64,000 nt of DNA, taken from assembly GCA_016187225.1 (NCBI GenBank), contig JACPKC010000004.1, positions 17,004-81,003 on the forward strand. Reading direction: 5' to 3'. A program made the translations under genes and the position numbers. Source of the stretch: Candidatus Berkelbacteria bacterium. Its GTDB lineage: Bacteria > Patescibacteriota > UBA1384 > JACPKC01. The notes under the pieces were generated by a model. The model made no database searches, was not told the origin of the DNA, and saw only the letters and a list, made by a program, of their open reading frames with translations. Below, piece after piece: positions 1-64,000 of this stretch. Within the stretch, counting starts at the first letter, position 1, and every line of letters begins with the position of its first letter.

Positions 1-690
1 ACGCCCGGCCGCTTAAAAGATTTTTTGGATCGCCGCCTACTCGATCTCCACAACGTTCGATTTTTGGTGCTTGATGAGGTTGATCGGATGCTCGATATGG
101 GTTTCATCCGCGATATTCGCTACATTCTGGATCAGGTTCCGACGGAGCGCCAGACTTTTTGCATGAGCGCCACCATGACCGCGGCCGTTGGACAACTCTT
201 GGGCGGATTGCTCACCAATCCGGCTCAAGTCTCGGTGAAAACCGGCGCCACTTGCCAGGCAGTTGAGCAAGATATTATCGAATATGCCCAAGAAGACGAG
301 AAGTTGGGCCTACTCCAAACGCTTCTGGCGCAAGCCGAGGTGGAAAAGGCGCTGGTCTTCAGCCAAACCAAACGCAATGCCCAACGGTTGGCGCACGCGC
401 TCGCCGCGGGTGGCGTGACGGCCGAGGCGATTCATGGCAACAAATCCCAAGCCCAGCGCACTCGCGCCCTTCAGGCTTTCAAGTCGGGCCGGGTAATGGC
501 GTTGGTTGCCACCGATGTGGCCGCGCGCGGCCTCGACATTCCCAACGTCAGCCATGTTATTAACTATGATCAGCCGATGACCTACACTGACTATATCCAC
601 CGAATCGGTCGAACCGGCCGAGCCGGTCAGCGCGGCACCGCTCTCACTTTCGTGCCGGGCCGATCTGCCGGAAGCGCCCACCAACGCTAA
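1..690 (+). CDS. ATP-dependent DEAD-box RNA helicase, C-terminal part (5' end outside the window)
   Basis: The frame is open from position 1. It has a DEVD (DEAD-variant) motif, SAT, a helicase C domain (VATDVAARGLDIP) and HRIGRTGRAG motif VI. Confidence 0.85.
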   Translation, partial: TPGRLKDFLDRRLLDLHNVRFLVLDEVDRMLDMGFIRDIRYILDQVPTERQTFCMSATMTAAVGQLLGGLLTNPAQVSVKTGATCQAVEQDIIEYAQEDEKLGLLQTLLAQAEVEKALVFSQTKRNAQRLAHALAAGGVTAEAIHGNKSQAQRTRALQAFKSGRVMALVATDVAARGLDIPNVSHVINYDQPMTYTDYIHRIGRTGRAGQRGTALTFVPGRSAGSAHQR

Positions 691-1171
691 ACTTTTTTTC
701 GGTCGAGCCGAGTGATCAGGCGATGGTCAGGATTACGCGACGTGGGTTGAAAGTGAATACGGTGTTGGTAGAGAAGCGATTTATAATCTCGCCAGCTATA
801 AACTCGATGTTACAACCGCAAAGTCTGCCCTAGTTGAACAGCTCGGGAAAACTGTGGCTTAATATCAAAAAAAGGGGGAATTATCCCTTCAAGAGTTATT
901 CTGTGAATTTACGACACGTCTGTAACTTAAGCCTCCTGTGGACGCACAATTCATCCCGCAAATGCATAATACTCTACTAGCCAGTCTCCTTTCTTACCAG
1001 CGTACACGACCGTCCACGACACACTTAATCCCCTAATTTTGCCAAGTGCCCCAAATCATTGTTTACACATTGGCGTTGGTTGTTTAGTTAATAACTTGTC
1101 GAACAAGAATACAAATGGCGAGAGGATAGGATCGCCACGACCAAAGCCTCGCGCTACCATTTAATAAAGAC

Positions 1172-1609
1172 CTAGGCCGCGTCCGGAATAGTCCAGGGTT
1201 TCGAGCGTTGGGCATCATCCTTCGGTTGCGGTTTTAATTTAGGTTCTGGCCGTGGTTGGTTGCGAAGTTGGAGAGCAAAATCGCCTTTATGGAGCAATCT
1301 CTTTGCTTCGTCAAGCACAATCGTTGTGTGCATCTGACCTTCAATATTTTTGTTTACTTCCCGAAGAAGCGCTTCAGCAAGCTGACGTGTTAGTAATGGA
1401 TAGCGATTAATAGCCGGCTCGGAATGCATGTATTCAGGTTGTTCTTGCTGGATTGATACCAACTCAAGTACGTCTTGGTAAACAGGCACCTCGTCGACAC
1501 GCTGATCATTATTGGCCTCGAAAATTGCATCCTTGATCTCATCAAGCGAACCAAGCGGTGTATTGTTATTTTTGATTTCTTCAGGAACTTGTGTGCTTGG
1601 AACAGTCAT
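1172..1609 (-). CDS. hypothetical acidic protein
   Basis: ATG start with an AGGAGG ribosome-binding site. The gene is divergent from the 1658 gene across a TATAAT-rich spacer. I see no recognisable domain. Confidence 0.45.
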   Translation of the reverse strand: MTVPSTQVPEEIKNNNTPLGSLDEIKDAIFEANNDQRVDEVPVYQDVLELVSIQQEQPEYMHSEPAINRYPLLTRQLAEALLREVNKNIEGQMHTTIVLDEAKRLLHKGDFALQLRNQPRPEPKLKPQPKDDAQRSKPWTIPDAA

Positions 1610-1626
1610 TCTTCCTCCTTTTGCGC

Positions 1627-1657
1627 TATAATATAATAAATTCACAGAGGAGGGAAT
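1627..1657. promoter_or_regulatory. divergent promoter region (tandem TATAAT boxes) between the 1609(-) and 1658(+) genes
   Basis: The spacer reads tataatataat and is flanked on both sides by AGGAGG ribosome-binding sites. Confidence 0.35.
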
Positions 1658-2797
1658 GTGCGTAAATTTTGGTTGGCAATGTGTGGAATACTTATTGTAA
1701 GCGCTGGCGGTTGGTCCATATTTAAAGTTCGATCACAACAAGCATCTCCCATAACCACAATTCCAACTCAAATTTCTACCCCCTCGCTGAATGCTCCCCA
1801 GCTTGAGGGCGTCGAGATACGCACAGTGGCGCTTACAGGAGCGTATCCAGCTGGTCTTGATCTCGATTCGAAAACTGGTTATTTCTACGTCAGTAATCAT
1901 GACACCATGTTAAATGGTTGCGAAGGAGATGAGGCGCGTTATGGCAAGAATACTTTAAGCATCGTCGATCCAGTTCAGGGCAAAGAAGTCGCTAATACTA
2001 AAACAGAAGCTGGCGCTCTTGGCATTCAAGTTGATTCAGGACGCGATTCAGTCTATGTGGCTGGATCGCGCACGGGCAAGATCGCTTTTCACGCTCTGGA
2101 TACCGGTGAAAAATCTAAAACAATTCCAGTCGGTGGTCAGCCCTTTGACTTGGCGCTCAATGCTGAAAAGGGCGTGTTACTTATTTCCAATACGAAAGAT
2201 GACCACTCTAAAAATATGTCAGTAGTCGACGTGAATAAAAAAGCGTTGTTTGGAACGCATGAAACGCCCGATCAGCCACGGGGGATCGCCCTTGACCCTG
2301 ATCGAGGCGTGGCTTACATGGTGAGCGCGAAGGATGGGACGATCGCAATCGTCGATACCGATACCGGCAATGTCTCGACTAGCTTTCGGCCGCTTGAGAT
2401 TAAAGATAGTAGCGGCATCACATTCTCCAGCAAACTTCGTCGAATTTTCGTTGTCGATACGCAGGAGACAAGCGCGATCACGGCGATTGATGCTAACAGT
2501 GAAAGTTTAGCTGGCAAGATTCGTTTTACTGAAAACGCAGTGCCAGCAAGCGGAATGCAAGTTGATGATGAAGCTGGCTTACTCTATGCGACCCTGCCAC
2601 GAAGCAATGCCATTGGGGTTGCTGAAGCTAAAACACTTAAATCACTGGGGATCATTTCGGTTGGCAAATGTCCGTCTGCAATCAAACTTGATCTTGAGCG
2701 AGGTCTCGGCGTGACTGCTAATCAAGGAGATGATACTGTAAGTGTATTCGATCTCGGTCAGGTTGAGATTGCTTTAAAGCAGAAAGGAGATGTATGA
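1658..2797 (+). CDS. secreted YVTN-family beta-propeller repeat protein
   Basis: GTG start with an AGGAGGG ribosome-binding site and an N-terminal signal or TM segment. Repeated YVSN, VYVAGS, AYMVSAKDGTIAIVD and FVVD blades. Confidence 0.55.
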   Translation: MRKFWLAMCGILIVSAGGWSIFKVRSQQASPITTIPTQISTPSLNAPQLEGVEIRTVALTGAYPAGLDLDSKTGYFYVSNHDTMLNGCEGDEARYGKNTLSIVDPVQGKEVANTKTEAGALGIQVDSGRDSVYVAGSRTGKIAFHALDTGEKSKTIPVGGQPFDLALNAEKGVLLISNTKDDHSKNMSVVDVNKKALFGTHETPDQPRGIALDPDRGVAYMVSAKDGTIAIVDTDTGNVSTSFRPLEIKDSSGITFSSKLRRIFVVDTQETSAITAIDANSESLAGKIRFTENAVPASGMQVDDEAGLLYATLPRSNAIGVAEAKTLKSLGIISVGKCPSAIKLDLERGLGVTANQGDDTVSVFDLGQVEIALKQKGDV

Positions 2798-3537
2798 TCT
2801 TGAAACTTAATCTTAAGGTTTTTATTCTCGCGCTTATACTCGTGATTGTCGGCATGTTGGCTGTTTGGCGGCCCTGGAAGGATGAGGCGGATACGCGCCA
2901 AATTACCACGAATGGTGAAGCCACGGTTTCGCGTGCCCCGGATGAGTTTGTTTTTTCACCTGTCTACGAAAAAGTCTCGGAAGATTCTAAAACGGCGGTC
3001 CGTGAGGTGACGGTAGTAGGGAATGAGATTTTGGCGAAACTCCGTGAACTTGGTGTCGTGGACGATCAGATGACGACCTCGGTAACAACAAACAACGATC
3101 GAGTCTATGCCTTCGAGCCTAATGCCGATGCGCCTAATGAATATCATGCGCTCTATAGCATCACTGCTACGCTTAACGATCTCACACTTGCTCAATCGGT
3201 ACTCGACTATTTGGCCACGACTCCGGTTCTCTACGCAATTACTCCGCAGAGTACTTTTAGTACGAAAACGCGTAAGGCGCTCGAAGACGAGGCGCGTAAA
3301 TTAGCGCTCGCCGATGCTCGAGAGCGAGCCGAGGACTCGGTAGCCGCGATTGGCGCAAGGCTCGGCAAGGTTATTACCATTTCCGAACCCTCATGGGGAG
3401 GTCCGGTGCCACTCATGGGTGCGCCCGAAGGCGTGGGAACAGCTAATCTTGACTCCAACGCTTCGGCGAGTCCGGAACTTTTAATCGGTGAACAGGATCT
3501 TACCTATACGATCAGCGTTACCTTTGCCTTAAAATAA
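2794..3537 (+). CDS. SIMPL (DUF541) domain periplasmic protein
   Basis: N-terminal TM, two SIMPL-like halves, and a C-terminal GEQDLTYTISVTFAL resembling the YggE family. A 4-nt overlap with the preceding gene suggests coupling. Confidence 0.55.
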   Translation: MILKLNLKVFILALILVIVGMLAVWRPWKDEADTRQITTNGEATVSRAPDEFVFSPVYEKVSEDSKTAVREVTVVGNEILAKLRELGVVDDQMTTSVTTNNDRVYAFEPNADAPNEYHALYSITATLNDLTLAQSVLDYLATTPVLYAITPQSTFSTKTRKALEDEARKLALADARERAEDSVAAIGARLGKVITISEPSWGGPVPLMGAPEGVGTANLDSNASASPELLIGEQDLTYTISVTFALK

Positions 3538-3553
3538 CTACTAAGGAGGGAAT

Positions 3554-4045
3554 ATGGCACAGAAACCGCGTTATTGGCTTGGAGTTGCAAGAATCTCTCT
3601 TGGTTTAATTTTCTTTTGGGCTTTTGTTGACAAACTTTTTGGCCTTGGCTTTAGCACTGAACCTGCCAAGGCGTGGATTATTGGCAACTCGCCAACTGAA
3701 TCATTTCTCCTGTATGCCACAAAGGGGCCATTTGCGTTCATTTTCCAAATGTTAGCTGGTAACTCGTTTGTCGATTGGCTCTTTATGCTTGGTCTATTCG
3801 GAGTTGGTCTGGCTCTGATTTTTGGAATTGGTCTGCGCTTGGCTTGTTATAGTGGCGCACTGATGTTGGCGCTTATGTATATCGCCGGATTTATGCCACC
3901 AAAAAATCATCCTTTTCTCGATGATCACATCATTTACATTATTTTGCTTTGGGGTTTGGCCGTTGAGGATGCTGGACGTGTTCTCGGTTTTGGCGCTTTC
4001 TGGCAGAGAACAGAGTTAGTTCGCAAATTTCCGATTTTGGAGTGA
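3554..4045 (+). CDS. DoxX-family membrane protein
   Basis: The N-terminus RISLGLIFFWAFVDKLFG is typical of DoxX, with multiple TM helices and an AGGAGG ribosome-binding site. Confidence 0.55.
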   Translation: MAQKPRYWLGVARISLGLIFFWAFVDKLFGLGFSTEPAKAWIIGNSPTESFLLYATKGPFAFIFQMLAGNSFVDWLFMLGLFGVGLALIFGIGLRLACYSGALMLALMYIAGFMPPKNHPFLDDHIIYIILLWGLAVEDAGRVLGFGAFWQRTELVRKFPILE

Positions 4046-4049
4046 CAAC

Positions 4050-5180
4050 TTATTTGCGACTTATGGCAATTGCCGCGAGGGCGGTTGTGATTGGCACAGC
4101 TAGGATAAGCGCACTACTGCCAATGAGCGTTCGCAGAATCTCTTCAAAGAGAAACTCACTATTTATCGCGACCCAAAGCGGGAGTGGTCGCTGAACTATC
4201 GCCATAAGAAACATCGGAAATGAGGCGCCCACATAGGCTAGGGCAAGGGTATTAACGAGCGATGCAACATGTTCGCGCCCAACACGCAAACCCCGCCGAT
4301 AAAGTTCTTGTGGCGAAAGGTTGGTGTTCGCATTTTTGAGCTCAAAAACCAGTGCGGCTTGAGCCGTGGCAACGTCATCCAGCACCCCCAGTGTGCCGAT
4401 TAAGATTCCACCAAGAAGCAGGCCGCGAAAATTCAAATCCGCAAAGGCGCCGATCTGAAGATAAAAAGACTCCTCGCTCCCCATGCCGGTAAGATGCGCG
4501 AGCGCGGCAAAAAGCATCGCCAGACTTGTTGCAACGCCGAGCGTTAAAATTGTGCCGACCACCGAAACAGTGGTCTGGAGGCGAAAGCCATGAGCAAGAT
4601 AAAGTGTTAATAAGGCAATCAAAATACTGCCGATCAGAGAAACAAGAAGCGGGTTATAGCCCCGAATAATCGCTGGCAGAATTCCGAAGATAAGGATCAA
4701 AATACTAACCAAGAGACCGATAAGCGCCGTTCCGCCACGCCAGCCGCTTACTAAAAGGACAAGACCAAGGAACATCGCCGCGAGCCAGAAGAGACTGCCG
4801 AGGCGTAGTCGATCAGCGATGTAATAATAGGTTGAGCCATCGATCTTTGTGCTTTTTGCTAGAATAATTGAATCGTTTGCCTCGACCATCTGCGCAGGTT
4901 GAATTGTGTATTGGCCGCCATGATCGACTTCGACTTCTTTGCCTTGTTCTTCACCGGATAAAATCCGAACTTGAAGGCGCTGAAAGAGTTGAGAAAAATC
5001 ACCCAGATCTTGCTCACCTTCTTCCAGCACCTCGAGCACTTGGGCGCGAGCATAGGTATCAGGCGGCAAGCCAGCTTCAAAGGCCGGATTTGGTTCAAGT
5101 ATGGGTGCATCTTGAGCCTGGACAAATGAATTGCTTAGAGGAAAAAATATTAAAATAACTAAAAAAATTCCGCGCCACAT
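4050..5180 (-). CDS. YibE/F-like polytopic membrane protein
   Basis: Signal peptide, a roughly 120-aa extracytoplasmic domain, then about 7 TM helices. The family assignment is tentative. Confidence 0.4.
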   Translation of the reverse strand: MWRGIFLVILIFFPLSNSFVQAQDAPILEPNPAFEAGLPPDTYARAQVLEVLEEGEQDLGDFSQLFQRLQVRILSGEEQGKEVEVDHGGQYTIQPAQMVEANDSIILAKSTKIDGSTYYYIADRLRLGSLFWLAAMFLGLVLLVSGWRGGTALIGLLVSILILIFGILPAIIRGYNPLLVSLIGSILIALLTLYLAHGFRLQTTVSVVGTILTLGVATSLAMLFAALAHLTGMGSEESFYLQIGAFADLNFRGLLLGGILIGTLGVLDDVATAQAALVFELKNANTNLSPQELYRRGLRVGREHVASLVNTLALAYVGASFPMFLMAIVQRPLPLWVAINSEFLFEEILRTLIGSSALILAVPITTALAAIAISRK

Positions 5181-5233
5181 ATTGCTAACGTAGATGGTAA
5201 TGCGGAATGCGTAAAGGGTGATAGACTACCGCT

Positions 5234-7018
5234 ATGTGCGGCATTATTGGCGTGGTTGGCCGGAAGCAGAACGCGCCTCAACTGGTGATTGACGGTCTCA
5301 AACGGCTTGAGTATCGCGGCTATGATTCTTGGGGAGTCGCTTTTTCCAAGCGAACCGGTTTAACGCTCGAGCGGGAGATCGGCAAGTTGGAAGAGAGTGG
5401 CGCTCGGCTCAAGCAGTTAGCGGCTGAACGGGCCAAGCTGGCCCTCGGCCACACCCGCTGGGCGACTCACGGCGGCCGGACGGTCGCTAATGCTCATCCG
5501 CATCGCTCCTGTGACGGTCGGATCGTTTTGGTGCACAACGGCATTATCGAAAACTATCAAGAATTGCGCGACGAACTTAAAGCTGTTGGTCATCGCTTCC
5601 AATCGGAAACTGACACCGAAGTTTTAGCTCATCTGATTGAAGCCGCCCGGCCTGACACTAAAACCTTGGCCGAGGCGGTGCGGCTGGCGCTCGGTAAAAT
5701 TCAGGGCAGCTTTGCAATCGCCGTTTTTGAGGTCGGCGGACGGGAGTTGGTCGGCGCGCGACGCGGCTCGCCGCTGGTGATTGGCTTGGGTTTAGATCAA
5801 GCCTACTTGGCCTCGGATGTGCCCGCCTTTTTGGCCGCCACTCGGTGGGTGATTTTTTTGGAAGAGAACGATCTGGTCGTCCTTAATGGGGGCCGGCCGG
5901 TGATTAGAAATCTGACCACCAACAAAATCGTCACTCGGTCGGAAGTACAAATTAGTTGGGACGCCGCTCAAGCTGAACGCGGCGAGCATCCGGACTTTAT
6001 GCACAAGGAAATTTTTGAGCAACCGGCAACGCTCCGCCGAGCGCTCGGGCAACCGCGCCGCGAACTTGAGCGTTTTGCCAAATTGATCCATCAGGCTTAT
6101 GGCGTTTTCTTGGTCGGTTGCGGTTCGGCCTATCATGCCGGTTTGACCGGGCTTTATCTTTTCTCTCATCTGGCTAAACGGCATGTCAATCTTGCCGTTG
6201 CCTCCGAATTTCCTTGTTATGAGGAGTTTTTAACGCCCAAAACGCTGTTGGTGCCGATTTCACAAAGCGGCGAGACGGCGGATACACTCGAAGCGGTCCG
6301 GGCGGCCAAACGGCGCGACGTCAAGGTGGCGGCGATCGTCAATGTGCAAGGTTCAACTTTGATGCGCGAAGCCGATCAAAGCCTCTTGACCTTGGCTGGC
6401 CCGGAACTGTGTGTTTTGGCCACCAAAAGTTTTACCAGCCAGGTCGCGCTTTTAACCTTGCTGGCCTATACTTTGGCCGATCAATACCGCGCCGGCCGGA
6501 ACTTGCTTGAGCGCGCGGCCGACGAGCTCGACGCCCAGTTGGCTGAAGGAACGATGGCCAGCCAACTCCAAGCTCTGGCGCGCACCCTCAAGGCTCGAGA
6601 GCATCTTTACACGGTCGGCCGGTCGCTCAATTACCCAACCGCTCTGGAAGCGGCCCTAAAAATTAAAGAGGTCAGTTATCTGCATGCCGAGGGTTTTGCC
6701 GGCGGCGAGCTTAAACACGGCTCGATTGCCTTGATCGAAGCAGGCACGCCGGTGCTTGTTTTTGCGAGCCGCGATCATGCCGAGGCGGAGATTCTCGCCA
6801 ACGCAATGGAACTAAAATCGCGCGGTGCCCAGATTATCGGGATTGCGCCTCGACCTAATGAAATTTTTAGCAATTGGTTGCCGGTTACCGATCTACCCGA
6901 AGCGATGCCGATTTTGGGCGCCATCCCGGCGCAACTCCTTGCCTACGAATTAGCCCTTGCTCGCGGCCTTGATCCGGATAAACCGCGCAACCTCGCCAAA
7001 TCGGTGACGGTGAAATAA
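5234..7018 (+). CDS. glmS: glutamine--fructose-6-phosphate aminotransferase (isomerising)
   Basis: MCGIIG with an N-terminal Cys (class II amidotransferase), two SIS domains, and a C-terminal KSVTVK. Confidence 0.95.
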   Translation: MCGIIGVVGRKQNAPQLVIDGLKRLEYRGYDSWGVAFSKRTGLTLEREIGKLEESGARLKQLAAERAKLALGHTRWATHGGRTVANAHPHRSCDGRIVLVHNGIIENYQELRDELKAVGHRFQSETDTEVLAHLIEAARPDTKTLAEAVRLALGKIQGSFAIAVFEVGGRELVGARRGSPLVIGLGLDQAYLASDVPAFLAATRWVIFLEENDLVVLNGGRPVIRNLTTNKIVTRSEVQISWDAAQAERGEHPDFMHKEIFEQPATLRRALGQPRRELERFAKLIHQAYGVFLVGCGSAYHAGLTGLYLFSHLAKRHVNLAVASEFPCYEEFLTPKTLLVPISQSGETADTLEAVRAAKRRDVKVAAIVNVQGSTLMREADQSLLTLAGPELCVLATKSFTSQVALLTLLAYTLADQYRAGRNLLERAADELDAQLAEGTMASQLQALARTLKAREHLYTVGRSLNYPTALEAALKIKEVSYLHAEGFAGGELKHGSIALIEAGTPVLVFASRDHAEAEILANAMELKSRGAQIIGIAPRPNEIFSNWLPVTDLPEAMPILGAIPAQLLAYELALARGLDPDKPRNLAKSVTVK

Positions 7019-7059
7019 CCCCCAAAGTTTTTTTCCATCAACTCTGTTATGCTGACAAC

Positions 7060-8409
7060 ATGAAGCTTTCGTTCTATGGAGCGGCGGGTGAGGTAACCGG
7101 CAGTAACTACTTGCTTGAAGCAAAAAACGCCTCTCTAATGGTGGATTGCGGCGCATTTCAGGGGGGCAAAGAGCAAGAGCTTAAAAATGCCGCGCCTTTT
7201 CTTTTTAATCCTAATATAGTTGATTCTTTTATTTTGACTCACGCTCATCTTGATCACGTTGGGCGGGTGGCGAAACTCGTCAAAGATGGCTACCGAGGTC
7301 ATATTTGGTGCACGCCGGCCACCATGGAACTCGCCGAACTTATTATGCTCGACGCGGCTAAGATCATGAGTCACGAAGAGCTTAAGTTTGGCGATGAGCC
7401 GCTATATCATGAACAAGACGTCTATCGCGCGCTCCGCCAGTTCAAAACTCTTGACTATGAAACTAAAATCGAGATCGCGCCCGGGATCGAGGCGCGTTTA
7501 GTCGATGCGGGTCATATTCTTGGTTCAGCTTCGGTGGAAGTGTGGGCAGGAGGCAAGAAGTTGCTTTTTTCAGGCGATATTGGCAATAAAGGAGCGCCGA
7601 TTATTAAAGACCCGAACCGAGTGGACGAGGCGGATTACGTGATTTGTGAGTCAACCTATGGCGGCCGCACGCATGAATCGATTGAAGATCGTCGGGTCAT
7701 TTTAAAAACCGCAATTGATCACTCGATTGCCAAGGGTGGAGTGCTTTTGATCCCAGCTTTTGCGCTCGAACGAAGCCAAGAGTTGCTCTATGAACTTCAC
7801 GATTTACTCACGAACCACAATATTAAAGCCCTGCCAATTTTTCTCGATTCCCCTCTAGCTATCAAAACGACTGAAGTTTTTGGTCATTTTCCCGAGTATT
7901 ACGACAACGAAGCAAAGGAAATTATTCATACCGGCAAGGATTTTTTCGAATTGCCCGGCTTACAATTCACGGAGACGGTTGAACAGTCAAAGCGGATCAA
8001 TAAGACTCCACCGCCCAAAATGATTATTGCCGGTTCGGGAATGATGACGGGTGGGCGGATTCGCTATCATCTAAAAGAGTATCTCGGCAGTCCGCAGACA
8101 ACGATTTTAATTGCCGGCTATCAAGTTAAGGGCACGCTCGGGCGCCGAATTCTAGATGGCGTGAAGACCGTTGATCTTTTTCATGAACCAGTTGCGGTCA
8201 AAGCAGAAGTGATTGCTTGCGGCGCATTTTCAGCTCATGCCGACCATAAACAACTCATGGATTGGCTCACAAGCGTTAAAACGCCCGTGCGTCAGATTTT
8301 CTTTACTCACGGCGATCGGGAAGGGTTGGTCGCGCTCGAGCAGGCGGTCTCAAAAGAACTCAACTGGCAGACCCACATTCCCCGTTTTGGCGAACATATC
8401 ACTTTGTAA
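7060..8409 (+). CDS. MBL-fold beta-CASP metallo-hydrolase (RNA-metabolising)
   Basis: HAHLDHVGR motif with beta-CASP-like downstream regions, about 450 aa. Confidence 0.7.
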   Translation: MKLSFYGAAGEVTGSNYLLEAKNASLMVDCGAFQGGKEQELKNAAPFLFNPNIVDSFILTHAHLDHVGRVAKLVKDGYRGHIWCTPATMELAELIMLDAAKIMSHEELKFGDEPLYHEQDVYRALRQFKTLDYETKIEIAPGIEARLVDAGHILGSASVEVWAGGKKLLFSGDIGNKGAPIIKDPNRVDEADYVICESTYGGRTHESIEDRRVILKTAIDHSIAKGGVLLIPAFALERSQELLYELHDLLTNHNIKALPIFLDSPLAIKTTEVFGHFPEYYDNEAKEIIHTGKDFFELPGLQFTETVEQSKRINKTPPPKMIIAGSGMMTGGRIRYHLKEYLGSPQTTILIAGYQVKGTLGRRILDGVKTVDLFHEPVAVKAEVIACGAFSAHADHKQLMDWLTSVKTPVRQIFFTHGDREGLVALEQAVSKELNWQTHIPRFGEHITL

Positions 8410-8423
8410 TTGATAATTCAGAG

Positions 8424-8921
8424 TTGATAGGTCATAGTTTTGGTATGCAAAATATCTATTTAGGTTCAGATCATGCGGGTTTTGAGTATAAACAAAAACT
8501 TATCCAGCTTTTGCGTGAACATGAACAAGATTTAGGCCTTAGCCAGATTATCGATTTGGGTCCAGAAACTTTAACTCCCGACGACGACTACCCAGAGTAT
8601 GCGTTTCGAGTCGCTGAACAGGTTGCGAATGCGCCCGCCGCTCTTGGAATTTTGATCTGTGGCAACGGTCAGGGCGTGTGCCTTGCCGCCAACAAAGTTG
8701 TCGGCAGTCGCGCCGTTTCGGCCTTTTCGCCTTTGATGGCCGCCTCAACCCGCACAGACGATCATGCCAACATTCTATGTCTGCCAGCTCGATTTTTATC
8801 TTGGGCACAGATTCAAGAGATTGTTACGACTTGGCTTAAAGCCCAGCCGAATCCGGAAATCCGACACCTGCGACGCCTGGCATTAGTTAAAAAATACGAA
8901 ACTAACCGCCCGCGTTTATGA
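8424..8921 (+). CDS. rpiB: ribose-5-phosphate isomerase B
   Basis: IYLGSDHAGFEYK and GNGQGVCLAANK are typical of the RpiB/LacAB family. Confidence 0.85.
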   Translation: MIGHSFGMQNIYLGSDHAGFEYKQKLIQLLREHEQDLGLSQIIDLGPETLTPDDDYPEYAFRVAEQVANAPAALGILICGNGQGVCLAANKVVGSRAVSAFSPLMAASTRTDDHANILCLPARFLSWAQIQEIVTTWLKAQPNPEIRHLRRLALVKKYETNRPRL

Positions 8922-9553
8922 CTCCGACGCTTGTGCCAGCGATTTTAGCAAAGACATCAGCGGAATTGGCACTCCAATTCGACCAAGTGCGAAATTTGAG
9001 CTCACTCTTGAGCTATGATGTCGCTGATGGTCAGTTTGTACCCAGTCTCACTCCGTCCCCGCGTGATTTTCCACAAACATCTAAGGCAGAAATCTTTTGG
9101 CATTTGATGGTGGAAAAACCTTTGGAATTCATCGATGAATGCTTAGCTTTACCGACAAAAATCATTGCCGTCCAGGCAGAGGCCGGCGGGGCGCCAGCAG
9201 CCATTGAGAAGTTAGCAAGTTCACCTGTTTTAACTGGTTTGGTTGTTAACCCGAGCACGCCGGTGCGCGCGTTGGAGCAATTTTTACCCCAAGTCGATTT
9301 GATTCAAATTATGACTGTTATCCCGGGTGCTCAAGGCCAACATTTTTTACCGGCAATGTTGCCTAAGTTGAGCCAGCTCCGTTGCCTGAAGTCTGATCTA
9401 ATGCTGGCAGTCGATGGTGGGGTGAGTAGTGCTACAATTGAGTCAGTCCTACGTTATCGGCCCGATTATATTGTGGTGGGAAGCGCTCTAACGCGCGCGC
9501 GCGATCCAGCTGAAGAGTGGCGCGTTTTGAGTCGTTTGGTTGCCGCAAGTTAA
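8918..9553 (+). CDS. rpe: ribulose-phosphate 3-epimerase family protein (divergent)
   Basis: YDVADGQFVP, HLMV, QVDLIQIMTVIPGAQGQHF and VDGGV align with Rpe motifs. The first metal-binding His positions are replaced by Y and Q. Confidence 0.55.
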   Translation: MTPTLVPAILAKTSAELALQFDQVRNLSSLLSYDVADGQFVPSLTPSPRDFPQTSKAEIFWHLMVEKPLEFIDECLALPTKIIAVQAEAGGAPAAIEKLASSPVLTGLVVNPSTPVRALEQFLPQVDLIQIMTVIPGAQGQHFLPAMLPKLSQLRCLKSDLMLAVDGGVSSATIESVLRYRPDYIVVGSALTRARDPAEEWRVLSRLVAAS

Positions 9554-9569
9554 GCGCAAGAGGAGGGGT

Positions 9570-10397
9570 GTGACGATTTGTGAGCTTGAGAAGCAAGCGA
9601 ACGCAATTCGGCAAGACATTATTAAGATGCTTGTCAGAGCCGGTTCTGGTCACTCGGCCGGCCCGCTTGGGATGGCCGATGTTTTTACCGCACTTTATTT
9701 CAATTCACTCCATCATAAGCCAAAACAGCCAACTTGGTCGGAGCGCGATCGAGTCGTGCTTTCAAACGGTCATATCTGTCCGGTGCTCTACGCCACTCTT
9801 GCCCATGCGGGTTATTTCCCAAAAAAAGAACTGTTCACCTTACGCGCTTTTGGCACACGACTTCAAGGACATCCGCATCGCGGAACTTTGCCGGGAATTG
9901 AAACTACCTCGGGGCCGCTTGGCTCGGGTCTCTCGCAGGCCGCCGGAATGGCGCTTGCCGGTCGGATGGACGCCGCTCGCTGGCGAGTTTATTGTTTGAT
10001 GTCTGACGGTGAGCACGACGCTGGCAACACCTGGGAGGCAGTAATGTTTGCTGGCAAGGAAAAATTCTCGAATCTGACGGCAATTTTGGATCGGAATAAT
10101 ATTCAAATCGATGGTTTTACAGAAGATGTTATGCCGCTTGAGCCACTCGCGGAAAAATACCGCGCCTTCGGTTGGCAAGTCTTGGAAACCGATGGGCATA
10201 ATATCAAGGCGATTATCGATTCAGTTAATCAGGCGCGTTCAACTTTTGAGCAACCAACGCTGATTCTTGCGCATACGATTCCGGGCAAGGGTGTGAGTTT
10301 TATGGAGCAGAGATTTGAGTGGCATGGCAAGTCGCCAAATAAAATCGAAGCCCAAAAAGCCCTCCATGAGCTCCGCACCTTGCAAGGTAAAATTTGA
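9570..10397 (+). CDS. tkt: transketolase, N-terminal (TPP-binding) subunit
   Basis: GSGHSAGPLGMADVF and GHPH motifs. GTG start 3 nt after AGGAGG. The track ORF extends back to a TTG at 9540. Confidence 0.8.
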   Translation: MTICELEKQANAIRQDIIKMLVRAGSGHSAGPLGMADVFTALYFNSLHHKPKQPTWSERDRVVLSNGHICPVLYATLAHAGYFPKKELFTLRAFGTRLQGHPHRGTLPGIETTSGPLGSGLSQAAGMALAGRMDAARWRVYCLMSDGEHDAGNTWEAVMFAGKEKFSNLTAILDRNNIQIDGFTEDVMPLEPLAEKYRAFGWQVLETDGHNIKAIIDSVNQARSTFEQPTLILAHTIPGKGVSFMEQRFEWHGKSPNKIEAQKALHELRTLQGKI

Positions 10398-10404
10398 GGG
10401 GAAC

Positions 10405-11355
10405 ATGAGTAGTCTAGAACGAGTGCCAATTCGGGATGGTTACGGCGACGGTTTGCTGTTAGCTGGCAGGCAAAATCCTAGTGTAGTCGCATTGTGTGCC
10501 GATCTAACTGAATCAACGCGAACAGAGCTGTTTGCCAAGGCTTTCCCCAAGCGATTTGTGGAGATTGGGGTTGCCGAGCAGAACTTGGCAACGGTGGCTT
10601 CAGGCTTAGCCGCGGCCGGAAAAATTCCTTTTATGACCAGCTACGCAAGTTTTTCGCCGGGCCGAAACTGGGAACAAATTCGCACCACCATTTGCTACAA
10701 CAACCAGCCTGTGAAGATTATTGGTTCACACGCGGGAATCTCGGTCGGTCCTGACGGTGCGACTCATCAAGCGCTTGAAGATATTGCGCTTATGCGAGTG
10801 CTGCCGAATATGACTGTGCTTGTGCCCTGTGATCATATTGAGGCGCGGAAAGCCACACTCGCGACTCTCGATCATCCAGGCCCGGTGTATCTGCGCTTGG
10901 CGCGCGAACCAACGCCTGTACTCACCACCGAATCAACGCCGTTCAAGATTGGCCAAGCGCAAGTTTATAAATTGGGCACAGACGTGAGCTTGGTTGCCTG
11001 CGGCCCGCTTGTATATGAAACGCTTATCGCCGCCGAAGAGCTCGCTCTTAAAAAAATTTCTGCTCGGGTGATTAATTGTCATACGATTAAACCCTTAGAT
11101 GAAGCAACTCTGCTTGCCGCTTTCCAAGAAACTGGCGCTGTGGTTACGGTTGAGGAGCATCAGATGGCTGGCGGCTTGGGTGGCGCGATTGCTGAATTAG
11201 CGACTCAATACGCGCCAGTGCCGATCGAAAGAGTTGGTGTGCGTGATCGCTATGGCGAATCCGGTCCGCCAGAGATTTTGTTGGAGCATTTTCATCTGAA
11301 AGCGCGTGATATTACAGCGGCGGCAGTGCGCGCCCTTAAGCGCAAGGAGGCATGA
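10405..11355 (+). CDS. tkt: transketolase, C-terminal (pyrimidine-binding/C-terminal domain) subunit
   Basis: ATG after a GAGGGG ribosome-binding site. EIGVAEQN and a transketolase C domain. The gene is split from the N-terminal subunit. Confidence 0.85.
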   Translation: MSSLERVPIRDGYGDGLLLAGRQNPSVVALCADLTESTRTELFAKAFPKRFVEIGVAEQNLATVASGLAAAGKIPFMTSYASFSPGRNWEQIRTTICYNNQPVKIIGSHAGISVGPDGATHQALEDIALMRVLPNMTVLVPCDHIEARKATLATLDHPGPVYLRLAREPTPVLTTESTPFKIGQAQVYKLGTDVSLVACGPLVYETLIAAEELALKKISARVINCHTIKPLDEATLLAAFQETGAVVTVEEHQMAGGLGGAIAELATQYAPVPIERVGVRDRYGESGPPEILLEHFHLKARDITAAAVRALKRKEA

Positions 11356-12242
11356 TGGCGAGTGCGGTTCAGCTTTTTAATCAAGCCAGGCATGAAGGTT
11401 GGGCAATCGGCGCTTTTAATGTTGCCAATCTTGAAACTATTCAGGCGATCTGTCAGGCCGCGGCGCGGCTTGAGGCGCCGGTGTTAATTGAATCATCGCC
11501 CGGTGAAACCGAGTATATTGGTGCAAAGGCGTTAGCCGATTTGGTTTCGGCCTATCGCGAGCGCTATGGCGTGCAGGTCTTTCTCAACCTCGATCACGCT
11601 ATAACTGAAGAAGTAATCACCGAGGCGCTCGCAGTGGGCTATGATTTGATTCATTTCGATGGTGGCGAACTTGAATTTGCTGAAAACCTAAAGCGCACTC
11701 AACAGCTTGTCCGCGTTGTTCATCGTCATAAAAAACTTATTGAGGGCGAGATCGATCATATCACTGGTTCCTCAACCTTGCATAAAGAATCAGCCAAAAC
11801 AGCTCAAGACAGTGCGCATTTTACAGATCCAGAACAGGCACACGAGTTTGTGCGAGTTACCAATATCGATACACTCGCCGTCTCGATCGGCAATGTGCAT
11901 GGGGTCTACGCCACGCCGCCCAGGCTCGATCTTGAACGACTTGCAAAAATTCACACTCAAGTACCCTGCTTCCTTTCATTGCATGGCGGTTCTGGTATAT
12001 CCGAAGCAGATATACGGGCCGCGATTAAAGCGGGTATCACAAAGGTCAACGTTAACAGCGAGTTGCGGATTGCGTTTTTGACGGCGCTTCAGAAAGCCGT
12101 CAAGGCGCCCAAGGAAATGGCGGCCTACAAATATCTCCCGCCGGTGATTAAGGCAGTTCAAGCAATTGTTGAGAAAAAAATCACCCTCTTTGGGAGCACG
12201 GGCAAGGCGAAACGAACCTGGATTAAAAGGATAATTGCATGA
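11352..12242 (+). CDS. fba: class II fructose-bisphosphate aldolase
   Basis: GAFNVANLE, LNLDHA and SLHGGSG motifs. Confidence 0.85.
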   Translation: MMASAVQLFNQARHEGWAIGAFNVANLETIQAICQAAARLEAPVLIESSPGETEYIGAKALADLVSAYRERYGVQVFLNLDHAITEEVITEALAVGYDLIHFDGGELEFAENLKRTQQLVRVVHRHKKLIEGEIDHITGSSTLHKESAKTAQDSAHFTDPEQAHEFVRVTNIDTLAVSIGNVHGVYATPPRLDLERLAKIHTQVPCFLSLHGGSGISEADIRAAIKAGITKVNVNSELRIAFLTALQKAVKAPKEMAAYKYLPPVIKAVQAIVEKKITLFGSTGKAKRTWIKRIIA

Positions 12243-13246
12243 AGACTATGAATTCTGTCGATTTTCTCTCAATTGGTGACACGCAGTACGATACGATTCT
12301 TTCACTCGCGCCAGAGGAAGTCTCGGTTCGCTGTCGATTGAACCGCGAAGATTGCAAAATGTGTCTCGATTACGCTGGTAAAATTCCAGTTTCAGAACTT
12401 CACGCTATGGTTGCTGGGAATGCGGCGAATGTGGCGGTGACAGCGGCGCGCCTTGATGGCACCGTGGCGCTCTGGACGCTTCTTGGCGATGATGAGATTG
12501 CCGATGAGGAAATCCAGACCCTTCAGCGTGAGGGAATTACGACCGCGTGGATGGAAAAAGTGCCTGGCGCCGAGAGTAATCGTTCGACCGTGATCACCGT
12601 CAATGGAGAGCGGACAATTCTTGTCTATCATGCTCCACGGCGCTATGTTTTGCCTAAAAATTTGCCGTCGGCGCGCATCGTCTACTTCACAAGTATGGGG
12701 CCGGGCGCCGAGACGCTTTTCCCGGCGGTGATTCGCTATGTAGAACGCACCGGAGCGCGTTTAGTTTACCAACCAGGCACGTATCAGCTTCGCCTGGGCG
12801 CCGAGCGCGCGCAACCACTCTTGGCGCTGGTGAACTGCATAATCATGAATAAAGAGGAAGCGCAAGCCTACACTCATCATCGCGCCGGCAAGCCTTTGGA
12901 GTTACTGCGTGCCTTGAAACGTTTAGGCGCCAAGATCGCTGTCGTTACTGATGGCACGAACGGCTCCTACGCGACCGATGGCGAGACAAGTTGGTCTATG
13001 GGCATTCGGCCTGAAATTCCGCGGATTGAAGCAACAGGCGCGGGCGATGCTTTCGCCTCGGCTTTTGGTGTCGCGCTCTTAGAAGGCGCAACGATTCCCG
13101 AAGCGCTTCGCTGGGGTACATTTAATGCCGAGGGCGTGATTCAGGAATTCGGCCCGCAAAAAGGCATTCTCAAGCGCAAGCAACTTGAAGAGTTATGTCT
13201 CCGTTACCCGCAGTTCGTGGCGAAAGAAATTGAAAGGAAGGCATGA
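12239..13246 (+). CDS. PfkB-family carbohydrate kinase
   Basis: Ribokinase-like fold with the GAGDAF motif near the C-terminus. Confidence 0.7.
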   Translation: MKTMNSVDFLSIGDTQYDTILSLAPEEVSVRCRLNREDCKMCLDYAGKIPVSELHAMVAGNAANVAVTAARLDGTVALWTLLGDDEIADEEIQTLQREGITTAWMEKVPGAESNRSTVITVNGERTILVYHAPRRYVLPKNLPSARIVYFTSMGPGAETLFPAVIRYVERTGARLVYQPGTYQLRLGAERAQPLLALVNCIIMNKEEAQAYTHHRAGKPLELLRALKRLGAKIAVVTDGTNGSYATDGETSWSMGIRPEIPRIEATGAGDAFASAFGVALLEGATIPEALRWGTFNAEGVIQEFGPQKGILKRKQLEELCLRYPQFVAKEIERKA

Positions 13247-14208
13247 GAATTGTTGTCACTCGCAGAATTCCAGAAGAAGGACTGGCGCTCTTGAGGCGCA
13301 TCGGCACAGTTGAGGTTTATACTCATGATAAAATTATTCCGCGCGCAGAACTCTTAAAGCGAATTCATGGCGCTAATGCGGCGCTGACACTGCTCACCGA
13401 AAAGGTTGACGCTGAATTTTTTGAGGCCGCTGGTTCAAGTTTGAAAATTGTCGCCAACTACGCCGTTGGTTTTGATAACATCGACATTCGTGAAGCGAAT
13501 AAGCATGGCGTAGTTATAACAAACACCCCAGGCGTACTAACTGAAGCCGTAGCCGAACATACACTCGCACTTATGTTTGCAGTGGCGCGGCGCGTTGTGG
13601 AAAGCGACGCGTTTATGCGCACCGGTCAGTATACTCACTGGTTGCCGCTGGGCTTTTTGGGTCAATCACTTTGGGGCAAAACCTTGGGGATTATTGGCCT
13701 AGGTCGAATTGGCACTTGGGTCGCCGAGGCCGCTCATCGCGGTCTCAATATGCAAATTCTTTACCACGATTCTGGGCGGAGTGATGAACTTGAAATGAAA
13801 TTAAATGCCGAATACCATGAGCTTGATGTGCTTCTGCGCAAATCCGATATAGTCACACTTCACGTTCCGCTCACGGATGAGACACAACATTTAATCGGCG
13901 AACGTGAATTGAGTAAAATGAAGCCAACGGCAATTCTTATCAATACGGCGCGCGGGCCGGTGGTTGATGAACAAGCACTCTACCATTCATTGCACGAACG
14001 TAAAATTTTTGGCGCGGGTTTGGATGTGTTCGAGCATGAACCCAAACTCTATCACGGTTTAGAAAAGTTGCCGAATGTGGTTTTAACGCCGCACATTGCC
14101 TCGGCAACTAACGAAGCTCGGCAAGCGATGGCGGAAATTGCCGCTCGCAATATCATCGAGGTCCTCGCCGGTCGACCGCCTTTGAATCCGATCAAAAGTG
14201 AATCCTGA
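13243..14208 (+). CDS. D-isomer-specific 2-hydroxyacid dehydrogenase (glycerate/hydroxypyruvate reductase-like)
   Basis: GIIGLGRIG NAD-binding motif with the catalytic R, E and H pattern. Confidence 0.8.
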   Translation: MRIVVTRRIPEEGLALLRRIGTVEVYTHDKIIPRAELLKRIHGANAALTLLTEKVDAEFFEAAGSSLKIVANYAVGFDNIDIREANKHGVVITNTPGVLTEAVAEHTLALMFAVARRVVESDAFMRTGQYTHWLPLGFLGQSLWGKTLGIIGLGRIGTWVAEAAHRGLNMQILYHDSGRSDELEMKLNAEYHELDVLLRKSDIVTLHVPLTDETQHLIGERELSKMKPTAILINTARGPVVDEQALYHSLHERKIFGAGLDVFEHEPKLYHGLEKLPNVVLTPHIASATNEARQAMAEIAARNIIEVLAGRPPLNPIKSES

Positions 14209-14209
14209 A

Positions 14210-15016
14210 TTACGGCCTATTGCTTACGATTAAGGCTACTTTCGCCCCTTCTGCGGGATTGTTGTTATTATAATCGCCAATTGCATCTAAAAGAATTTTT
14301 TCTTTATACAAAAAATTTGCGCCGCGTTTAGTGCCTGGATCATTTGTAATAAAATAACCGGTGTTCGTGTAACCTTTAACGACGAGCATGTGATACCGTG
14401 GCCCGGGTTGCTTGAAGTATGGATTGCCGAGTTCTTGACCCGCGGCCGGAACGATGACCAGTTTATTGTTTGCCAGCGCGCGCTTGAGCGCTTCACTAGA
14501 AACATTATTCTCGAGCTTAACCCCGACAGCGTAAACAGCTTCCAATAATTGGGCGGTTTCCGCGGCTGTTGTGCTTGCAGAGTAGCCAAGATTTTTTACT
14601 TCCCAGCTTTCAAGCTCTCGCATTGCCGCTTCAGCGTCTTTTGGTCCGACGATGCTTTCGCCACGAAAAAAACGTCCAACCATCAGTGTCGAGGCTTCTT
14701 CACAGTATTCTTCGTGGCGTGTATCCCAGACACCCTCGGGCGCTTGTGAGGTAAAGGGGACGTTAAGATTGACTTGAGCGGGAAGAGAGTCTGGTTCTGA
14801 ATTAGGAGCGTTCGATTCGGGCGCAGGCTTTTGGTTTACCGGTTGGCTATTAGCCGGAGTAACTTCAGGCAATTGGATACTCGCGGCAGTTTGCTCGTAT
14901 TGCTTGATTGCAATACGTCTTTGTCCAGGCCCAAGCCACAAACCAAGCGCCGTTACAAGTATGAGTAAGAGGATTCGACTATGGAGTTTCTGGCCAGATT
15001 TGATTGCCTGTTTCAT
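14210..15016 (-). CDS. membrane-anchored C39-like cysteine peptidase domain protein
   Basis: N-terminal TM, FTSQAP...EEYCEEAS with a putative Cys, and YHMLVVKGY with a His. The start is trimmed because the long ORF overlaps the ferredoxin gene. Confidence 0.35.
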   Translation of the reverse strand: MKQAIKSGQKLHSRILLLILVTALGLWLGPGQRRIAIKQYEQTAASIQLPEVTPANSQPVNQKPAPESNAPNSEPDSLPAQVNLNVPFTSQAPEGVWDTRHEEYCEEASTLMVGRFFRGESIVGPKDAEAAMRELESWEVKNLGYSASTTAAETAQLLEAVYAVGVKLENNVSSEALKRALANNKLVIVPAAGQELGNPYFKQPGPRYHMLVVKGYTNTGYFITNDPGTKRGANFLYKEKILLDAIGDYNNNNPAEGAKVALIVSNRP

Positions 15017-15239
15017 CATACAAACGAATTGCATCGACCGGGCAGGATTGAGCCGCCAAGAGAATCGTTTCGGCGTCATCGCTGATTGGGTCGTGGATAA
15101 TGGCAATGTTTTCATCGTCAAGTTCAAAGGTGCCAGGCGCGATCGCGACACAGCTTGCGGCGCCGATACAGAGGTTGCGATCAACCTCGATTCGCGCGAT
15201 GCGTTTGCCGTTTGGGAGTATGAGTGGTGGAAGCGCCAT
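14979..15239 (-). CDS. small ferredoxin (single [Fe-S] cluster, DUF1289/Fdx-like)
   Basis: CIGAASCVAIAP...CPVDAI cysteine pattern, 86 aa, directly downstream of the cysteine desulfurase gene. Confidence 0.6.
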   Translation of the reverse strand: MALPPLILPNGKRIARIEVDRNLCIGAASCVAIAPGTFELDDENIAIIHDPISDDAETILLAAQSCPVDAIRLYDETGNQIWPETP

Positions 15240-15267
15240 AAGTGGTTATCTTAGCACGTGGATGGAC

Positions 15268-16503
15268 TCATTGCGCACTGAATGCATAGTTACGGGCGAT
15301 AATTTTACCTGTGCGTGTCACGCGTCGAGTCAGGCCACTCTGCGCTTGACTGACTTGCAAGGCGATTTTGAACGCGTGGATTATTTTTTGAGTATCTCGT
15401 TGAGTCGTTGTCCAGCCTAGACTAATTCGAATCGTCGAATAAATATCATCATACTCGCGACCGATGGTGCGCAAATTCATCCCGGCATGTTTAGGATCAG
15501 TTTGAGAGCAAGCTGATCCAGTTGAAACGGCGATACCTGCTTGGTCAAGCAGATAAACAATTTGCTCCGCATCGAGGCTGGGGAAAGTGAGGCTCAATAA
15601 ATTCGGCAAACCCTCGGGCTGATCGTTGCGGATTGAGTTTGGGAAAAAATTTACGAGTTCATCGGCTATTTTATCTCGGTATATTCGAATCTTTTTTTTG
15701 ATTTTTGGCAGGCGTTGCCAAGTTTCTTGGAGCGCAATTTGGATGCGAATCGCACCCATCACATTCTCGGTGCCGCTTCGGAGGCCAGTTTGTTGTCCGC
15801 CGCCGTAAAAAAGCGGTTCAAGCGGTGTTTCGTGTTTATGATATAGAAGTCCGATGCCACTGCCCGCGCCAATTTTAGGGCCCGAGAGAGTTAGCAGATC
15901 GATGCCGAGTTGATCGACAGTGAATTGATGCCAGGCGGCAAATTGGCTGGCATCGGTATGCAACCAAATTTTTTGGCCGGTTTGTTTCTGGTAAGTTTTG
16001 AGGACGCCGGCAACTTGGCGGATCGGTTGGAGTGTACCGATTTCATTGTTAGCCGCCATAATCGAGACTAGGCGCGTTGTCGGCTTGAGAGCAGACTTCA
16101 AAGTTGCGAGCTTAACTTGCCCATGCGTTGTGACGGGTAAAATTGTCAGCGTGATACGTTTTGCTTTGGCTTCATGCTGAAGGGGCGCCAAAACGGCTGG
16201 ATGTTCAATGGCGAGTGTAATGACATGCGGTTTTCGCAATTGAGCGCGAATAATGCCGAGGAGAGCCAGATTGGTGCTTTCGGTAGCGCCTGAAGTGAAA
16301 ATCAGCTCATGCGGATGACACTCGAGAAGGCGGGCAATCTTTTGCCGAGCTAGATTCAGTAATTCTTTGCTCTCGCGACCAAACTGGTGCAGACTGCTCG
16401 GATTGCCAAAGTTTTTGCAGGCTCCTTGCCAGGCATGCTGAACTCGCGGCCACATTGGCGCCGCGGCGGCAAAGTCAGCATAAACTCGCGAAGAATAATT
16501 CAT
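15268..16503 (-). CDS. cysteine desulfurase (class V aminotransferase)
   Basis: DFAAAAP...NPSSLHQFG N-terminus and an SGHK-type PLP region. Confidence 0.8.
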   Translation of the reverse strand: MNYSSRVYADFAAAAPMWPRVQHAWQGACKNFGNPSSLHQFGRESKELLNLARQKIARLLECHPHELIFTSGATESTNLALLGIIRAQLRKPHVITLAIEHPAVLAPLQHEAKAKRITLTILPVTTHGQVKLATLKSALKPTTRLVSIMAANNEIGTLQPIRQVAGVLKTYQKQTGQKIWLHTDASQFAAWHQFTVDQLGIDLLTLSGPKIGAGSGIGLLYHKHETPLEPLFYGGGQQTGLRSGTENVMGAIRIQIALQETWQRLPKIKKKIRIYRDKIADELVNFFPNSIRNDQPEGLPNLLSLTFPSLDAEQIVYLLDQAGIAVSTGSACSQTDPKHAGMNLRTIGREYDDIYSTIRISLGWTTTQRDTQKIIHAFKIALQVSQAQSGLTRRVTRTGKIIARNYAFSAQ

Positions 16504-16571
16504 CTTGATTCCAAAACAGATAAAATTAGCATAACAGCAGACTAAATTCTAGCTCAAGGATGAACCAAGCC

Positions 16572-17153
16572 TTAGAATCGTTGATGATTACTGGGGTGCA
16601 AAAGGCGCATCTGGATAGTTAGAATAACAATCAGCAAAAGCGTGTTTAGAATCATCAAAACGACGAGCGTTTTCATCGAACGCTGAACACTCTTCGTTTG
16701 GGCTTGAAGCTCGCGCACAACTGGCTCGTCGGCGATCGCTTGAGCGATTACCGTTGGCATGATTGGGACAGGAGGCGTGACCGTCGCTTGGGTATCGGTT
16801 TTTTGTTCAACTTGAGAGGTCGTTGATTGCGTTTGTGTTGATCGAGGAGGAAGCGTGGGAGTTTTAGTCGAAGCGGTATTGATTGGCAAGGTTGTGTTTT
16901 GAGAACCAGCTTGAGTTGAAGTTTTCACTTTAACTTGCACGTTGGATTCGGGGTTGGTTTGCGCTTCGGCAACCGCGCGAGTAGTAGTATCTGTCGCCTG
17001 CGTTTCCGCGCTTGCTTTTGCGAAACCGGCTTGAGCCAGAGCGCTCGCCCCAGCGTTCGCGGCATTTGTCGGCGAGTTGATACCAAGCAACCAAATAAAG
17101 AGAACTCCAGTGAGGGCGTTGCGCATTCGGACCTTTCTCCCCTTTGAAGTCAT
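16572..17153 (-). CDS. secreted Thr/Gln/Ser-rich protein with C-terminal TM anchor
   Basis: Signal peptide, a low-complexity T/Q/S-rich region, and a C-terminal hydrophobic helix. Confidence 0.35.
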   Translation of the reverse strand: MTSKGRKVRMRNALTGVLFIWLLGINSPTNAANAGASALAQAGFAKASAETQATDTTTRAVAEAQTNPESNVQVKVKTSTQAGSQNTTLPINTASTKTPTLPPRSTQTQSTTSQVEQKTDTQATVTPPVPIMPTVIAQAIADEPVVRELQAQTKSVQRSMKTLVVLMILNTLLLIVILTIQMRLLHPSNHQRF

Positions 17154-17205
17154 TGGCCGTAGATTAGCAAGAGAGATTTCGCAGAGTCAAATTTTCATCC
17201 TGAAA

Positions 17206-18099
17206 TTAGCTAAAAGCCACGGTGTAGATTTTGAAATTTTTTTCTGTGGGGAAAAGTTTTAGTTCGTACCCAGAAAAGTATTTTGGAGCCCTTATCAATT
17301 CATAAAATCTTGGTTTGTGAACGTAGACATTGGTTTGATTAGATTGATTAGTCACATCACGGCCGTGAAATGCCTCCGGCACCGGTTTGCCGTTCAAAGT
17401 GAGAATTAATCTATTGCCTTGAGGCTGTTCCATGAGAAAATTAATAGCTTGCGCCGGAGTAGAGAGCGAGAGATAGTCTTCACCCGCTTGATTGTCGCGA
17501 GCATGGACGGTTGAGTCAGCCGTTGTCTGCCACTCGCCGTTGAGGGACACATTACTATACATTAGACATTCGTGATTAAAATGAATAGGATATGAAGTCG
17601 GGTAATGAGGGTGGGTCAGGTTATACATTTCACGATCGTTAAAAGCATATCGCGCCGCGCTTTTGATATTCAGAGCTCGTCGCAATGTGTTCTCAAGCTC
17701 CTTAAGTTCTCCCAGGCCAATCTGATCATAAAAGATTTTTTTATTTGGCATTGCAAGCAGGATTCGAGGTGTATATAAATTTCCGTACCGATTATTGAAA
17801 TCATTGGTTAGATCATTCACGTTCGGCCAATGTATATTTAAATTTTGACTCAAACTGTCAAGATAAGAAGGAGCTTTCTCAAATTTGAATTCGGGCGAAT
17901 GAATGCCAAGGATATGCAATCCACGTTCGTGATATGTGTCCCAGAGCGCATTTAAAATGGGGATCAGTTTAATTGAATATCCGCACGAAGATGCCCAGAA
18001 AAAAATCAGCGCTAGCCCATTGCCAGGAAGGAGAAATGAACGTTCATGAATTAAAGGAGTAGATAAACCAACGCAAGAATCTTGAACATAAGTGCGCAT
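17206..18099 (-). CDS. thioredoxin-like fold protein (CxxS variant) with a C-terminal unknown domain
   Basis: FFWASSCGYS...LNALW...LGIHSPEF...LYTPRILL shows TlpA/ResA-like topology, but the active site is SCGYS. Confidence 0.4.
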   Translation of the reverse strand: MRTYVQDSCVGLSTPLIHERSFLLPGNGLALIFFWASSCGYSIKLIPILNALWDTYHERGLHILGIHSPEFKFEKAPSYLDSLSQNLNIHWPNVNDLTNDFNNRYGNLYTPRILLAMPNKKIFYDQIGLGELKELENTLRRALNIKSAARYAFNDREMYNLTHPHYPTSYPIHFNHECLMYSNVSLNGEWQTTADSTVHARDNQAGEDYLSLSTPAQAINFLMEQPQGNRLILTLNGKPVPEAFHGRDVTNQSNQTNVYVHKPRFYELIRAPKYFSGYELKLFPTEKNFKIYTVAFS

Positions 18100-18103
18100 A
18101 CAT

Positions 18104-18787
18104 TTACCGATTGGAACGTGGCTGACTGCGTTTGGCAGTTTCTACGATTTGGTCAATATCGTCTGTAACAGTTATAATTTTCAAATCCTTCTCATCGATA
18201 TTTTGAAATTTTTTATACACCTGATTTTCAATCCAGCTTACAAGTGGTTGCCAATATGCAACTCCAAAAAGAATAACAGGGATATGATCTTCAATTTTTT
18301 TGGTTTGAATCAAAGTCACCATTTCAAACATTTCGTCGAGCGTGCCAAAACCTCCAGGAAAAAAAATGTAAATTTGGGAAGCGAAAGAGAGCATGACCTT
18401 GCGGGTGAAAAAGTACTCAAAACCGACGGCTTTCGTCACATAAGGATTCACTCGCTGTTCGGTAAAAAGTTCAATATTAAGACCGGCCGATGGCATGCCC
18501 GCGGCTTTGGCGCCTTGGTTGGCGGCCTCCATAATCCCAGGTCCTCCGCCGGTAATTACAGCAAAACCGGCACCGCCTAGTCGAGAAGCGAGATCGCGTG
18601 CTTGAAAGTAGTAGGGATCGTTCGGCTTAGTGCGAGCCGAACCAAAAAACGAAGCGCTTTTTTTGAATTCGGCGAGGAAGTCAAAGCCATCAACAAACTC
18701 GGCCATGATTCGAAAGATTCGCCAATTTGGATCGTGAGCATAGTCAAAACCGTTATGCTCATGAACCGGAATCGAAAGTGGTTGCAT
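18104..18787 (-). CDS. LOG family (TIGR00730) nucleotide 5'-monophosphate nucleosidase
   Basis: GGGPGIMEAANQGA and PGGFGTLDE motifs. ATG at 18787; the track M is an upstream GTG. Confidence 0.8.
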   Translation of the reverse strand: MQPLSIPVHEHNGFDYAHDPNWRIFRIMAEFVDGFDFLAEFKKSASFFGSARTKPNDPYYFQARDLASRLGGAGFAVITGGGPGIMEAANQGAKAAGMPSAGLNIELFTEQRVNPYVTKAVGFEYFFTRKVMLSFASQIYIFFPGGFGTLDEMFEMVTLIQTKKIEDHIPVILFGVAYWQPLVSWIENQVYKKFQNIDEKDLKIITVTDDIDQIVETAKRSQPRSNR

Positions 18788-18805
18788 CGCCCCTCGCACC
18801 CTTCG

Positions 18806-18967
18806 CTATTTGTGTTTTTCCACGAGACCGATAATCAAGCCCAAGAGGCCGATTACAAAATAGAGCCAAGCGTACATTATGCCCTCCACAGTGTAATTTC
18901 CGAAGAGGAGAATCCCAATCACAAAAAGCAGTAAACCAATCAAAACGGCGTACCACTGTGAAAACAT
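18806..18967 (-). CDS. small (53 aa) two-TM membrane protein, not in the ORF track
   Basis: ATG preceded by AAGGAGG. It translates to MFSQWYAVLIGLLLFVIGILLFGNYTVEGIMYAWLYFVIGLLGLIIGLVEKHK. Its stop abuts the LOG gene start. Confidence 0.45.
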   Translation of the reverse strand: MFSQWYAVLIGLLLFVIGILLFGNYTVEGIMYAWLYFVIGLLGLIIGLVEKHK

Positions 18968-19070
18968 AAACCTCCTTTAAGAGTTAGATAATAACATTAA
19001 ATCGTTGAAAGACTATTCACTTCGCGTGCACGAAACTTTTCTTTTCAACGATCTTCAACTATAGCATGCT

Positions 19071-20045
19071 CTAACTTATAAAGATGCGAACATAGGCGGC
19101 GGCTGGCGCTTGCAAAGAATATCTGGGGAGAGAGGCAGGGATTAGAACAAAGGAGAGCGGGGCAAGTTCTAGAACGCCTGACTTGCTTTTTAGTTTAATT
19201 TTTTGAGTTAGCGACATAAGAATCTCAAAACTGTCCCTGGGATGATGTTGACGTTCGCCCTCCAGGCGCCAGCGTTCAAGCGTGAAGTAAGGGCAATCAA
19301 CCAGAATTTCTTGATTTTCATTTTTTAACGGTGCCTGGAGCTGGGGTTCGGTGTCGCTAAAATCAATTGATCGGAGCGCCTGCCTGACATGGAGCTCGCG
19401 CGGTTTATGTGTGCGTGGATCAAGGCGATTCCAATCGAAAACGCGGTAGGTGGTGTTGGAGTTTTGCTGAACTTCTAGAAGGAGACAGCCTGCGTCGATG
19501 ACGTGCAAGCGGCCGGATGGTAAAAACATACAATCGCCTGGCTTGACGGCCAGATGATGGAGTAAAGGCTCGAGCGTGCCTTGTTTAAGCGCGGTTTCAA
19601 ATTGAGATTGAGTCACGTTTTTCTTGAGACCGGCAAGAATGTGAGCATTTGAATTTGTCCCATCAAGCATCAGCCAACATTCAGTTTTTGGCTCGCTGGC
19701 TCCATCCGCTGTTGATTCTTCAGGCGGGTGAACTTGAAGCGAGAGCCGTGCCTCGGCGTCAAGGAGTTTAATCAGCAATGGGAATTTGCCATTCACCGGA
19801 GCGACCTTGCCCAAGAGCGCTTCGCCATACTCTTCCATAAGCTCGTGAAGATTTTTTCCGGCGAGTGGACCGCTTGCAACAATGCTGACTCGGTCATCTT
19901 CGGGTCGGTCGCTAACTTCCCAAACCTCGGCCAATGGCTGACCGCTTGCGTGAGGCTTGCCGAAAGCACGAAGTTTTTGCCCACCCCAGAGGTAGGCTTG
20001 CGTCATATTCTCGAGTCGAAAAGTGAGGGGATAAAGTGATCGCAT
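19071..20045 (-). CDS. manA: mannose-6-phosphate isomerase, type I
   Basis: YLWGG N-terminus, QVHP, and HVIDAGCLLLEVQQNSNTTYRVFDW cupin motifs. Length about 320 aa. Confidence 0.8.
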   Translation of the reverse strand: MRSLYPLTFRLENMTQAYLWGGQKLRAFGKPHASGQPLAEVWEVSDRPEDDRVSIVASGPLAGKNLHELMEEYGEALLGKVAPVNGKFPLLIKLLDAEARLSLQVHPPEESTADGASEPKTECWLMLDGTNSNAHILAGLKKNVTQSQFETALKQGTLEPLLHHLAVKPGDCMFLPSGRLHVIDAGCLLLEVQQNSNTTYRVFDWNRLDPRTHKPRELHVRQALRSIDFSDTEPQLQAPLKNENQEILVDCPYFTLERWRLEGERQHHPRDSFEILMSLTQKIKLKSKSGVLELAPLSFVLIPASLPRYSLQAPAAAYVRIFIS

Positions 20046-20065
20046 CTTTCAATAATTATAGCAAG

Positions 20066-20109
20066 AAAAAGGACCAGACTACCGAGGGGGAATTATTGTA
20101 GCCTGGTCC
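20066..20109 (-). terminator. intrinsic terminator-like hairpin oriented on the minus strand, 20 nt upstream of the manA ATG
   Basis: On the minus strand a 10-bp stem (GGACCAGGCU/AGUCUGGUCC) is followed by UUUUU. Confidence 0.5.
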
Positions 20110-20340
20110 TGTGAGAAACTTTAGTTCTTGGAGCCGTTGGCCAGCTCCCGAACTATTTCCTCGAACCCTTTCGGCATGCGCAGAAAGGGTTCGAGGTGGA
20201 TGAGTTTACTGCCGCGTGTGCCAACGCGACAGTCGCGGCTCCTTTCGGGCGCGCCGGATACGATCGTCGCGGCGCTTGCCCCACCCGAAGCCGGGTCCGT
20301 TCGTGGGGACCTCTTTCCCAGAGGAGTTTCCACAAAAAAA
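20110..20340 (-). other. GC-rich, palindrome-dense structured element containing an RBS-led 77-aa ORF (20121..20354, minus)
   Basis: Roughly 65% GC against a roughly 50% background. All six frames are open. It holds a 14-bp perfect inverted repeat (20159-20196) and the palindrome CGCGACAGTCGCG. AAGGAGGAG lies 5 nt upstream of the minus-strand ATG. Confidence 0.4.
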
Positions 20341-20625
20341 TGAGAAAAATTCATTTATCTCCTCCTTGGAAAGTTCCGCCACGGTATGAAGACGAACCTG
20401 ATCGAGAGTTTCGTGTTGTTTCCTCTCGATCTGGTTCGACACAACCTTCTTTCTGATCAAGATTTTTCCTCCCTTTTATCTAAATTGAGAACGGCGGACC
20501 GTTCCCACGAACACGAATACTACACACTTTTTCCACAGTGGCAAGTCTCAAGCTATGTTAAACTGACATTTGTGCCTAAATGGGTGCAAACTTTTATCAA
20601 TATAAGCTTTCATAGAGGAGGGGGA

Positions 20626-23600
20626 ATGTTCAAACGTTTCTGGAGTGTACTGGCGCCGATCACACTGGTCGTGGCCATTGCGGTCCTCACTGTTGGTCCA
20701 AATAACGTGACGACGTTATTTGAGATCGACACCGCCAGAGCCGGCGATATCACAAGTCCAACGTGGACTCTTTCAGATACTACAGCGTCCGCCACGAATG
20801 TGACGTATACCCATACGTTCACGACCGAAACCGCGATCCCAATCAATACCGGTGGAGCTGAAATTTGGCTCAGCGTCCAGCCCGGAATGGAGCCGCCGCA
20901 ATTCACAAGTAGCACACTTGCAAGTGGTAGCACAGAGGGGTTTGCGGGGCAGGAAATCAATTTTTGGTCCGAGGGCAAGGGCGGGATGAGTATTTCGATT
21001 CACAATAAAGGGACAACGGCAATTCCGGCTGGTGAGATCACGCTTAAATTTAGCGGTGTCACTAACCCAAGTCGTGGCGGTGCGTTGCGAACTAATACTT
21101 ATACAAAAGATTCCTTTACTCCGCTCGACGGTCGCCAAGGGCCAGACAGTAATGGCGTGATCGCGATCGGTACGCAAAATGTCCAGGGAACGGTAACTGA
21201 AGCTTCGACCAGCGCTCCCGTCGCCAATTTCCCGCTTGAAATTCACGGTGAAAACGGGTTTTGGCAAGCAACAACTGCCACGAACGGCACTTATGGCTTT
21301 TATGGTGTGCCAGCTGGCAATTACATGCTTGAAATGAGTTACGCAATGGATCCAAATAGCAGTAACGCCTCCTCGATCTCGCAATATCTGCGTTTTGAGC
21401 AAATTCAAGTCACTGTCCCAGCCTCCGGCACAGTGACACAAAATATCTCTCTCCAAAAATCAAGCAAAGTCATTACTGGCGTTGTGAAATATTCAGATAC
21501 TGGCGCCGTGGTGGCCAATGCCAACGTCAATGCTTTTTCAAATGGCCCAGGCGGCTTTGCTTCTAGCCCAACAAACTCAAGTGGTGAATTTACCTTGCGA
21601 GTTGGCGGCGGCAACTACTATATTAATGTCATGCCGAACTTTTTCGGCGGTCCGGGCGGTCCAGGTAATCAATCACAAACGGGAAATGATTTTTTCCCAC
21701 GCGCGCCGCGCCAGGTCAGTTTTGTCCAGGCCGCATCAGTTGCTGAAACAATTGCAATGGGTGACGTTCTCGTCGATCGAGCCGATGCAACGGTAACCGG
21801 CAAACTTGAAAAACCGAATGGTAGCGGGGTTAATATGGGCGGCATGGGCGCAATGAATTTCCGCACTCACACTATGATCCCAATCATGGTCCAGCAAGAC
21901 GGCAATTTTTCATTTAAGGCCAAATCTGGCACCGGCACATGGGAGTTAAATTACTTTGATCCAGGCGCATCGGTTGCTATGCCACCAGATACACAGTTTA
22001 AGATCGATCCAGGCGCAAACAATCTCGGCACAATTAAAATGGTTGCGCTCGATAAAACCATTACCGTTAACGCCAAACGGATTGATGGCGGTAAAAACGA
22101 GGGCATTGCCAATATGCCAGTCATGACCTTTCAAATTAAACGACCGGGCCCGCCATTTATGAGCTTTACTGATTCAACTGGAACAGCGCAGATTAAGGTC
22201 CCGGCTGGCTTTGAAGGTCGGGTGATGGGCATTCCGGGTGGCAAAGGTGGCCCTGGCAAACGCGAGGGCGGTGAAGGTGATGGCGAAGAATTCGGTTGGC
22301 TCCAGATGTTTAACATTGCCGCGGCTTACGCCCAAGAAGGCCCGGGTGGTGGCTCCGCAGGTGGTTTTGATCAAGAAACTTCTCGTCTCTTCCCAGTTAC
22401 AGCGCCTCAACGCGCCAAAGCCGGCGATACCGTAACGCTTAACTTCGATCTGGCAGATAAAAGCGTAACGGTGCGGACGGTAGACAAAAATAATAACGCA
22501 GTTTCAGAAGGGGCCTTTGTTAATGCCCGGCCATTGGGCAGTGGTTTTACTGGCAAGGGCGGTGGTTTTGGTGGCTCGACATCCGGTGGAAGCGGCACAA
22601 TCTACACTACTAAAGGCGACTTTACTTTTAACACTTTTTTCCCACCGGATTCTAACTATATGGGAATTGCGAAAACTGTCACGGTCGGCGATAACGGCGC
22701 CACAGCCGATCTTTTAGCGGCAACCAAGACAGTGACAGTCACTGGTGAAGTTCGGGATGCTTCAAATAATAACGCGGTCGTTAAAGACGGTTCGCTCGGC
22801 ATTATGATCGGTCTCTTTGGCGAGAGTGGCTTCAGCGATGGCAAATACAACCCAGCCGATGGCACATATACGGCAAAGTTTGTGCCTGATACGAAATTCA
22901 GGATCGGTGTTGCCGCTGGCGATCCAGGTATGGTGCAAGAGGGTGGCTATATTCCTAACATTAGCCCTGTTGAACTTGAGGGCAATGACGGTGAGACTTT
23001 AACTCAACACGTTACCTTGGCAAAAGTTGATGCCAAGATTAAGGGCACAGTCAAAGATCAAAATGGAACAGCAATTAAAGGCGTTACAATTACCGCTGAT
23101 CCTGGTTTGGCTGAACTGATCGGCGAAGGCCCAGGCGGACCTGGTCCGGGCCCAGAAGAAGAGGGAATCGACTTTGGTTTCTCTGATGTAACCGAAGATG
23201 ATGGTAGCTACGAAATTGATGTGGCGGCGAATAAGTACAGCATGATTGTGAATGCGCGCAAGGAAGGTTTATTTGTCACGCAGAATGTGACCGTTGACAT
23301 TAAGGCGCGTGAGACGAAAGAAAATATTAACCTAAGTCTGCAAAAGGCTGATGCCAAGGCGACTGTTGAGGTCAATAATAAAGACAGTAACGATCTTGGC
23401 GGCGCCGAGGTGCAGATTTTTAATGATGAAGGTACGATTAATTTCTCGTCAACGGCGGGTAGCGATGGCAAAGTGACGATTGATCTGCCGGCCGGGACAT
23501 ACAACATTAAGGCCGGCAAAGATAGCCCAGAAGATAATGGCAAGGTTGAGGGTAGCGCCATTCAAAAAGTGATTATCGATAAAAACGAAACCGAAAGCAT

Positions 23601-24543
23601 GGTCTTCAAAACAGAAACGGATACCGGCGTCTTACCCGCTCCGGTTGTGCAGGAAATTAGTAGTAGTTCGCCGAGCACGGTCAGCCTCTCGAAGGGTGGC
23701 GATGAGAAAATTGCTTTGAATATTCCGGCTGGCGCCTTGAGTTCAAGTAGTTCGAGTAGTGATGAGAGTAGCGATTCAAGTAGTTCGAGTAGTGATCCAC
23801 TTCTATCGGTCACTCCGCTCGATAAAGAGCTTGTGCCAACCAAGGCTTTGGAGCCAATTGTCGGCATGAGCGTCGACGCGACTGACTCAAGCGGCAATGC
23901 AATTACCTCTCTCTCCGGTCAGGTATCCGGGTCGATTAAATACGATGCGAACAAACTTCCAACCGGCGTGAAAGAAGATAATTTGGAAGTTCGCTCTTTT
24001 AATGAAGATAGCGGAATTTGGGAACCAGTTATTTCGAGCGCAGTTGACAAAGCCTCCGATAAAGTAACGTTTTCAACTAACCACTTTACCGACTTCGCAA
24101 TTGTGGCCGCGACCGATACAACTGCACCATCAGCGCCGACAAATGTCGCCGCCGCTGACCTTGGGACAAGCGGTAAAGTTGCGCTTACCTGGACTAACCC
24201 GAGCGATTCTGATTTCAACCATATTAATATTTACCGCTCAACGACGTCTGGCACAGTTGGGAGTAAAATTGGTTCAACAACTGCCTCCAGCACAACACGT
24301 TATGAGGATAGTAGTCTGACAAATGGCACAAAATACTATTATGTAGCGCGGTCAGTTGATGCGACTGGCAATGAATCGGCGAACACGACGCAGGTTTCAG
24401 CGACACCCAGCGCTACGACCTTGCCACTCACTGGGCCAGTTGAGACATCGAATAACGGCTTACTCATGGTCGTGGCAGCATTCCTTGCCGCCCTGGCAGG
24501 CGTAGGTGCAGGTATTGCGCACAAGCAGTATGCGTCGGCCTAA
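20626..24543 (+). CDS. giant LPXTG-anchored cell-surface protein (Cna-B/carboxypeptidase-regulatory-like repeats, Gly-rich linkers, FN3 domain)
   Basis: ATG after a GGAGGGGG ribosome-binding site and a signal/TM segment (MFKRFWSVLAPITLVVAIAV). The C-terminus ends LPLTG, then a hydrophobic helix, then HKQYASA. An FN3-like segment is present (TWTNPSDSDFNHINIYRS). Confidence 0.8.
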   Translation: MFKRFWSVLAPITLVVAIAVLTVGPNNVTTLFEIDTARAGDITSPTWTLSDTTASATNVTYTHTFTTETAIPINTGGAEIWLSVQPGMEPPQFTSSTLASGSTEGFAGQEINFWSEGKGGMSISIHNKGTTAIPAGEITLKFSGVTNPSRGGALRTNTYTKDSFTPLDGRQGPDSNGVIAIGTQNVQGTVTEASTSAPVANFPLEIHGENGFWQATTATNGTYGFYGVPAGNYMLEMSYAMDPNSSNASSISQYLRFEQIQVTVPASGTVTQNISLQKSSKVITGVVKYSDTGAVVANANVNAFSNGPGGFASSPTNSSGEFTLRVGGGNYYINVMPNFFGGPGGPGNQSQTGNDFFPRAPRQVSFVQAASVAETIAMGDVLVDRADATVTGKLEKPNGSGVNMGGMGAMNFRTHTMIPIMVQQDGNFSFKAKSGTGTWELNYFDPGASVAMPPDTQFKIDPGANNLGTIKMVALDKTITVNAKRIDGGKNEGIANMPVMTFQIKRPGPPFMSFTDSTGTAQIKVPAGFEGRVMGIPGGKGGPGKREGGEGDGEEFGWLQMFNIAAAYAQEGPGGGSAGGFDQETSRLFPVTAPQRAKAGDTVTLNFDLADKSVTVRTVDKNNNAVSEGAFVNARPLGSGFTGKGGGFGGSTSGGSGTIYTTKGDFTFNTFFPPDSNYMGIAKTVTVGDNGATADLLAATKTVTVTGEVRDASNNNAVVKDGSLGIMIGLFGESGFSDGKYNPADGTYTAKFVPDTKFRIGVAAGDPGMVQEGGYIPNISPVELEGNDGETLTQHVTLAKVDAKIKGTVKDQNGTAIKGVTITADPGLAELIGEGPGGPGPGPEEEGIDFGFSDVTEDDGSYEIDVAANKYSMIVNARKEGLFVTQNVTVDIKARETKENINLSLQKADAKATVEVNNKDSNDLGGAEVQIFNDEGTINFSSTAGSDGKVTIDLPAGTYNIKAGKDSPEDNGKVEGSAIQKVIIDKNETESMVFKTETDTGVLPAPVVQEISSSSPSTVSLSKGGDEKIALNIPAGALSSSSSSSDESSDSSSSSSDPLLSVTPLDKELVPTKALEPIVGMSVDATDSSGNAITSLSGQVSGSIKYDANKLPTGVKEDNLEVRSFNEDSGIWEPVISSAVDKASDKVTFSTNHFTDFAIVAATDTTAPSAPTNVAAADLGTSGKVALTWTNPSDSDFNHINIYRSTTSGTVGSKIGSTTASSTTRYEDSSLTNGTKYYYVARSVDATGNESANTTQVSATPSATTLPLTGPVETSNNGLLMVVAAFLAALAGVGAGIAHKQYASA

Positions 24544-25126
24544 TGTCCCTGCCCTGCCCAGGGTAGCAAGTCTTCTCTTACTCCTAATTGTAATTGGTGG
24601 CGCGGTTGCGGGTGTTCAGGCTAAGAGCGCCCGTCCCGTCACCCCAGTCCAAGAGGTAGTTGCCGAAGAGACCGCTCTTGAGGTGCCACCCAAGAGCGAG
24701 AGTTACTCCCTCGTGATCGAAGAACTAAAATTGGACGTTCCAATTGTTGAAGATGTGCCCGGCACCGACGAGAAGGCTTATTTGGCGGCGCTTACACATG
24801 GCGTAGCTCACTATGCCGGCACACCCAAGCCTGGGCAAGCCGGCAACAGTTTTATTTTCGGCCATTCCGCCTACTTAAAAGGCGATAAAGGCGATTACAA
24901 CGAAGTTTTCAGAGAACTCAATAAATTAATTAAAGATGAAACCTTTATAGTCAAACACAACGACGAAGTTTTGAACTACAAAGTGTTTCGGAGCGAGGTC
25001 GTAGAAGCAAATGATTTTTCTATTCTTGATCAAACTGATCAAGAAATTGTAACCTTGATGACTTGTTGGCCGCCTGGCACAATCGAAAAACGTTGGGTGG
25101 TTCAGGCTGAACGAGTTAAGAGTTAA
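24530..25126 (+). CDS. sortase (transpeptidase)
   Basis: N-terminal TM anchor. Conserved His in FIFGHSAY, catalytic Cys in VTLMTCWPPGT, and Arg in RWVVQAERV. It overlaps the 3' end of the LPXTG gene. Confidence 0.75.
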   Translation: MRRPNVPALPRVASLLLLLIVIGGAVAGVQAKSARPVTPVQEVVAEETALEVPPKSESYSLVIEELKLDVPIVEDVPGTDEKAYLAALTHGVAHYAGTPKPGQAGNSFIFGHSAYLKGDKGDYNEVFRELNKLIKDETFIVKHNDEVLNYKVFRSEVVEANDFSILDQTDQEIVTLMTCWPPGTIEKRWVVQAERVKS

Positions 25127-25149
25127 TATTCCACTATTGAAAGGGCAAT

Positions 25150-26100
25150 ATGGGTCGAGTAATTATTATTGGCCTTGTGGTTATTTTACTTATTGTCGGA
25201 ACTGGTTGGTTGATTTTACGCGTTTTACCCCAGGCACAGCCTGAAACACAAGATTCAATTACTTCTCAAGTTTCAGAAAATGAAGATTTATGGGTTGAGC
25301 AGGAAGTAGCGGTCGCTGGCAAATACGCTGATGCCGATGTTGTGGATTTAGGCGATGGACGATTTCGCATGTACTATGCCATTGAACCAGAAGTGTCCGG
25401 CAATCAACTCGAGGTTTATTCAGCGCTTTCAGCCGATGGCATTACTTGGACACCGGAAGCTGGCGTGCGACGCACGCTGTCAACTTTTCCGGATGTTATG
25501 AAACTACCCGACAACACCTGGCGGATGTACTTTCAGAATAGCGGCGTTATTAAGAGCGCAATCTCGACCGATGGCCTCAAGTGGACTGATGAAGCGGGCA
25601 CGCGAGTCGATGCAGTGAATACACTCGGTTTAGCGCTTGAAAGTGTCGGCGCCTCGACCACGATTCTCGTTTCCGATGGCACGTATCTTATGGTTTATCG
25701 GGGCACAATTAACTCCTCATATAATTCACAAGTACCGAATAAAACTCAAGGTGTTTTACTTATCGCAACTTCAGCCGACGGTCTTGAATGGGAGAAGAAG
25801 GGCTTTGCGCTTGATACGCGCACGAACGTTTTTGAGGGCTGGGCTGATGGACCTGAATGGATCAATCGCGATGATGGTTCGCTCGGGCTTTATTTTTGGG
25901 GATACAAGGGTATTTACGAAAGCGCTTACTCAAATACTTTTGGCTCACCTGAACTCATCTATCGTGGACCAAATGTCGATCAAAAAGTGATGTATTCACC
26001 GAATCCACCTGGCGACCCGACACTTGCCAAGATTGGGAGCGCCTGGATGATGTACTATGGCCAACACGAAAAAGGCATTTATCGCGCTACTCTCAAGTAG
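25150..26100 (+). CDS. secreted glycoside-hydrolase-like five-bladed beta-propeller protein (GH43/32 superfamily-like)
   Basis: N-terminal TM. Repeated blade signatures FRMYYAIE, WRMYFQN, YLMVYRG and WMMYYG. Confidence 0.4.
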   Translation: MGRVIIIGLVVILLIVGTGWLILRVLPQAQPETQDSITSQVSENEDLWVEQEVAVAGKYADADVVDLGDGRFRMYYAIEPEVSGNQLEVYSALSADGITWTPEAGVRRTLSTFPDVMKLPDNTWRMYFQNSGVIKSAISTDGLKWTDEAGTRVDAVNTLGLALESVGASTTILVSDGTYLMVYRGTINSSYNSQVPNKTQGVLLIATSADGLEWEKKGFALDTRTNVFEGWADGPEWINRDDGSLGLYFWGYKGIYESAYSNTFGSPELIYRGPNVDQKVMYSPNPPGDPTLAKIGSAWMMYYGQHEKGIYRATLK

Positions 26101-26117
26101 TCAGCCTTCCCCTTCGT

Positions 26118-26807
26118 ATGGAATCCCAAAATTCATTCCATTTTCAGCAGGGGCGCTACATTAAAGACTTGGTTTTTGGTGCGAATGACGGTTTAATTAC
26201 AACTTTCGCGATCGTTGCGGGCGTGGCTGGCGCCGATCTGCCTATTTCGGTCGTTCTCATTCTCGGCTTTGCAAATCTTTTTGCTGACGGTTTTTCAATG
26301 GCGGCCGGCGATTATTTAGGGAGTCGTTCCGAGCTTGATTTTGTGCAAAGTGAGCGAGCTGATTTAGAAAAGGCTATCCTTAAGACTCCCAGCGAGGCCA
26401 AAAAAGCGCTCTCGGAGTATTATTATTCGCAAGGATTTCGGGATTCTGTGTTAACTGAATTAACACGGATCGTGAGTAGCCATCGCCGAGCCTGGGTCGA
26501 GGCGCTCGCTCGCGGTCGATTTCGATTGCCCGCTGAAGATGGTCAACCGTATAAGAACGCTGGAGCGATCTTTCTTGCGTTCATTTTAGTTGGCTCTTTG
26601 CCTCTTTTGCCCTTTATTCTGGCGTTACCGAATGCTTTTTTGACTTCCATTCTTGTCACGACTTTGACGCTTTTTGTGCTCGGCGCGCTCCGTACCAGGG
26701 TTACCCGACAAGATTGGTTTATGTCCGGGCTTGAGATGCTTGCTGTTGGCGCCCTTGCCGCCGGAGTTGCCTACGCTGTCGGCGCTCTCCTTGGCTCGAT
26801 TGCCTAA
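26118..26807 (+). CDS. VIT1/CCC1-family Fe/Mn transporter
   Basis: LVFGANDGLITTFAIVAGVAGA motif with C-terminal TM helices. Confidence 0.8.
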   Translation: MESQNSFHFQQGRYIKDLVFGANDGLITTFAIVAGVAGADLPISVVLILGFANLFADGFSMAAGDYLGSRSELDFVQSERADLEKAILKTPSEAKKALSEYYYSQGFRDSVLTELTRIVSSHRRAWVEALARGRFRLPAEDGQPYKNAGAIFLAFILVGSLPLLPFILALPNAFLTSILVTTLTLFVLGALRTRVTRQDWFMSGLEMLAVGALAAGVAYAVGALLGSIA

Positions 26808-26826
26808 AACTCTTCAATTCGTTTAT

Positions 26827-28311
26827 TTATAGTTCTAAAAGTTGCTCGTAAATCCGAACCATCGCGAGCGTGTCGAGTTCACAGTAGTGCAGGAGGTCTT
26901 TCTTAATCTGTTCGCGCCGATCTGCGTATTTGCCATTGAGCACAGTTTCCATCCAAAGCCGTTGCGCCGTTTGCCCTTCTTGGATATTGAGTGTCGCATA
27001 GCTCAACTTCGGCACAAGTACCGGTAAGATTTTTTTGATACTTGCACTTCCAAAAAAACGGTAGTCTTCATACCAGTGCGCCGAGAACGGTAGCATAAGG
27101 TCGATAATTCGGGTATTGAGTGATTTCATAAACGCCCGGTGTTCCGGAAACATCTCACCAAGATCTAAGTTGCATTGCTTTTCGAATTTTTCATTCCAGA
27201 CGAGAATGGTACCAATTTCGCCGAAATCCTCTCGCAGCTGTGTCACAAGAGGCGGACCGGGATTCGTGGTATCGAAGTGAAGAAATTCTCGGTGCTCAAG
27301 CTCGCCATCGGGTTCGCGTAGGATGTGAAGAGAATACTCCATGGGGAGTTGCTGAAACGGGCGCATCTCGTTCATCGGCGGGATGATGCCGCCAATTGTT
27401 TCATAGTCAAAGAAGTAGAGTGGGAATTGGAATGACTTAAGAAATGTCCGAATCTGCTCGAGCTGGATGACTGGCTTCTCAAGTCTCGTCAGTTCCACTT
27501 GGCGGCGGTGTTTGGCATTGTCGAATTCAAAACGATCCGGAATATGCTTGATGAGTTCGATACCCTGATCCTCAAGTTCACCAATTAGGTCGTTGTTCGG
27601 TGGATTGATCTGATAGATATTATACGCGTCGGTGTTGAGTTTCAGGGTATAAAAAATCTCGAGCCACTCTTTAAGATATTGTTGTTGGGCATGACGAGGC
27701 GAAATGTCTGGCCGTTCAGATGATTTCATGACTGTCAGAGCCTGCTTGATTTTTTGTTCTGTTTCGGCGAGTTTGGCAGTTACCTTTTCGGTGAGTTCAA
27801 TAATTTGCGTGATCGCTTTCGCCTCGATATTGCCATGAAGGGTGTAGGTATTGTTCACAACAATTACCGAGATTTTCTCGATAGCCAGTCCAGCACGCTC
27901 GAGCACTATCTTTTGGAATGCCAGATCATCGATGTGTTCCGGCTTATCTTTTGTACTCGATTTGACTTCATAGAGATCGAACGTATTTTTGCCGGTTCGA
28001 TCGAGAATATCGAAGATGCAGGTTAGCTCATCCGCTTCGACGCGCCCTTGGAAGATAGTTTTAGCGTTATCGTTTAAAGTCGATTGCGTGCGAGCCGTGA
28101 GCGCCCGATATTCAGTGAACCCATTAAAACCGAGTTTTACACCCTCCGGAAACCGCGCCTCCGCATAGGCCTCGAACGCATGGCCGGCATCGAAAATTGC
28201 CTGAACGTTGGCGTCGATAGGAGGCAATTTTTCCGGATTGTGTTTTTTAAGCCACAGCCACGCCGGGTGCTTGAGAAACATCATGTAGTCGGATTTAGAA
28301 AGTTGCATCAT
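26827..28311 (-). CDS. DUF2779-like predicted dual nuclease (N-terminal PD-(D/E)XK, C-terminal DEDDh 3'-5' exonuclease)
   Basis: LSKSDYMMFLKHPAWLWL N-terminus and a D...DLYEVK PD-(D/E)XK-like motif. YFFDYETIGG (exo motif I) and HYCELDTLAMVRIY (exo motif III). Confidence 0.5.
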   Translation of the reverse strand: MMQLSKSDYMMFLKHPAWLWLKKHNPEKLPPIDANVQAIFDAGHAFEAYAEARFPEGVKLGFNGFTEYRALTARTQSTLNDNAKTIFQGRVEADELTCIFDILDRTGKNTFDLYEVKSSTKDKPEHIDDLAFQKIVLERAGLAIEKISVIVVNNTYTLHGNIEAKAITQIIELTEKVTAKLAETEQKIKQALTVMKSSERPDISPRHAQQQYLKEWLEIFYTLKLNTDAYNIYQINPPNNDLIGELEDQGIELIKHIPDRFEFDNAKHRRQVELTRLEKPVIQLEQIRTFLKSFQFPLYFFDYETIGGIIPPMNEMRPFQQLPMEYSLHILREPDGELEHREFLHFDTTNPGPPLVTQLREDFGEIGTILVWNEKFEKQCNLDLGEMFPEHRAFMKSLNTRIIDLMLPFSAHWYEDYRFFGSASIKKILPVLVPKLSYATLNIQEGQTAQRLWMETVLNGKYADRREQIKKDLLHYCELDTLAMVRIYEQLLEL

Positions 28312-28858
28312 TCTTGTTATCGCTTTCATATGAACCGTTCGGCACGTTTTGATGCCACGCTAATTGGTACTCGGCCAGTTGTTTGGGCGTAAAAGCGACA
28401 AACCGGATTTCACTGAACTGATCCGGATACTGCTTAATCCACTCGACTACAGTTGCAATAGCAATCGTTGTCGCTTCGGCGGCGGGGTAACCGTAAGTTC
28501 CGGTGCCAAGTGATGGGAAGGCGATACTGCGTACCTGACGCTCTGCCGCAAGAATCAAGCATGATCGGTAACAGTGCGCGAGGAGTTCAGCCTCTTGGCC
28601 TGCATGGTGACTATAAACTGGAGCCACTGTATGAATCACGAAACGGACTGACAGTGTGTGCCCCCGTGTCACAACGGCTTGGCCAGTCTCGCAGTGACCA
28701 AGCTTCTGACATTCGGTCCAAAGTTCTGGTCCAATTGCCCGATGAATGGCGCCCGAAACGCCTGAACCGGGCCGCAAATGTGGGTTCGCCGCGTTAACGA
28801 TCGCATCAACTACTTGTTTTGCAATATTGCCTTCAACGAAAGTCACCCGAGTGGTCAT
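28295..28858 (-). CDS. macro domain protein (ADP-ribose/O-acetyl-ADP-ribose hydrolase, YmdB-like)
   Basis: DAIVNAANPHLRPGSGVSGAIHRAIGPEL and GTGTYGYP motifs. It overlaps the downstream nuclease gene. Confidence 0.8.
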   Translation of the reverse strand: MTTRVTFVEGNIAKQVVDAIVNAANPHLRPGSGVSGAIHRAIGPELWTECQKLGHCETGQAVVTRGHTLSVRFVIHTVAPVYSHHAGQEAELLAHCYRSCLILAAERQVRSIAFPSLGTGTYGYPAAEATTIAIATVVEWIKQYPDQFSEIRFVAFTPKQLAEYQLAWHQNVPNGSYESDNKNDATF

Positions 28859-28953
28859 GGTAAGATTGTAGCTCGTTTTTTCAGGATTAAATAGGGGGAG
28901 CGATAGGACTACTGGACGCTGTTTGCACATTGAAACTACCGTGCGGCCAGACC

Positions 28954-29802
28954 TTAATCACAAAAGTCGCTTTTGCTACCACTCATGGAATCAGCGGCCG
29001 GCAGTGTTTTGATCCGCGCTTGATCTTCACTTGGCATATAGGGAAACGGGCAGATTACGTAGTGATACAAACCCGGATGTTCGGCCGCCCAAGTTGAATT
29101 GCTAGAGATCTTATTTTTTTGCCTCAAGTCGTAAGCTGTCCACGAAATGAACGTGTTATTATTTTTGCGCATTCCAACCGCGGTTGCGATGGTTTCACCT
29201 TGAAATATCTTAATCGGCGGTGAGATAGGCGTTGAGCGTGAATCATTTTCTTTTGGCTCTGGGAGTTTATCGATCATAGCTTGCAGTTTGAAAGGAATTT
29301 CAAGCAAATGATCAAAACGATTTAGAATTCCGCAGGGCGATAAAACGTCAAAAACATATTGTGTCTCCTCGCCAACTAGAAATCGAGCGGCCTGAACGAT
29401 TTCTCCATTCATCGGCGCCGTAATGGAGATTGCTTCATTAGGTGATCTATCGAAACGAAAACCAGCTGTTGGCTCATAGCCGACCGAGCGCATCTGGCCC
29501 GGATAGAGCACCGAAGTTGCCTCGTCAAGCTCGGTGATCGAAGAGAACGCCAATGGCTCGGGGCAAGCTATCGGAGTGCCGACTGATTGCCAACCATCCG
29601 CGCTCTGGACCCAGTATTTGCTTGCGTTTTGACTGTCTTGCGCAGAACTGTCATCCGTTATGTTTGTTTGAGGATTATCTCGACTTTGCTTCCCATCAAT
29701 GGTATTTATAGCCACAAAAACAGCAAGCAAGGCGACGCTTATGAGCAAAATCCACTTAAGCCATGAGTGAGGTGATTTTTTTGATTGCAAATTTTCTTCC
29801 AT
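28954..29802 (-). CDS. membrane-anchored extracytoplasmic hypothetical protein
   Basis: N-terminal TM. It abuts the upstream PQQ-repeat gene at 29802/29803. Confidence 0.4.
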   Translation of the reverse strand: MEENLQSKKSPHSWLKWILLISVALLAVFVAINTIDGKQSRDNPQTNITDDSSAQDSQNASKYWVQSADGWQSVGTPIACPEPLAFSSITELDEATSVLYPGQMRSVGYEPTAGFRFDRSPNEAISITAPMNGEIVQAARFLVGEETQYVFDVLSPCGILNRFDHLLEIPFKLQAMIDKLPEPKENDSRSTPISPPIKIFQGETIATAVGMRKNNNTFISWTAYDLRQKNKISSNSTWAAEHPGLYHYVICPFPYMPSEDQARIKTLPAADSMSGSKSDFCD

Positions 29803-31485
29803 TTAATCTCCCCGATACCCACTTTGAGTATCTTCCGGCCAAATAGTATCCTTACAGTTCTTCCGGTATTGATCTAATTCAGTTTGAATGATATTTCTCT
29901 GATCCATGCCGAAAATTCCATAGTAACTTCCTGCATCGCCATAGACACGACGAGGACAAGGGTTAGCACTCGAAGCGGGGGCGCTTGCAGAATCATTTTT
30001 ACTATTTTTATTAAAAACAGACCAAATAAGTATTATCAAGAATACTGAACAGATCACTAAAGCAACAATAATCATTTTGTTTGCTTTGTGGATCGCTAAG
30101 ATGATGGCGACAAAAATTACCAAAAGCGTACCGACGGCGATTAGGGTGAGTAGTAAATTTGAATTTGAATTTTTTGTTGACTGACCTTGTGTAGCGAATG
30201 AGTTTTGTACGGCTGGTCCCTGGCCAGAACCGATTGCATAAAGACTCCCGGCGATCGATGTAAAATAAATCGTACCGTCAGAGCCGATTGCCGGCGATGA
30301 GTCAACTCCGCTTGAGACAGGTATTTTCCACTTTTCTTTTCCATCTGGAGAATAGGCGTAGAAGTAATTTGCTAAAGTTCCAAAATATATTGTGCCGTCG
30401 GAACCGAGTGCCGGTGATGAGCTTAGAGCCTCATATTGATTTGGAGTTTGTGAGCGCCAAAGCTCCTTGCCGCTTGTATCGTATCCGTAAAAAATTCCTC
30501 CCCAGTCACCGAAAAAGAGCTTAGAGTCATTTGAAAGTGCCGGAGTAATGCTTAGTCCGTTTTCAAAAGGCGTTCGCCATTTTTGCTCTCCATCGGAAGT
30601 TAGAGCATAAGCAAAAGCTTTTCGTGGATCCTTAGCGCCCTTGGCGAGAAAATATATCGTCCCGTCAGGCCCGATCATTGGAGAACCCTCTTGAACGCCT
30701 TCCGGAGGATTGAATTTCCATTTAATTTCTTTGTTAGTAGTTATTGCGAAGAGCATATTGGCACAATTGTTATCTGCGCAATCGTTCGCTGAAACTAAGA
30801 TAGTACCGTCATCGGCAATAGCTGGTGTTCCATTGACCCACGAAGAGCCGCCTGGGTCCCAGCTCCACTTTAGGCTTCCATCTGGATTAAATGCATAAAA
30901 ATAAGAAGGTCTCTCTTGCGGTCTGCCGGTTTCAGTTGGCGGATAGAGTTCGCTACCCACATAGATCGTTCTATCAAGTCCAATGGCTGGAGTTGGCCAG
31001 GCATTTTTAAAAGTAAAAACAGGATATTTCCATTTTTCACTTCCGTCAGATGTTATAGCATAAAAATTGCCACTCATCGGCAAAAAATAAATTGTTCCAT
31101 CATTACCTATTGTTGGAGAACCTTGAGCACAGCTTTCGCCACCCCATTCGATAGAACGCACTGGCTCGCCGCCTTTGAATTTCCACTTTAAACTCCCATC
31201 TTGATTGATCGCATAGAGATAACATCGGTGATCGGCGAAATAAATCACACCTTTTGCGTCAATAACAGGAGATGTTTCTATCTGCCCTTCGGCTTTGAAT
31301 TCCCATTTGATAGTGCCATTAGTTTTTGAGGTATCGTACTTAGATTGTCCAGTTAACTTTCGATCACCGTGGAACACTGGCCAAGATGAATCGGCAAGAC
31401 CAGAGATAGTAGCAAGAGACGTTTCTGTTTGAATAAAAAGAGCGACAAATAATCCGAGAATGGCGAGTGACTTTTTAATTTTCAT
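29803..31485 (-). CDS. PQQ-like beta-propeller repeat surface protein with C-terminal TM helices
   Basis: Signal peptide. Repeated DGS(L/E)KWK(F/Y) and GTIYF motifs. Two C-terminal TM helices and a cytoplasmic tail. Confidence 0.6.
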   Translation of the reverse strand: MKIKKSLAILGLFVALFIQTETSLATISGLADSSWPVFHGDRKLTGQSKYDTSKTNGTIKWEFKAEGQIETSPVIDAKGVIYFADHRCYLYAINQDGSLKWKFKGGEPVRSIEWGGESCAQGSPTIGNDGTIYFLPMSGNFYAITSDGSEKWKYPVFTFKNAWPTPAIGLDRTIYVGSELYPPTETGRPQERPSYFYAFNPDGSLKWSWDPGGSSWVNGTPAIADDGTILVSANDCADNNCANMLFAITTNKEIKWKFNPPEGVQEGSPMIGPDGTIYFLAKGAKDPRKAFAYALTSDGEQKWRTPFENGLSITPALSNDSKLFFGDWGGIFYGYDTSGKELWRSQTPNQYEALSSSPALGSDGTIYFGTLANYFYAYSPDGKEKWKIPVSSGVDSSPAIGSDGTIYFTSIAGSLYAIGSGQGPAVQNSFATQGQSTKNSNSNLLLTLIAVGTLLVIFVAIILAIHKANKMIIVALVICSVFLIILIWSVFNKNSKNDSASAPASSANPCPRRVYGDAGSYYGIFGMDQRNIIQTELDQYRKNCKDTIWPEDTQSGYRGD

Positions 31486-31491
31486 TATCTG

Positions 31492-32367
31492 CTAAAGTTC
31501 CGGATAGCCAAAAATCGGAATTTCATAGTTGCCATATTTCCAGACACGCTGGCTCTTCTCTGGAGCGGGCGTAAAAATATTATCAATTGGTTGCGCACTT
31601 GATTTAGGATCGACATAAACACCATCGCCACAATTTGTGATGATGTTATTTTTGATAATTTGCGATCCAGCAATAGACGCTATGCCGGTATGGCAATCAT
31701 CTATCATATTGCCTGAAACTTCTTGATCGCTGTTGAACTTAAGATCAATCCCCTCGTGTCCCGCGTCAGATAAATAATTTTTAATTATTTTGATATTTGA
31801 GTTAGCCGACGATATCGCTCCCCACAGAGCGTGTCGAGATATAGTATTTTGGATAACGCTATTTGGCTGTTTTCCAGTCGGGTTAATTCCGTTGCGAGTA
31901 TATTCAACAGTAACATTGTCTACGATACTCTCATCGCCTTGAAAGATTATCGCCTCCCAATCAGCTAAATTTGGTTTTTTTTCCGCAGATGTGAAGACAA
32001 TGGGTTTCGCTTGTTCACCTTTGGCGATGATTTTTTTTAAAATAAAAAGACTAGAGTGAGTGGTTGAATACGCTTTGAGTCGTGTTGGGTCTTTGTCGTT
32101 AAAACCATCTGGCGGTATTTCGTCCCCCCAATGGCGATCATCCCCAACAGAAAATTTAATCGTCGTTCCAGGTAAAACAGTCAGGTCCCCTAGAATTACA
32201 ATATCCCCGGTAACGAAAATGTTATCACTCCAAACCTGATTGCCGATAAACCACCCGCTTATAGAAGCATTGGATGTTTGGGTTGTTGAAAAAAATTTGT
32301 AGGTGGTGAAGATAATAATAAAAACTATAATTATCAGCAAAATATATGATATTTTTTTCCAGTTCAT
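31492..32367 (-). CDS. secreted right-handed beta-helix repeat protein
   Basis: N-terminal TM. Parallel beta-helix-like repeats NCGDGVYVD and DDCHTGIAS. Confidence 0.4.
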   Translation of the reverse strand: MNWKKISYILLIIIVFIIIFTTYKFFSTTQTSNASISGWFIGNQVWSDNIFVTGDIVILGDLTVLPGTTIKFSVGDDRHWGDEIPPDGFNDKDPTRLKAYSTTHSSLFILKKIIAKGEQAKPIVFTSAEKKPNLADWEAIIFQGDESIVDNVTVEYTRNGINPTGKQPNSVIQNTISRHALWGAISSANSNIKIIKNYLSDAGHEGIDLKFNSDQEVSGNMIDDCHTGIASIAGSQIIKNNIITNCGDGVYVDPKSSAQPIDNIFTPAPEKSQRVWKYGNYEIPIFGYPEL

Positions 32368-32458
32368 AAAATTAGTTTAGCATGATTCGCCCCGCCAATG
32401 GCGGGGCTGGGCGAGCGAACCTTCTCATCTTCAAAAAATGAGTTCGTATCTAATTTCT

Positions 32459-32533
32459 TGGCTCCGGGGGTAGGATTCGAACCTACGATTTCCACGTCCA
32501 GAGCGTGGCGTCCTGCCGCTAGACGACCCCGGA
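32459..32533 (-). tRNA. tRNA-Gln (anticodon CUG)
   Basis: A 75-nt cloverleaf with a TTCGAAT T-loop, the anticodon loop CUCUGGA, and an encoded CCA. Confidence 0.85.
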
Positions 32534-32552
32534 AGAATGAATCAAGTTTACC

Positions 32553-34346
32553 TTACGCGACACTAGCCATGAGCCGGGCAAATTCTTCGCGTTCGATAGT
32601 TTCTTGCTTTAGAAGTTTTTCAGCAATTTTTTTGAGCGTTGCCTTATGTTTGGTGAGAAGGGTGCGAGTTTTTTGCTCGGCCTCGAGAATAATTCGGCGC
32701 ACTTCAGAATCAAGTTGGGCGGCGATCGTTTCAGAGTAATTGTGTTCGTCGCGGAAATCTCGACCCAGAAAAACTAATTCGTCGCGATGGCCAAACTGGA
32801 TTGGTCCCAAAGCTTCGCTCATGCCATAAACGCGTACCATATCGCGGGCGATTTTAGTCGCTTTTTTCAAATCATTTTCAGCGCCTGTCGTTGTTTCATT
32901 AAAGATCAATCGTTCAGCCTCGCGCCCGCCTAAAAGAGAAGCGATCTCATCTTCAAACTTGCTCTTTGTGACCAGTCGTCGATCTTCCTCGGGCAAGCTC
33001 CAGGTATAACCAAGGGCTGATCCGCGCGAAACGAGCGAGATTTTATGGATTGGATCGGTATTGGGCAGTAAATGGCCGACAAGCGCGTGTCCCACTTCAT
33101 GGTAGGCGGCAACCTGTTTTTCTTGTTCGTTCATGAGTTTGCTTTTACGCTCTGGCCCGATCAGCACTTTCTCGATCGCGTGATTAAAAGTCTGCTGATT
33201 CACTTCCTTAAGACTATCGCGCGCCGCCAAAATAGCCGCTTCATTGACGATATTTTTAAGGTCGGCGCCCGAGGCGCCTGGGGTGGCGCCGGCGATATGC
33301 TCTAAGTTTATATCTTTAGCAATCGGCTTGTTATTCATGTGGAGTTTAAGAATTTCTTTACGTTCTTCTCGGTCAGGGAGCTCCATGATGACGCGTCGAT
33401 CAAAGCGACCCGGTCGCAAGAGCGCTGGGTCGAGAACATCGGGTCGATTAGTGGCCGCGATTACAATGACGCGCGCATCAGTTTCAAAACCATCCATCTC
33501 CACCAAGATTTGATTGAGAGTTTGTTCGCGTTCATCATGACTGCCTCCAAGCCCCGTGCCGCGCTGACGACCAATCGCATCGAGTTCATCGATGAAGATC
33601 ACGGCTGGCGCATTCCGCTTGGCTTTTGAAAATAGATCACGCACGCGCGACGCCCCCACGCCAACAAACATTTCCACAAATTCAGAAGCTGAAAGCGAGA
33701 AGAATGGCACCTTAGCCTCGCCGGCCACGGCTTTGGCGAGAAGAGTTTTACCGACACCAGGAGGCCCAACAAGCAGAACGCCTTTAGGGATCTCGGCGCC
33801 GATCTCGGCATACTTTTTTGGATTTTTGAGAAAGTCAACAACCTCGATCAGTTCCTGCTTGGCTTCACGCGCTCCCGCCACGTCTTTAAAGGTAATTTTC
33901 TTTTTGCCTACAAATAACCGCGCTTGAGATTTACCAAACGAAAGGGCGCGCATACTGCCAGCTTGAGCTTGGCGCAAGATGAACCAGAGCAAGAGCCCAA
34001 CAAAAATAAAGGGCAAAAACAGAGAAATCAGCGAACCCAGAAGCGCGCCGCTGGCGGGATTTTCGATTTTAATTGAAACTTTTTCAGGCGTGATGCCGTA
34101 GTCAGTTAAGCTAACGCCAGCTTCCTTAAAAGTGCGTAGTTTGGTTCCATCTGCCAGCTCGGCGATCACCTCTTCATTGTCGACAGTTACTTGACGGATT
34201 TGGTTTTCTTTAACAAGTTGGGCAATTTCTGAAATCGTTGATTCTTTGGGCGTGGAACTGTCATTTCGAATCAACCCAAAAAGCACCAGACCAGCCAGGG
34301 CTAAAAAAATGAGCGTAAAAATCGAGCGATTTAGTTGAGGATTCAT
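32553..34346 (-). CDS. ftsH: ATP-dependent zinc metalloprotease FtsH
   Basis: N-terminal TMs, AAA Walker A (GPPGVGKT), SRH, and HEXXH (HEVGH). Confidence 0.95.
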
Positions 34347-34349
34347 ATT

Positions 34350-34424
34350 TGGTGGCTCCGGGAGGATTCGAACCTCCGACCCACGGCTTATGATGCCGTT
34401 GCTCTACCGCTGAGCTACAGAGCC
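34350..34424 (-). tRNA. tRNA-Met (anticodon CAU), elongator-like
   Basis: A 75-nt cloverleaf with a G1-C72 pair, a TTCGAAT T-loop, anticodon loop AUCAUAA, and an encoded CCA. It starts 4 nt upstream of the ftsH start codon. Confidence 0.85.
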
Positions 34425-34442
34425 AAGCAGAGCTTTTTAATT

Positions 34443-34516
34443 TGGGCGCGGGGCCAGGATTTGCACCTGGGACTGAGGCTTATGAGACCTCCATGTTGCT
34501 ACTACACTACCCCGCA
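34443..34516 (-). tRNA. atypical tRNA with CAU anticodon (Met/fMet/Ile2 candidate)
   Basis: A 74-nt cloverleaf with a U1.G72 pair, C73, a T-loop reading UGCAAAU (G at position 55), no G19 in the D-loop, anticodon loop CUCAUAA, and an encoded CCA. Confidence 0.55.
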
Positions 34517-34560
34517 TCGGCAAGGCGCATTATATCAGCGTTGATGAGGAGCGGCAAGCT

Positions 34561-34989
34561 TCAGGATTTGCTCCGGCGGTGAAGAAGCCAGTTAATCCAT
34601 GTTTGGGCATTTGAACTTGCTTTATCAAAAAACCCTTTAGCTGTATCTGTTTGTGTATCTTTGGCAACTACCGGGAATTCAGTCGTTTGTGATTGATTGT
34701 CGCGGTTTTTGGCAATTAAAACAACAGTTTCACCGGGTCGTTTTAGACCCAATCGGCGGCGCGCTTCCAACTCACGATACGCCGTGCTTTGATAGTAAAA
34801 AATCTGATTTTTTAAATATGCAAGCCGATACTCCAAGGTTTCAATATCCTCTTTAAGTTGACGAATCTGTTCACTGATGGAGTAGTTTTTTTGGATTGCT
34901 CGGCCAAGGTTAATAAATACATAACTTAACATAAGCACTGCTAGTGTTCTGATCACAATCAAACCTAGACGAGCTTGAATTCGCGCCAT
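34561..34989 (-). CDS. septum formation initiator family protein (FtsB/DivIC-like)
   Basis: N-terminal TM, a coiled coil, and an ELEARRRLGLKRPGE signature. Confidence 0.6.
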   Translation of the reverse strand: MARIQARLGLIVIRTLAVLMLSYVFINLGRAIQKNYSISEQIRQLKEDIETLEYRLAYLKNQIFYYQSTAYRELEARRRLGLKRPGETVVLIAKNRDNQSQTTEFPVVAKDTQTDTAKGFFDKASSNAQTWINWLLHRRSKS

Positions 34990-35023
34990 CCCAACTATTA
35001 TACAGCTTTTAGCTGGTTAAAGT

Positions 35024-37519
35024 TTACCAACGGCCGCCGCGGTCATTCCGTCTGTTTTTTTTGGGTTCCGAAGGAGGAGGGGTCGAGTCGGCGGCATTTG
35101 TTTCAGGTTTTGAAATCCACCATTGGTAGCCATAATAGCCGCCAAAGCCGGCGGCCGCGGCGATGATAATAATAAGAAGAGTCACCCAGGTTCGGGTTGT
35201 GTCCGAAACCTTTTTTTCATCCGTGCCGCCTTTAATTTGGCCCGAGTCATCAGTCGGTTTTTCGCCTTCAGCTTGGCCACCGATTGGCGCAGGTTCTTCA
35301 GTTTCGGCTGGCGCCGTCGTCGGAGTTGGCGTGGCAGAAAGTTTTGCTGGTTGGGGTGTTGGCGTGGCAGTTGGCGCGCTGGTTGTAGTTGCAACTACAA
35401 AGTCGGCGATCGGTTGAGGTTTTCTAGGAGTGACAGTGACTGTTGTGTAGGCGCTTGAGTTTCTCACCGCATCAAGGCTGGCGAGGCCAATTTCATAAGT
35501 CATGTCGTTGAGTAAGCCTTTGAGCGTCAGCTGGGTAAAGTCGCCGCCCGAGAGAAAGAGGGTGGTGTATTCGGTTTGATTCGAAGCGCGATAACGCAGA
35601 TTGTAACCAATTGCCTCCGGCACCGCATTCCAGTTCAGCATCGCCTGTCCATCGCTCTGCTCAACACGTGTAAATGTTGGCAAGGCAGGCGCCGCAATAT
35701 CGGCTGAACCAGTAACGTTGTCCAAAGTTTCGGCACGCGCATAAAGAAAGCCCGCGTAATTCACACCTTCTAATGTAATATCGGTTGCGTTGACACCAGT
35801 GCTTGCATAGAGATCCCAACGTTTTTCCGTCTCATTATAGAAACGGATGCCTTCCAGTTGCGTTTCGGTTGTAATGCCGGCGGCAGTGAGATCGGCTTGA
35901 GTGTAGAAAAGACGAATTTCAAGTGGTAAAGCGCTCGAATCACTTGAGCTTAAAGTTGCAATTCGACCAACGCGAATTTTGCCTATTGGTAATTCAACGC
36001 CAGTTGGATTCATCGCATCGTGATCGTGCACGCCCAAAATTGCTTCAGTTACACTGGGAGCGGCGATGAGAAGCAGTTGCGAAGGAACAAGAAAGTTTGC
36101 CAATCGATTTGCGCTTGTTACCGTCTGTTCGGTCAAAGCACTGTCATTAATCTCAACATCTATCTGGTCACCTTGGCTATCTTCATTGAGCGCCTCGTCG
36201 AGTGAGCGGACAATAAATTTGTGCTCACCGTTAGCAAAGATGTCGGTCGTGTAAGCCATCGTCAAAGAATCAACGGTCGTGAGAAGTGTATCTTCACCAT
36301 TTGAATGATGGTAAATCCGGTAACTTGCCACGTCACTTGATTCGGAAGGCAACCAGGTCAGTAGTACCATGCCGCGGTGAGTCGCGGCTTGCGTCTGCTG
36401 GGGTGGATTCGGCACAACCGTATCTTTGATAACCTCTGTCCGGGTAGCTTGACTGGATCGGTTTCCGAATTGATCCCAAACCCAAGCGCTTAATGTAAGT
36501 GGACCATCGGCAAGTAAATGCGCATCGAGCGTTAAAGTTGCTCCAGGCAAACCAGTGGCTGTCACTTCTCGCTCATTATCAGCGAGCGCAACTTCAATGG
36601 TTCTCACTAAACTTGGATCAGCCAGTGGAACCTCGATGACAACCGCAGTTTCATTCGCGCGATTCACTGTATTGGCTGGGTTTGTTTCGGTGGCGATAAT
36701 AGCGGACTGATTCGAAGCCAGAATGCTCATAGTTTGCTTGATGGCGCTGAATTGCGTCCACGCGCTCATAATTCCGGCATGTTCAGTATAGCCCTGGAGT
36801 GTGATCGCGCCGTCGACAAGGGTTTGAGCATCGATTTTTGCAAGAGTGGCGCTTGCAATCTGCTCATCGCGAGTCGAGGCGAGAGGGGTTAGATTGCCCA
36901 AACTGTCGACAATAGACGCGTTCAAGCTGGCGCTTCCTTCAAATGCGCCGAGCAAGGTGACCTCGTTCACATTGGCGCTAGTGATTACGTTTTCAGGTGT
37001 CTGATCGGTGGCGGCGACAATTAAACTCGCTAAAGTGTTTGGCGCCTCAATTATTGCGGTTGCGTTTGTTGCCGCTTCGGTCTCATCGACATTCGAAACC
37101 CAACGACCGGTGCCATCGATGGTCCGGGCGATTGAGTCACTCAAAGATGGAGCAGGTATGGTCGCAGCCAGTGAATCACCCCACGCGAGTGTTTCAACAG
37201 TAATATCCGCTTGATTTAGCTTGACCCAATCTTCACTGCGCTCAAGGGATTCAGGTAACTCAACTGCCAAATAACTCCCAGCATTCAAATTATCATTTCC
37301 GAGCAGGAGTGAAGAGCTCGACGAGCTAATACTCCAACTCGAAAGATTGATTGGCGCCGTTGATGGATTAAAAATTTCAACCCAGTCATGCGTCGGTGAA
37401 ACTTCATTGATGACGAGCCGATTTTCAGCGCCTGGCTCCGTGGCCAAAGCAAAATTCGGTGGCAAAAACTGCACGCATAAAGTCACAAGCAAACAACGCG
37501 CGACCCAAATCTTCCACAT
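35024..37519 (-). CDS. surface protein with a lamin-tail domain, FN3 repeats, a Pro/Thr-rich stalk and a C-terminal TM anchor
   Basis: ATG with an AGGAGG ribosome-binding site and a signal peptide. Lamin-tail domain (LVINEVSPTHDWVEIFNPS...LSSWSIS) and FN3 segments (LLTWLPSESSDVASYRIY, AMLNWNAVPEAIGYNLRY). A C-terminal TM is followed by a basic tail. Confidence 0.6.
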   Translation of the reverse strand: MWKIWVARCLLVTLCVQFLPPNFALATEPGAENRLVINEVSPTHDWVEIFNPSTAPINLSSWSISSSSSSLLLGNDNLNAGSYLAVELPESLERSEDWVKLNQADITVETLAWGDSLAATIPAPSLSDSIARTIDGTGRWVSNVDETEAATNATAIIEAPNTLASLIVAATDQTPENVITSANVNEVTLLGAFEGSASLNASIVDSLGNLTPLASTRDEQIASATLAKIDAQTLVDGAITLQGYTEHAGIMSAWTQFSAIKQTMSILASNQSAIIATETNPANTVNRANETAVVIEVPLADPSLVRTIEVALADNEREVTATGLPGATLTLDAHLLADGPLTLSAWVWDQFGNRSSQATRTEVIKDTVVPNPPQQTQAATHRGMVLLTWLPSESSDVASYRIYHHSNGEDTLLTTVDSLTMAYTTDIFANGEHKFIVRSLDEALNEDSQGDQIDVEINDSALTEQTVTSANRLANFLVPSQLLLIAAPSVTEAILGVHDHDAMNPTGVELPIGKIRVGRIATLSSSDSSALPLEIRLFYTQADLTAAGITTETQLEGIRFYNETEKRWDLYASTGVNATDITLEGVNYAGFLYARAETLDNVTGSADIAAPALPTFTRVEQSDGQAMLNWNAVPEAIGYNLRYRASNQTEYTTLFLSGGDFTQLTLKGLLNDMTYEIGLASLDAVRNSSAYTTVTVTPRKPQPIADFVVATTTSAPTATPTPQPAKLSATPTPTTAPAETEEPAPIGGQAEGEKPTDDSGQIKGGTDEKKVSDTTRTWVTLLIIIIAAAAGFGGYYGYQWWISKPETNAADSTPPPSEPKKNRRNDRGGRW

Positions 37520-37653
37520 ATTTCCTCCTCGTTCGTAGTTGAAATGGCTACTTCTTACGTAGCCAGGGTCGAGGAGGCATGTCAAGTGGAAAATTCATTA
37601 TACATTTTGCGTTCGTACAGAAAATGTTTTTTACGAGTTTAAATTTAGAAAAC

Positions 37654-38229
37654 TCATTTCACGTTCGTAGCAGAAGTGCCGAACATTTGGACAACTAGAA
37701 CAGTTTCCTTGCCTTCAAGTGTGCCTTTAACCACAGCGACGCCAATATCTTGAAAATCGGCACTCAAAATGTTTGCTCGGTGAGTGTCGCTTTCCATCCA
37801 CGCTGGCACAACTTGTTTTTGATCCAAAAAGCCGGCCGCTAAATTCTCGCCAGCCATTTGGTACTGGTAGTGGCTTGCCTCGATAAAACTCCAAGGAGTG
37901 ACGCCAACTGGGCTGATATGTTCAAAATACTGTCCCGAGAACATGTCGCGCGCCTTGGCTTGTGCCGCCGCTTGCAGATTAGAGTTCCATTTTAAGTCTG
38001 GTAAGCCAGTTAAGAGTCTTTCGGTGTTTGTTTTAGTCAAAATTACTTTTTCATCCTCCAAAATCACCGGTAGAGTGGCACCGTGAATTTGACCGACTGT
38101 GCGAGAAAAAGTAACGTTGTAACTGAATAAAAGAATAAGAGCAAAAATTATTCCGGCTGTCAGGCTAATCAGATATGGCAGGCGAACGTTTTTGAGAGGT
38201 AGGTTGTGATAGGTCATGGCAAAATTCAT
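37654..38229 (-). CDS. CAP (SCP/PR-1-like) domain protein, membrane-anchored
   Basis: N-terminal TM and the CAP motifs GQYFEHIS and YQYQMAGENLAAGF. Confidence 0.65.
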   Translation of the reverse strand: MNFAMTYHNLPLKNVRLPYLISLTAGIIFALILLFSYNVTFSRTVGQIHGATLPVILEDEKVILTKTNTERLLTGLPDLKWNSNLQAAAQAKARDMFSGQYFEHISPVGVTPWSFIEASHYQYQMAGENLAAGFLDQKQVVPAWMESDTHRANILSADFQDIGVAVVKGTLEGKETVLVVQMFGTSATNVK

Positions 38230-38321
38230 CCGATCTTGCCTGACCTTACTGTTAAAGGCAGTATAGCACACTATCTGTTAGACGTCAATTGTTTGTGTAT
38301 TAAATAGTAAAAACTACTCTG

Positions 38322-38396
38322 TGGTGACCCCAGGGGGAGTCGAACCCCCGTTCCCACCGTGAGAGGGTGATGTCCTAACCACTAGACGATGAGGCC
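38322..38396 (-). tRNA. tRNA-Glu (anticodon CUC)
   Basis: A 75-nt cloverleaf similar to E. coli tRNA-Glu, with anticodon loop CUCUCAC, a TTCGACT T-loop, and an encoded CCA. Confidence 0.85.
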
Positions 38397-38464
38397 CTAA
38401 ACCGAAGTAGTTTATCAAGCATGGACGACGCATTCAATTATATTGTATACTTTGTGCCGCGCAG

Positions 38465-38540
38465 AGGCCCGTAGCTTAGTGGTTAGAGCAGTCGGCTTAT
38501 ATCCGACCGGTCACAGGTTCGAATCCTGTCGGGCCTACCA
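38465..38540 (+). tRNA. tRNA-Ile (anticodon UAU)
   Basis: A 76-nt canonical cloverleaf. Acceptor AGGCCCG/CGGGCCU with A73 and CCA, anticodon stem GUCGG/CCGAC, loop CUUAUAU, and a TTCGAAT T-loop. Confidence 0.75.
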
Positions 38541-38551
38541 AAATTCTTTTT

Positions 38552-39532
38552 ATGTTTCACAAAAATTTTTTTACCTTTACTGCGCATGACAATGCCGATC
38601 TGGGCTTCCAGATGGGTAAGGTTTTTACTGCCCAGGCTCGGACGGGAATTCAGCGTGCTCGTCGGCACAAGAACTGGTCGGCCAAGCGTGTTCGCGCTCA
38701 AAAATTTCTTGTCTTCCAGACACAATACTTTCCAGAGTATTCAGAGGAATTGCAGGCTTACGCAAAAGGTGCGCACGTTGATTTTCTCGATCTCTTCACG
38801 TTGAGTCTAGAGGATGAGGTAGAAGATCGGCTTACTGAGCACTGCACAACTGTAATTACAGACGACGGCTTCCTCTTGGCGCATAATGAAGATGAAAACG
38901 AAATTTCGGAAGACCAAATTTGTGTTGTGCAAAAAACGATTGAGGCGCTAACACTTTTTGAGCTTTATTATTACAATACTTTAGGCGGTAATTCAGTCAC
39001 AGTTAACTCCCATGGTTTCGTGATCGCGATTAATTCGCTCTCCTCAAAGGCTTTACAAGTCGGGGTGCCCAGAAATGCGATCGCCCGATTTTTTTCAGAA
39101 ACGAACGACCCAGAACGCGCGCTTGCGAAACTTGACGTTTTGCCTCGCGGCGCTGGTTACAGCATCAATATCGTCAACGCCAAGCAAGAAGTTTGGAACA
39201 TTGAATACAACTCAAAGTCTGTTTCAGTGACGCGCCCTACGCTACCTTTCGTCCACACCAATCATCATCTTTCTCATCTTAAAGCTGATGAAGCCAATTT
39301 GGGCGAGAGTTCGCGTAACCGTTATCGAATGGCCTCTAAATTAGTGCGCGCGCAGATGACGCCGATGAGCCTCTTTGGCCTGATGGCAGATACCTCAAAC
39401 GGAGCTGAAATCAGTTTGACGAATCGGCATACCGTTGCCCGGATCATAGTCGAGCCGGCGGCGGCCCAGATTTGGCTCAAACGAGAACGTTTAAGCGGCG
39501 CCCTTACTTATCCTCTGACTCTCTTGAAATAA
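38552..39532 (+). CDS. Ntn-hydrolase family protein (C45/acyl-CoA:6-APA acyltransferase-like)
   Basis: About 325 aa with an internal EHCTTVITDDGFLLAHNED segment that looks like an Ntn-hydrolase Cys nucleophile. The ATG lies 12 nt after the 3' end of tRNA-Ile. Confidence 0.4.
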   Translation: MFHKNFFTFTAHDNADLGFQMGKVFTAQARTGIQRARRHKNWSAKRVRAQKFLVFQTQYFPEYSEELQAYAKGAHVDFLDLFTLSLEDEVEDRLTEHCTTVITDDGFLLAHNEDENEISEDQICVVQKTIEALTLFELYYYNTLGGNSVTVNSHGFVIAINSLSSKALQVGVPRNAIARFFSETNDPERALAKLDVLPRGAGYSINIVNAKQEVWNIEYNSKSVSVTRPTLPFVHTNHHLSHLKADEANLGESSRNRYRMASKLVRAQMTPMSLFGLMADTSNGAEISLTNRHTVARIIVEPAAAQIWLKRERLSGALTYPLTLLK

Positions 39533-39585
39533 CAGAAAGAAATTAGTATGGTCAGAAACTCATTAGTTTGAGACAAGGAGACTCC

Positions 39586-41757
39586 ATGGAACAGGCGGCA
39601 CTCTATTTTGCGCTCGGGAGCGCAATTTTATCGGTCATCTACGGCTTATTTTTATCTCGTTGGATAACAAAACGTCCCATGGGTACCGGTAAAATGGTTG
39701 AGATTTCGTATGCGATTCGTCAAGGCGCTAAGGCGTATCTTGCTCGTCAGTATAAAACCATCACACTCGTTGCCTTAATTTTAGCGCTTGCAATCGGCTT
39801 CGGACTCAACTGGATTACGGCCGCCGGTTTCATTGTTGGTGCGGTTTTTTCCGGCATAACTGGTTTTATTGGCATGATGATTTCAACCCAAGCAAATGTG
39901 CGTGTCGCTGAAGCCGCTAAAACTGGACTTCGGTCAGCTCTTGCAATTGCTTTTCAAGGCGGCGCTGTGACGGGCTTGCTTGTTGCTGGTCTTGGCCTGC
40001 TGGCAGTCGCCGGTTTTTATGCACTGACCAAAGATGTTAATGCCTTGATCGGGCTTGGTTTTGGTGGCTCGTTAATTTCAGTTTTTGCCCGCCTCGGCGG
40101 CGGAATTTTTACCAAAGCCGCGGATGTCGGCGCTGATCTTGTTGGTAAAGTTGAGGCTGGTATTCCAGAAGATGATCCGCGCAATCCAGCTGTGATTGCT
40201 GACAATGTGGGTGATAACGTTGGTGATTGTGCTGGAATGGCCGCTGACTTGTTTGAAACTTATGCCGTCACAACCATTGCCGCGATGCTCCTCGCTCAAG
40301 CTTTTGACGATTTTCTCGGTGAGTCAACTCGGTTGGTTGTCTATCCGCTTGCGTTAGGCGGCGCCGCAGTTCTCTCTTCGGTTATTGGTACCTGGTTTGT
40401 GCGTTTGCCAAGCGGCGGTAAGTCGCCACGCATTATGGCGGCAATGTATCAAGGGCTGGCGGTTTCGGCGCTCATCGCTGCCATCGCTTTCTATTTTATC
40501 ACCACCTCGCTTTTAAATGGTTCTCCGATTGCGAGTATTATTCCAATCAATAATATCTACTACTCAAGCTTGATCGGTCTCGCGATCACCGCGCTGATGG
40601 TCTGGATTACTGAATATTATACCGGCACGGGCTTTGGCCCTGTGCGTTCGATCGCCCAAGCCTCAACTACTGGCCATGGCACTAATGTGATCCAAGGACT
40701 CGCAATCTCGATGAAAAGCACTGCTCTGCCGGTTGCAGTGATTTGCGCGGGTTTACTCGCCGCTTATTCCCTGGCCAATATTACCGGTGTGGCAATCGCA
40801 GCGTTTGCGATGCTGTCAATGACGGGTTTAATCGTGGCAATTGATGCCTACGGTCCAATTACCGACAACGCTGGCGGCATTGCTGAAATGAGCAGTCTAC
40901 CTAAAAAAGTTCGCGATGTCACCGATCCTCTCGATGCGGTGGGCAACACCACTAAAGCCGTCACCAAGGGTTATGCGATTGCTTCGGCTGGATTAGCCTC
41001 GCTGGTGCTCTTTGTCAGTTACGTCCTTGAACTTTCCAAAGCGGGGAGCGAGGGCGGTTTGGGTGCGGCTTACAGTTTTGATCTGGCTAATCCGTTCGTG
41101 ATCGTTGGGCTCTTTATCGGTGGCCTTCTGCCATTTATTTTTGCCGCTCTCTCGATGGAGGCGGTCGGTAAAGCGGCTGGCGCGGTCGTGGAGGAGGTCC
41201 GCCGTCAGTTTCGCACCTTTAAAGGTATCATGAAGGGTACCGAGAAACCCGATTACTCCCAAGCAGTCGATATCGTGACAAAAAGCGCCTTGCGCCAGAT
41301 GATCTTGCCAGCGCTCTTGCCAATTTTGGCTCCGATTCTCGTCGGTGTCTTCTTTGGCCCCGCGAACGGCCCAATCGTTTTGGGCGCTATGTTGGTTGGA
41401 ACAATTATTACCGGCCTCTTTTTAGCTCTCTCAATGACAGCTGGTGGCGGCGCTTGGGATAACGCTAAAAAATATATCGAAGAGGGAAATTTTGGTGGCA
41501 AGGGGTCTGAAGCGCATAAAGCCGCGGTGACGGGTGATACCGTCGGCGATCCATACAAAGATACCGCCGGCCCAGCGCTTAACCCGCTTATTAAAGTTGT
41601 CAATCTTGTTGCCTTGCTGATTATTCCTCTGGTCGTGGCAATTGAGCTTCCCAGTTGGGTCAAGCCAGCTATCGCGCTAACTGCTATTATATTATTGGCA
41701 ATTGGCTTGCGTCTTGCGCGCTCTAGGCCAGTTGTGGAAGTATCCGCAGTGAAGTGA
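39586..41757 (+). CDS. hppA: membrane-bound proton-translocating pyrophosphatase
   Basis: [18 protein letters not shown] with multiple TM helices. ATG after an AAGGAG ribosome-binding site. Confidence 0.9.
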
Positions 41758-41761
41758 GGAC

Positions 41762-42016
41762 ATGGCTCAAGCGCCAATTCAACTGCGTGCCGTCGTCGAC
41801 CGATTTGAGGGCCATAAAGGAGTTTTACTCTTTGATGACGCTGATCTTCTCGGCCCGCTTGCTGGTCAAGAATTGGTTTTGCCAAAACGTCTCTTGCCAA
41901 CTGGTTGCCGCGAGGGCGACGTGATTGTGTTTGATATGCTGACTGATCTTCAGGCTACCCAACATCGTGAGACCCTAGCGCGTCAAGTTCTTGAGGAAAT
42001 TTTGAATGGTCGATAA
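41762..42016 (+). CDS. DUF3006-like small protein
   Basis: An 84-aa protein. VDRFEGHKGVLLFDD...LPKRLLPTGCREGDVIVFD matches the DUF3006 pattern. It overlaps the start of the VanW gene by 11 nt. Confidence 0.45.
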   Translation: MAQAPIQLRAVVDRFEGHKGVLLFDDADLLGPLAGQELVLPKRLLPTGCREGDVIVFDMLTDLQATQHRETLARQVLEEILNGR

Positions 42017-43868
42017 AAATTCAATTTCGCGTCGCACACTCCGGCGCTGGATTGTTGGAGGGATAAGCGCCTTACTAGGCGTTCTTGTTTTTGCAGGCGG
42101 AATCTATGGTTTCTATACGATTGCTTACGCCGATAGCATTTTTCCAAATACCTATGTCGGGCCAGTCAGTGTGGGCGCCGAATCGCTTGTCGAAGCCGAG
42201 ACAAGTATTACTCGCGCCGTTCAGGAATACCAAAAGACGTCTTTGAAATTTGCGATTGAGAATGAAGCTCTTTCTTTGGCGCTCGATGAGCTCTCGGTCA
42301 ATTACGATGCGCTGGAAAGCGCAACGCTAGCCTATGGCTTGGGGCGCACTGGTTCACTTTGGGAAAATCTGCTTATTCAAGTTGGCGGTTTAATTGAACC
42401 CAATACTCTTGAGCTTCGTTTGACTTATAATGAGGAAAATCTCAATGATTTTCTTGAGCTCCAAAGTACTAAATTTGATGAGCCAGAACAGAATGCCACG
42501 ATTGCTTATATTGATGGCGAGGTGAACGTGGTGCCGGAAATGAGTGGTCAGCGCTTCGATCAGGATCGTCTGCGCGCTGAAATCATCGCGAGTCTTAAAA
42601 CCTTGACCCCGCTTCAAACCGCTGTTTACGAACTTCGGCCTTCAACTCCAACTGTCACGGCTGATCAAGTCAAGGCGCTTTTGCCAATGATCGAGCGGGT
42701 TGCGACTCAACCACTGACTTTAGTCGCCGAAGGCAAAAACTATAAAGTCTCGCCGGAACAGTTAAGCGAGTGGCTCGCGATCAGCAAAGAATCAAACCAA
42801 ACGCCGACAGTTGAAGGATTTTTTGAAACCAACAGCACGGTGATGGTCGGTTTCGATCAGGAGAAAATTCAAGGCTATCTTAAAACTATTGCCACTGAAA
42901 TTAATCAAGACCCTGTTGATGCGCGCCTGACAATTAAAGATGGCCGTGCGAGCGTTTTTCAAACAAGCAAAGATGGCAAAGCGTTAGATTTGGAGAAGGC
43001 GTCGGCCGAAATTATTCAACTTCTCGAAGTGCGCTATCGCAATGCTCGAACGCGCGCTGACGCCAAGGCGGAAACACTCACCCTGCCTGTTAAACTGACG
43101 AAGCCAATTGTTAATTCGAGCACAGTTGATGATTTAGGGATTAAGGAGCTGATTGGCAAAGGCACAACCGATTTTTCCGGCTCACCAAATAATCGAGTGC
43201 ATAATTTGGCAAATGGCACCAAGTTTTTAAGCGGCATTCTTGTTAAACCAGGTGAGGAGTTTTCAACTGTTAAAGCACTGGGCGCCGTCGACGCCTCGAC
43301 GGGTTATTTGCCGGAGCTCGTCATCAAAGAGAATCGGACAATCCCGGAATATGGCGGTGGATTATGTCAGGTCTCAACAACCCTTTTTCGGGCGATTCTA
43401 GACGCTGGCTTGAAGGTGACGGAGCGGAAGGCTCATTCATACCGGGTTAGTTATTATGAGCGGAATGTCGGACCTGGGCTTGATGCAACGGTTTATCTGC
43501 CCAAACCCGATCTCAAATTTTTAAATGACACACCCGGTTGGATTCTGGTTCAAGGTTATGTCACCGATAAAGAGCTGACTTTCGAACTCTATGGCACTTC
43601 CGACGGCCGCACCGCCAAGATTGATGGTCCCCAAACTTTGTCGCGGACACCACCACCAGCTGATGTTTATGAAACTTCGAGCAGTTTGGCGCCTGGCGAG
43701 GTCAAGCAAATTGAAAAACCGCATGAAGGCGCTCGCACCACGGCCACGTATACCGTGATGCGCAATGGAGAAGTGATCAACAGTCAAACTTTTACTTCCA
43801 GTTACAAGGCTCTGCCGGCGCGTTTTCTCAAAGGGCCGGATCAGCCAACTGATCAGCCGTCAAACTAA
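42006..43868 (+). CDS. VanW-family protein with N-terminal TM
   Basis: YGGGLCQVSTTLFRAILDAGL (VanW core) with an upstream PG-binding-like region. Confidence 0.75.
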   Translation: MVDKNSISRRTLRRWIVGGISALLGVLVFAGGIYGFYTIAYADSIFPNTYVGPVSVGAESLVEAETSITRAVQEYQKTSLKFAIENEALSLALDELSVNYDALESATLAYGLGRTGSLWENLLIQVGGLIEPNTLELRLTYNEENLNDFLELQSTKFDEPEQNATIAYIDGEVNVVPEMSGQRFDQDRLRAEIIASLKTLTPLQTAVYELRPSTPTVTADQVKALLPMIERVATQPLTLVAEGKNYKVSPEQLSEWLAISKESNQTPTVEGFFETNSTVMVGFDQEKIQGYLKTIATEINQDPVDARLTIKDGRASVFQTSKDGKALDLEKASAEIIQLLEVRYRNARTRADAKAETLTLPVKLTKPIVNSSTVDDLGIKELIGKGTTDFSGSPNNRVHNLANGTKFLSGILVKPGEEFSTVKALGAVDASTGYLPELVIKENRTIPEYGGGLCQVSTTLFRAILDAGLKVTERKAHSYRVSYYERNVGPGLDATVYLPKPDLKFLNDTPGWILVQGYVTDKELTFELYGTSDGRTAKIDGPQTLSRTPPPADVYETSSSLAPGEVKQIEKPHEGARTTATYTVMRNGEVINSQTFTSSYKALPARFLKGPDQPTDQPSN

Positions 43869-45504
43869 CTAACTGTCGTTTTTTTGCCGCCGTTACAAAG
43901 GCCGTAAAAAGCGGGTGAGGGGAGAGTGGACGGGATTGAAATTCTGGATGAAATTGCGTGCCGATGAAAAACGGATGGCGCTCCCCCGGGAGCTCAATAA
44001 TTTCAGCCAAACGACCGTCAGGTGAGGCGCCGGAAATTACCAGGCCGGCAGATTCCAAAATTTCTCGATATTCGTTGTTAAGTTCATATCGATGTCGATG
44101 ACGCTCGCTCACCCGTCCCCTACCGTAAATTTTTTCCGCGCGGGTGTCTTTTTTAAGTTTAGCTGGGTAGGCACCCAAGCGCATTGTGCCGCCATATTCA
44201 AACTTTAAAAGTTTTTTCTCCTGTTCCGGTATAATGTGGATCACTGGATGAGTCGGTCGTTTTTTAATTTCAGTTGTGTGAGCGCCAATGAGATGAGCCA
44301 CGTGGCGAGCGAACTCAACGGTTGCGAGTTGCATGCCGTAGCAGAGTCCGAGATAAGGAATTTTTTGCTCGCGAGCAAATTTAATCGCTGTGATAATGCC
44401 TTCCACTCCTCGACTTCCAAAACCGCCCGGCACGATCACACCGGCGTAAGTATTTAATTCCTGAACGAGTTTGGGATTTGTTTCATATCGTTCAGCGTCA
44501 ATCCAAGTCATATTTGGCTTAATGCCTTGGGTCCAACCACCATGCTTAACCGCCTCAATCACCGAAATGTAGGAATCGGAGAGTGTATAGTCACCCGTGC
44601 CGAAATACTTCCCAACCACCGCAATTTTAATTTCGCGTTTGACGCGCTGGATCGACGCAACTAACTTGCGCCAGTCTTTAAGGTTGTGCCGTCTCGGTTT
44701 TAGGCCGAGTTTTTCCAGGATGATCTCCCCTACTCTTTGAGCCTCAAGGATCAAGGGGACTTCATAAATTGAGTCAACATTTGGATTCGAGATCACATCT
44801 TCGGGGCGGACATTGCAAAAGAGCGCGAGGCGTTCCCGTCGTCGTTTATCGATTGGCGCATCGGCTCGGCCAACAATCATATCCGGCTGGATGCCCATTG
44901 AGTTTAGGAGCTTAACTGATTGTTGAACGGGTTTTGATTTCATCTCGCCAAGCGAGACAGGAATCGGTAAGTAGGCAACATGCACTTGTAGAATATCGGC
45001 CGGGGTTTTAAACTTCATAATTCTAGACGCTTCGAAAAATAGAGCATTTTGATATTCGCCGACTGTGCCGCCAAACTCGATAATCACAATTTCAGCCCGC
45101 TGGACTCGGCCTGCCTCTTTAATCCTATGGATGATCTCATCAGTCACATGCGGAATCGCCTCCACATCTTCACCCTGATATTCAAAGGCGCGTTCGCGGC
45201 GCAGAACCTCCTGATAGACTTGGCCAGTTGTAATGTAATTCGCGCGTCCCAAATTGACGTTCATGAAACGTTCGTAATTGCCCAAATCCTGATCGGATTC
45301 TAATCCATCATCGGTTACAAAGACCTCGCCATGCTCTTGAGGGCGGATGGTGCCGGCATCAAGATTTAAATACATATCGACTTTAATCGCTGTCACGCTA
45401 AAACCGGTCGATTCCAACAAACGCCCGATCGAAGCGGCGGTCACCCCTTTGCCGAGGCCGGAAATTACTCCGCCCGAAATGAAGATATATTTTCTTGAGT
45501 TCAT
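43828..45504 (-). CDS. pyrG: CTP synthase
   Basis: KYIFISGGVISGLGKG N-terminus and a C-terminal glutamine amidotransferase domain (GLCYGMQ). ATG at 45504 with an AAGGGGA ribosome-binding site; the track ORF extends further upstream. Confidence 0.95.
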   Translation of the reverse strand: MNSRKYIFISGGVISGLGKGVTAASIGRLLESTGFSVTAIKVDMYLNLDAGTIRPQEHGEVFVTDDGLESDQDLGNYERFMNVNLGRANYITTGQVYQEVLRRERAFEYQGEDVEAIPHVTDEIIHRIKEAGRVQRAEIVIIEFGGTVGEYQNALFFEASRIMKFKTPADILQVHVAYLPIPVSLGEMKSKPVQQSVKLLNSMGIQPDMIVGRADAPIDKRRRERLALFCNVRPEDVISNPNVDSIYEVPLILEAQRVGEIILEKLGLKPRRHNLKDWRKLVASIQRVKREIKIAVVGKYFGTGDYTLSDSYISVIEAVKHGGWTQGIKPNMTWIDAERYETNPKLVQELNTYAGVIVPGGFGSRGVEGIITAIKFAREQKIPYLGLCYGMQLATVEFARHVAHLIGAHTTEIKKRPTHPVIHIIPEQEKKLLKFEYGGTMRLGAYPAKLKKDTRAEKIYGRGRVSERHRHRYELNNEYREILESAGLVISGASPDGRLAEIIELPGERHPFFIGTQFHPEFQSRPLSPHPLFTAFVTAAKKRQLVSLTADQLADPAL

Positions 45505-45741
45505 CAACTTTTCCCCTTTGTGACTGATTCTAATAAAAAATGGCACCAAGCTCTGGGAGTTTTCAAGTGCCCTTTTTAAAGTATCGAACGGAGGTAAAAA
45601 TACAAGCAATCTTGTGCACAATTAAGTGCGTGGTTAGGATAAGCTAAGGGAGTTGTTGAGTTAAGGATTTTTTCACTTCTGTCAGTCTCGCGCTGACATT
45701 TAAAGAGAAAAGTGAGGAAGTCTTATCCATAAGGAGACGAT

Positions 45742-47097
45742 ATGAATATGGCTGAAAGCATTTTCAAGGCTTACGATATTCGCGGCATCTATCCAGATCA
45801 ACTCGACGAAGAGGGTGTTTATCAAATTATTCAGGCGTATATTAAAGTTGTAAAGCCTAAAAAAGTTGTTGTCAGTCGCGATGTGCGTGAACATGGACCC
45901 CAGCTTCAGCAAGCGGCCATTCGGAGTTTTATCGAAGCTGGAGTGGATGTTGTCGATGCGGGTTTGGTCTCGACAGATATGTTCTATTGGGCGGTCGCTA
46001 ATTTACCCGTCGAGGGCGGAGTCACTTTATCTGCCTCACATAACGCTCGAGAGTGGAACGGTTTAAACATGGCTCGACAAGGCGCCGAACCGATTTCGAA
46101 GGAATCGGGTCTAGATGAGATTAAAAATCTTGCCCTAGCCGGATGTCGAGTCGAGAGTGATCGCAAAGGTATGATTAAGGAACAAGACATTCTCGATGAT
46201 TATTGTCGCTGGCTTCTTTCGTTAATCGATGTCGGCAAATTGACCCCGCTCACACTTGCTGTTAATCCCAACCATGGCTATCAAGGAATTGTTTTAGAGC
46301 GGATCATCGAGCTTGGCAAACTCCCAATCAAAGTTAAGAAAATCTATTTCGAACCGGATGGTACTTTTCCTCTGCCCGGTGGGCACCCTAATCCGCTGAT
46401 TCCGGAGAATCGTCACGCAAGCGTTGAACTTGTGCAGACCTCGGCCGCCAATCTTGGTGTTTCATGGGATGCAGACGGTGATAGATGTTTTCTCATCGAT
46501 GAGACAGGACGGTTCCTTGAGGGCTATTTCACGACAGCTGTACTTGCGGTTGAACAACTCAAGAAGCATCCGGGTGGCAAAGTGATTATTGACCCAAGGC
46601 TGATTTGGGCTTCAACCCAGGCGATTCTGGCAAATGGCGGTCTGCCAATTATCTCGCGGGCTGGTATGACCATTATCGCCAAGCGCATGCAGGCTGAAGG
46701 CGCAATTTTTGCAGGCGAGATGAGCGCGCATTATTATTTTCCCGAGACGTATAATCGAGATAATGGCATGTTGCCGCTTTTCCGCATTCTTGAGCTAATG
46801 GCCTCAAGCAGGAAGAAGCTTTCAGAAATTTATGATCCCTACCTTGCCAAGTACTTTGTCTCCGGGGAGATCAACAGCACAGTCACTGATATTCAAATGA
46901 TTCTAAAATCAATCGAGACCAAGTATGTTGGTGGCAAAGTTGAGCATATCGACGGGGTTTCAGTTGAGTACCCTGACTGGCGCTTTAATTTGCGCTCTTC
47001 AAACACTGAACCACTTCTGCGGCTCAATGTTGAGGCGAATTCGAAGAAAGTGATGGAGCAAAAGCGTGACGAACTGCTCGCAATTATTCGAGCGTAA
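45742..47097 (+). CDS. phosphomannomutase/phosphoglucomutase (alpha-D-phosphohexomutase)
   Basis: SASHNAREWNG active-site Ser loop and GDGDRC metal-binding loop, after an AAGGAGA ribosome-binding site. Confidence 0.85.
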   Translation: MNMAESIFKAYDIRGIYPDQLDEEGVYQIIQAYIKVVKPKKVVVSRDVREHGPQLQQAAIRSFIEAGVDVVDAGLVSTDMFYWAVANLPVEGGVTLSASHNAREWNGLNMARQGAEPISKESGLDEIKNLALAGCRVESDRKGMIKEQDILDDYCRWLLSLIDVGKLTPLTLAVNPNHGYQGIVLERIIELGKLPIKVKKIYFEPDGTFPLPGGHPNPLIPENRHASVELVQTSAANLGVSWDADGDRCFLIDETGRFLEGYFTTAVLAVEQLKKHPGGKVIIDPRLIWASTQAILANGGLPIISRAGMTIIAKRMQAEGAIFAGEMSAHYYFPETYNRDNGMLPLFRILELMASSRKKLSEIYDPYLAKYFVSGEINSTVTDIQMILKSIETKYVGGKVEHIDGVSVEYPDWRFNLRSSNTEPLLRLNVEANSKKVMEQKRDELLAIIRA

Positions 47098-48076
47098 TTA
47101 GACCGATTTGTTCTTTGACCGTTTTAAGAGTTTGTGCGGCGACTGGTTGCACTCGCTCGGTGCCATCTTTAAGAATTTGCGCAAGATACTGTTCGTCGGC
47201 AATTAATTTGTCGTATCTCGCTTGGACCGGTGCCAGAAACTTATTGATTTCATTTGCCAGACTCTCCTTAAACTCGGCATAGCCTTTGCCAGTGTATTCA
47301 GCGACAATCGTTTCGATTGTTCGGTCGGTAACGCCAGCGAAAATCGTGAGTAGGTTTTTGAGCGCCTGTTTATCATCTGAAAATTCAATCTCATTGCCGG
47401 AATCGGTGACAGCTTTTCTGATTTTCTGCCGAACGGTATCGGCAGTGTCGGTCAGTGCGATGTAATTATAGGTAGATATTGCCGACTTGCTCATTTTATT
47501 CGCTGGATCATCAAGACCGAGAATTCGTTTTGTCTCATCGATGAGGCGCGGTTTTGGCAGGGTAAACGTTTCACCGAAACGACTATTGAAGCGCTTGGCA
47601 AGATCGCGTGTGAGTTCGATGTGTTGAACCTGGTCTTCGCCAACGGGCACTTCTTCAGTTTGGTAAAGTAAAATGTCGGCCGCCATCAAAGTCGGGTAGG
47701 CAAAAAGTCCAACATTGACGCGCGCGCGATCGATGCCTCGTCCTTTTTCCTTAAACTGGGTCATCCGCTCAAGTTCGCCAAGATTTGTCAGTGTCAATAG
47801 AATCCACTGAAGCTCGCAGTGTTCTGGGCGGGAACTTTGCAAGAAGAGTGTTGAGCGAGCTGGGTCAAGACCAAGCGCAAGGTACATTGCCGCGACAGAT
47901 AAAATTTGGTTGGCAAGTTTTTTGGGTTCCTGTAAGACGGTGAGCGCATGCAAGTCGGCGATAAAATATGTTACTTGTTCACCTTGAGCCTGAAGTTCAA
48001 TCTGTTGCTTGATCGCTCCCAAATAGTTTCCAAGATGCAGGCAACCCGACGGCTGGATTCCAGACAAAATTTTCAT
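47084..48076 (-). CDS. trpS: tryptophan--tRNA ligase
   Basis: SGIQPSG..HLGNY (HIGH variant) and KMSKS. About 330 aa. Confidence 0.9.
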   Translation of the reverse strand: MKILSGIQPSGCLHLGNYLGAIKQQIELQAQGEQVTYFIADLHALTVLQEPKKLANQILSVAAMYLALGLDPARSTLFLQSSRPEHCELQWILLTLTNLGELERMTQFKEKGRGIDRARVNVGLFAYPTLMAADILLYQTEEVPVGEDQVQHIELTRDLAKRFNSRFGETFTLPKPRLIDETKRILGLDDPANKMSKSAISTYNYIALTDTADTVRQKIRKAVTDSGNEIEFSDDKQALKNLLTIFAGVTDRTIETIVAEYTGKGYAEFKESLANEINKFLAPVQARYDKLIADEQYLAQILKDGTERVQPVAAQTLKTVKEQIGLITLE

Positions 48077-48136
48077 AACACCACCTTACTTTTGCCTCTA
48101 GCCTATCAATAAGCGAGTGCTATAATCAACCACGCA

Positions 48137-49072
48137 ATGCCTCTCTCGAATGCCGAGAAAGCGATTCTTGTTCCACTCATTTTTTTCGATCTTTTTGATC
48201 GTCCGCTTCGGCCGGAGATTGTTTATTTATTGACCTATCGCACCTCGCTCACTCGCAAACGTTTTGACGACGTAGTTGAGGGGTTGATTGAACGCGGTCT
48301 GCTCATGTCTCGACGCGGTTTTTTGCATTTAAGCGACCGGCCGGGACTCGCTGAAAATGGTATTCTGCGCGAGCGTATTTCACGCGAATTATATGAAGAC
48401 GCAGTGCAACTCGTCAAAAAGTTCACGACCGTTCCATTTATAAAAATGATTGCGGCGATTAATTCGCTTGCTTTTTGGAATGCGCATCATAATTCAGACA
48501 TTGACCTTTTAGTGGTGACCGAGCCTGGTAAAATTGCGGTTGCGCGCGATCATATCAATCTGCTTTTGACTTTTTGGCGTCGTCGCAATACCCGCCCGCC
48601 CAAACGGCGCAAGGTTGCCGTCGATGTAATGGTAGATACGCTTCAACTCGATGCGATGGATTGGCGCCAAAAACCTCAAGATATCTACTTTGAATTTTGG
48701 TTTGCGCGCCTGGCGCCGCTCATCGATCGCGATTCAACCTATGCTCGTTTAATGAATAAAAATATGTGGATCCGAGGAGTGTTTCCACAGTTCAAGCCGC
48801 GTGATGATTTTCTTATTCAGTCAAGTGAAGCGCGGGATCGTCAGCCTTCGGTATGGGAACGTTGGTACCAAACATCGCTTGGTCAACGCTTAGGCGCCTT
48901 GATGGCTTACAAGCAGAGATATCGCCTAAAGAACTATCAAGCTCGAATTGGCAAACAGGGTCTAGTTGTTGTCAAGCCGCATCTTTTGCGTTTTCATGTC
49001 CCGGATCGTCGGGCAGAGTATCAGGAACAGTTTGAACGTCGATGGAAAACAGTCGAAGAATTAGCCTTGTAA
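48137..49072 (+). CDS. hypothetical protein with a nucleotidyltransferase-like motif
   Basis: NSDIDLLVV segment. TGCTATAAT sits 9 nt before the ATG, so the mRNA is near-leaderless. Confidence 0.35.
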   Translation: MPLSNAEKAILVPLIFFDLFDRPLRPEIVYLLTYRTSLTRKRFDDVVEGLIERGLLMSRRGFLHLSDRPGLAENGILRERISRELYEDAVQLVKKFTTVPFIKMIAAINSLAFWNAHHNSDIDLLVVTEPGKIAVARDHINLLLTFWRRRNTRPPKRRKVAVDVMVDTLQLDAMDWRQKPQDIYFEFWFARLAPLIDRDSTYARLMNKNMWIRGVFPQFKPRDDFLIQSSEARDRQPSVWERWYQTSLGQRLGALMAYKQRYRLKNYQARIGKQGLVVVKPHLLRFHVPDRRAEYQEQFERRWKTVEELAL

Positions 49073-50226
49073 GCGCCCATTTCCCGCCGAATGTTGTTGG
49101 CGGCGCAGAGTTAAATGCGGCGTTTTTGGCCGAACTTCTAACTCGCGAAGGTTGGGACGTAGTCATGCTCACGGGCGCCGCAGTTTTACCGCGCAAGCCA
49201 CCATATCGAATTATCAGCGTACCCGCTCTGCGGCCACGTCCAAGTTTAATTTATGAACCGTGGTGGGCGCGTCGAACCGCTCAAAAAATTCAACGCTTAA
49301 TTGGTCATTCAACGCTTGTGCATTCTTTCGATGTGCTCTCGCGCGCCGTGGTGGCGGAAGCGAGTCATCCTAAAAAAGTCACTACTCTGCAAGACATTTC
49401 GGCAGTCTGCGGCACAATCAATCGACTCTGGGTTGACGGCCGGATTTGTCCAGGTTGCAATCTTCAAAATTTACGCCATCACTGTTTGACGGTGCAAGGA
49501 AAGAAAGGTGTCGCTCGCTGGGCGCGAATCGCGCGGTACTGGAGCGCAACGGTTAGGCCCTATCGCAAAAATCTTCTCGATTCGTATCAAGCGATTACCA
49601 CTGTTTCGGAGTTTATTAAAACATTTGTCGGAGTTCCGCGCGCTGTTGTCGTTCCCGATCTTTTACATCCGCTCAAACCAACGTGCAAACTGCCGCACAC
49701 AACCGCGCCAACCATTCTAGTAGTTGGTCGCCTAGCCTTTGATAAAGGCACCGATCTCATTTTAAAAGCCTTAGCCGAATTGCCTGAATTTTTGCTTGAG
49801 TTTGTTGGTCGCGGCGACCAAGCGCGCTGGCAAAATTTGACTCACGCACTCAAGATTGCCGATCGAGTCACTTTTCATGAGGCTATTGCGCATGCTGAAA
49901 TCGGAAGTTGGTATCAGCGCGCGGACGTAGTCGTTCTACCCTCGCGCGCACCTGAAGCCTCGAGTCGCTCACTTCTCGAAGCAATGAGTTGCGGTCGAGC
50001 AGTCGTTGCGCCCAACTACGCTGGTCCTAAAGAGCTTATCATCGATGGCTCAACCGGCCGCTTATTTGATCGTGGTGATCCACATGATCTTGCCCGAGTA
50101 ATCCGTCAGGCATACAGAGAACGCGTTTCGCTCGGCAAACGTGCTCTCGCCGTTAGTTTGAAGTATCATCCCGATAAAGTTTTGCCTCAATATCTCGAAC
50201 TTTATCGGGAACTTTTACAAGCTTGA
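49042..50226 (+). CDS. glycosyltransferase family 4
   Basis: N-terminal GT4 pattern (VSAHFPPNVVGGAEL) and the C-terminal EGFG-like region ASSRSLLEAMSCGRAVVA. Confidence 0.75.
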   Translation: MENSRRISLVSAHFPPNVVGGAELNAAFLAELLTREGWDVVMLTGAAVLPRKPPYRIISVPALRPRPSLIYEPWWARRTAQKIQRLIGHSTLVHSFDVLSRAVVAEASHPKKVTTLQDISAVCGTINRLWVDGRICPGCNLQNLRHHCLTVQGKKGVARWARIARYWSATVRPYRKNLLDSYQAITTVSEFIKTFVGVPRAVVVPDLLHPLKPTCKLPHTTAPTILVVGRLAFDKGTDLILKALAELPEFLLEFVGRGDQARWQNLTHALKIADRVTFHEAIAHAEIGSWYQRADVVVLPSRAPEASSRSLLEAMSCGRAVVAPNYAGPKELIIDGSTGRLFDRGDPHDLARVIRQAYRERVSLGKRALAVSLKYHPDKVLPQYLELYRELLQA

Positions 50227-50365
50227 CAAACTTCTCGTCTACGGAGTAAAGTAAAAATCTGGCGGTGGCGGAAGAGGGTTCCCCCTTACCTCCCGTCCCG
50301 CCTTAAAATACGACTCCGAGGGGGTCAATTTAATGTTAAATATCAATAAGTTAGCGGAGGCAAAG

Positions 50366-50662
50366 ATGTTTGCAATCCAACCACTTGGAGATCGCGTTCT
50401 CCTTAAACTCCTCCCGGCCGAGGAGACGACGCACAGTGGAATCATTATTCCTGATACCGCCAAAGATAAATCCCAGCAGGCCACCGTTGTTGCTGTCGGA
50501 CCGGGCAAACGCGACAAAGACGGCAAGCGCATTGAGCTCGACGTTAAAGAAAGCGATGTCGTTTTAATCCCGCAATATGGAGGAGATGAAATTAAATATG
50601 AGGGCGAAGAATACAAAATCGTTGGCGCCGATGATATTTTGGCGCGCGTGACAAAAAAGTAA
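50366..50662 (+). CDS. groES: co-chaperonin GroES
   Basis: ATG after a GGAGG ribosome-binding site. Starts [14 protein letters not shown] and contains [20 protein letters not shown]. 98 aa. Confidence 0.9.
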
Positions 50663-52294
<1,632 letters not shown>

Positions 52295-52313
52295 GTTTTA
52301 CCAAGACTGAAAA

Positions 52314-52337
52314 AGCGCCTCGATGAGGCGCTTTTTC
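52314..52337 (+). terminator. intrinsic terminator after groEL
   Basis: An 8-bp stem AGCGCCUC/GAGGCGCU with a GAU loop, followed by UUUUU. Confidence 0.6.
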
Positions 52338-52385
52338 ATGCCATTTGCTCTCTTTATACTCGGGATAAGTCATATTTTCCTATCG

Positions 52386-52634
52386 TTAACGCTTGAGACT
52401 CTGTTCGATCAGGGGTGTGATGCGTTGGAAGATTGTTCCAACGCCCGGCAAAACCTCAAGTTTTTGAAGAATAATCAGTAGACTGTAAAGAATAATTACG
52501 GCTCCAAGCGTTGAGCCGATTCCGAATAAGATGCCTCGCCAAATAATTAGCCGCCAGGAATTTTCACGCCTGGACATTTTGCGAAGCGTAGTCTGAATCT
52601 CCTCAAACTGTTTCTCAATCTTCGTATCAGTCAT
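52386..52634 (-). CDS. small membrane protein (1 TM)
   Basis: 82 aa with a central hydrophobic helix. It overlaps the 5' end of the ABC permease gene. Confidence 0.4.
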   Translation of the reverse strand: MTDTKIEKQFEEIQTTLRKMSRRENSWRLIIWRGILFGIGSTLGAVIILYSLLIILQKLEVLPGVGTIFQRITPLIEQSLKR

Positions 52635-53841
52635 GGCGCAACGCGGCAATTGGGTCTAGGCGCGCGGCTCGATAAGCGGGCGCAATGCCAAAGATCAGTC
52701 CGACGGTAATGCCCACGCCAACGGCAAGCAAGATCGCATCGGGCGTGATGATCGGTGTTAAGGCCGAGTATTTAATTGTAAGTTGGGTTCCAATCCAGGC
52801 GATACCAACCGCTAAAAGCGCGCCAAAAACGGAAAGCACTATGGATTCAATCAGAAATTGCCACAAGATCGCGCTCGTGGTCGCGCCGACGGCTTTGCGC
52901 AAACCAATTTCTCGCGTGCGTTCAGCTACTGAAACAAGCATGATATTCATAATACCTACACCCGCCACGACAAGCGAGATGCTTGCAATCGCCGCGACCG
53001 CCGCAGTCAGGAGATCGAGAATAGTATTCACCGTGCCGATGAGATCATCTTGCGTTAGCACTGTAAAGTCTTCCGGCGCATGATTTTCTTCCAAACGAGT
53101 TTGAATGATTTTAACGTAGTTTTTGGCATCGACATCTGAATCAAGCGTCAAAATAATCCGCATCACTTTCACGCCGCCGGCAATCTCACCGGCCGTGTGA
53201 ATAGGAATCAAAACGATGCTGGAATAGTCTGATCCTCCAAGGACGCTCGCAGAGTCGGGCACCTTTGTAATGCCGACTACTTCAAAAGTTTCTTTACCGA
53301 TCTGCACTGATTCGCCAAGGGCTTCAGCATCGCCAAAAAGCGTTTTTTTAATGCCAGGGCCAAGCACAATCACGCGTTTAGCTAACCGATCTTCGTCATC
53401 AGAAAATATCCGACCGCGATCGATCTCAAGGCTCGACATAGTTGTGGTAATTGCGGAATTGGTGCCGAGCAAGAGCGCTTGAGGCGCGGTCGTTTGATCA
53501 CGGCGCAGAACTCCCCCAACTAACATATAGGGCGAAATTGCCTTGACGTCAGCAAGTTCATCAAGCGTTGCGACATCCTCTAGTTTGAGAATGTCGCCGG
53601 AAATTAAATTAGTGCTAAATCCTCCGCCGTTTGAAGGATCAAATTCGCCGGGAAGAATTGCGATCAGATTCGAACCAAGTGTCGAAATTTCTGAATTAAC
53701 GTCGCGGCGCAAGCCTTCGCCTAGAGCGAGAAATGTAATCACCGACGAGATGCCGATTATTACTCCTACGATCGTGAGAAATGTCCGCAATTTGTGTTGC
53801 CAGATCGATGCGATTGCCAGTTTGAATGCATCCCAAATCAT
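52627..53841 (-). CDS. ABC transporter permease (MacB/FtsX-like)
   Basis: A MacB-type periplasmic domain flanked by TM1 and a C-terminal FtsX 3-TM bundle (MNIMLVSVAERTREIGLRKAVGA). Confidence 0.8.
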   Translation of the reverse strand: MIWDAFKLAIASIWQHKLRTFLTIVGVIIGISSVITFLALGEGLRRDVNSEISTLGSNLIAILPGEFDPSNGGGFSTNLISGDILKLEDVATLDELADVKAISPYMLVGGVLRRDQTTAPQALLLGTNSAITTTMSSLEIDRGRIFSDDEDRLAKRVIVLGPGIKKTLFGDAEALGESVQIGKETFEVVGITKVPDSASVLGGSDYSSIVLIPIHTAGEIAGGVKVMRIILTLDSDVDAKNYVKIIQTRLEENHAPEDFTVLTQDDLIGTVNTILDLLTAAVAAIASISLVVAGVGIMNIMLVSVAERTREIGLRKAVGATTSAILWQFLIESIVLSVFGALLAVGIAWIGTQLTIKYSALTPIITPDAILLAVGVGITVGLIFGIAPAYRAARLDPIAALRHD

Positions 53842-54506
53842 ATGATTATTCCGTCTTTAACTTGGATTTTAGTATCTGCTTGAGCGGCAATTGCGGGATC
53901 ATGCGTAACTACAATCAAAGTTTTACCGTCGTGATTAAGTTCACGAAGCAGACTCAAGATTGACCCGCCAGTCACGGAATCTAAATTGCCCGTTGGCTCA
54001 TCGGCCAGAATGATTTTTGGATCGTTAATGAGCGCGCGGGCGATCGCCACTCGCTGTTGCTCCCCGCCCGAAAGCTGATTTGGCCGGTGATGCAGACGTT
54101 GACCAAGGCCGACTAATTTCAGTAGGGCCTGCGCTTTCGGTTTGCGATCCCGGAGGTGGGTGTATACGCCTGGCATCATAACGTTTTCAAGCGCCGTAGA
54201 CTTGGGGAGTAAATGGAATTGTTGGAATACGAACCCGATTAACTCGCGTCGCATTTGAGCTCGTCTTAAATCATGAGTGAGGTCATCGACTCGTTTGCCA
54301 TCCAATTTATAGGCGCCATCGCTTGGTCGATCGAGCAGGCCAAGAATATTGAGAATCGTGCTTTTGCCAGAACCAGATGGCCCAATAATTGCAGTGAAAC
54401 TTCCTGGTTCAATCGAAAAAGAAGCTTGGATGAGGGCTTTCGTTGCGCCTTCACCCTTGCCATACATTTTACTCACGTTCGTGAAACGTATAATCGGAGG
54501 AATCAT
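53838..54506 (-). CDS. ABC transporter ATP-binding protein (MacB/LolD-type)
   Basis: Walker [10 protein letters not shown], signature [15 protein letters not shown], and Walker [12 protein letters not shown]. Confidence 0.9.
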
Positions 54507-55024
54507 GCCGTTGCCTGCTCTTTGAGTAAAAAGCTCTCGGCCACTGTCGCGCGTCGGGTGCTGTCCCGCACGACAATAATTTTAGGTGTCACCTTAACAA
54601 TTTGTTCTCGTGCGATAATTCGTTCCGGGCCGAAAAGTTGATTGACGTGAATTTTAGCTAGCATTTCAAGATCAGTTTCAATTACCAAATCTGAAACTCG
54701 GCCGATGTATTCGTGCTCTTCGCTTTCCACGCGTTTACCCAGCCAGCGTTCGCGGCGCCGGGTGGCGGATTTGAAAGGTTGAATTTCATCTGGGGAGAGG
54801 AGTGAATCGTGGCTATTAATGATGATTGCTTGCGCCTCATAACTGACTACATCGCGACTTGAAAGAGCTTTCTTGCGGCTCAACCAACCCATTGGTTGAA
54901 TCCAAAAACCAATCAACTCACCTGTGTCGGGATGTAAAACTACATCGAGGACTGTCCCAACTCGCGCTTCTTCATCAAGCGCCGCGACTGGCAATTGTTT
55001 GAGCATGCCAAGTTGCAAAAGCAT
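54503..55024 (-). CDS. tandem PRC-barrel-like domain protein
   Basis: Two G..VG.V.D...D...G-type segments. The gene is coupled to the ABC operon by 4-nt overlaps. Confidence 0.35.
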   Translation of the reverse strand: MLLQLGMLKQLPVAALDEEARVGTVLDVVLHPDTGELIGFWIQPMGWLSRKKALSSRDVVSYEAQAIIINSHDSLLSPDEIQPFKSATRRRERWLGKRVESEEHEYIGRVSDLVIETDLEMLAKIHVNQLFGPERIIAREQIVKVTPKIIVVRDSTRRATVAESFLLKEQATA

Positions 55025-55044
55025 ATTGGTATTTTACCAGATAA

Positions 55045-55608
55045 CTACTCATTTACGCGTTCTACATACTGCCCGGTCGCCGTATTGATCCGTACCTTGT
55101 CGCCGCTTTTAATAAAGAGCGGCACTTGAATTATGAGACCGGTTTCAAGAGTTGCTGGCTTCATGGCCGCTGATTGAGTGTCTCCCTTAAACCCTGGTTC
55201 GGTGTAGCTAATCGAAAGTTCAACTTTAGCCGGAAGTTGGATTGCAAGAATTTGATTATTATAAAGTATTAAATCCACTTCCAAGCCATCAACTAGATAA
55301 TTAATATCTGCTCCTATTCGCTCCTCGGCGAGTGTATACTGCGCAAAGGTATCGCTTTCCATAAAAGTCGCGCTGGTTGGATTATTGTAAAGAAATTGGC
55401 CTTTGCGACGAGCGATGTCGGACTCCTCAAATGATTCACCGCCCCGGAAGGTGCGTTCATAAATTGCGCCAGTTTTCAAATTACGCACTTTAGTGCGGAG
55501 GACCGCCCCGCCTCGCCCCATTTTCGAGTGTTCGGCCGCGATTACCTGATGCGGCGCCCTATCAAGTTCGAAAAATGTCCCTACCTTAAGGTCGGTAATT
55601 CCAAGCAT
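55045..55608 (-). CDS. efp: elongation factor P
   Basis: MLGITDLKVG...KMGRGGAVLRTKVRNLKTGAI and a KOW-like N-terminus. ATG at 55608. Confidence 0.9.
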   Translation of the reverse strand: MLGITDLKVGTFFELDRAPHQVIAAEHSKMGRGGAVLRTKVRNLKTGAIYERTFRGGESFEESDIARRKGQFLYNNPTSATFMESDTFAQYTLAEERIGADINYLVDGLEVDLILYNNQILAIQLPAKVELSISYTEPGFKGDTQSAAMKPATLETGLIIQVPLFIKSGDKVRINTATGQYVERVNE

Positions 55609-55645
55609 AATTGTTCCTTTAATCCAGCGACTCGCTATTGGCAAC

Positions 55646-55861
55646 TTACCGCGTTGTGTAGGGCAAAATTGCTAGGTAGCGGGCACGTTTAACTGCCTCC
55701 GCTAACCGCCGCTGATGGCGAGCGCAAGTGCTGGTGTCTTTAGCTGATTTGAGTTTACTCCAAGTGCCCAAATAACGGCGCAGAAGGCCAGCATCTTTGT
55801 AATCGATCCAGTCAATTTTCTTTTTGCAAAATGCGCAACTGCGCTGGGAAATTCGAGGCAT
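55646..55861 (-). CDS. rpsR: 30S ribosomal protein S18
   Basis: CAFCKKKIDWIDYKD...RRLAEAVKRARYLAILPY. Confidence 0.85.
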   Translation of the reverse strand: MPRISQRSCAFCKKKIDWIDYKDAGLLRRYLGTWSKLKSAKDTSTCARHQRRLAEAVKRARYLAILPYTTR

Positions 55862-55870
55862 AATTCCTTT

Positions 55871-56335
55871 CTAAAATGGAATATCGTCGAGGTTGATTTC
55901 ATCTGGGGCAGTGACCGGTGCGGTTTGAGGACTGCCCTTTTTATTCGGTTTAGGCATTTCAAGCTTAACCCCACCCGATGGCTCGCTTTCCTCGCTACCG
56001 CGACTGCTCGGGCCAAGCGCGCTGATCTGATCGGCAATGATTTCAGTTGTGAAACGCTTCACACCGTCTTGTCCTTCCCAGGAGCGAGTGCGGAGTCGGC
56101 CGACCACTAAGACTTTGCGCCCTTTGTGCAAAATTTGGCTACAAATTTCAGCAAGCTTGGCCCAGGCAACAATATTATGAAACTCCGCTTCTTCTTGTTG
56201 TTGGCCATCTTTGCTTGTCCAGCGGCGATTAGTCGCTACGCTAAAACTCGCCACGGACTGACCCGATGTTGTTGAACGCAGTTCTGGATCGCGCGTCAGG
56301 TTTCCGAGAACGATTGCTTGATTAAAATCGGCCAT
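55871..56335 (-). CDS. ssb: single-stranded DNA-binding protein
   Basis: OB-fold N-terminus (NQAIVLGNLTRDPELR) and an acidic C-terminal tail ending DDIPF. Confidence 0.9.
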   Translation of the reverse strand: MADFNQAIVLGNLTRDPELRSTTSGQSVASFSVATNRRWTSKDGQQQEEAEFHNIVAWAKLAEICSQILHKGRKVLVVGRLRTRSWEGQDGVKRFTTEIIADQISALGPSSRGSEESEPSGGVKLEMPKPNKKGSPQTAPVTAPDEINLDDIPF

Positions 56336-56344
56336 CCTTCCTCC

Positions 56345-56797
56345 TTATTGAGCTTTTATTTGGTCTTGATCGTTGGCGAGGAGTTTATCAAGTTGTTCTT
56401 GGAGCTTTTGTTCACGCTCGCGCGTGTTGGCTTCGCTTTCTGGAGTCGGAGTTTTGGCAGTTGCTTGCTCGGGTTGTTCCAAATCCTTTGCTTCCTGCAA
56501 ACCTTCGATCTTCAAGTCGGCTGTAATCATCGAGGTTGCTGGCGCGGTCACGATTAAATACCGGAGAAGTTCATTCATAAGACGCAGGCGACGGTCGAGG
56601 ATTTCGAGTTGATCAGGCTCGAGAGTAAAGCGTAAGGCGGTGTAATAACCGGCGGTTTCTTTGTGCATTGGGTAGGTGAATTGTCGGCGACCCAGAGCGC
56701 GCTCGGCAGTGATATGGCCTTTCAATTCTTGAATCAGATTCGCGACACCTGCATTGGTCTCGTCGCGAGTGATAACCGTAATTTCATATTGATGCAT
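56345..56797 (-). CDS. rpsF: 30S ribosomal protein S6
   Basis: MHQYEITVI...YYTALRF...ILDRRLRL with an acidic C-terminal extension. Gene order is rpsF-ssb-rpsR. Confidence 0.9.
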   Translation of the reverse strand: MHQYEITVITRDETNAGVANLIQELKGHITAERALGRRQFTYPMHKETAGYYTALRFTLEPDQLEILDRRLRLMNELLRYLIVTAPATSMITADLKIEGLQEAKDLEQPEQATAKTPTPESEANTREREQKLQEQLDKLLANDQDQIKAQ

Positions 56798-56880
56798 GCT
56801 AATTTTCCTTTTTCTGTTCTTTCAGGAGTGGAGTGTAACAAACTAATCGCTATGGGTAAAGAGTTGGCGCTCAATAATTT

Positions 56881-57984
56881 TTAGACATTGAATCTAAACT
56901 CAATGACATCGCCATCGGCAACCACATAGTCTCGGCCCTCTTGTCGCAATTTACCGGCGCTTTGGGCGCCATCCTTGCCGTGGTAGGTGAGAAAGTCGGC
57001 ACAACTAATCACCTCGGCTTTGATGAAACCGCGTTCGAAATCAGTATGAATCACCCCAGCCGCTTGAGGCGCGGTTGCGTCTCGCTGGATTGTCCAGGCT
57101 CGCACTTCTTTCGGTCCGGCCGTAAAGTAGGTGATTAAGCCGAGCAGGGCAAAGGCCTCACGGATTAGGCGATCCAAGCCTCGTTCCTTGAAGCCGAGAC
57201 TGGCTAGATATTCAATCTGTTCGTTTTCGTTCAGCGTTGAGAGTTCGGCTTCGATCTTGGCCGAGATTGGAACCAATGGTGTGCTGGCAAATAAGCTCGG
57301 CTCGGCCTCAATCAATTCCTTGATTCGCTCCCCTGTTTTGTCAAGTTTTGTTTCTGACACATTGAGCACACACAGCATAGCTTTGGCAGTTAAAAGTCGA
57401 AATGATTTGAGGCGTGCACTTTCTGCTTGCGAAAGAGGGATCGAACGGACTCCCCTGCCCTGCTCGACTTCGGTTTTGATTCGCTTGAGGAGAGATTGCA
57501 AAGTAGTCGCTTCAGGATCACGAGCTTTAATCTTCCCTTCCAGATTCGCGAGAGCGTGTTCAAGAGTCTCCAAATCTTTGAGCGCCAATTCGGTTTGAAG
57601 AATGTGAATGTCTTCAAGCGGGTCGACGACACCTGTCACATGCACAACGTCTGGATCGGTAAAATCCCGCACCACGAGAGCAATCGCATCAACGTCGCGG
57701 ATATTGGCCAGAAATTTATTGCCCAAACCTTCGCCTTGATGAGCGCCGGCAACGAGTCCGGCAATGTCCACAAAAGTCACCGTTGCTGGCACAATTCGCG
57801 TTGGCTGAACAAGCTCGGCAAGTTTTTGGAGTCGATTATCGGGCAAATCCACAATCCCGATGTTTGGATTGATCGTGGTAAAAGGAAAATTACTTGCTTG
57901 CGCGTTCTGTTTTTTCGTGAGCGCGTTAAAAAGCGTTGATTTACCAACGTTAGGGGGTCCAACAATCCCAATCGTGAGTGACAT
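56881..57984 (-). CDS. ychF: redox-regulated ATPase YchF (Obg-family GTPase)
   Basis: [19 protein letters not shown]1 motif and a C-terminal TGS domain. ATG at 57984. Confidence 0.9.
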
Positions 57985-58078
57985 GGGCGAAATTGTACTG
58001 CATCCTCTCCTGAATAGAAAGGGTCTGGTAAAAGAAAAGCCCGGCGGCTCCATTGAGGAGCTCTTGCCGGGTGTGTGA

Positions 58079-58378
58079 TTAGGCGGAGCGCAAGTTGGCT
58101 CGCAGGGCGATCATCGAGGTTTTTAGCCTTTCGATGTTTTCGCCCCGCCTACCTGGCCTTTGATTGAGAAGTTCGATCGAAATCTCGAGCATCCCAAGCA
58201 ATTTGGCGCGTTGCAGTCTTGCAAGCTCGCGCCGGATGCGAAAGAAAGCCTTGAGCTTGCCTTCCACATCCTTGACGACTGCGCCGATTTTATCATGGGC
58301 GCAGATATCGGGTTCGCTCAACTCCCAACACTTTGTGTGAATGGAGTCGATGAGATTGCGAAAATCTTCATCGCTCAC
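58079..58378 (-). CDS. hypothetical small helical protein (99 aa)
   Basis: GTG start 8 nt after a GAAGGAAGG ribosome-binding site. It is coupled 3 nt after the stop of the upstream ORF. Confidence 0.4.
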   Translation of the reverse strand: MSDEDFRNLIDSIHTKCWELSEPDICAHDKIGAVVKDVEGKLKAFFRIRRELARLQRAKLLGMLEISIELLNQRPGRRGENIERLKTSMIALRANLRSA

Positions 58379-58381
58379 TTT

Positions 58382-58720
58382 TTACCGCCTTCCTTCGCAT
58401 AGTCCGCCTTGGTTGAGGTAGGCGTAGAGAAGATCGAGCTCGCGGAGCAGAGCGCGATTTTGCTCGCGGTAGCTTGACTGATCGAGCGCCTCGAGCGCCT
58501 CGGTGATGTGTGTTCGAATGACCTTTTCTCGATCACTGCCATGTGGCGCGTCGACCGAAAGTAGCAATAACTCATTTATTGCATTTCTCATCTCGTACTC
58601 GCCCGCGCCTTGCCCGGTTATTATCCGGTTGATCATGGCGTGGAAGGAGGCGAATACGAGTTCGCGCTTCCGTTCCTTTGCGAGACTTAGGTCAGAACGC
58701 CTCTTATTAGATTCCTCCAT
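58382..58720 (-). CDS. hypothetical small protein (112 aa)
   Basis: ATG with an AAGGGGA ribosome-binding site. It contains an R-x6-H element (REKVIRTH), which I read only weakly as HEPN-like. Confidence 0.4.
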   Translation of the reverse strand: MEESNKRRSDLSLAKERKRELVFASFHAMINRIITGQGAGEYEMRNAINELLLLSVDAPHGSDREKVIRTHITEALEALDQSSYREQNRALLRELDLLYAYLNQGGLCEGRR

Positions 58721-59106
58721 TTTTCCATCATCCCCTTCTTTTTCGGTCTCGGTTTTTTCTCGTTATGTTGTTGATAGAACTCTCCAAGCGCCTCAAAAAG
58801 CGCTCGGAAAGTCCACTGCGAACAGCGGCCGATCGGACTCCGCACCTTCCCGATCCAACGGCGCAGAGCTGGTAACTCTTGTTCTTCGGCGCGCTCGAAG
58901 AGTAACATCACCGCGCCCTCGATCCGACCGGCTTGATAAGCGCTCTCCCGGATCGAACCCGGCTCGCGGATGAGCGTTTCCATCAGCCGTTCAATTTTAT
59001 CTTGGCATTCTTTGGACGTATGAATTGTAAAAACCTCCTCTTCTTTACTCAACTCAATATAGGCCGAGCAATCAGGCAGAGTAGTCCAAACTTCCGCACG
59101 GGTCAA
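58687..59106 (-). CDS. hypothetical protein (139 aa as tracked; the start is uncertain)
   Basis: Only a TTG start is available at 59106 and there is no clear ribosome-binding site. An internal ATG sits at residue 42. It lies 38 nt downstream of xerC. Confidence 0.25.
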   Translation of the reverse strand: MTRAEVWTTLPDCSAYIELSKEEEVFTIHTSKECQDKIERLMETLIREPGSIRESAYQAGRIEGAVMLLFERAEEQELPALRRWIGKVRSPIGRCSQWTFRALFEALGEFYQQHNEKKPRPKKKGMMEKWRNLIRGVLT

Positions 59107-59143
59107 TGCATTAAGGCTTTTACATTACTTTTTCAAGAGTTTC

Positions 59144-60034
59144 TTACTTACTGTTTATCCTTTTCCGACCATGGAAAGCTTTGTGGACCTCGTGGAGATG
59201 CTGATCGGTGAGATGAGTGTACCGCTGAGTTGTGGCCACCGAGGAATGACCCAGTAGCGCCTGGACTGATCTCAAATCAGCCCCGGATCGGAGTAAATCT
59301 GTTCCGAAAGAATGGCGCAATGTATGCGGAGTAACGTGTTCAGCCAAACCGGCTTGGGCCGCGTAGCCTTGAATTAAACGCTGGATAGTTCTTGGAGTGA
59401 GTCGCCCCCCGCTTTCTCCGTTCCGCTTGATCCTTACAAAAAGCGCCGGATCATCATCTGTTCGCGCGGCGACATATGTTTTAATGGCGCTTTGAGCGCC
59501 AGGAGAGAGAAAGACGACTCGGCGTTTTCTGCCCTTCCCCACCACACTCACCTCTTCCCTATTTTCCACTTCTTGGCGGTCGAGCCGCACGAGTTCGGCC
59601 ACACGCAAACCGGTTGAAAAGAGCGTCTCCAGAATCGCTTGGTCTCTCTTTCCTTTTTGGACGCGAAGATTAGGCGCGGCTAAGAGTTTGGCGAGATGCT
59701 CTCTGTCCAAAAAATTTACTTCAATCGTTTCGGCGCCCGGTAGGTCAATTCTTTCGCTTGAAAGAGTTCGGATATTTTGTTTTGCCAGCCAACCCAAGAG
59801 CGCTCTTAGGGCAACGAGGTGGTAATTCTGTGTCGCGCGACTCAATTCACGTTCGTTTAATTTTAGCCGATAGGTTCGAACATGCTCGTCGGTGAGTGCG
59901 CCGACATTTATGTTATGTGTGAAGTCTAGAAAACGGCCTAAATAGTGCTCATAGTTTTCAATTGTTCGCGGTGCTAGGCCTTGTGCGAGTTCGCAATCTT
60001 CTAAAAAACGTCGAATTGCTTGAGAAAGTTGCAT
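59144..60034 (-). CDS. xerC: tyrosine recombinase XerC/XerD
   Basis: Active-site R..HTLRHSFGTDLLRSGADLRSVQALLGH..Y. Start taken at MQLSQAIRRFLE; the track ORF starts 30 nt further upstream. Confidence 0.85.
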   Translation of the reverse strand: MQLSQAIRRFLEDCELAQGLAPRTIENYEHYLGRFLDFTHNINVGALTDEHVRTYRLKLNERELSRATQNYHLVALRALLGWLAKQNIRTLSSERIDLPGAETIEVNFLDREHLAKLLAAPNLRVQKGKRDQAILETLFSTGLRVAELVRLDRQEVENREEVSVVGKGRKRRVVFLSPGAQSAIKTYVAARTDDDPALFVRIKRNGESGGRLTPRTIQRLIQGYAAQAGLAEHVTPHTLRHSFGTDLLRSGADLRSVQALLGHSSVATTQRYTHLTDQHLHEVHKAFHGRKRINSK

Positions 60035-60066
60035 CGCGGGTATTATAGCATGTACCATACTCATAT

Positions 60067-60681
60067 ATGTTGAATTTTTTACTTGCGGTCGACCAACTCG
60101 ACCGATCTTTACTTAAAAACGTCAATAGTTTGGTTGGCATTTCGTCGGCCCTCGATCTTGTTTTGCGCGTGATAGCTGAATGGTTTATTTACCTTACGCC
60201 GCTTCTGCTCCTTGGCGCGTGGTTTTGGCTTCGTTTTAGCGCCCGCTCTCAAAATTGGCTGACAGATCGCATTCGACTCGTTGAGTTCACAGCCGCCGGA
60301 CTGCTCGCCTGGCAGATTTTGAGCCGGATTATTAAGGCATTTTACTTTAGAGAGCGCCCCATCTCGGCTGGCAATGGCGTCAAGGAAGTTTTTTTTCATC
60401 GCCCCGATGAATCTTTTCCTTCTGATCATGCGGCCTTCCTATTTGCGCTCACTGCTTACGCCTATCTTCTTGGTTGGCGTCGCGTCGGTCACGCGCTTTT
60501 ACTGGTTAGCCTTTTGATCTCTTCTGCTAGGATTATCACGGGCACTCATTGGTTTAGCGATATTCTAGCGGGGACGCTCCTCGGCATCGCAAGCGCGTTT
60601 TTGCTCTGGAAATTTAGGGTTCAATTCAGACATTACTTTGCCGCACCCGTTACACGCTTAATAAATAATTTAGGGCTCTAA
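60067..60681 (+). CDS. PAP2-family phosphatase (undecaprenyl-diphosphatase-like)
   Basis: The three PAP2 motifs: KAFYFRERP, PSDHAA, SRIITGTHWFSD. Confidence 0.7.
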   Translation: MLNFLLAVDQLDRSLLKNVNSLVGISSALDLVLRVIAEWFIYLTPLLLLGAWFWLRFSARSQNWLTDRIRLVEFTAAGLLAWQILSRIIKAFYFRERPISAGNGVKEVFFHRPDESFPSDHAAFLFALTAYAYLLGWRRVGHALLLVSLLISSARIITGTHWFSDILAGTLLGIASAFLLWKFRVQFRHYFAAPVTRLINNLGL

Positions 60682-60727
60682 ACGATGAAGTTATTGTGCA
60701 TCTTCATGTCATCGCGAGGGCGCAACT

Positions 60728-61354
60728 GTGGCGATCCCGAATATCGCGAGGACTCAAATGTTTGATTTTGAACTTACTGAACTCATTAAAACAGTCGGAC
60801 TCCTGGGTGTTTTTGGGATCGTTTTTGCCGAATCGGGCTTATTGATAGGTTTTTTCCTACCCGGTGATAGCTTGCTTTTTACAGCTGGTTTTTTAGCCTC
60901 GCAAGGTTATTTAAATCTTAGCCTCTTGATCGTCGGCAGTTTTGTGGCGGCAGTGATTGGCGATAGCGTCGGCTACGCCTTTGGCAAAAACATCGGCCCA
61001 GCGCTTTTTAAGCGCGCCAATAGTCGCTGGTTTAAGCAGGAGCATTTAATTCGCGCTCGTGAGTTCTATGCTAAGTACGGCGGTCGGACGATCGTGCTGG
61101 CCAGATTTATACCTTTCATTCGAACATTTGCCCCGATCGTGGCAGGGATCAGCGAGATGGGTTATCAAACTTTCATCTTGTATAATCTTATTGGCGGAGC
61201 GCTCTGGGCAGTTGGCGTGCCGTTTTTGGGCTATTTTTTAGGGAGTATCATACCGAATGTGGATCAATTGCTTTTGCCAATTATCGCAACTATTATCTTA
61301 GTTTCTATTCTGCCACCAATCGTAGAATATATGAGACGTCGCAAGAAAGGCTGA
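60728..61354 (+). CDS. DedA-family membrane protein
   Basis: VFAESGLLIGFFLPGDSLLFTAGFLAS DedA signature. Confidence 0.8.
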   Translation: MAIPNIARTQMFDFELTELIKTVGLLGVFGIVFAESGLLIGFFLPGDSLLFTAGFLASQGYLNLSLLIVGSFVAAVIGDSVGYAFGKNIGPALFKRANSRWFKQEHLIRAREFYAKYGGRTIVLARFIPFIRTFAPIVAGISEMGYQTFILYNLIGGALWAVGVPFLGYFLGSIIPNVDQLLLPIIATIILVSILPPIVEYMRRRKKG

Positions 61355-61355
61355 C

Positions 61356-62630
61356 ATGAATTTTACACGTTCTACGTTCGTGAATGGTATAAGAATTTTA
61401 ACAGCGCCCCAACATGAAACGAAGGCGATGACTCTGCTCTTTCTAGTTGGCGCTGGTTCGCGTTTTGAAAACCCGACTCAAAACGGCATCTCGCATTTTT
61501 TGGAGCATATTTTATTTAAAGGCACGGAAAAATATCCAAGCCCACAGGCGCTAGCTGAAACACTCGACGGTATCGGTGCGGCCTTTAATGCCTATACGTC
61601 AGAAGAGTATACGGGTTTTTATGTGCAAGCGGCGGCTGAACATTTTTTGCTTGCGCTTGATGTGCTCCACCAGATGTTTTATCACCCTTGTTATGCCGAA
61701 GCGGATATTGAGCGTGAAAAGGGTGTTATCATTGAGGAGATAAATATGTATCGCGATCTACCTCAACGTCATGTCTGGGATGTCCTAAAATCCTTGTTGT
61801 ATGGCGACACGCCGCTGGGACGAAATATCGCTGGTAGCAAAGAAACTGTCACCAGCTTTACACATACTACGTTCGTAGATTACCAAAAAGATTTTTACAC
61901 GCCTGATAATCTTATTTTGGCAGTCGCCGGTAATCCCGCCACTTATGACTGGCAAAAAGAAATTCAAAATTTATTTGCGCAAAAACAGGGCAAACGCATA
62001 AAACAATTTGATCACGTTCGTATAATAAGTAGCGCACCACAAGTGCGAGTCGAAAACCGCCAGACCGATCAAACTCATCTTGCGCTCGCCCTGCCGGCCA
62101 TTAAAGAAACCGATGAGCGTTTGCCAATTCTGGCAATCTTAAACACAATTCTGGGTGGCTCGATGAGTTCGCGGCTTTTCAATGAGGTGCGTGAAAAAAG
62201 GGGCTTGGCCTACTATGTGCGCTCAAGTGTTGATACTTATCACGACACCGGTAATCTCGTCATTGCAACCGGGGTGCGCAACTCGCATGCGCAAGAGGCG
62301 ATCAAAGTGATTTTGAATGAACTCGATCTCTTGCGTCGCAAGCCCATTTTGCCTGCTGAACTTAAAAAGGCTCAGGAGCATTTTAAGGGCAAACTCGCGC
62401 TCGAACTTGAGTCGTCGTCTGAAATTTCGGCTTTTCTAGCGCAACAAGAACTTTATTATCGTCAGCAATTTCAGCCTGAAGAGTTAATCGCTAAAATTGA
62501 AGCCGTGACGACAAAGCAAGTGCAAGAACTCGCGGAAGAGCTCTTTGTCTCGAGTCGACTAAACCTGGCAGCGATTGGTCCATTTGAGGAATCAGATTTC
62601 CTGCCAATCCTTGAGCGAGTCTTTACGTGA
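61356..62630 (+). CDS. M16-family zinc peptidase (insulinase-like)
   Basis: HFLEH inverted zinc motif, followed by a downstream Glu region. Confidence 0.8.
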   Translation: MNFTRSTFVNGIRILTAPQHETKAMTLLFLVGAGSRFENPTQNGISHFLEHILFKGTEKYPSPQALAETLDGIGAAFNAYTSEEYTGFYVQAAAEHFLLALDVLHQMFYHPCYAEADIEREKGVIIEEINMYRDLPQRHVWDVLKSLLYGDTPLGRNIAGSKETVTSFTHTTFVDYQKDFYTPDNLILAVAGNPATYDWQKEIQNLFAQKQGKRIKQFDHVRIISSAPQVRVENRQTDQTHLALALPAIKETDERLPILAILNTILGGSMSSRLFNEVREKRGLAYYVRSSVDTYHDTGNLVIATGVRNSHAQEAIKVILNELDLLRRKPILPAELKKAQEHFKGKLALELESSSEISAFLAQQELYYRQQFQPEELIAKIEAVTTKQVQELAEELFVSSRLNLAAIGPFEESDFLPILERVFT

Positions 62631-62724
62631 AGCAATTTACCGCTTACTATTTCATTGATCGTCACACTTCGCTCGCGATTACATGTAAAAGGAAGAGTAA
62701 GGAAGCCCCAATCAGAAAGGCACT

Positions 62725-63201
62725 ATGAATACAACTGAACGAACGGTCGTAATCATTAAACCCGATGGTGTTCAGCGGGGGATTATCGGCGAGATTTTGC
62801 ATCGTTTTGAGCGCCGCGGCTTGAAGCTAATTGGGATGAAGTTTCTCAAACTCCCAGTCGAACTCCTTGAGGAACATTACGCCCATCACAAAGACAAGCC
62901 CTTTTTCTCCAAGCTGATTGCCTTCATGACTTCAGCGCCGGCGCTGGCGATGGTTTTAGAAGGTAAGGATGGTGTGAATGTTGTTCGGGCAATGACAGGC
63001 CCGACTAAAGGCACAGATGCGTTTCCCGGCACGATTAGAGGTGATTTTGCTCTGTCGCATCAACAGAATGTTATTCATGCTTCAGAGAGTATTGAGATTG
63101 CGAACCAGGAAGTAAAACGTTTTTTCGACGACCGTGAACTTTTTGACGACTATCAACGCGCTGATTGGCCGATGGTTTACGCCGAAGATGAACGAAATTA
63201 A
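62725..63201 (+). CDS. ndk: nucleoside-diphosphate kinase
   Basis: ERTVVIIKPDGVQRG and the NVIHASES active-site His. Confidence 0.9.
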   Translation: MNTTERTVVIIKPDGVQRGIIGEILHRFERRGLKLIGMKFLKLPVELLEEHYAHHKDKPFFSKLIAFMTSAPALAMVLEGKDGVNVVRAMTGPTKGTDAFPGTIRGDFALSHQQNVIHASESIEIANQEVKRFFDDRELFDDYQRADWPMVYAEDERN

Positions 63202-63320
63202 CGCATCTATGATTAAGTGTAAGAAATTGCCCAAACAATTTTCTTTACGCAAGTCAGCTCGCGTTCAATCTGCATCAACAGCCTCACGCCACGCCCGAAA
63301 TGTTGACAAATAATTGACGA

Positions 63321-64000
63321 TGAACATCTCGCAACTTTTGATTCCCTTCTTTGCCGCCGTTTTAGTTTCGCTTAGCCTCACCCCATTAGTTAGGAAGCTT
63401 GCTCTTATTTGGGGCGCAATTGCCAAACCCGGCGGGCGACATATTCATGTTCGCACCACACCTAAACTCGGTGGTTTGGCGATCATCGGCAGTTTTTTCA
63501 CGGTCGTAGTTTATATACTCATAACCAATCCAAGCCAGCTTCATTTCGTCGACATGGCCATTCTCGGTCTTGATGCAAATCTTTTTGGAGTGCTCGCGGG
63601 CGCTTTGATTCTCGTTGCACTGGGTGTGGTTGATGACAAATACGATCTGCCGCCGCGTGTTAAACTTCTCTTTCAAATGATCGCAACTCTCACAGTAGTT
63701 CTCTTTGGCGTAAAAATTTGGTGGGTGAGTCATCCATTCGGTGGCCCCGATATTCTCCTTGGCAACTGGACATATCTTATCGTCCCGCTTTGGCTTCTGG
63801 CAATGATCAATGTGATGAATTGGTTCGATGGCTTGGATGGCTTGACTTCGGGTCTCTCCATTATCGCGAGCCTTGCCATTGCTTTCCTTGCCCTGGAGCC
63901 GTTTGTCGATCAACCCGCAACCGCTCTTCTGGCGATCATTCTCGCTGGCGCTACTTTGGGTTTTCTACCCTTCAACTGGAACCCAGCCTCGATTTTTCTT
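63321..64000 (+). CDS. polyprenyl-phosphate sugar-1-phosphate transferase, WecA/MraY family (3' end outside the window)
   Basis: AKPGGRHIHVRTTPKLGGLAI and NVMNWFDGLDGL motifs with multiple TMs. The track does not list it because it has no stop within the window. Confidence 0.7.

Follow-up and report, generated by a model that had tools for sequence, protein, structure and literature searches.

Singleton ORFs without recognizable domains are common in the genomes of CPR bacteria. In an integron array, an attC site follows each cassette and the integrase is divergent from the array. For the control of Xer recombination by a small non-enzymatic protein there is a precedent in XafT (DUF3653), the Xer activation factor of the IMEX TLC-phi, a mobile element reported to integrate at dif (PMC6744903, PMC9226527). 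A literature search on Xer/dif in CPR bacteria found nothing relevant. Here we describe three minus-strand ORFs, named A, B and C, which lie between an Xer-type recombinase gene (xerC) and ychF in a Candidatus Berkelbacteria MAG, at positions 58079-59143 of the window, i.e. the whole stretch of 64,000 nucleotides that was analyzed. The reading that we favor, and to which we give about an even chance, is that they are three real, lineage-restricted small protein genes forming the distal part of a unit xerC-orfC-orfB-orfA ended by a terminator.

Layout and expression signals of the locus

The original prediction described three tandem small ORFs, and their sizes and coordinates were all reproduced, including a 3-nt gap between B and A (58379-58381) and a 34-nt overlap between C and B (58687-58720); the Shine-Dalgarno (SD)-like strings that it had quoted ahead of the GTG of A and the ATG of B were also found (Table 1). 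A detail absent from that description is that ORF A lies in the same frame as ORF B, with a TAA and one codon between them (…RR-TAA-AAA-GTG…). On the other side of the ORFs, ychF starts at 57984, and its product scores 441 bits with the YchF model TIGR00092 (cutoff 279). No paralogy was found among A, B and C, and there are no further copies of any of them elsewhere in the window.

Table 1. Features of the xerC-ychF interval, in window coordinates.
Feature	Position	Strand	Description
Intrinsic terminator	58029..58071	minus	hairpin CCCGGC…GCCGGG at 58040-58071, then CUUUUCUUUU
ORF A	58079..58378	minus	99 aa, GTG start 58378; GenBank MBI2589610.1, HYW32_01065
ORF B	58382..58720	minus	112 aa from ATG 58720; GenBank MBI2589611.1, HYW32_01070
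SD-like GAAGGAAGG	58388..58396	minus	within the 3' end of ORF B, 9 nt ahead of the GTG start of A
ORF C	58687..59106	minus	139 aa from TTG 59106; GenBank MBI2589612.1, hypothetical protein HYW32_01075
SD-like AAGGGGA	58731..58737	minus	within the 3' end of ORF C, 10 nt ahead of the ATG start of B
Promoter-like TTGAGT-17-TACAAT	59024..59052	minus	within the first 41 codons of ORF C
Xer-like tyrosine recombinase gene	59144..60034	minus	296 aa, MBI2589613.1

Independent calls of the ORFs come from NCBI PGAP, whose GenBank entries name all three "hypothetical protein", and from the gene predictions for two Logan assemblies, in which the DNA is identical. As the two Logan contigs equal the window sequence exactly, with no SNPs, no dN/dS could be obtained. 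The starts vary with the source: the NCBI version of ORF B has 84 aa and begins at ATG 58636, and for ORF C NCBI gives the 139 aa from the TTG, whereas one Logan gene call gives the 98 aa that follow from an alternative start at ATG 58983. With its start differing between calls, the doubt originally raised over ORF C was a fair one. No SD-like motif was found upstream of this ORF, either at TTG 59106 or at ATG 58983.

The terminator begins 8 nt past the stop of A and was also caught by a terminator scan; it folds at -21.1 kcal/mol (z = -3.4), a value equalled by only one of 200 shuffles. By comparison, the 37-nt spacer between xerC and ORF C folds at -4.6 kcal/mol, which is not better than shuffles, and no hairpin was found on folding this gap. 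Given a terminator after A and no hairpin between xerC and C, we read xerC-C-B-A as one transcription unit, of which the recombinase gene is likely the first gene. A TATAAT hexamer is located upstream of the recombinase gene, ending 8 nt before its ATG at 60034. The promoter-like sequence inside ORF C constitutes a weak candidate for an internal promoter serving the ATG 58983 start; the promoter scan of the region returned 2 sites versus 2.7 expected, which is no evidence by itself. A search of Rfam across the interval gave no match.

According to the model that we favor, the minus-strand unit xerC-orfC-orfB-orfA would be transcribed together, with the ORFs as its promoter-distal part, and the strong intrinsic terminator would end it just before a separate ychF promoter. 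B and A would be translated by coupling to the preceding cistron, and the placement of the SD-like motif of A within the end of ORF B appears to be a layout suited to such coupling. The products would be small, soluble, mostly alpha-helical proteins rich in Arg, Glu and Leu (pI 9.4, 6.3 and 8.8), probably acting by binding partners, protein or nucleic acid, and not as enzymes.

Coding signal and search for relatives

None of the ORFs contains a stop in its own frame, whereas every one of the five alternative frames of that stretch is interrupted by 1-8 stops (3-8 for ORF C and 4-6 for ORF B), and GC1 exceeds GC2, which is the pattern of real genes. When a 3-periodic Markov coding score was applied, ORF C (0.023) fell at the low end of real genes, at the same level as xerC, and A (-0.004) and B (0.000) both fell midway between real genes and shadow ORFs; Gaussian likelihood ratios for a real gene versus a shadow ORF were 0.6 for A, 0.9 for B and 6.9 for C. 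Synonymous codon use in ORF B was lower than in any trusted gene. The codon statistics for the ORFs are, in short, borderline.

An alternative explanation is that the ORFs are non-functional, their frames being open by chance or as relics in a 3' region or spacer that is transcribed between xerC and the terminator. We consider it unlikely. In its favor, A and B score no better than the best shadow ORFs, the antisense codon-aligned frame of A scores the same as its sense frame, and low TA content and an Arg/Glu-codon-rich composition would keep frames open. Stop trinucleotides are in fact scarce on both strands, the plus strand of the region also has ORFs of 80, 92 and 156 aa, and 132 of 5000 first-order Markov shuffles of the interval (2.6%, p about 0.03) matched its one-strand ORF coverage. 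Moreover, the window has other stretches without coding signal, for example at about 9554-10314, and no homologues were found among 15 billion proteins. Against this explanation argue the succession of three stop-free frames, the correct spacing of the B and A starts from their SD-like motifs, the ending of the last ORF right before the terminator and the high-confidence structural model of A described below. Also, 1.06 kb of non-coding DNA would be the longest such stretch in a compact window.

In agreement with the original prediction, no recognizable domain was found: searches of Pfam, NCBIfam, PADLOC and PHROGs at E <= 1 returned nothing above noise for A, B and C. Only self-matches for the three proteins were recovered in a word-indexed search of 5.8 billion protein clusters, and for B and A, fused into one query (B-X-KV-A), the same result was obtained in an exhaustive phmmer search of 1.84 billion representatives. 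Relatives of the ORFs were likewise missing from viral contigs (IMG/VR), phage records and plasmid records, and a JGI metagenome scan with ORF C gave nothing. Since self-matches are all that the protein searches produced, the ORFs are not conserved core genes.

Related loci were also sought through the neighboring gene. A YchF scan of GTDB genomes returned distant phyla only, the 8-mers used being non-conserved, and a degenerate YchF pattern (V-G-[APST]…) gave 91 stretches, the best YchF among them being only 53% identical; no match to XerC, A, B or C was present near any of the 91. Even for YchF and S6 of this organism, clustering at 90% identity gives no mates, so small proteins that evolve fast may have relatives that are simply unsampled. 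Judged by these searches, A, B and C are taxonomically restricted orphans.

Several observations weigh against our favored reading of three real genes: the codon scores of A and B lie on the boundary between genes and shadow ORFs, synonymous codon use in B is low, homologues are absent, and ORF C lacks an SD-like motif and its start is uncertain.

Broken-gene and acquired-module explanations

The ORFs could also be pieces of a single gene of about 350 aa that broke recently. C would have been split from B by a frameshift at or close to the A-run GGAAAAATGG (58716-58725, minus strand), and B from A by a nonsense TAA. The shared frame of B and A and their close spacing fit this explanation, as does the C/B overlap, which is unusually long for a true gene overlap; the frame of B is open for 14 codons upstream of its ATG and both frames are open over 76 nt, as around a frameshift site. 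The weak coding statistics and the disagreement between NCBI and Logan gene calls on the starts of B and C point in the same direction. However, a valid start with a well-spaced SD-like motif follows each break, which is unlikely to occur by accident, A alone yields a compact and confident model, and the fused query described above detected no intact relative. In addition, the sequence is shared by three assemblies, so the breaks are not assembly errors. In view of both sets of observations, we regard a broken gene as decidedly unlikely.

The small chance that we leave to the next explanation is of the same order. It holds that the ORFs beside the recombinase were acquired horizontally as a small module, either a toxin-antitoxin (TA) or addiction-like set or a novel defense set; addiction, defense or cassette cargo had been suggested in the original prediction. 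The recombinase next door, the size of the products (99-139 aa) and the tight coupling of SD-led ORFs, which recalls type II and tripartite TA operons, would suit such a module, and so would the orphan status, which is compatible with fast-evolving conflict genes. The combined GC3 of the ORFs (0.595, versus 0.476 +/- 0.049 in trusted genes) is reached by only 4% of equal-length gene chunks; as a sign of foreign origin it is weakened by glmS and a DEAD-box helicase, housekeeping genes of the window with an equally high GC3, and the value goes no further than the top of the native range.

The remaining evidence speaks against acquisition. None of the three ORFs matched any PADLOC family at E <= 1, the Pfam, NCBIfam and PHROGs searches were equally empty at this threshold, and phage, plasmid, IMG/VR and JGI contigs yielded no relatives. 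The R-x6-H element of B, initially offered as a possible clue, is indeed present (R64-x6-H71), but R-x4-6-H is found in 65% of B shuffles, so a HEPN-like motif is at chance level; no HEPN-clan profile in Pfam, NCBIfam or PADLOC matched ORF B at E <= 1, and no MNT-like G-S…D-x-D was visible on reading the sequences of its neighbors. No att-like direct or inverted repeats flank the ORFs and no tRNA lies near them. The gaps flanking the ORFs contain no dif-like palindrome whose arms match at 9 or more of 11 positions, when dif or pseudo-dif sites are defined as imperfect palindromes with 11-bp arms and a 6-8 bp spacer. A comparison with five dif sequences also gave no good match, although the dif of this lineage may differ from them. 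The cargo proposal thus gained no positive evidence, as no matches to defense families, viral or plasmid relatives, flanking repeats, dif-like sites or nearby tRNA were found and room for attC is missing.

The recombinase itself aligns over its full length to XerC (232 bits, cutoff 335), XerD (220, cutoff 330) and XerA (206, cutoff 220), in all cases under the cutoff, and scores 119.7 bits with the integron-integrase model TIGR02249 (cutoff 265); PGAP names it "tyrosine-type recombinase/integrase". Its full-length Xer type and the native GC3 of its gene also count against acquisition. Integron cassettes do not fit the locus: attC sites have no room in a 3-nt gap or a 34-nt overlap, no suitable inverted repeats were found, and the ORFs run in the direction of the recombinase gene. 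Nor did the ORF flanks show the dif-like sites or direct repeats of an element integrated at dif (IMEX).

ORF A, a possible link to the recombinase and comparison with known systems

The AF2 single-sequence model of ORF A (pLDDT 83.7) is all-helical, with helices at residues 3-20, 25-73 and 80-98, and its fold is confidently predicted to be a generic three-helix hairpin; fold searches with this model returned generic helical matches only. The protein is basic (pI 9.4), and all four of its Cys and His residues (H14, C17, C26 and H28) fall inside residues 14-28. The equivalent model of ORF C was uninformative (pLDDT 49.6).

A phmmer search against PDB sequences aligned residues 27-83 of A with residues 11-68 of E. 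coli IHF-alpha (E = 0.0024, 21 bits), the alignment containing an identical NQRPGR stretch, whereas the best of 2000 shuffles reached 8.9 bits; hhalign of A against a five-member HU/IHF alignment gave a probability of 48% with a pairwise E of 2e-4. Along with the basic character of A and its place in the recombinase operon, these results would suit a highly diverged HU/IHF-type DNA-bending protein acting as an architectural cofactor of the adjoining recombinase. Nevertheless, Pfam Bac_DNA_binding (PF00216) did not match ORF A even at E <= 10, IHF-beta, HU-alpha, HU-beta and HBsu scored 0-3 bits, and the five-member profile HMM scored 9.1 bits, near the 7.4 of the best shuffle. Members of the HU/IHF family carry an intercalating proline in an R-x-G-R-N-P-x-T-G arm. 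ORF A has no proline at the arm position of the alignment, and the family-invariant GFGxF and RNPxTG are absent from it, being replaced by GMLEI and RPGRR---GEN, with N-P-x-T deleted. Furthermore, the segment aligned to the "beta" part of IHF is predicted to be helical with pLDDT > 90, the alignment leaves nothing of A to supply the second arm strand or the C-terminal part, no HU/IHF structure was among its fold-search matches, and its predicted model lacks the alpha/beta fold with a beta-ribbon arm of HU/IHF proteins. The similarity to IHF-alpha is most likely spurious, and a role for A as an HU/IHF-type cofactor seems to us highly improbable.

Turning back to three real small genes, the likeliest guess at their function is that they could be accessory or regulatory partners of the Xer-type recombinase; it is drawn from operon position only, and we still hold it to be unlikely. 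Otherwise, they would be unrelated fast-evolving passengers, whose relatives are undetectable because the lineage has been sampled once. We see only a very slim chance for the boldest form of the partner role, a new accessory module of an Xer-type recombinase in a CPR bacterium, in which small helical factors co-expressed from the xerC operon would assemble the recombination complex or regulate it, instead of, or besides, FtsK, IHF or XafT-type control. One of these factors would have a basic motif resembling a degenerate form of that in IHF, and also a possible H-x2-C-x8-C-x-H metal site.

The significance of the locus is small at present, as the three ORFs were already deposited as hypothetical proteins. 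Useful outcomes are the corrections made here, namely the ychF start, the terminator-bounded xerC-C-B-A unit and the shared frame of A and B, and the finding that a defense, toxin-antitoxin or cassette reading is without support. If the operon link to the recombinase were functional, it would point to new Xer recombination control factors in minimal-genome bacteria.

Compared with known systems, ORF A resembles HU/IHF proteins (PF00216) in its 99 aa, its basic character, its location beside a tyrosine recombinase and the 21-bit local match containing NQRPGR, and differs from them in the lack of a profile match, invariant residues or structural match and in being predicted all-helical. In relation to XafT, no DUF3653 or other Pfam match, dif-like site, flanking repeat or sequence similarity is seen for the three ORFs. 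Type II and tripartite TA operons, including HEPN-MNT, also have two or three ORFs in tight coupling, each about 100 aa long, and B has the R-x6-H element; here, in contrast, there is no TA or defense profile match, the motif is at chance level and no MNT-like motif accompanies it. Integron gene cassettes are likewise promoterless small ORFs beside a tyrosine recombinase, but the ORFs studied here lie downstream of the recombinase and run co-directionally with it, with no space for attC. The closest likeness is to the orphan hypothetical proteins of CPR/Patescibacteria, which, like A, B and C, are short, have neither a domain nor an outside homologue and lie among core genes; the only difference is that A, B and C share a terminator-bounded unit with an Xer-type recombinase gene.

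Layout and transcription of the xerC-ychF interval

The three small minus-strand ORFs between xerC and ychF (A, B and C) were recovered with exactly the coordinates and lengths of the original prediction, including 3 nt between the stop of B and the start of A and a 34-nt overlap of C and B. One flanking gene encodes YchF, the other a Xer-like tyrosine recombinase of full length. NCBI already lists all three as PGAP hypothetical proteins, the contig (82.6 kb) belonging to a MAG of a Candidatus Berkelbacteria bacterium, and two Logan assemblies (SRR12113420 and SRR12113424) carry base-for-base identical DNA. The ribosome-binding strings claimed for A and B are both present, and the start of C is as weak as had been stated, with no SD-like motif at TTG 59106 or at the internal ATG 58983.

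Features of the xerC-ychF interval
Feature	Position	Strand	Description	NCBI (PGAP) entry
ORF A	58079-58378	-	99 aa; start GTG	MBI2589610.1, 99 aa, hypothetical protein
ORF B	58382-58720	-	112 aa; start ATG	MBI2589611.1, 84 aa from ATG 58636, hypothetical protein
ORF C	58687-59106	-	139 aa; start TTG	MBI2589612.1, 139 aa, hypothetical protein
Recombinase (xerC)	59144-60034	-		MBI2589613.1, 296 aa, 'tyrosine-type recombinase/integrase'
YchF				MBI2589609.1, 367 aa
SD-like GAAGGAAGG	58388-58396	-	9 nt upstream of GTG of A	
SD-like AAGGGGA	58731-58737	-	10 nt upstream of ATG of B	
H14-x2-C17-x8-C26-x-H28	58295-58339	-	all four Cys/His of A; predicted helix 1/2 junction	
Terminator hairpin	58040-58071	-	starts 8 nt past stop of A; then CUUUUCUUUU	

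The hairpin after A (-21.1 kcal/mol; z = -3.4 against shuffles), together with the stretch that follows it, is a strong intrinsic terminator. The 37-nt gap that separates the recombinase stop codon from ORF C showed no fold better than shuffles, and a promoter-like site inside C (59024-59052) lies within the chance expectation of the scan. In the simplest reading, xerC-C-B-A would form a single transcription unit, with B and A each translationally coupled to the preceding cistron. As the ATG of a 390-aa YchF (58053) falls within the loop of the terminator hairpin, and TACAAT ends 7 nt upstream of the ATG of the 367-aa form, ychF probably starts at the latter (57984, -), from its own predicted promoter; its mRNA is possibly leaderless or very short-leader. 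The ATG of xerC is also preceded by a -10-like hexamer, GCTATAATACCCGCG-ATG (60034-60066), and such hexamers (TATAAT) end 8-11 nt before several starts: 60034 (-), 20045 (-), 37585 (-) and 48137 (+). SD-like motifs accompany only about 20-30% of long ORFs, and this genome may often use transcripts with a short leader or none. Elsewhere, a perfectly palindromic element with arms of 11 bp (GAAAAAGCGCCTCGATGAGGCGCTTTTTC, 52309-52337), 15 nt past the groEL stop, is probably a bidirectional intrinsic terminator.

Coding evidence and the search for relatives

The coding evidence for A, B and C is not overwhelming. Each is free of in-frame stops, compared with 1-8 in the other five frames of the same stretch, and GC1 is higher than GC2, which is also the pattern of real genes. 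On both strands of the interval, stop trinucleotides and TA dinucleotides are scarce; its plus strand has ORFs of its own (80, 92 and 156 aa), and equal one-strand ORF coverage arose in 2.6% of first-order Markov shuffles. A 3-periodic third-order Markov score was trained on 46 long ORFs from the window; it gave 0.061 +/- 0.033 for real genes cut into in-frame chunks of 110 codons and -0.072 +/- 0.044 for shadow ORFs (maximum -0.002), with A, B and C at -0.004, 0.000 and 0.023 (likelihood ratios of real gene to shadow ORF of 0.6, 0.9 and 6.9). Synonymous codon use in B is lower than in every trusted gene. The combined GC3 of the ORFs is 0.595, against 0.476 +/- 0.049 for trusted genes, a level attained by just 4% of gene chunks of the same length; since glmS is the source of those chunks and a fragment of a DEAD-box helicase has an even higher GC3, the value is no proof of foreign origin. 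The same score was -0.07 to -0.11 for ORFs in ~9554-10314 and ~20046-20385, two stretches of unconvincing coding signal with no Rfam match, the second containing a 10/11-arm palindrome (GAACCCTTTCGGCATGCGCAGAAAGGGTTC, 20163-20192). A 175-aa ORF at 63386-63913 (-), with a score of -0.032 and no Pfam match, could be spurious or a further orphan.

The earlier finding of no recognisable domain held: Pfam, NCBIfam, PADLOC and PHROGs gave no match to any of the three at E <= 1, and there is no paralogy among them. When 5.8 billion protein clusters were searched by word index, each ORF retrieved only itself, so these are not universally conserved core genes; exhaustive phmmer with an X-linked B-A fusion as query returned only two self entries from 1.84 billion representatives. 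No match was obtained for C in JGI metagenome contigs, nor for A, B and C in IMG/VR, GenBank phages and PLSDB plasmids. Cluster mates at 90% identity are absent even for YchF, S6 and a PAP2 protein of the source organism; in effect, a single sampling represents the lineage. As far as these sequence searches reach, the ORFs are true orphans at current sampling.

The reading we favour, with about an even chance of being right, is that A, B and C are genuine small proteins, helical and restricted to this lineage, whose genes are expressed together with that of the Xer-type recombinase; that they also act with the recombinase is, within this reading, quite unlikely. Codon statistics at the borderline, and the fact that no homologue at all was found, would also suit open frames without function in a spacer that is transcribed, an alternative that we consider unlikely. 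A and B share one reading frame (…E-G-R-R-TAA-AAA-GTG-S-D-E-D…), a point absent from the original prediction, and this, like the long stretch around an A-run where C and B overlap, is what a single gene of about 350 aa could look like soon after breaking up; each break, however, is followed by a well-placed start codon and an SD-like motif, leaving such an origin only a slight chance. At the A-run (GGAAAAATGG, 58716-58725, -) the C frame and the B frame (offset -1) are both open, and it is pure speculation that -1 slippage of a single tRNA on A-AAA would fuse C to B as …GMMEK-MEESNK….

Mobile-element, cassette and defence features

The proposal of addiction, defence or cassette-like cargo proved unsupported, as searches for relatives, flanking repeats, dif-like sites and PADLOC systems gave nothing beyond chance. 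Direct or inverted repeats flanking 58079-59143, including att-like ones, did not exceed chance-level 12-30-mers, and the flanking gaps contain no dif-like palindrome, so the locus fails the features tested for a dif-integrated element. No Rfam family was detected in the interval, and no tRNA within 19 kb of it. The window does encode a tRNA-Ile with anticodon TAT (UAU) at 38465-38540 (+) (ARAGORN), a type uncommon in bacteria, and two tRNA-Met(CAT) at 34350-34516. Integron cassettes were discarded because the ORF junctions are too tight for attC sites and the recombinase matches the integron-integrase model poorly; it aligns end to end with XerC (232 bits), XerD (220) and XerA (206), all under equivalog cutoffs. 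Known defence systems failed on the empty PADLOC search, and the R-x6-H string of B, once taken as a possible clue, recurs in 65% of B shuffles and is uninformative as a HEPN motif. With only size, packing and GC3 in its favour and every search for relatives empty, a small acquired TA- or defence-like module is improbable.

ORF A, IHF-alpha and known systems

A PDB sequence search aligned residues 27-83 of A to residues 11-68 of E. coli IHF-alpha (E = 0.0024, 21 bits); NQRPGR is identical in both, and the match would fit the recombinase neighbourhood. The score is far over shuffles (maximum 8.9 bits, n=2000), and hhalign against a five-member HU/IHF alignment gave a probability of 48%. The counter-evidence is stronger: Pfam Bac_DNA_binding is not matched even at E <= 10, IHF-beta, both HU subunits and HBsu score 0-3 bits and the family profile only 9 bits, and A has neither the invariant GFGxF nor the invariant NPxTG residues. 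An intercalating proline is a feature of the family, and A lacks it. Moreover, the single-sequence AlphaFold model of A (pLDDT 83.7) is all-helical (helices 3-20, 25-73 and 80-98), the HU/IHF beta-sheet segment being predicted as helix at pLDDT >90; the model of C was unusable (pLDDT 49.6). A fails the defining features tested for HU/IHF; genuine membership is highly improbable, and a role of A as a diverged HU/IHF-like cofactor equally so. The clustering of Cys and His in A (permutation p about 0.009, post hoc) may mark a metal site.

Control of Xer recombination by a small protein has its nearest precedent in XafT of IMEX TLC-phi (PMC6744903, PMC9226527), to which A, B and C have no similarity. 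Whereas XafT is carried by that element, the xerC-ychF locus bears no mobile-element signature. The three-ORF locus is an ordinary feature, and its ORFs are of a familiar kind, the orphan hypothetical proteins found in CPR genomes.
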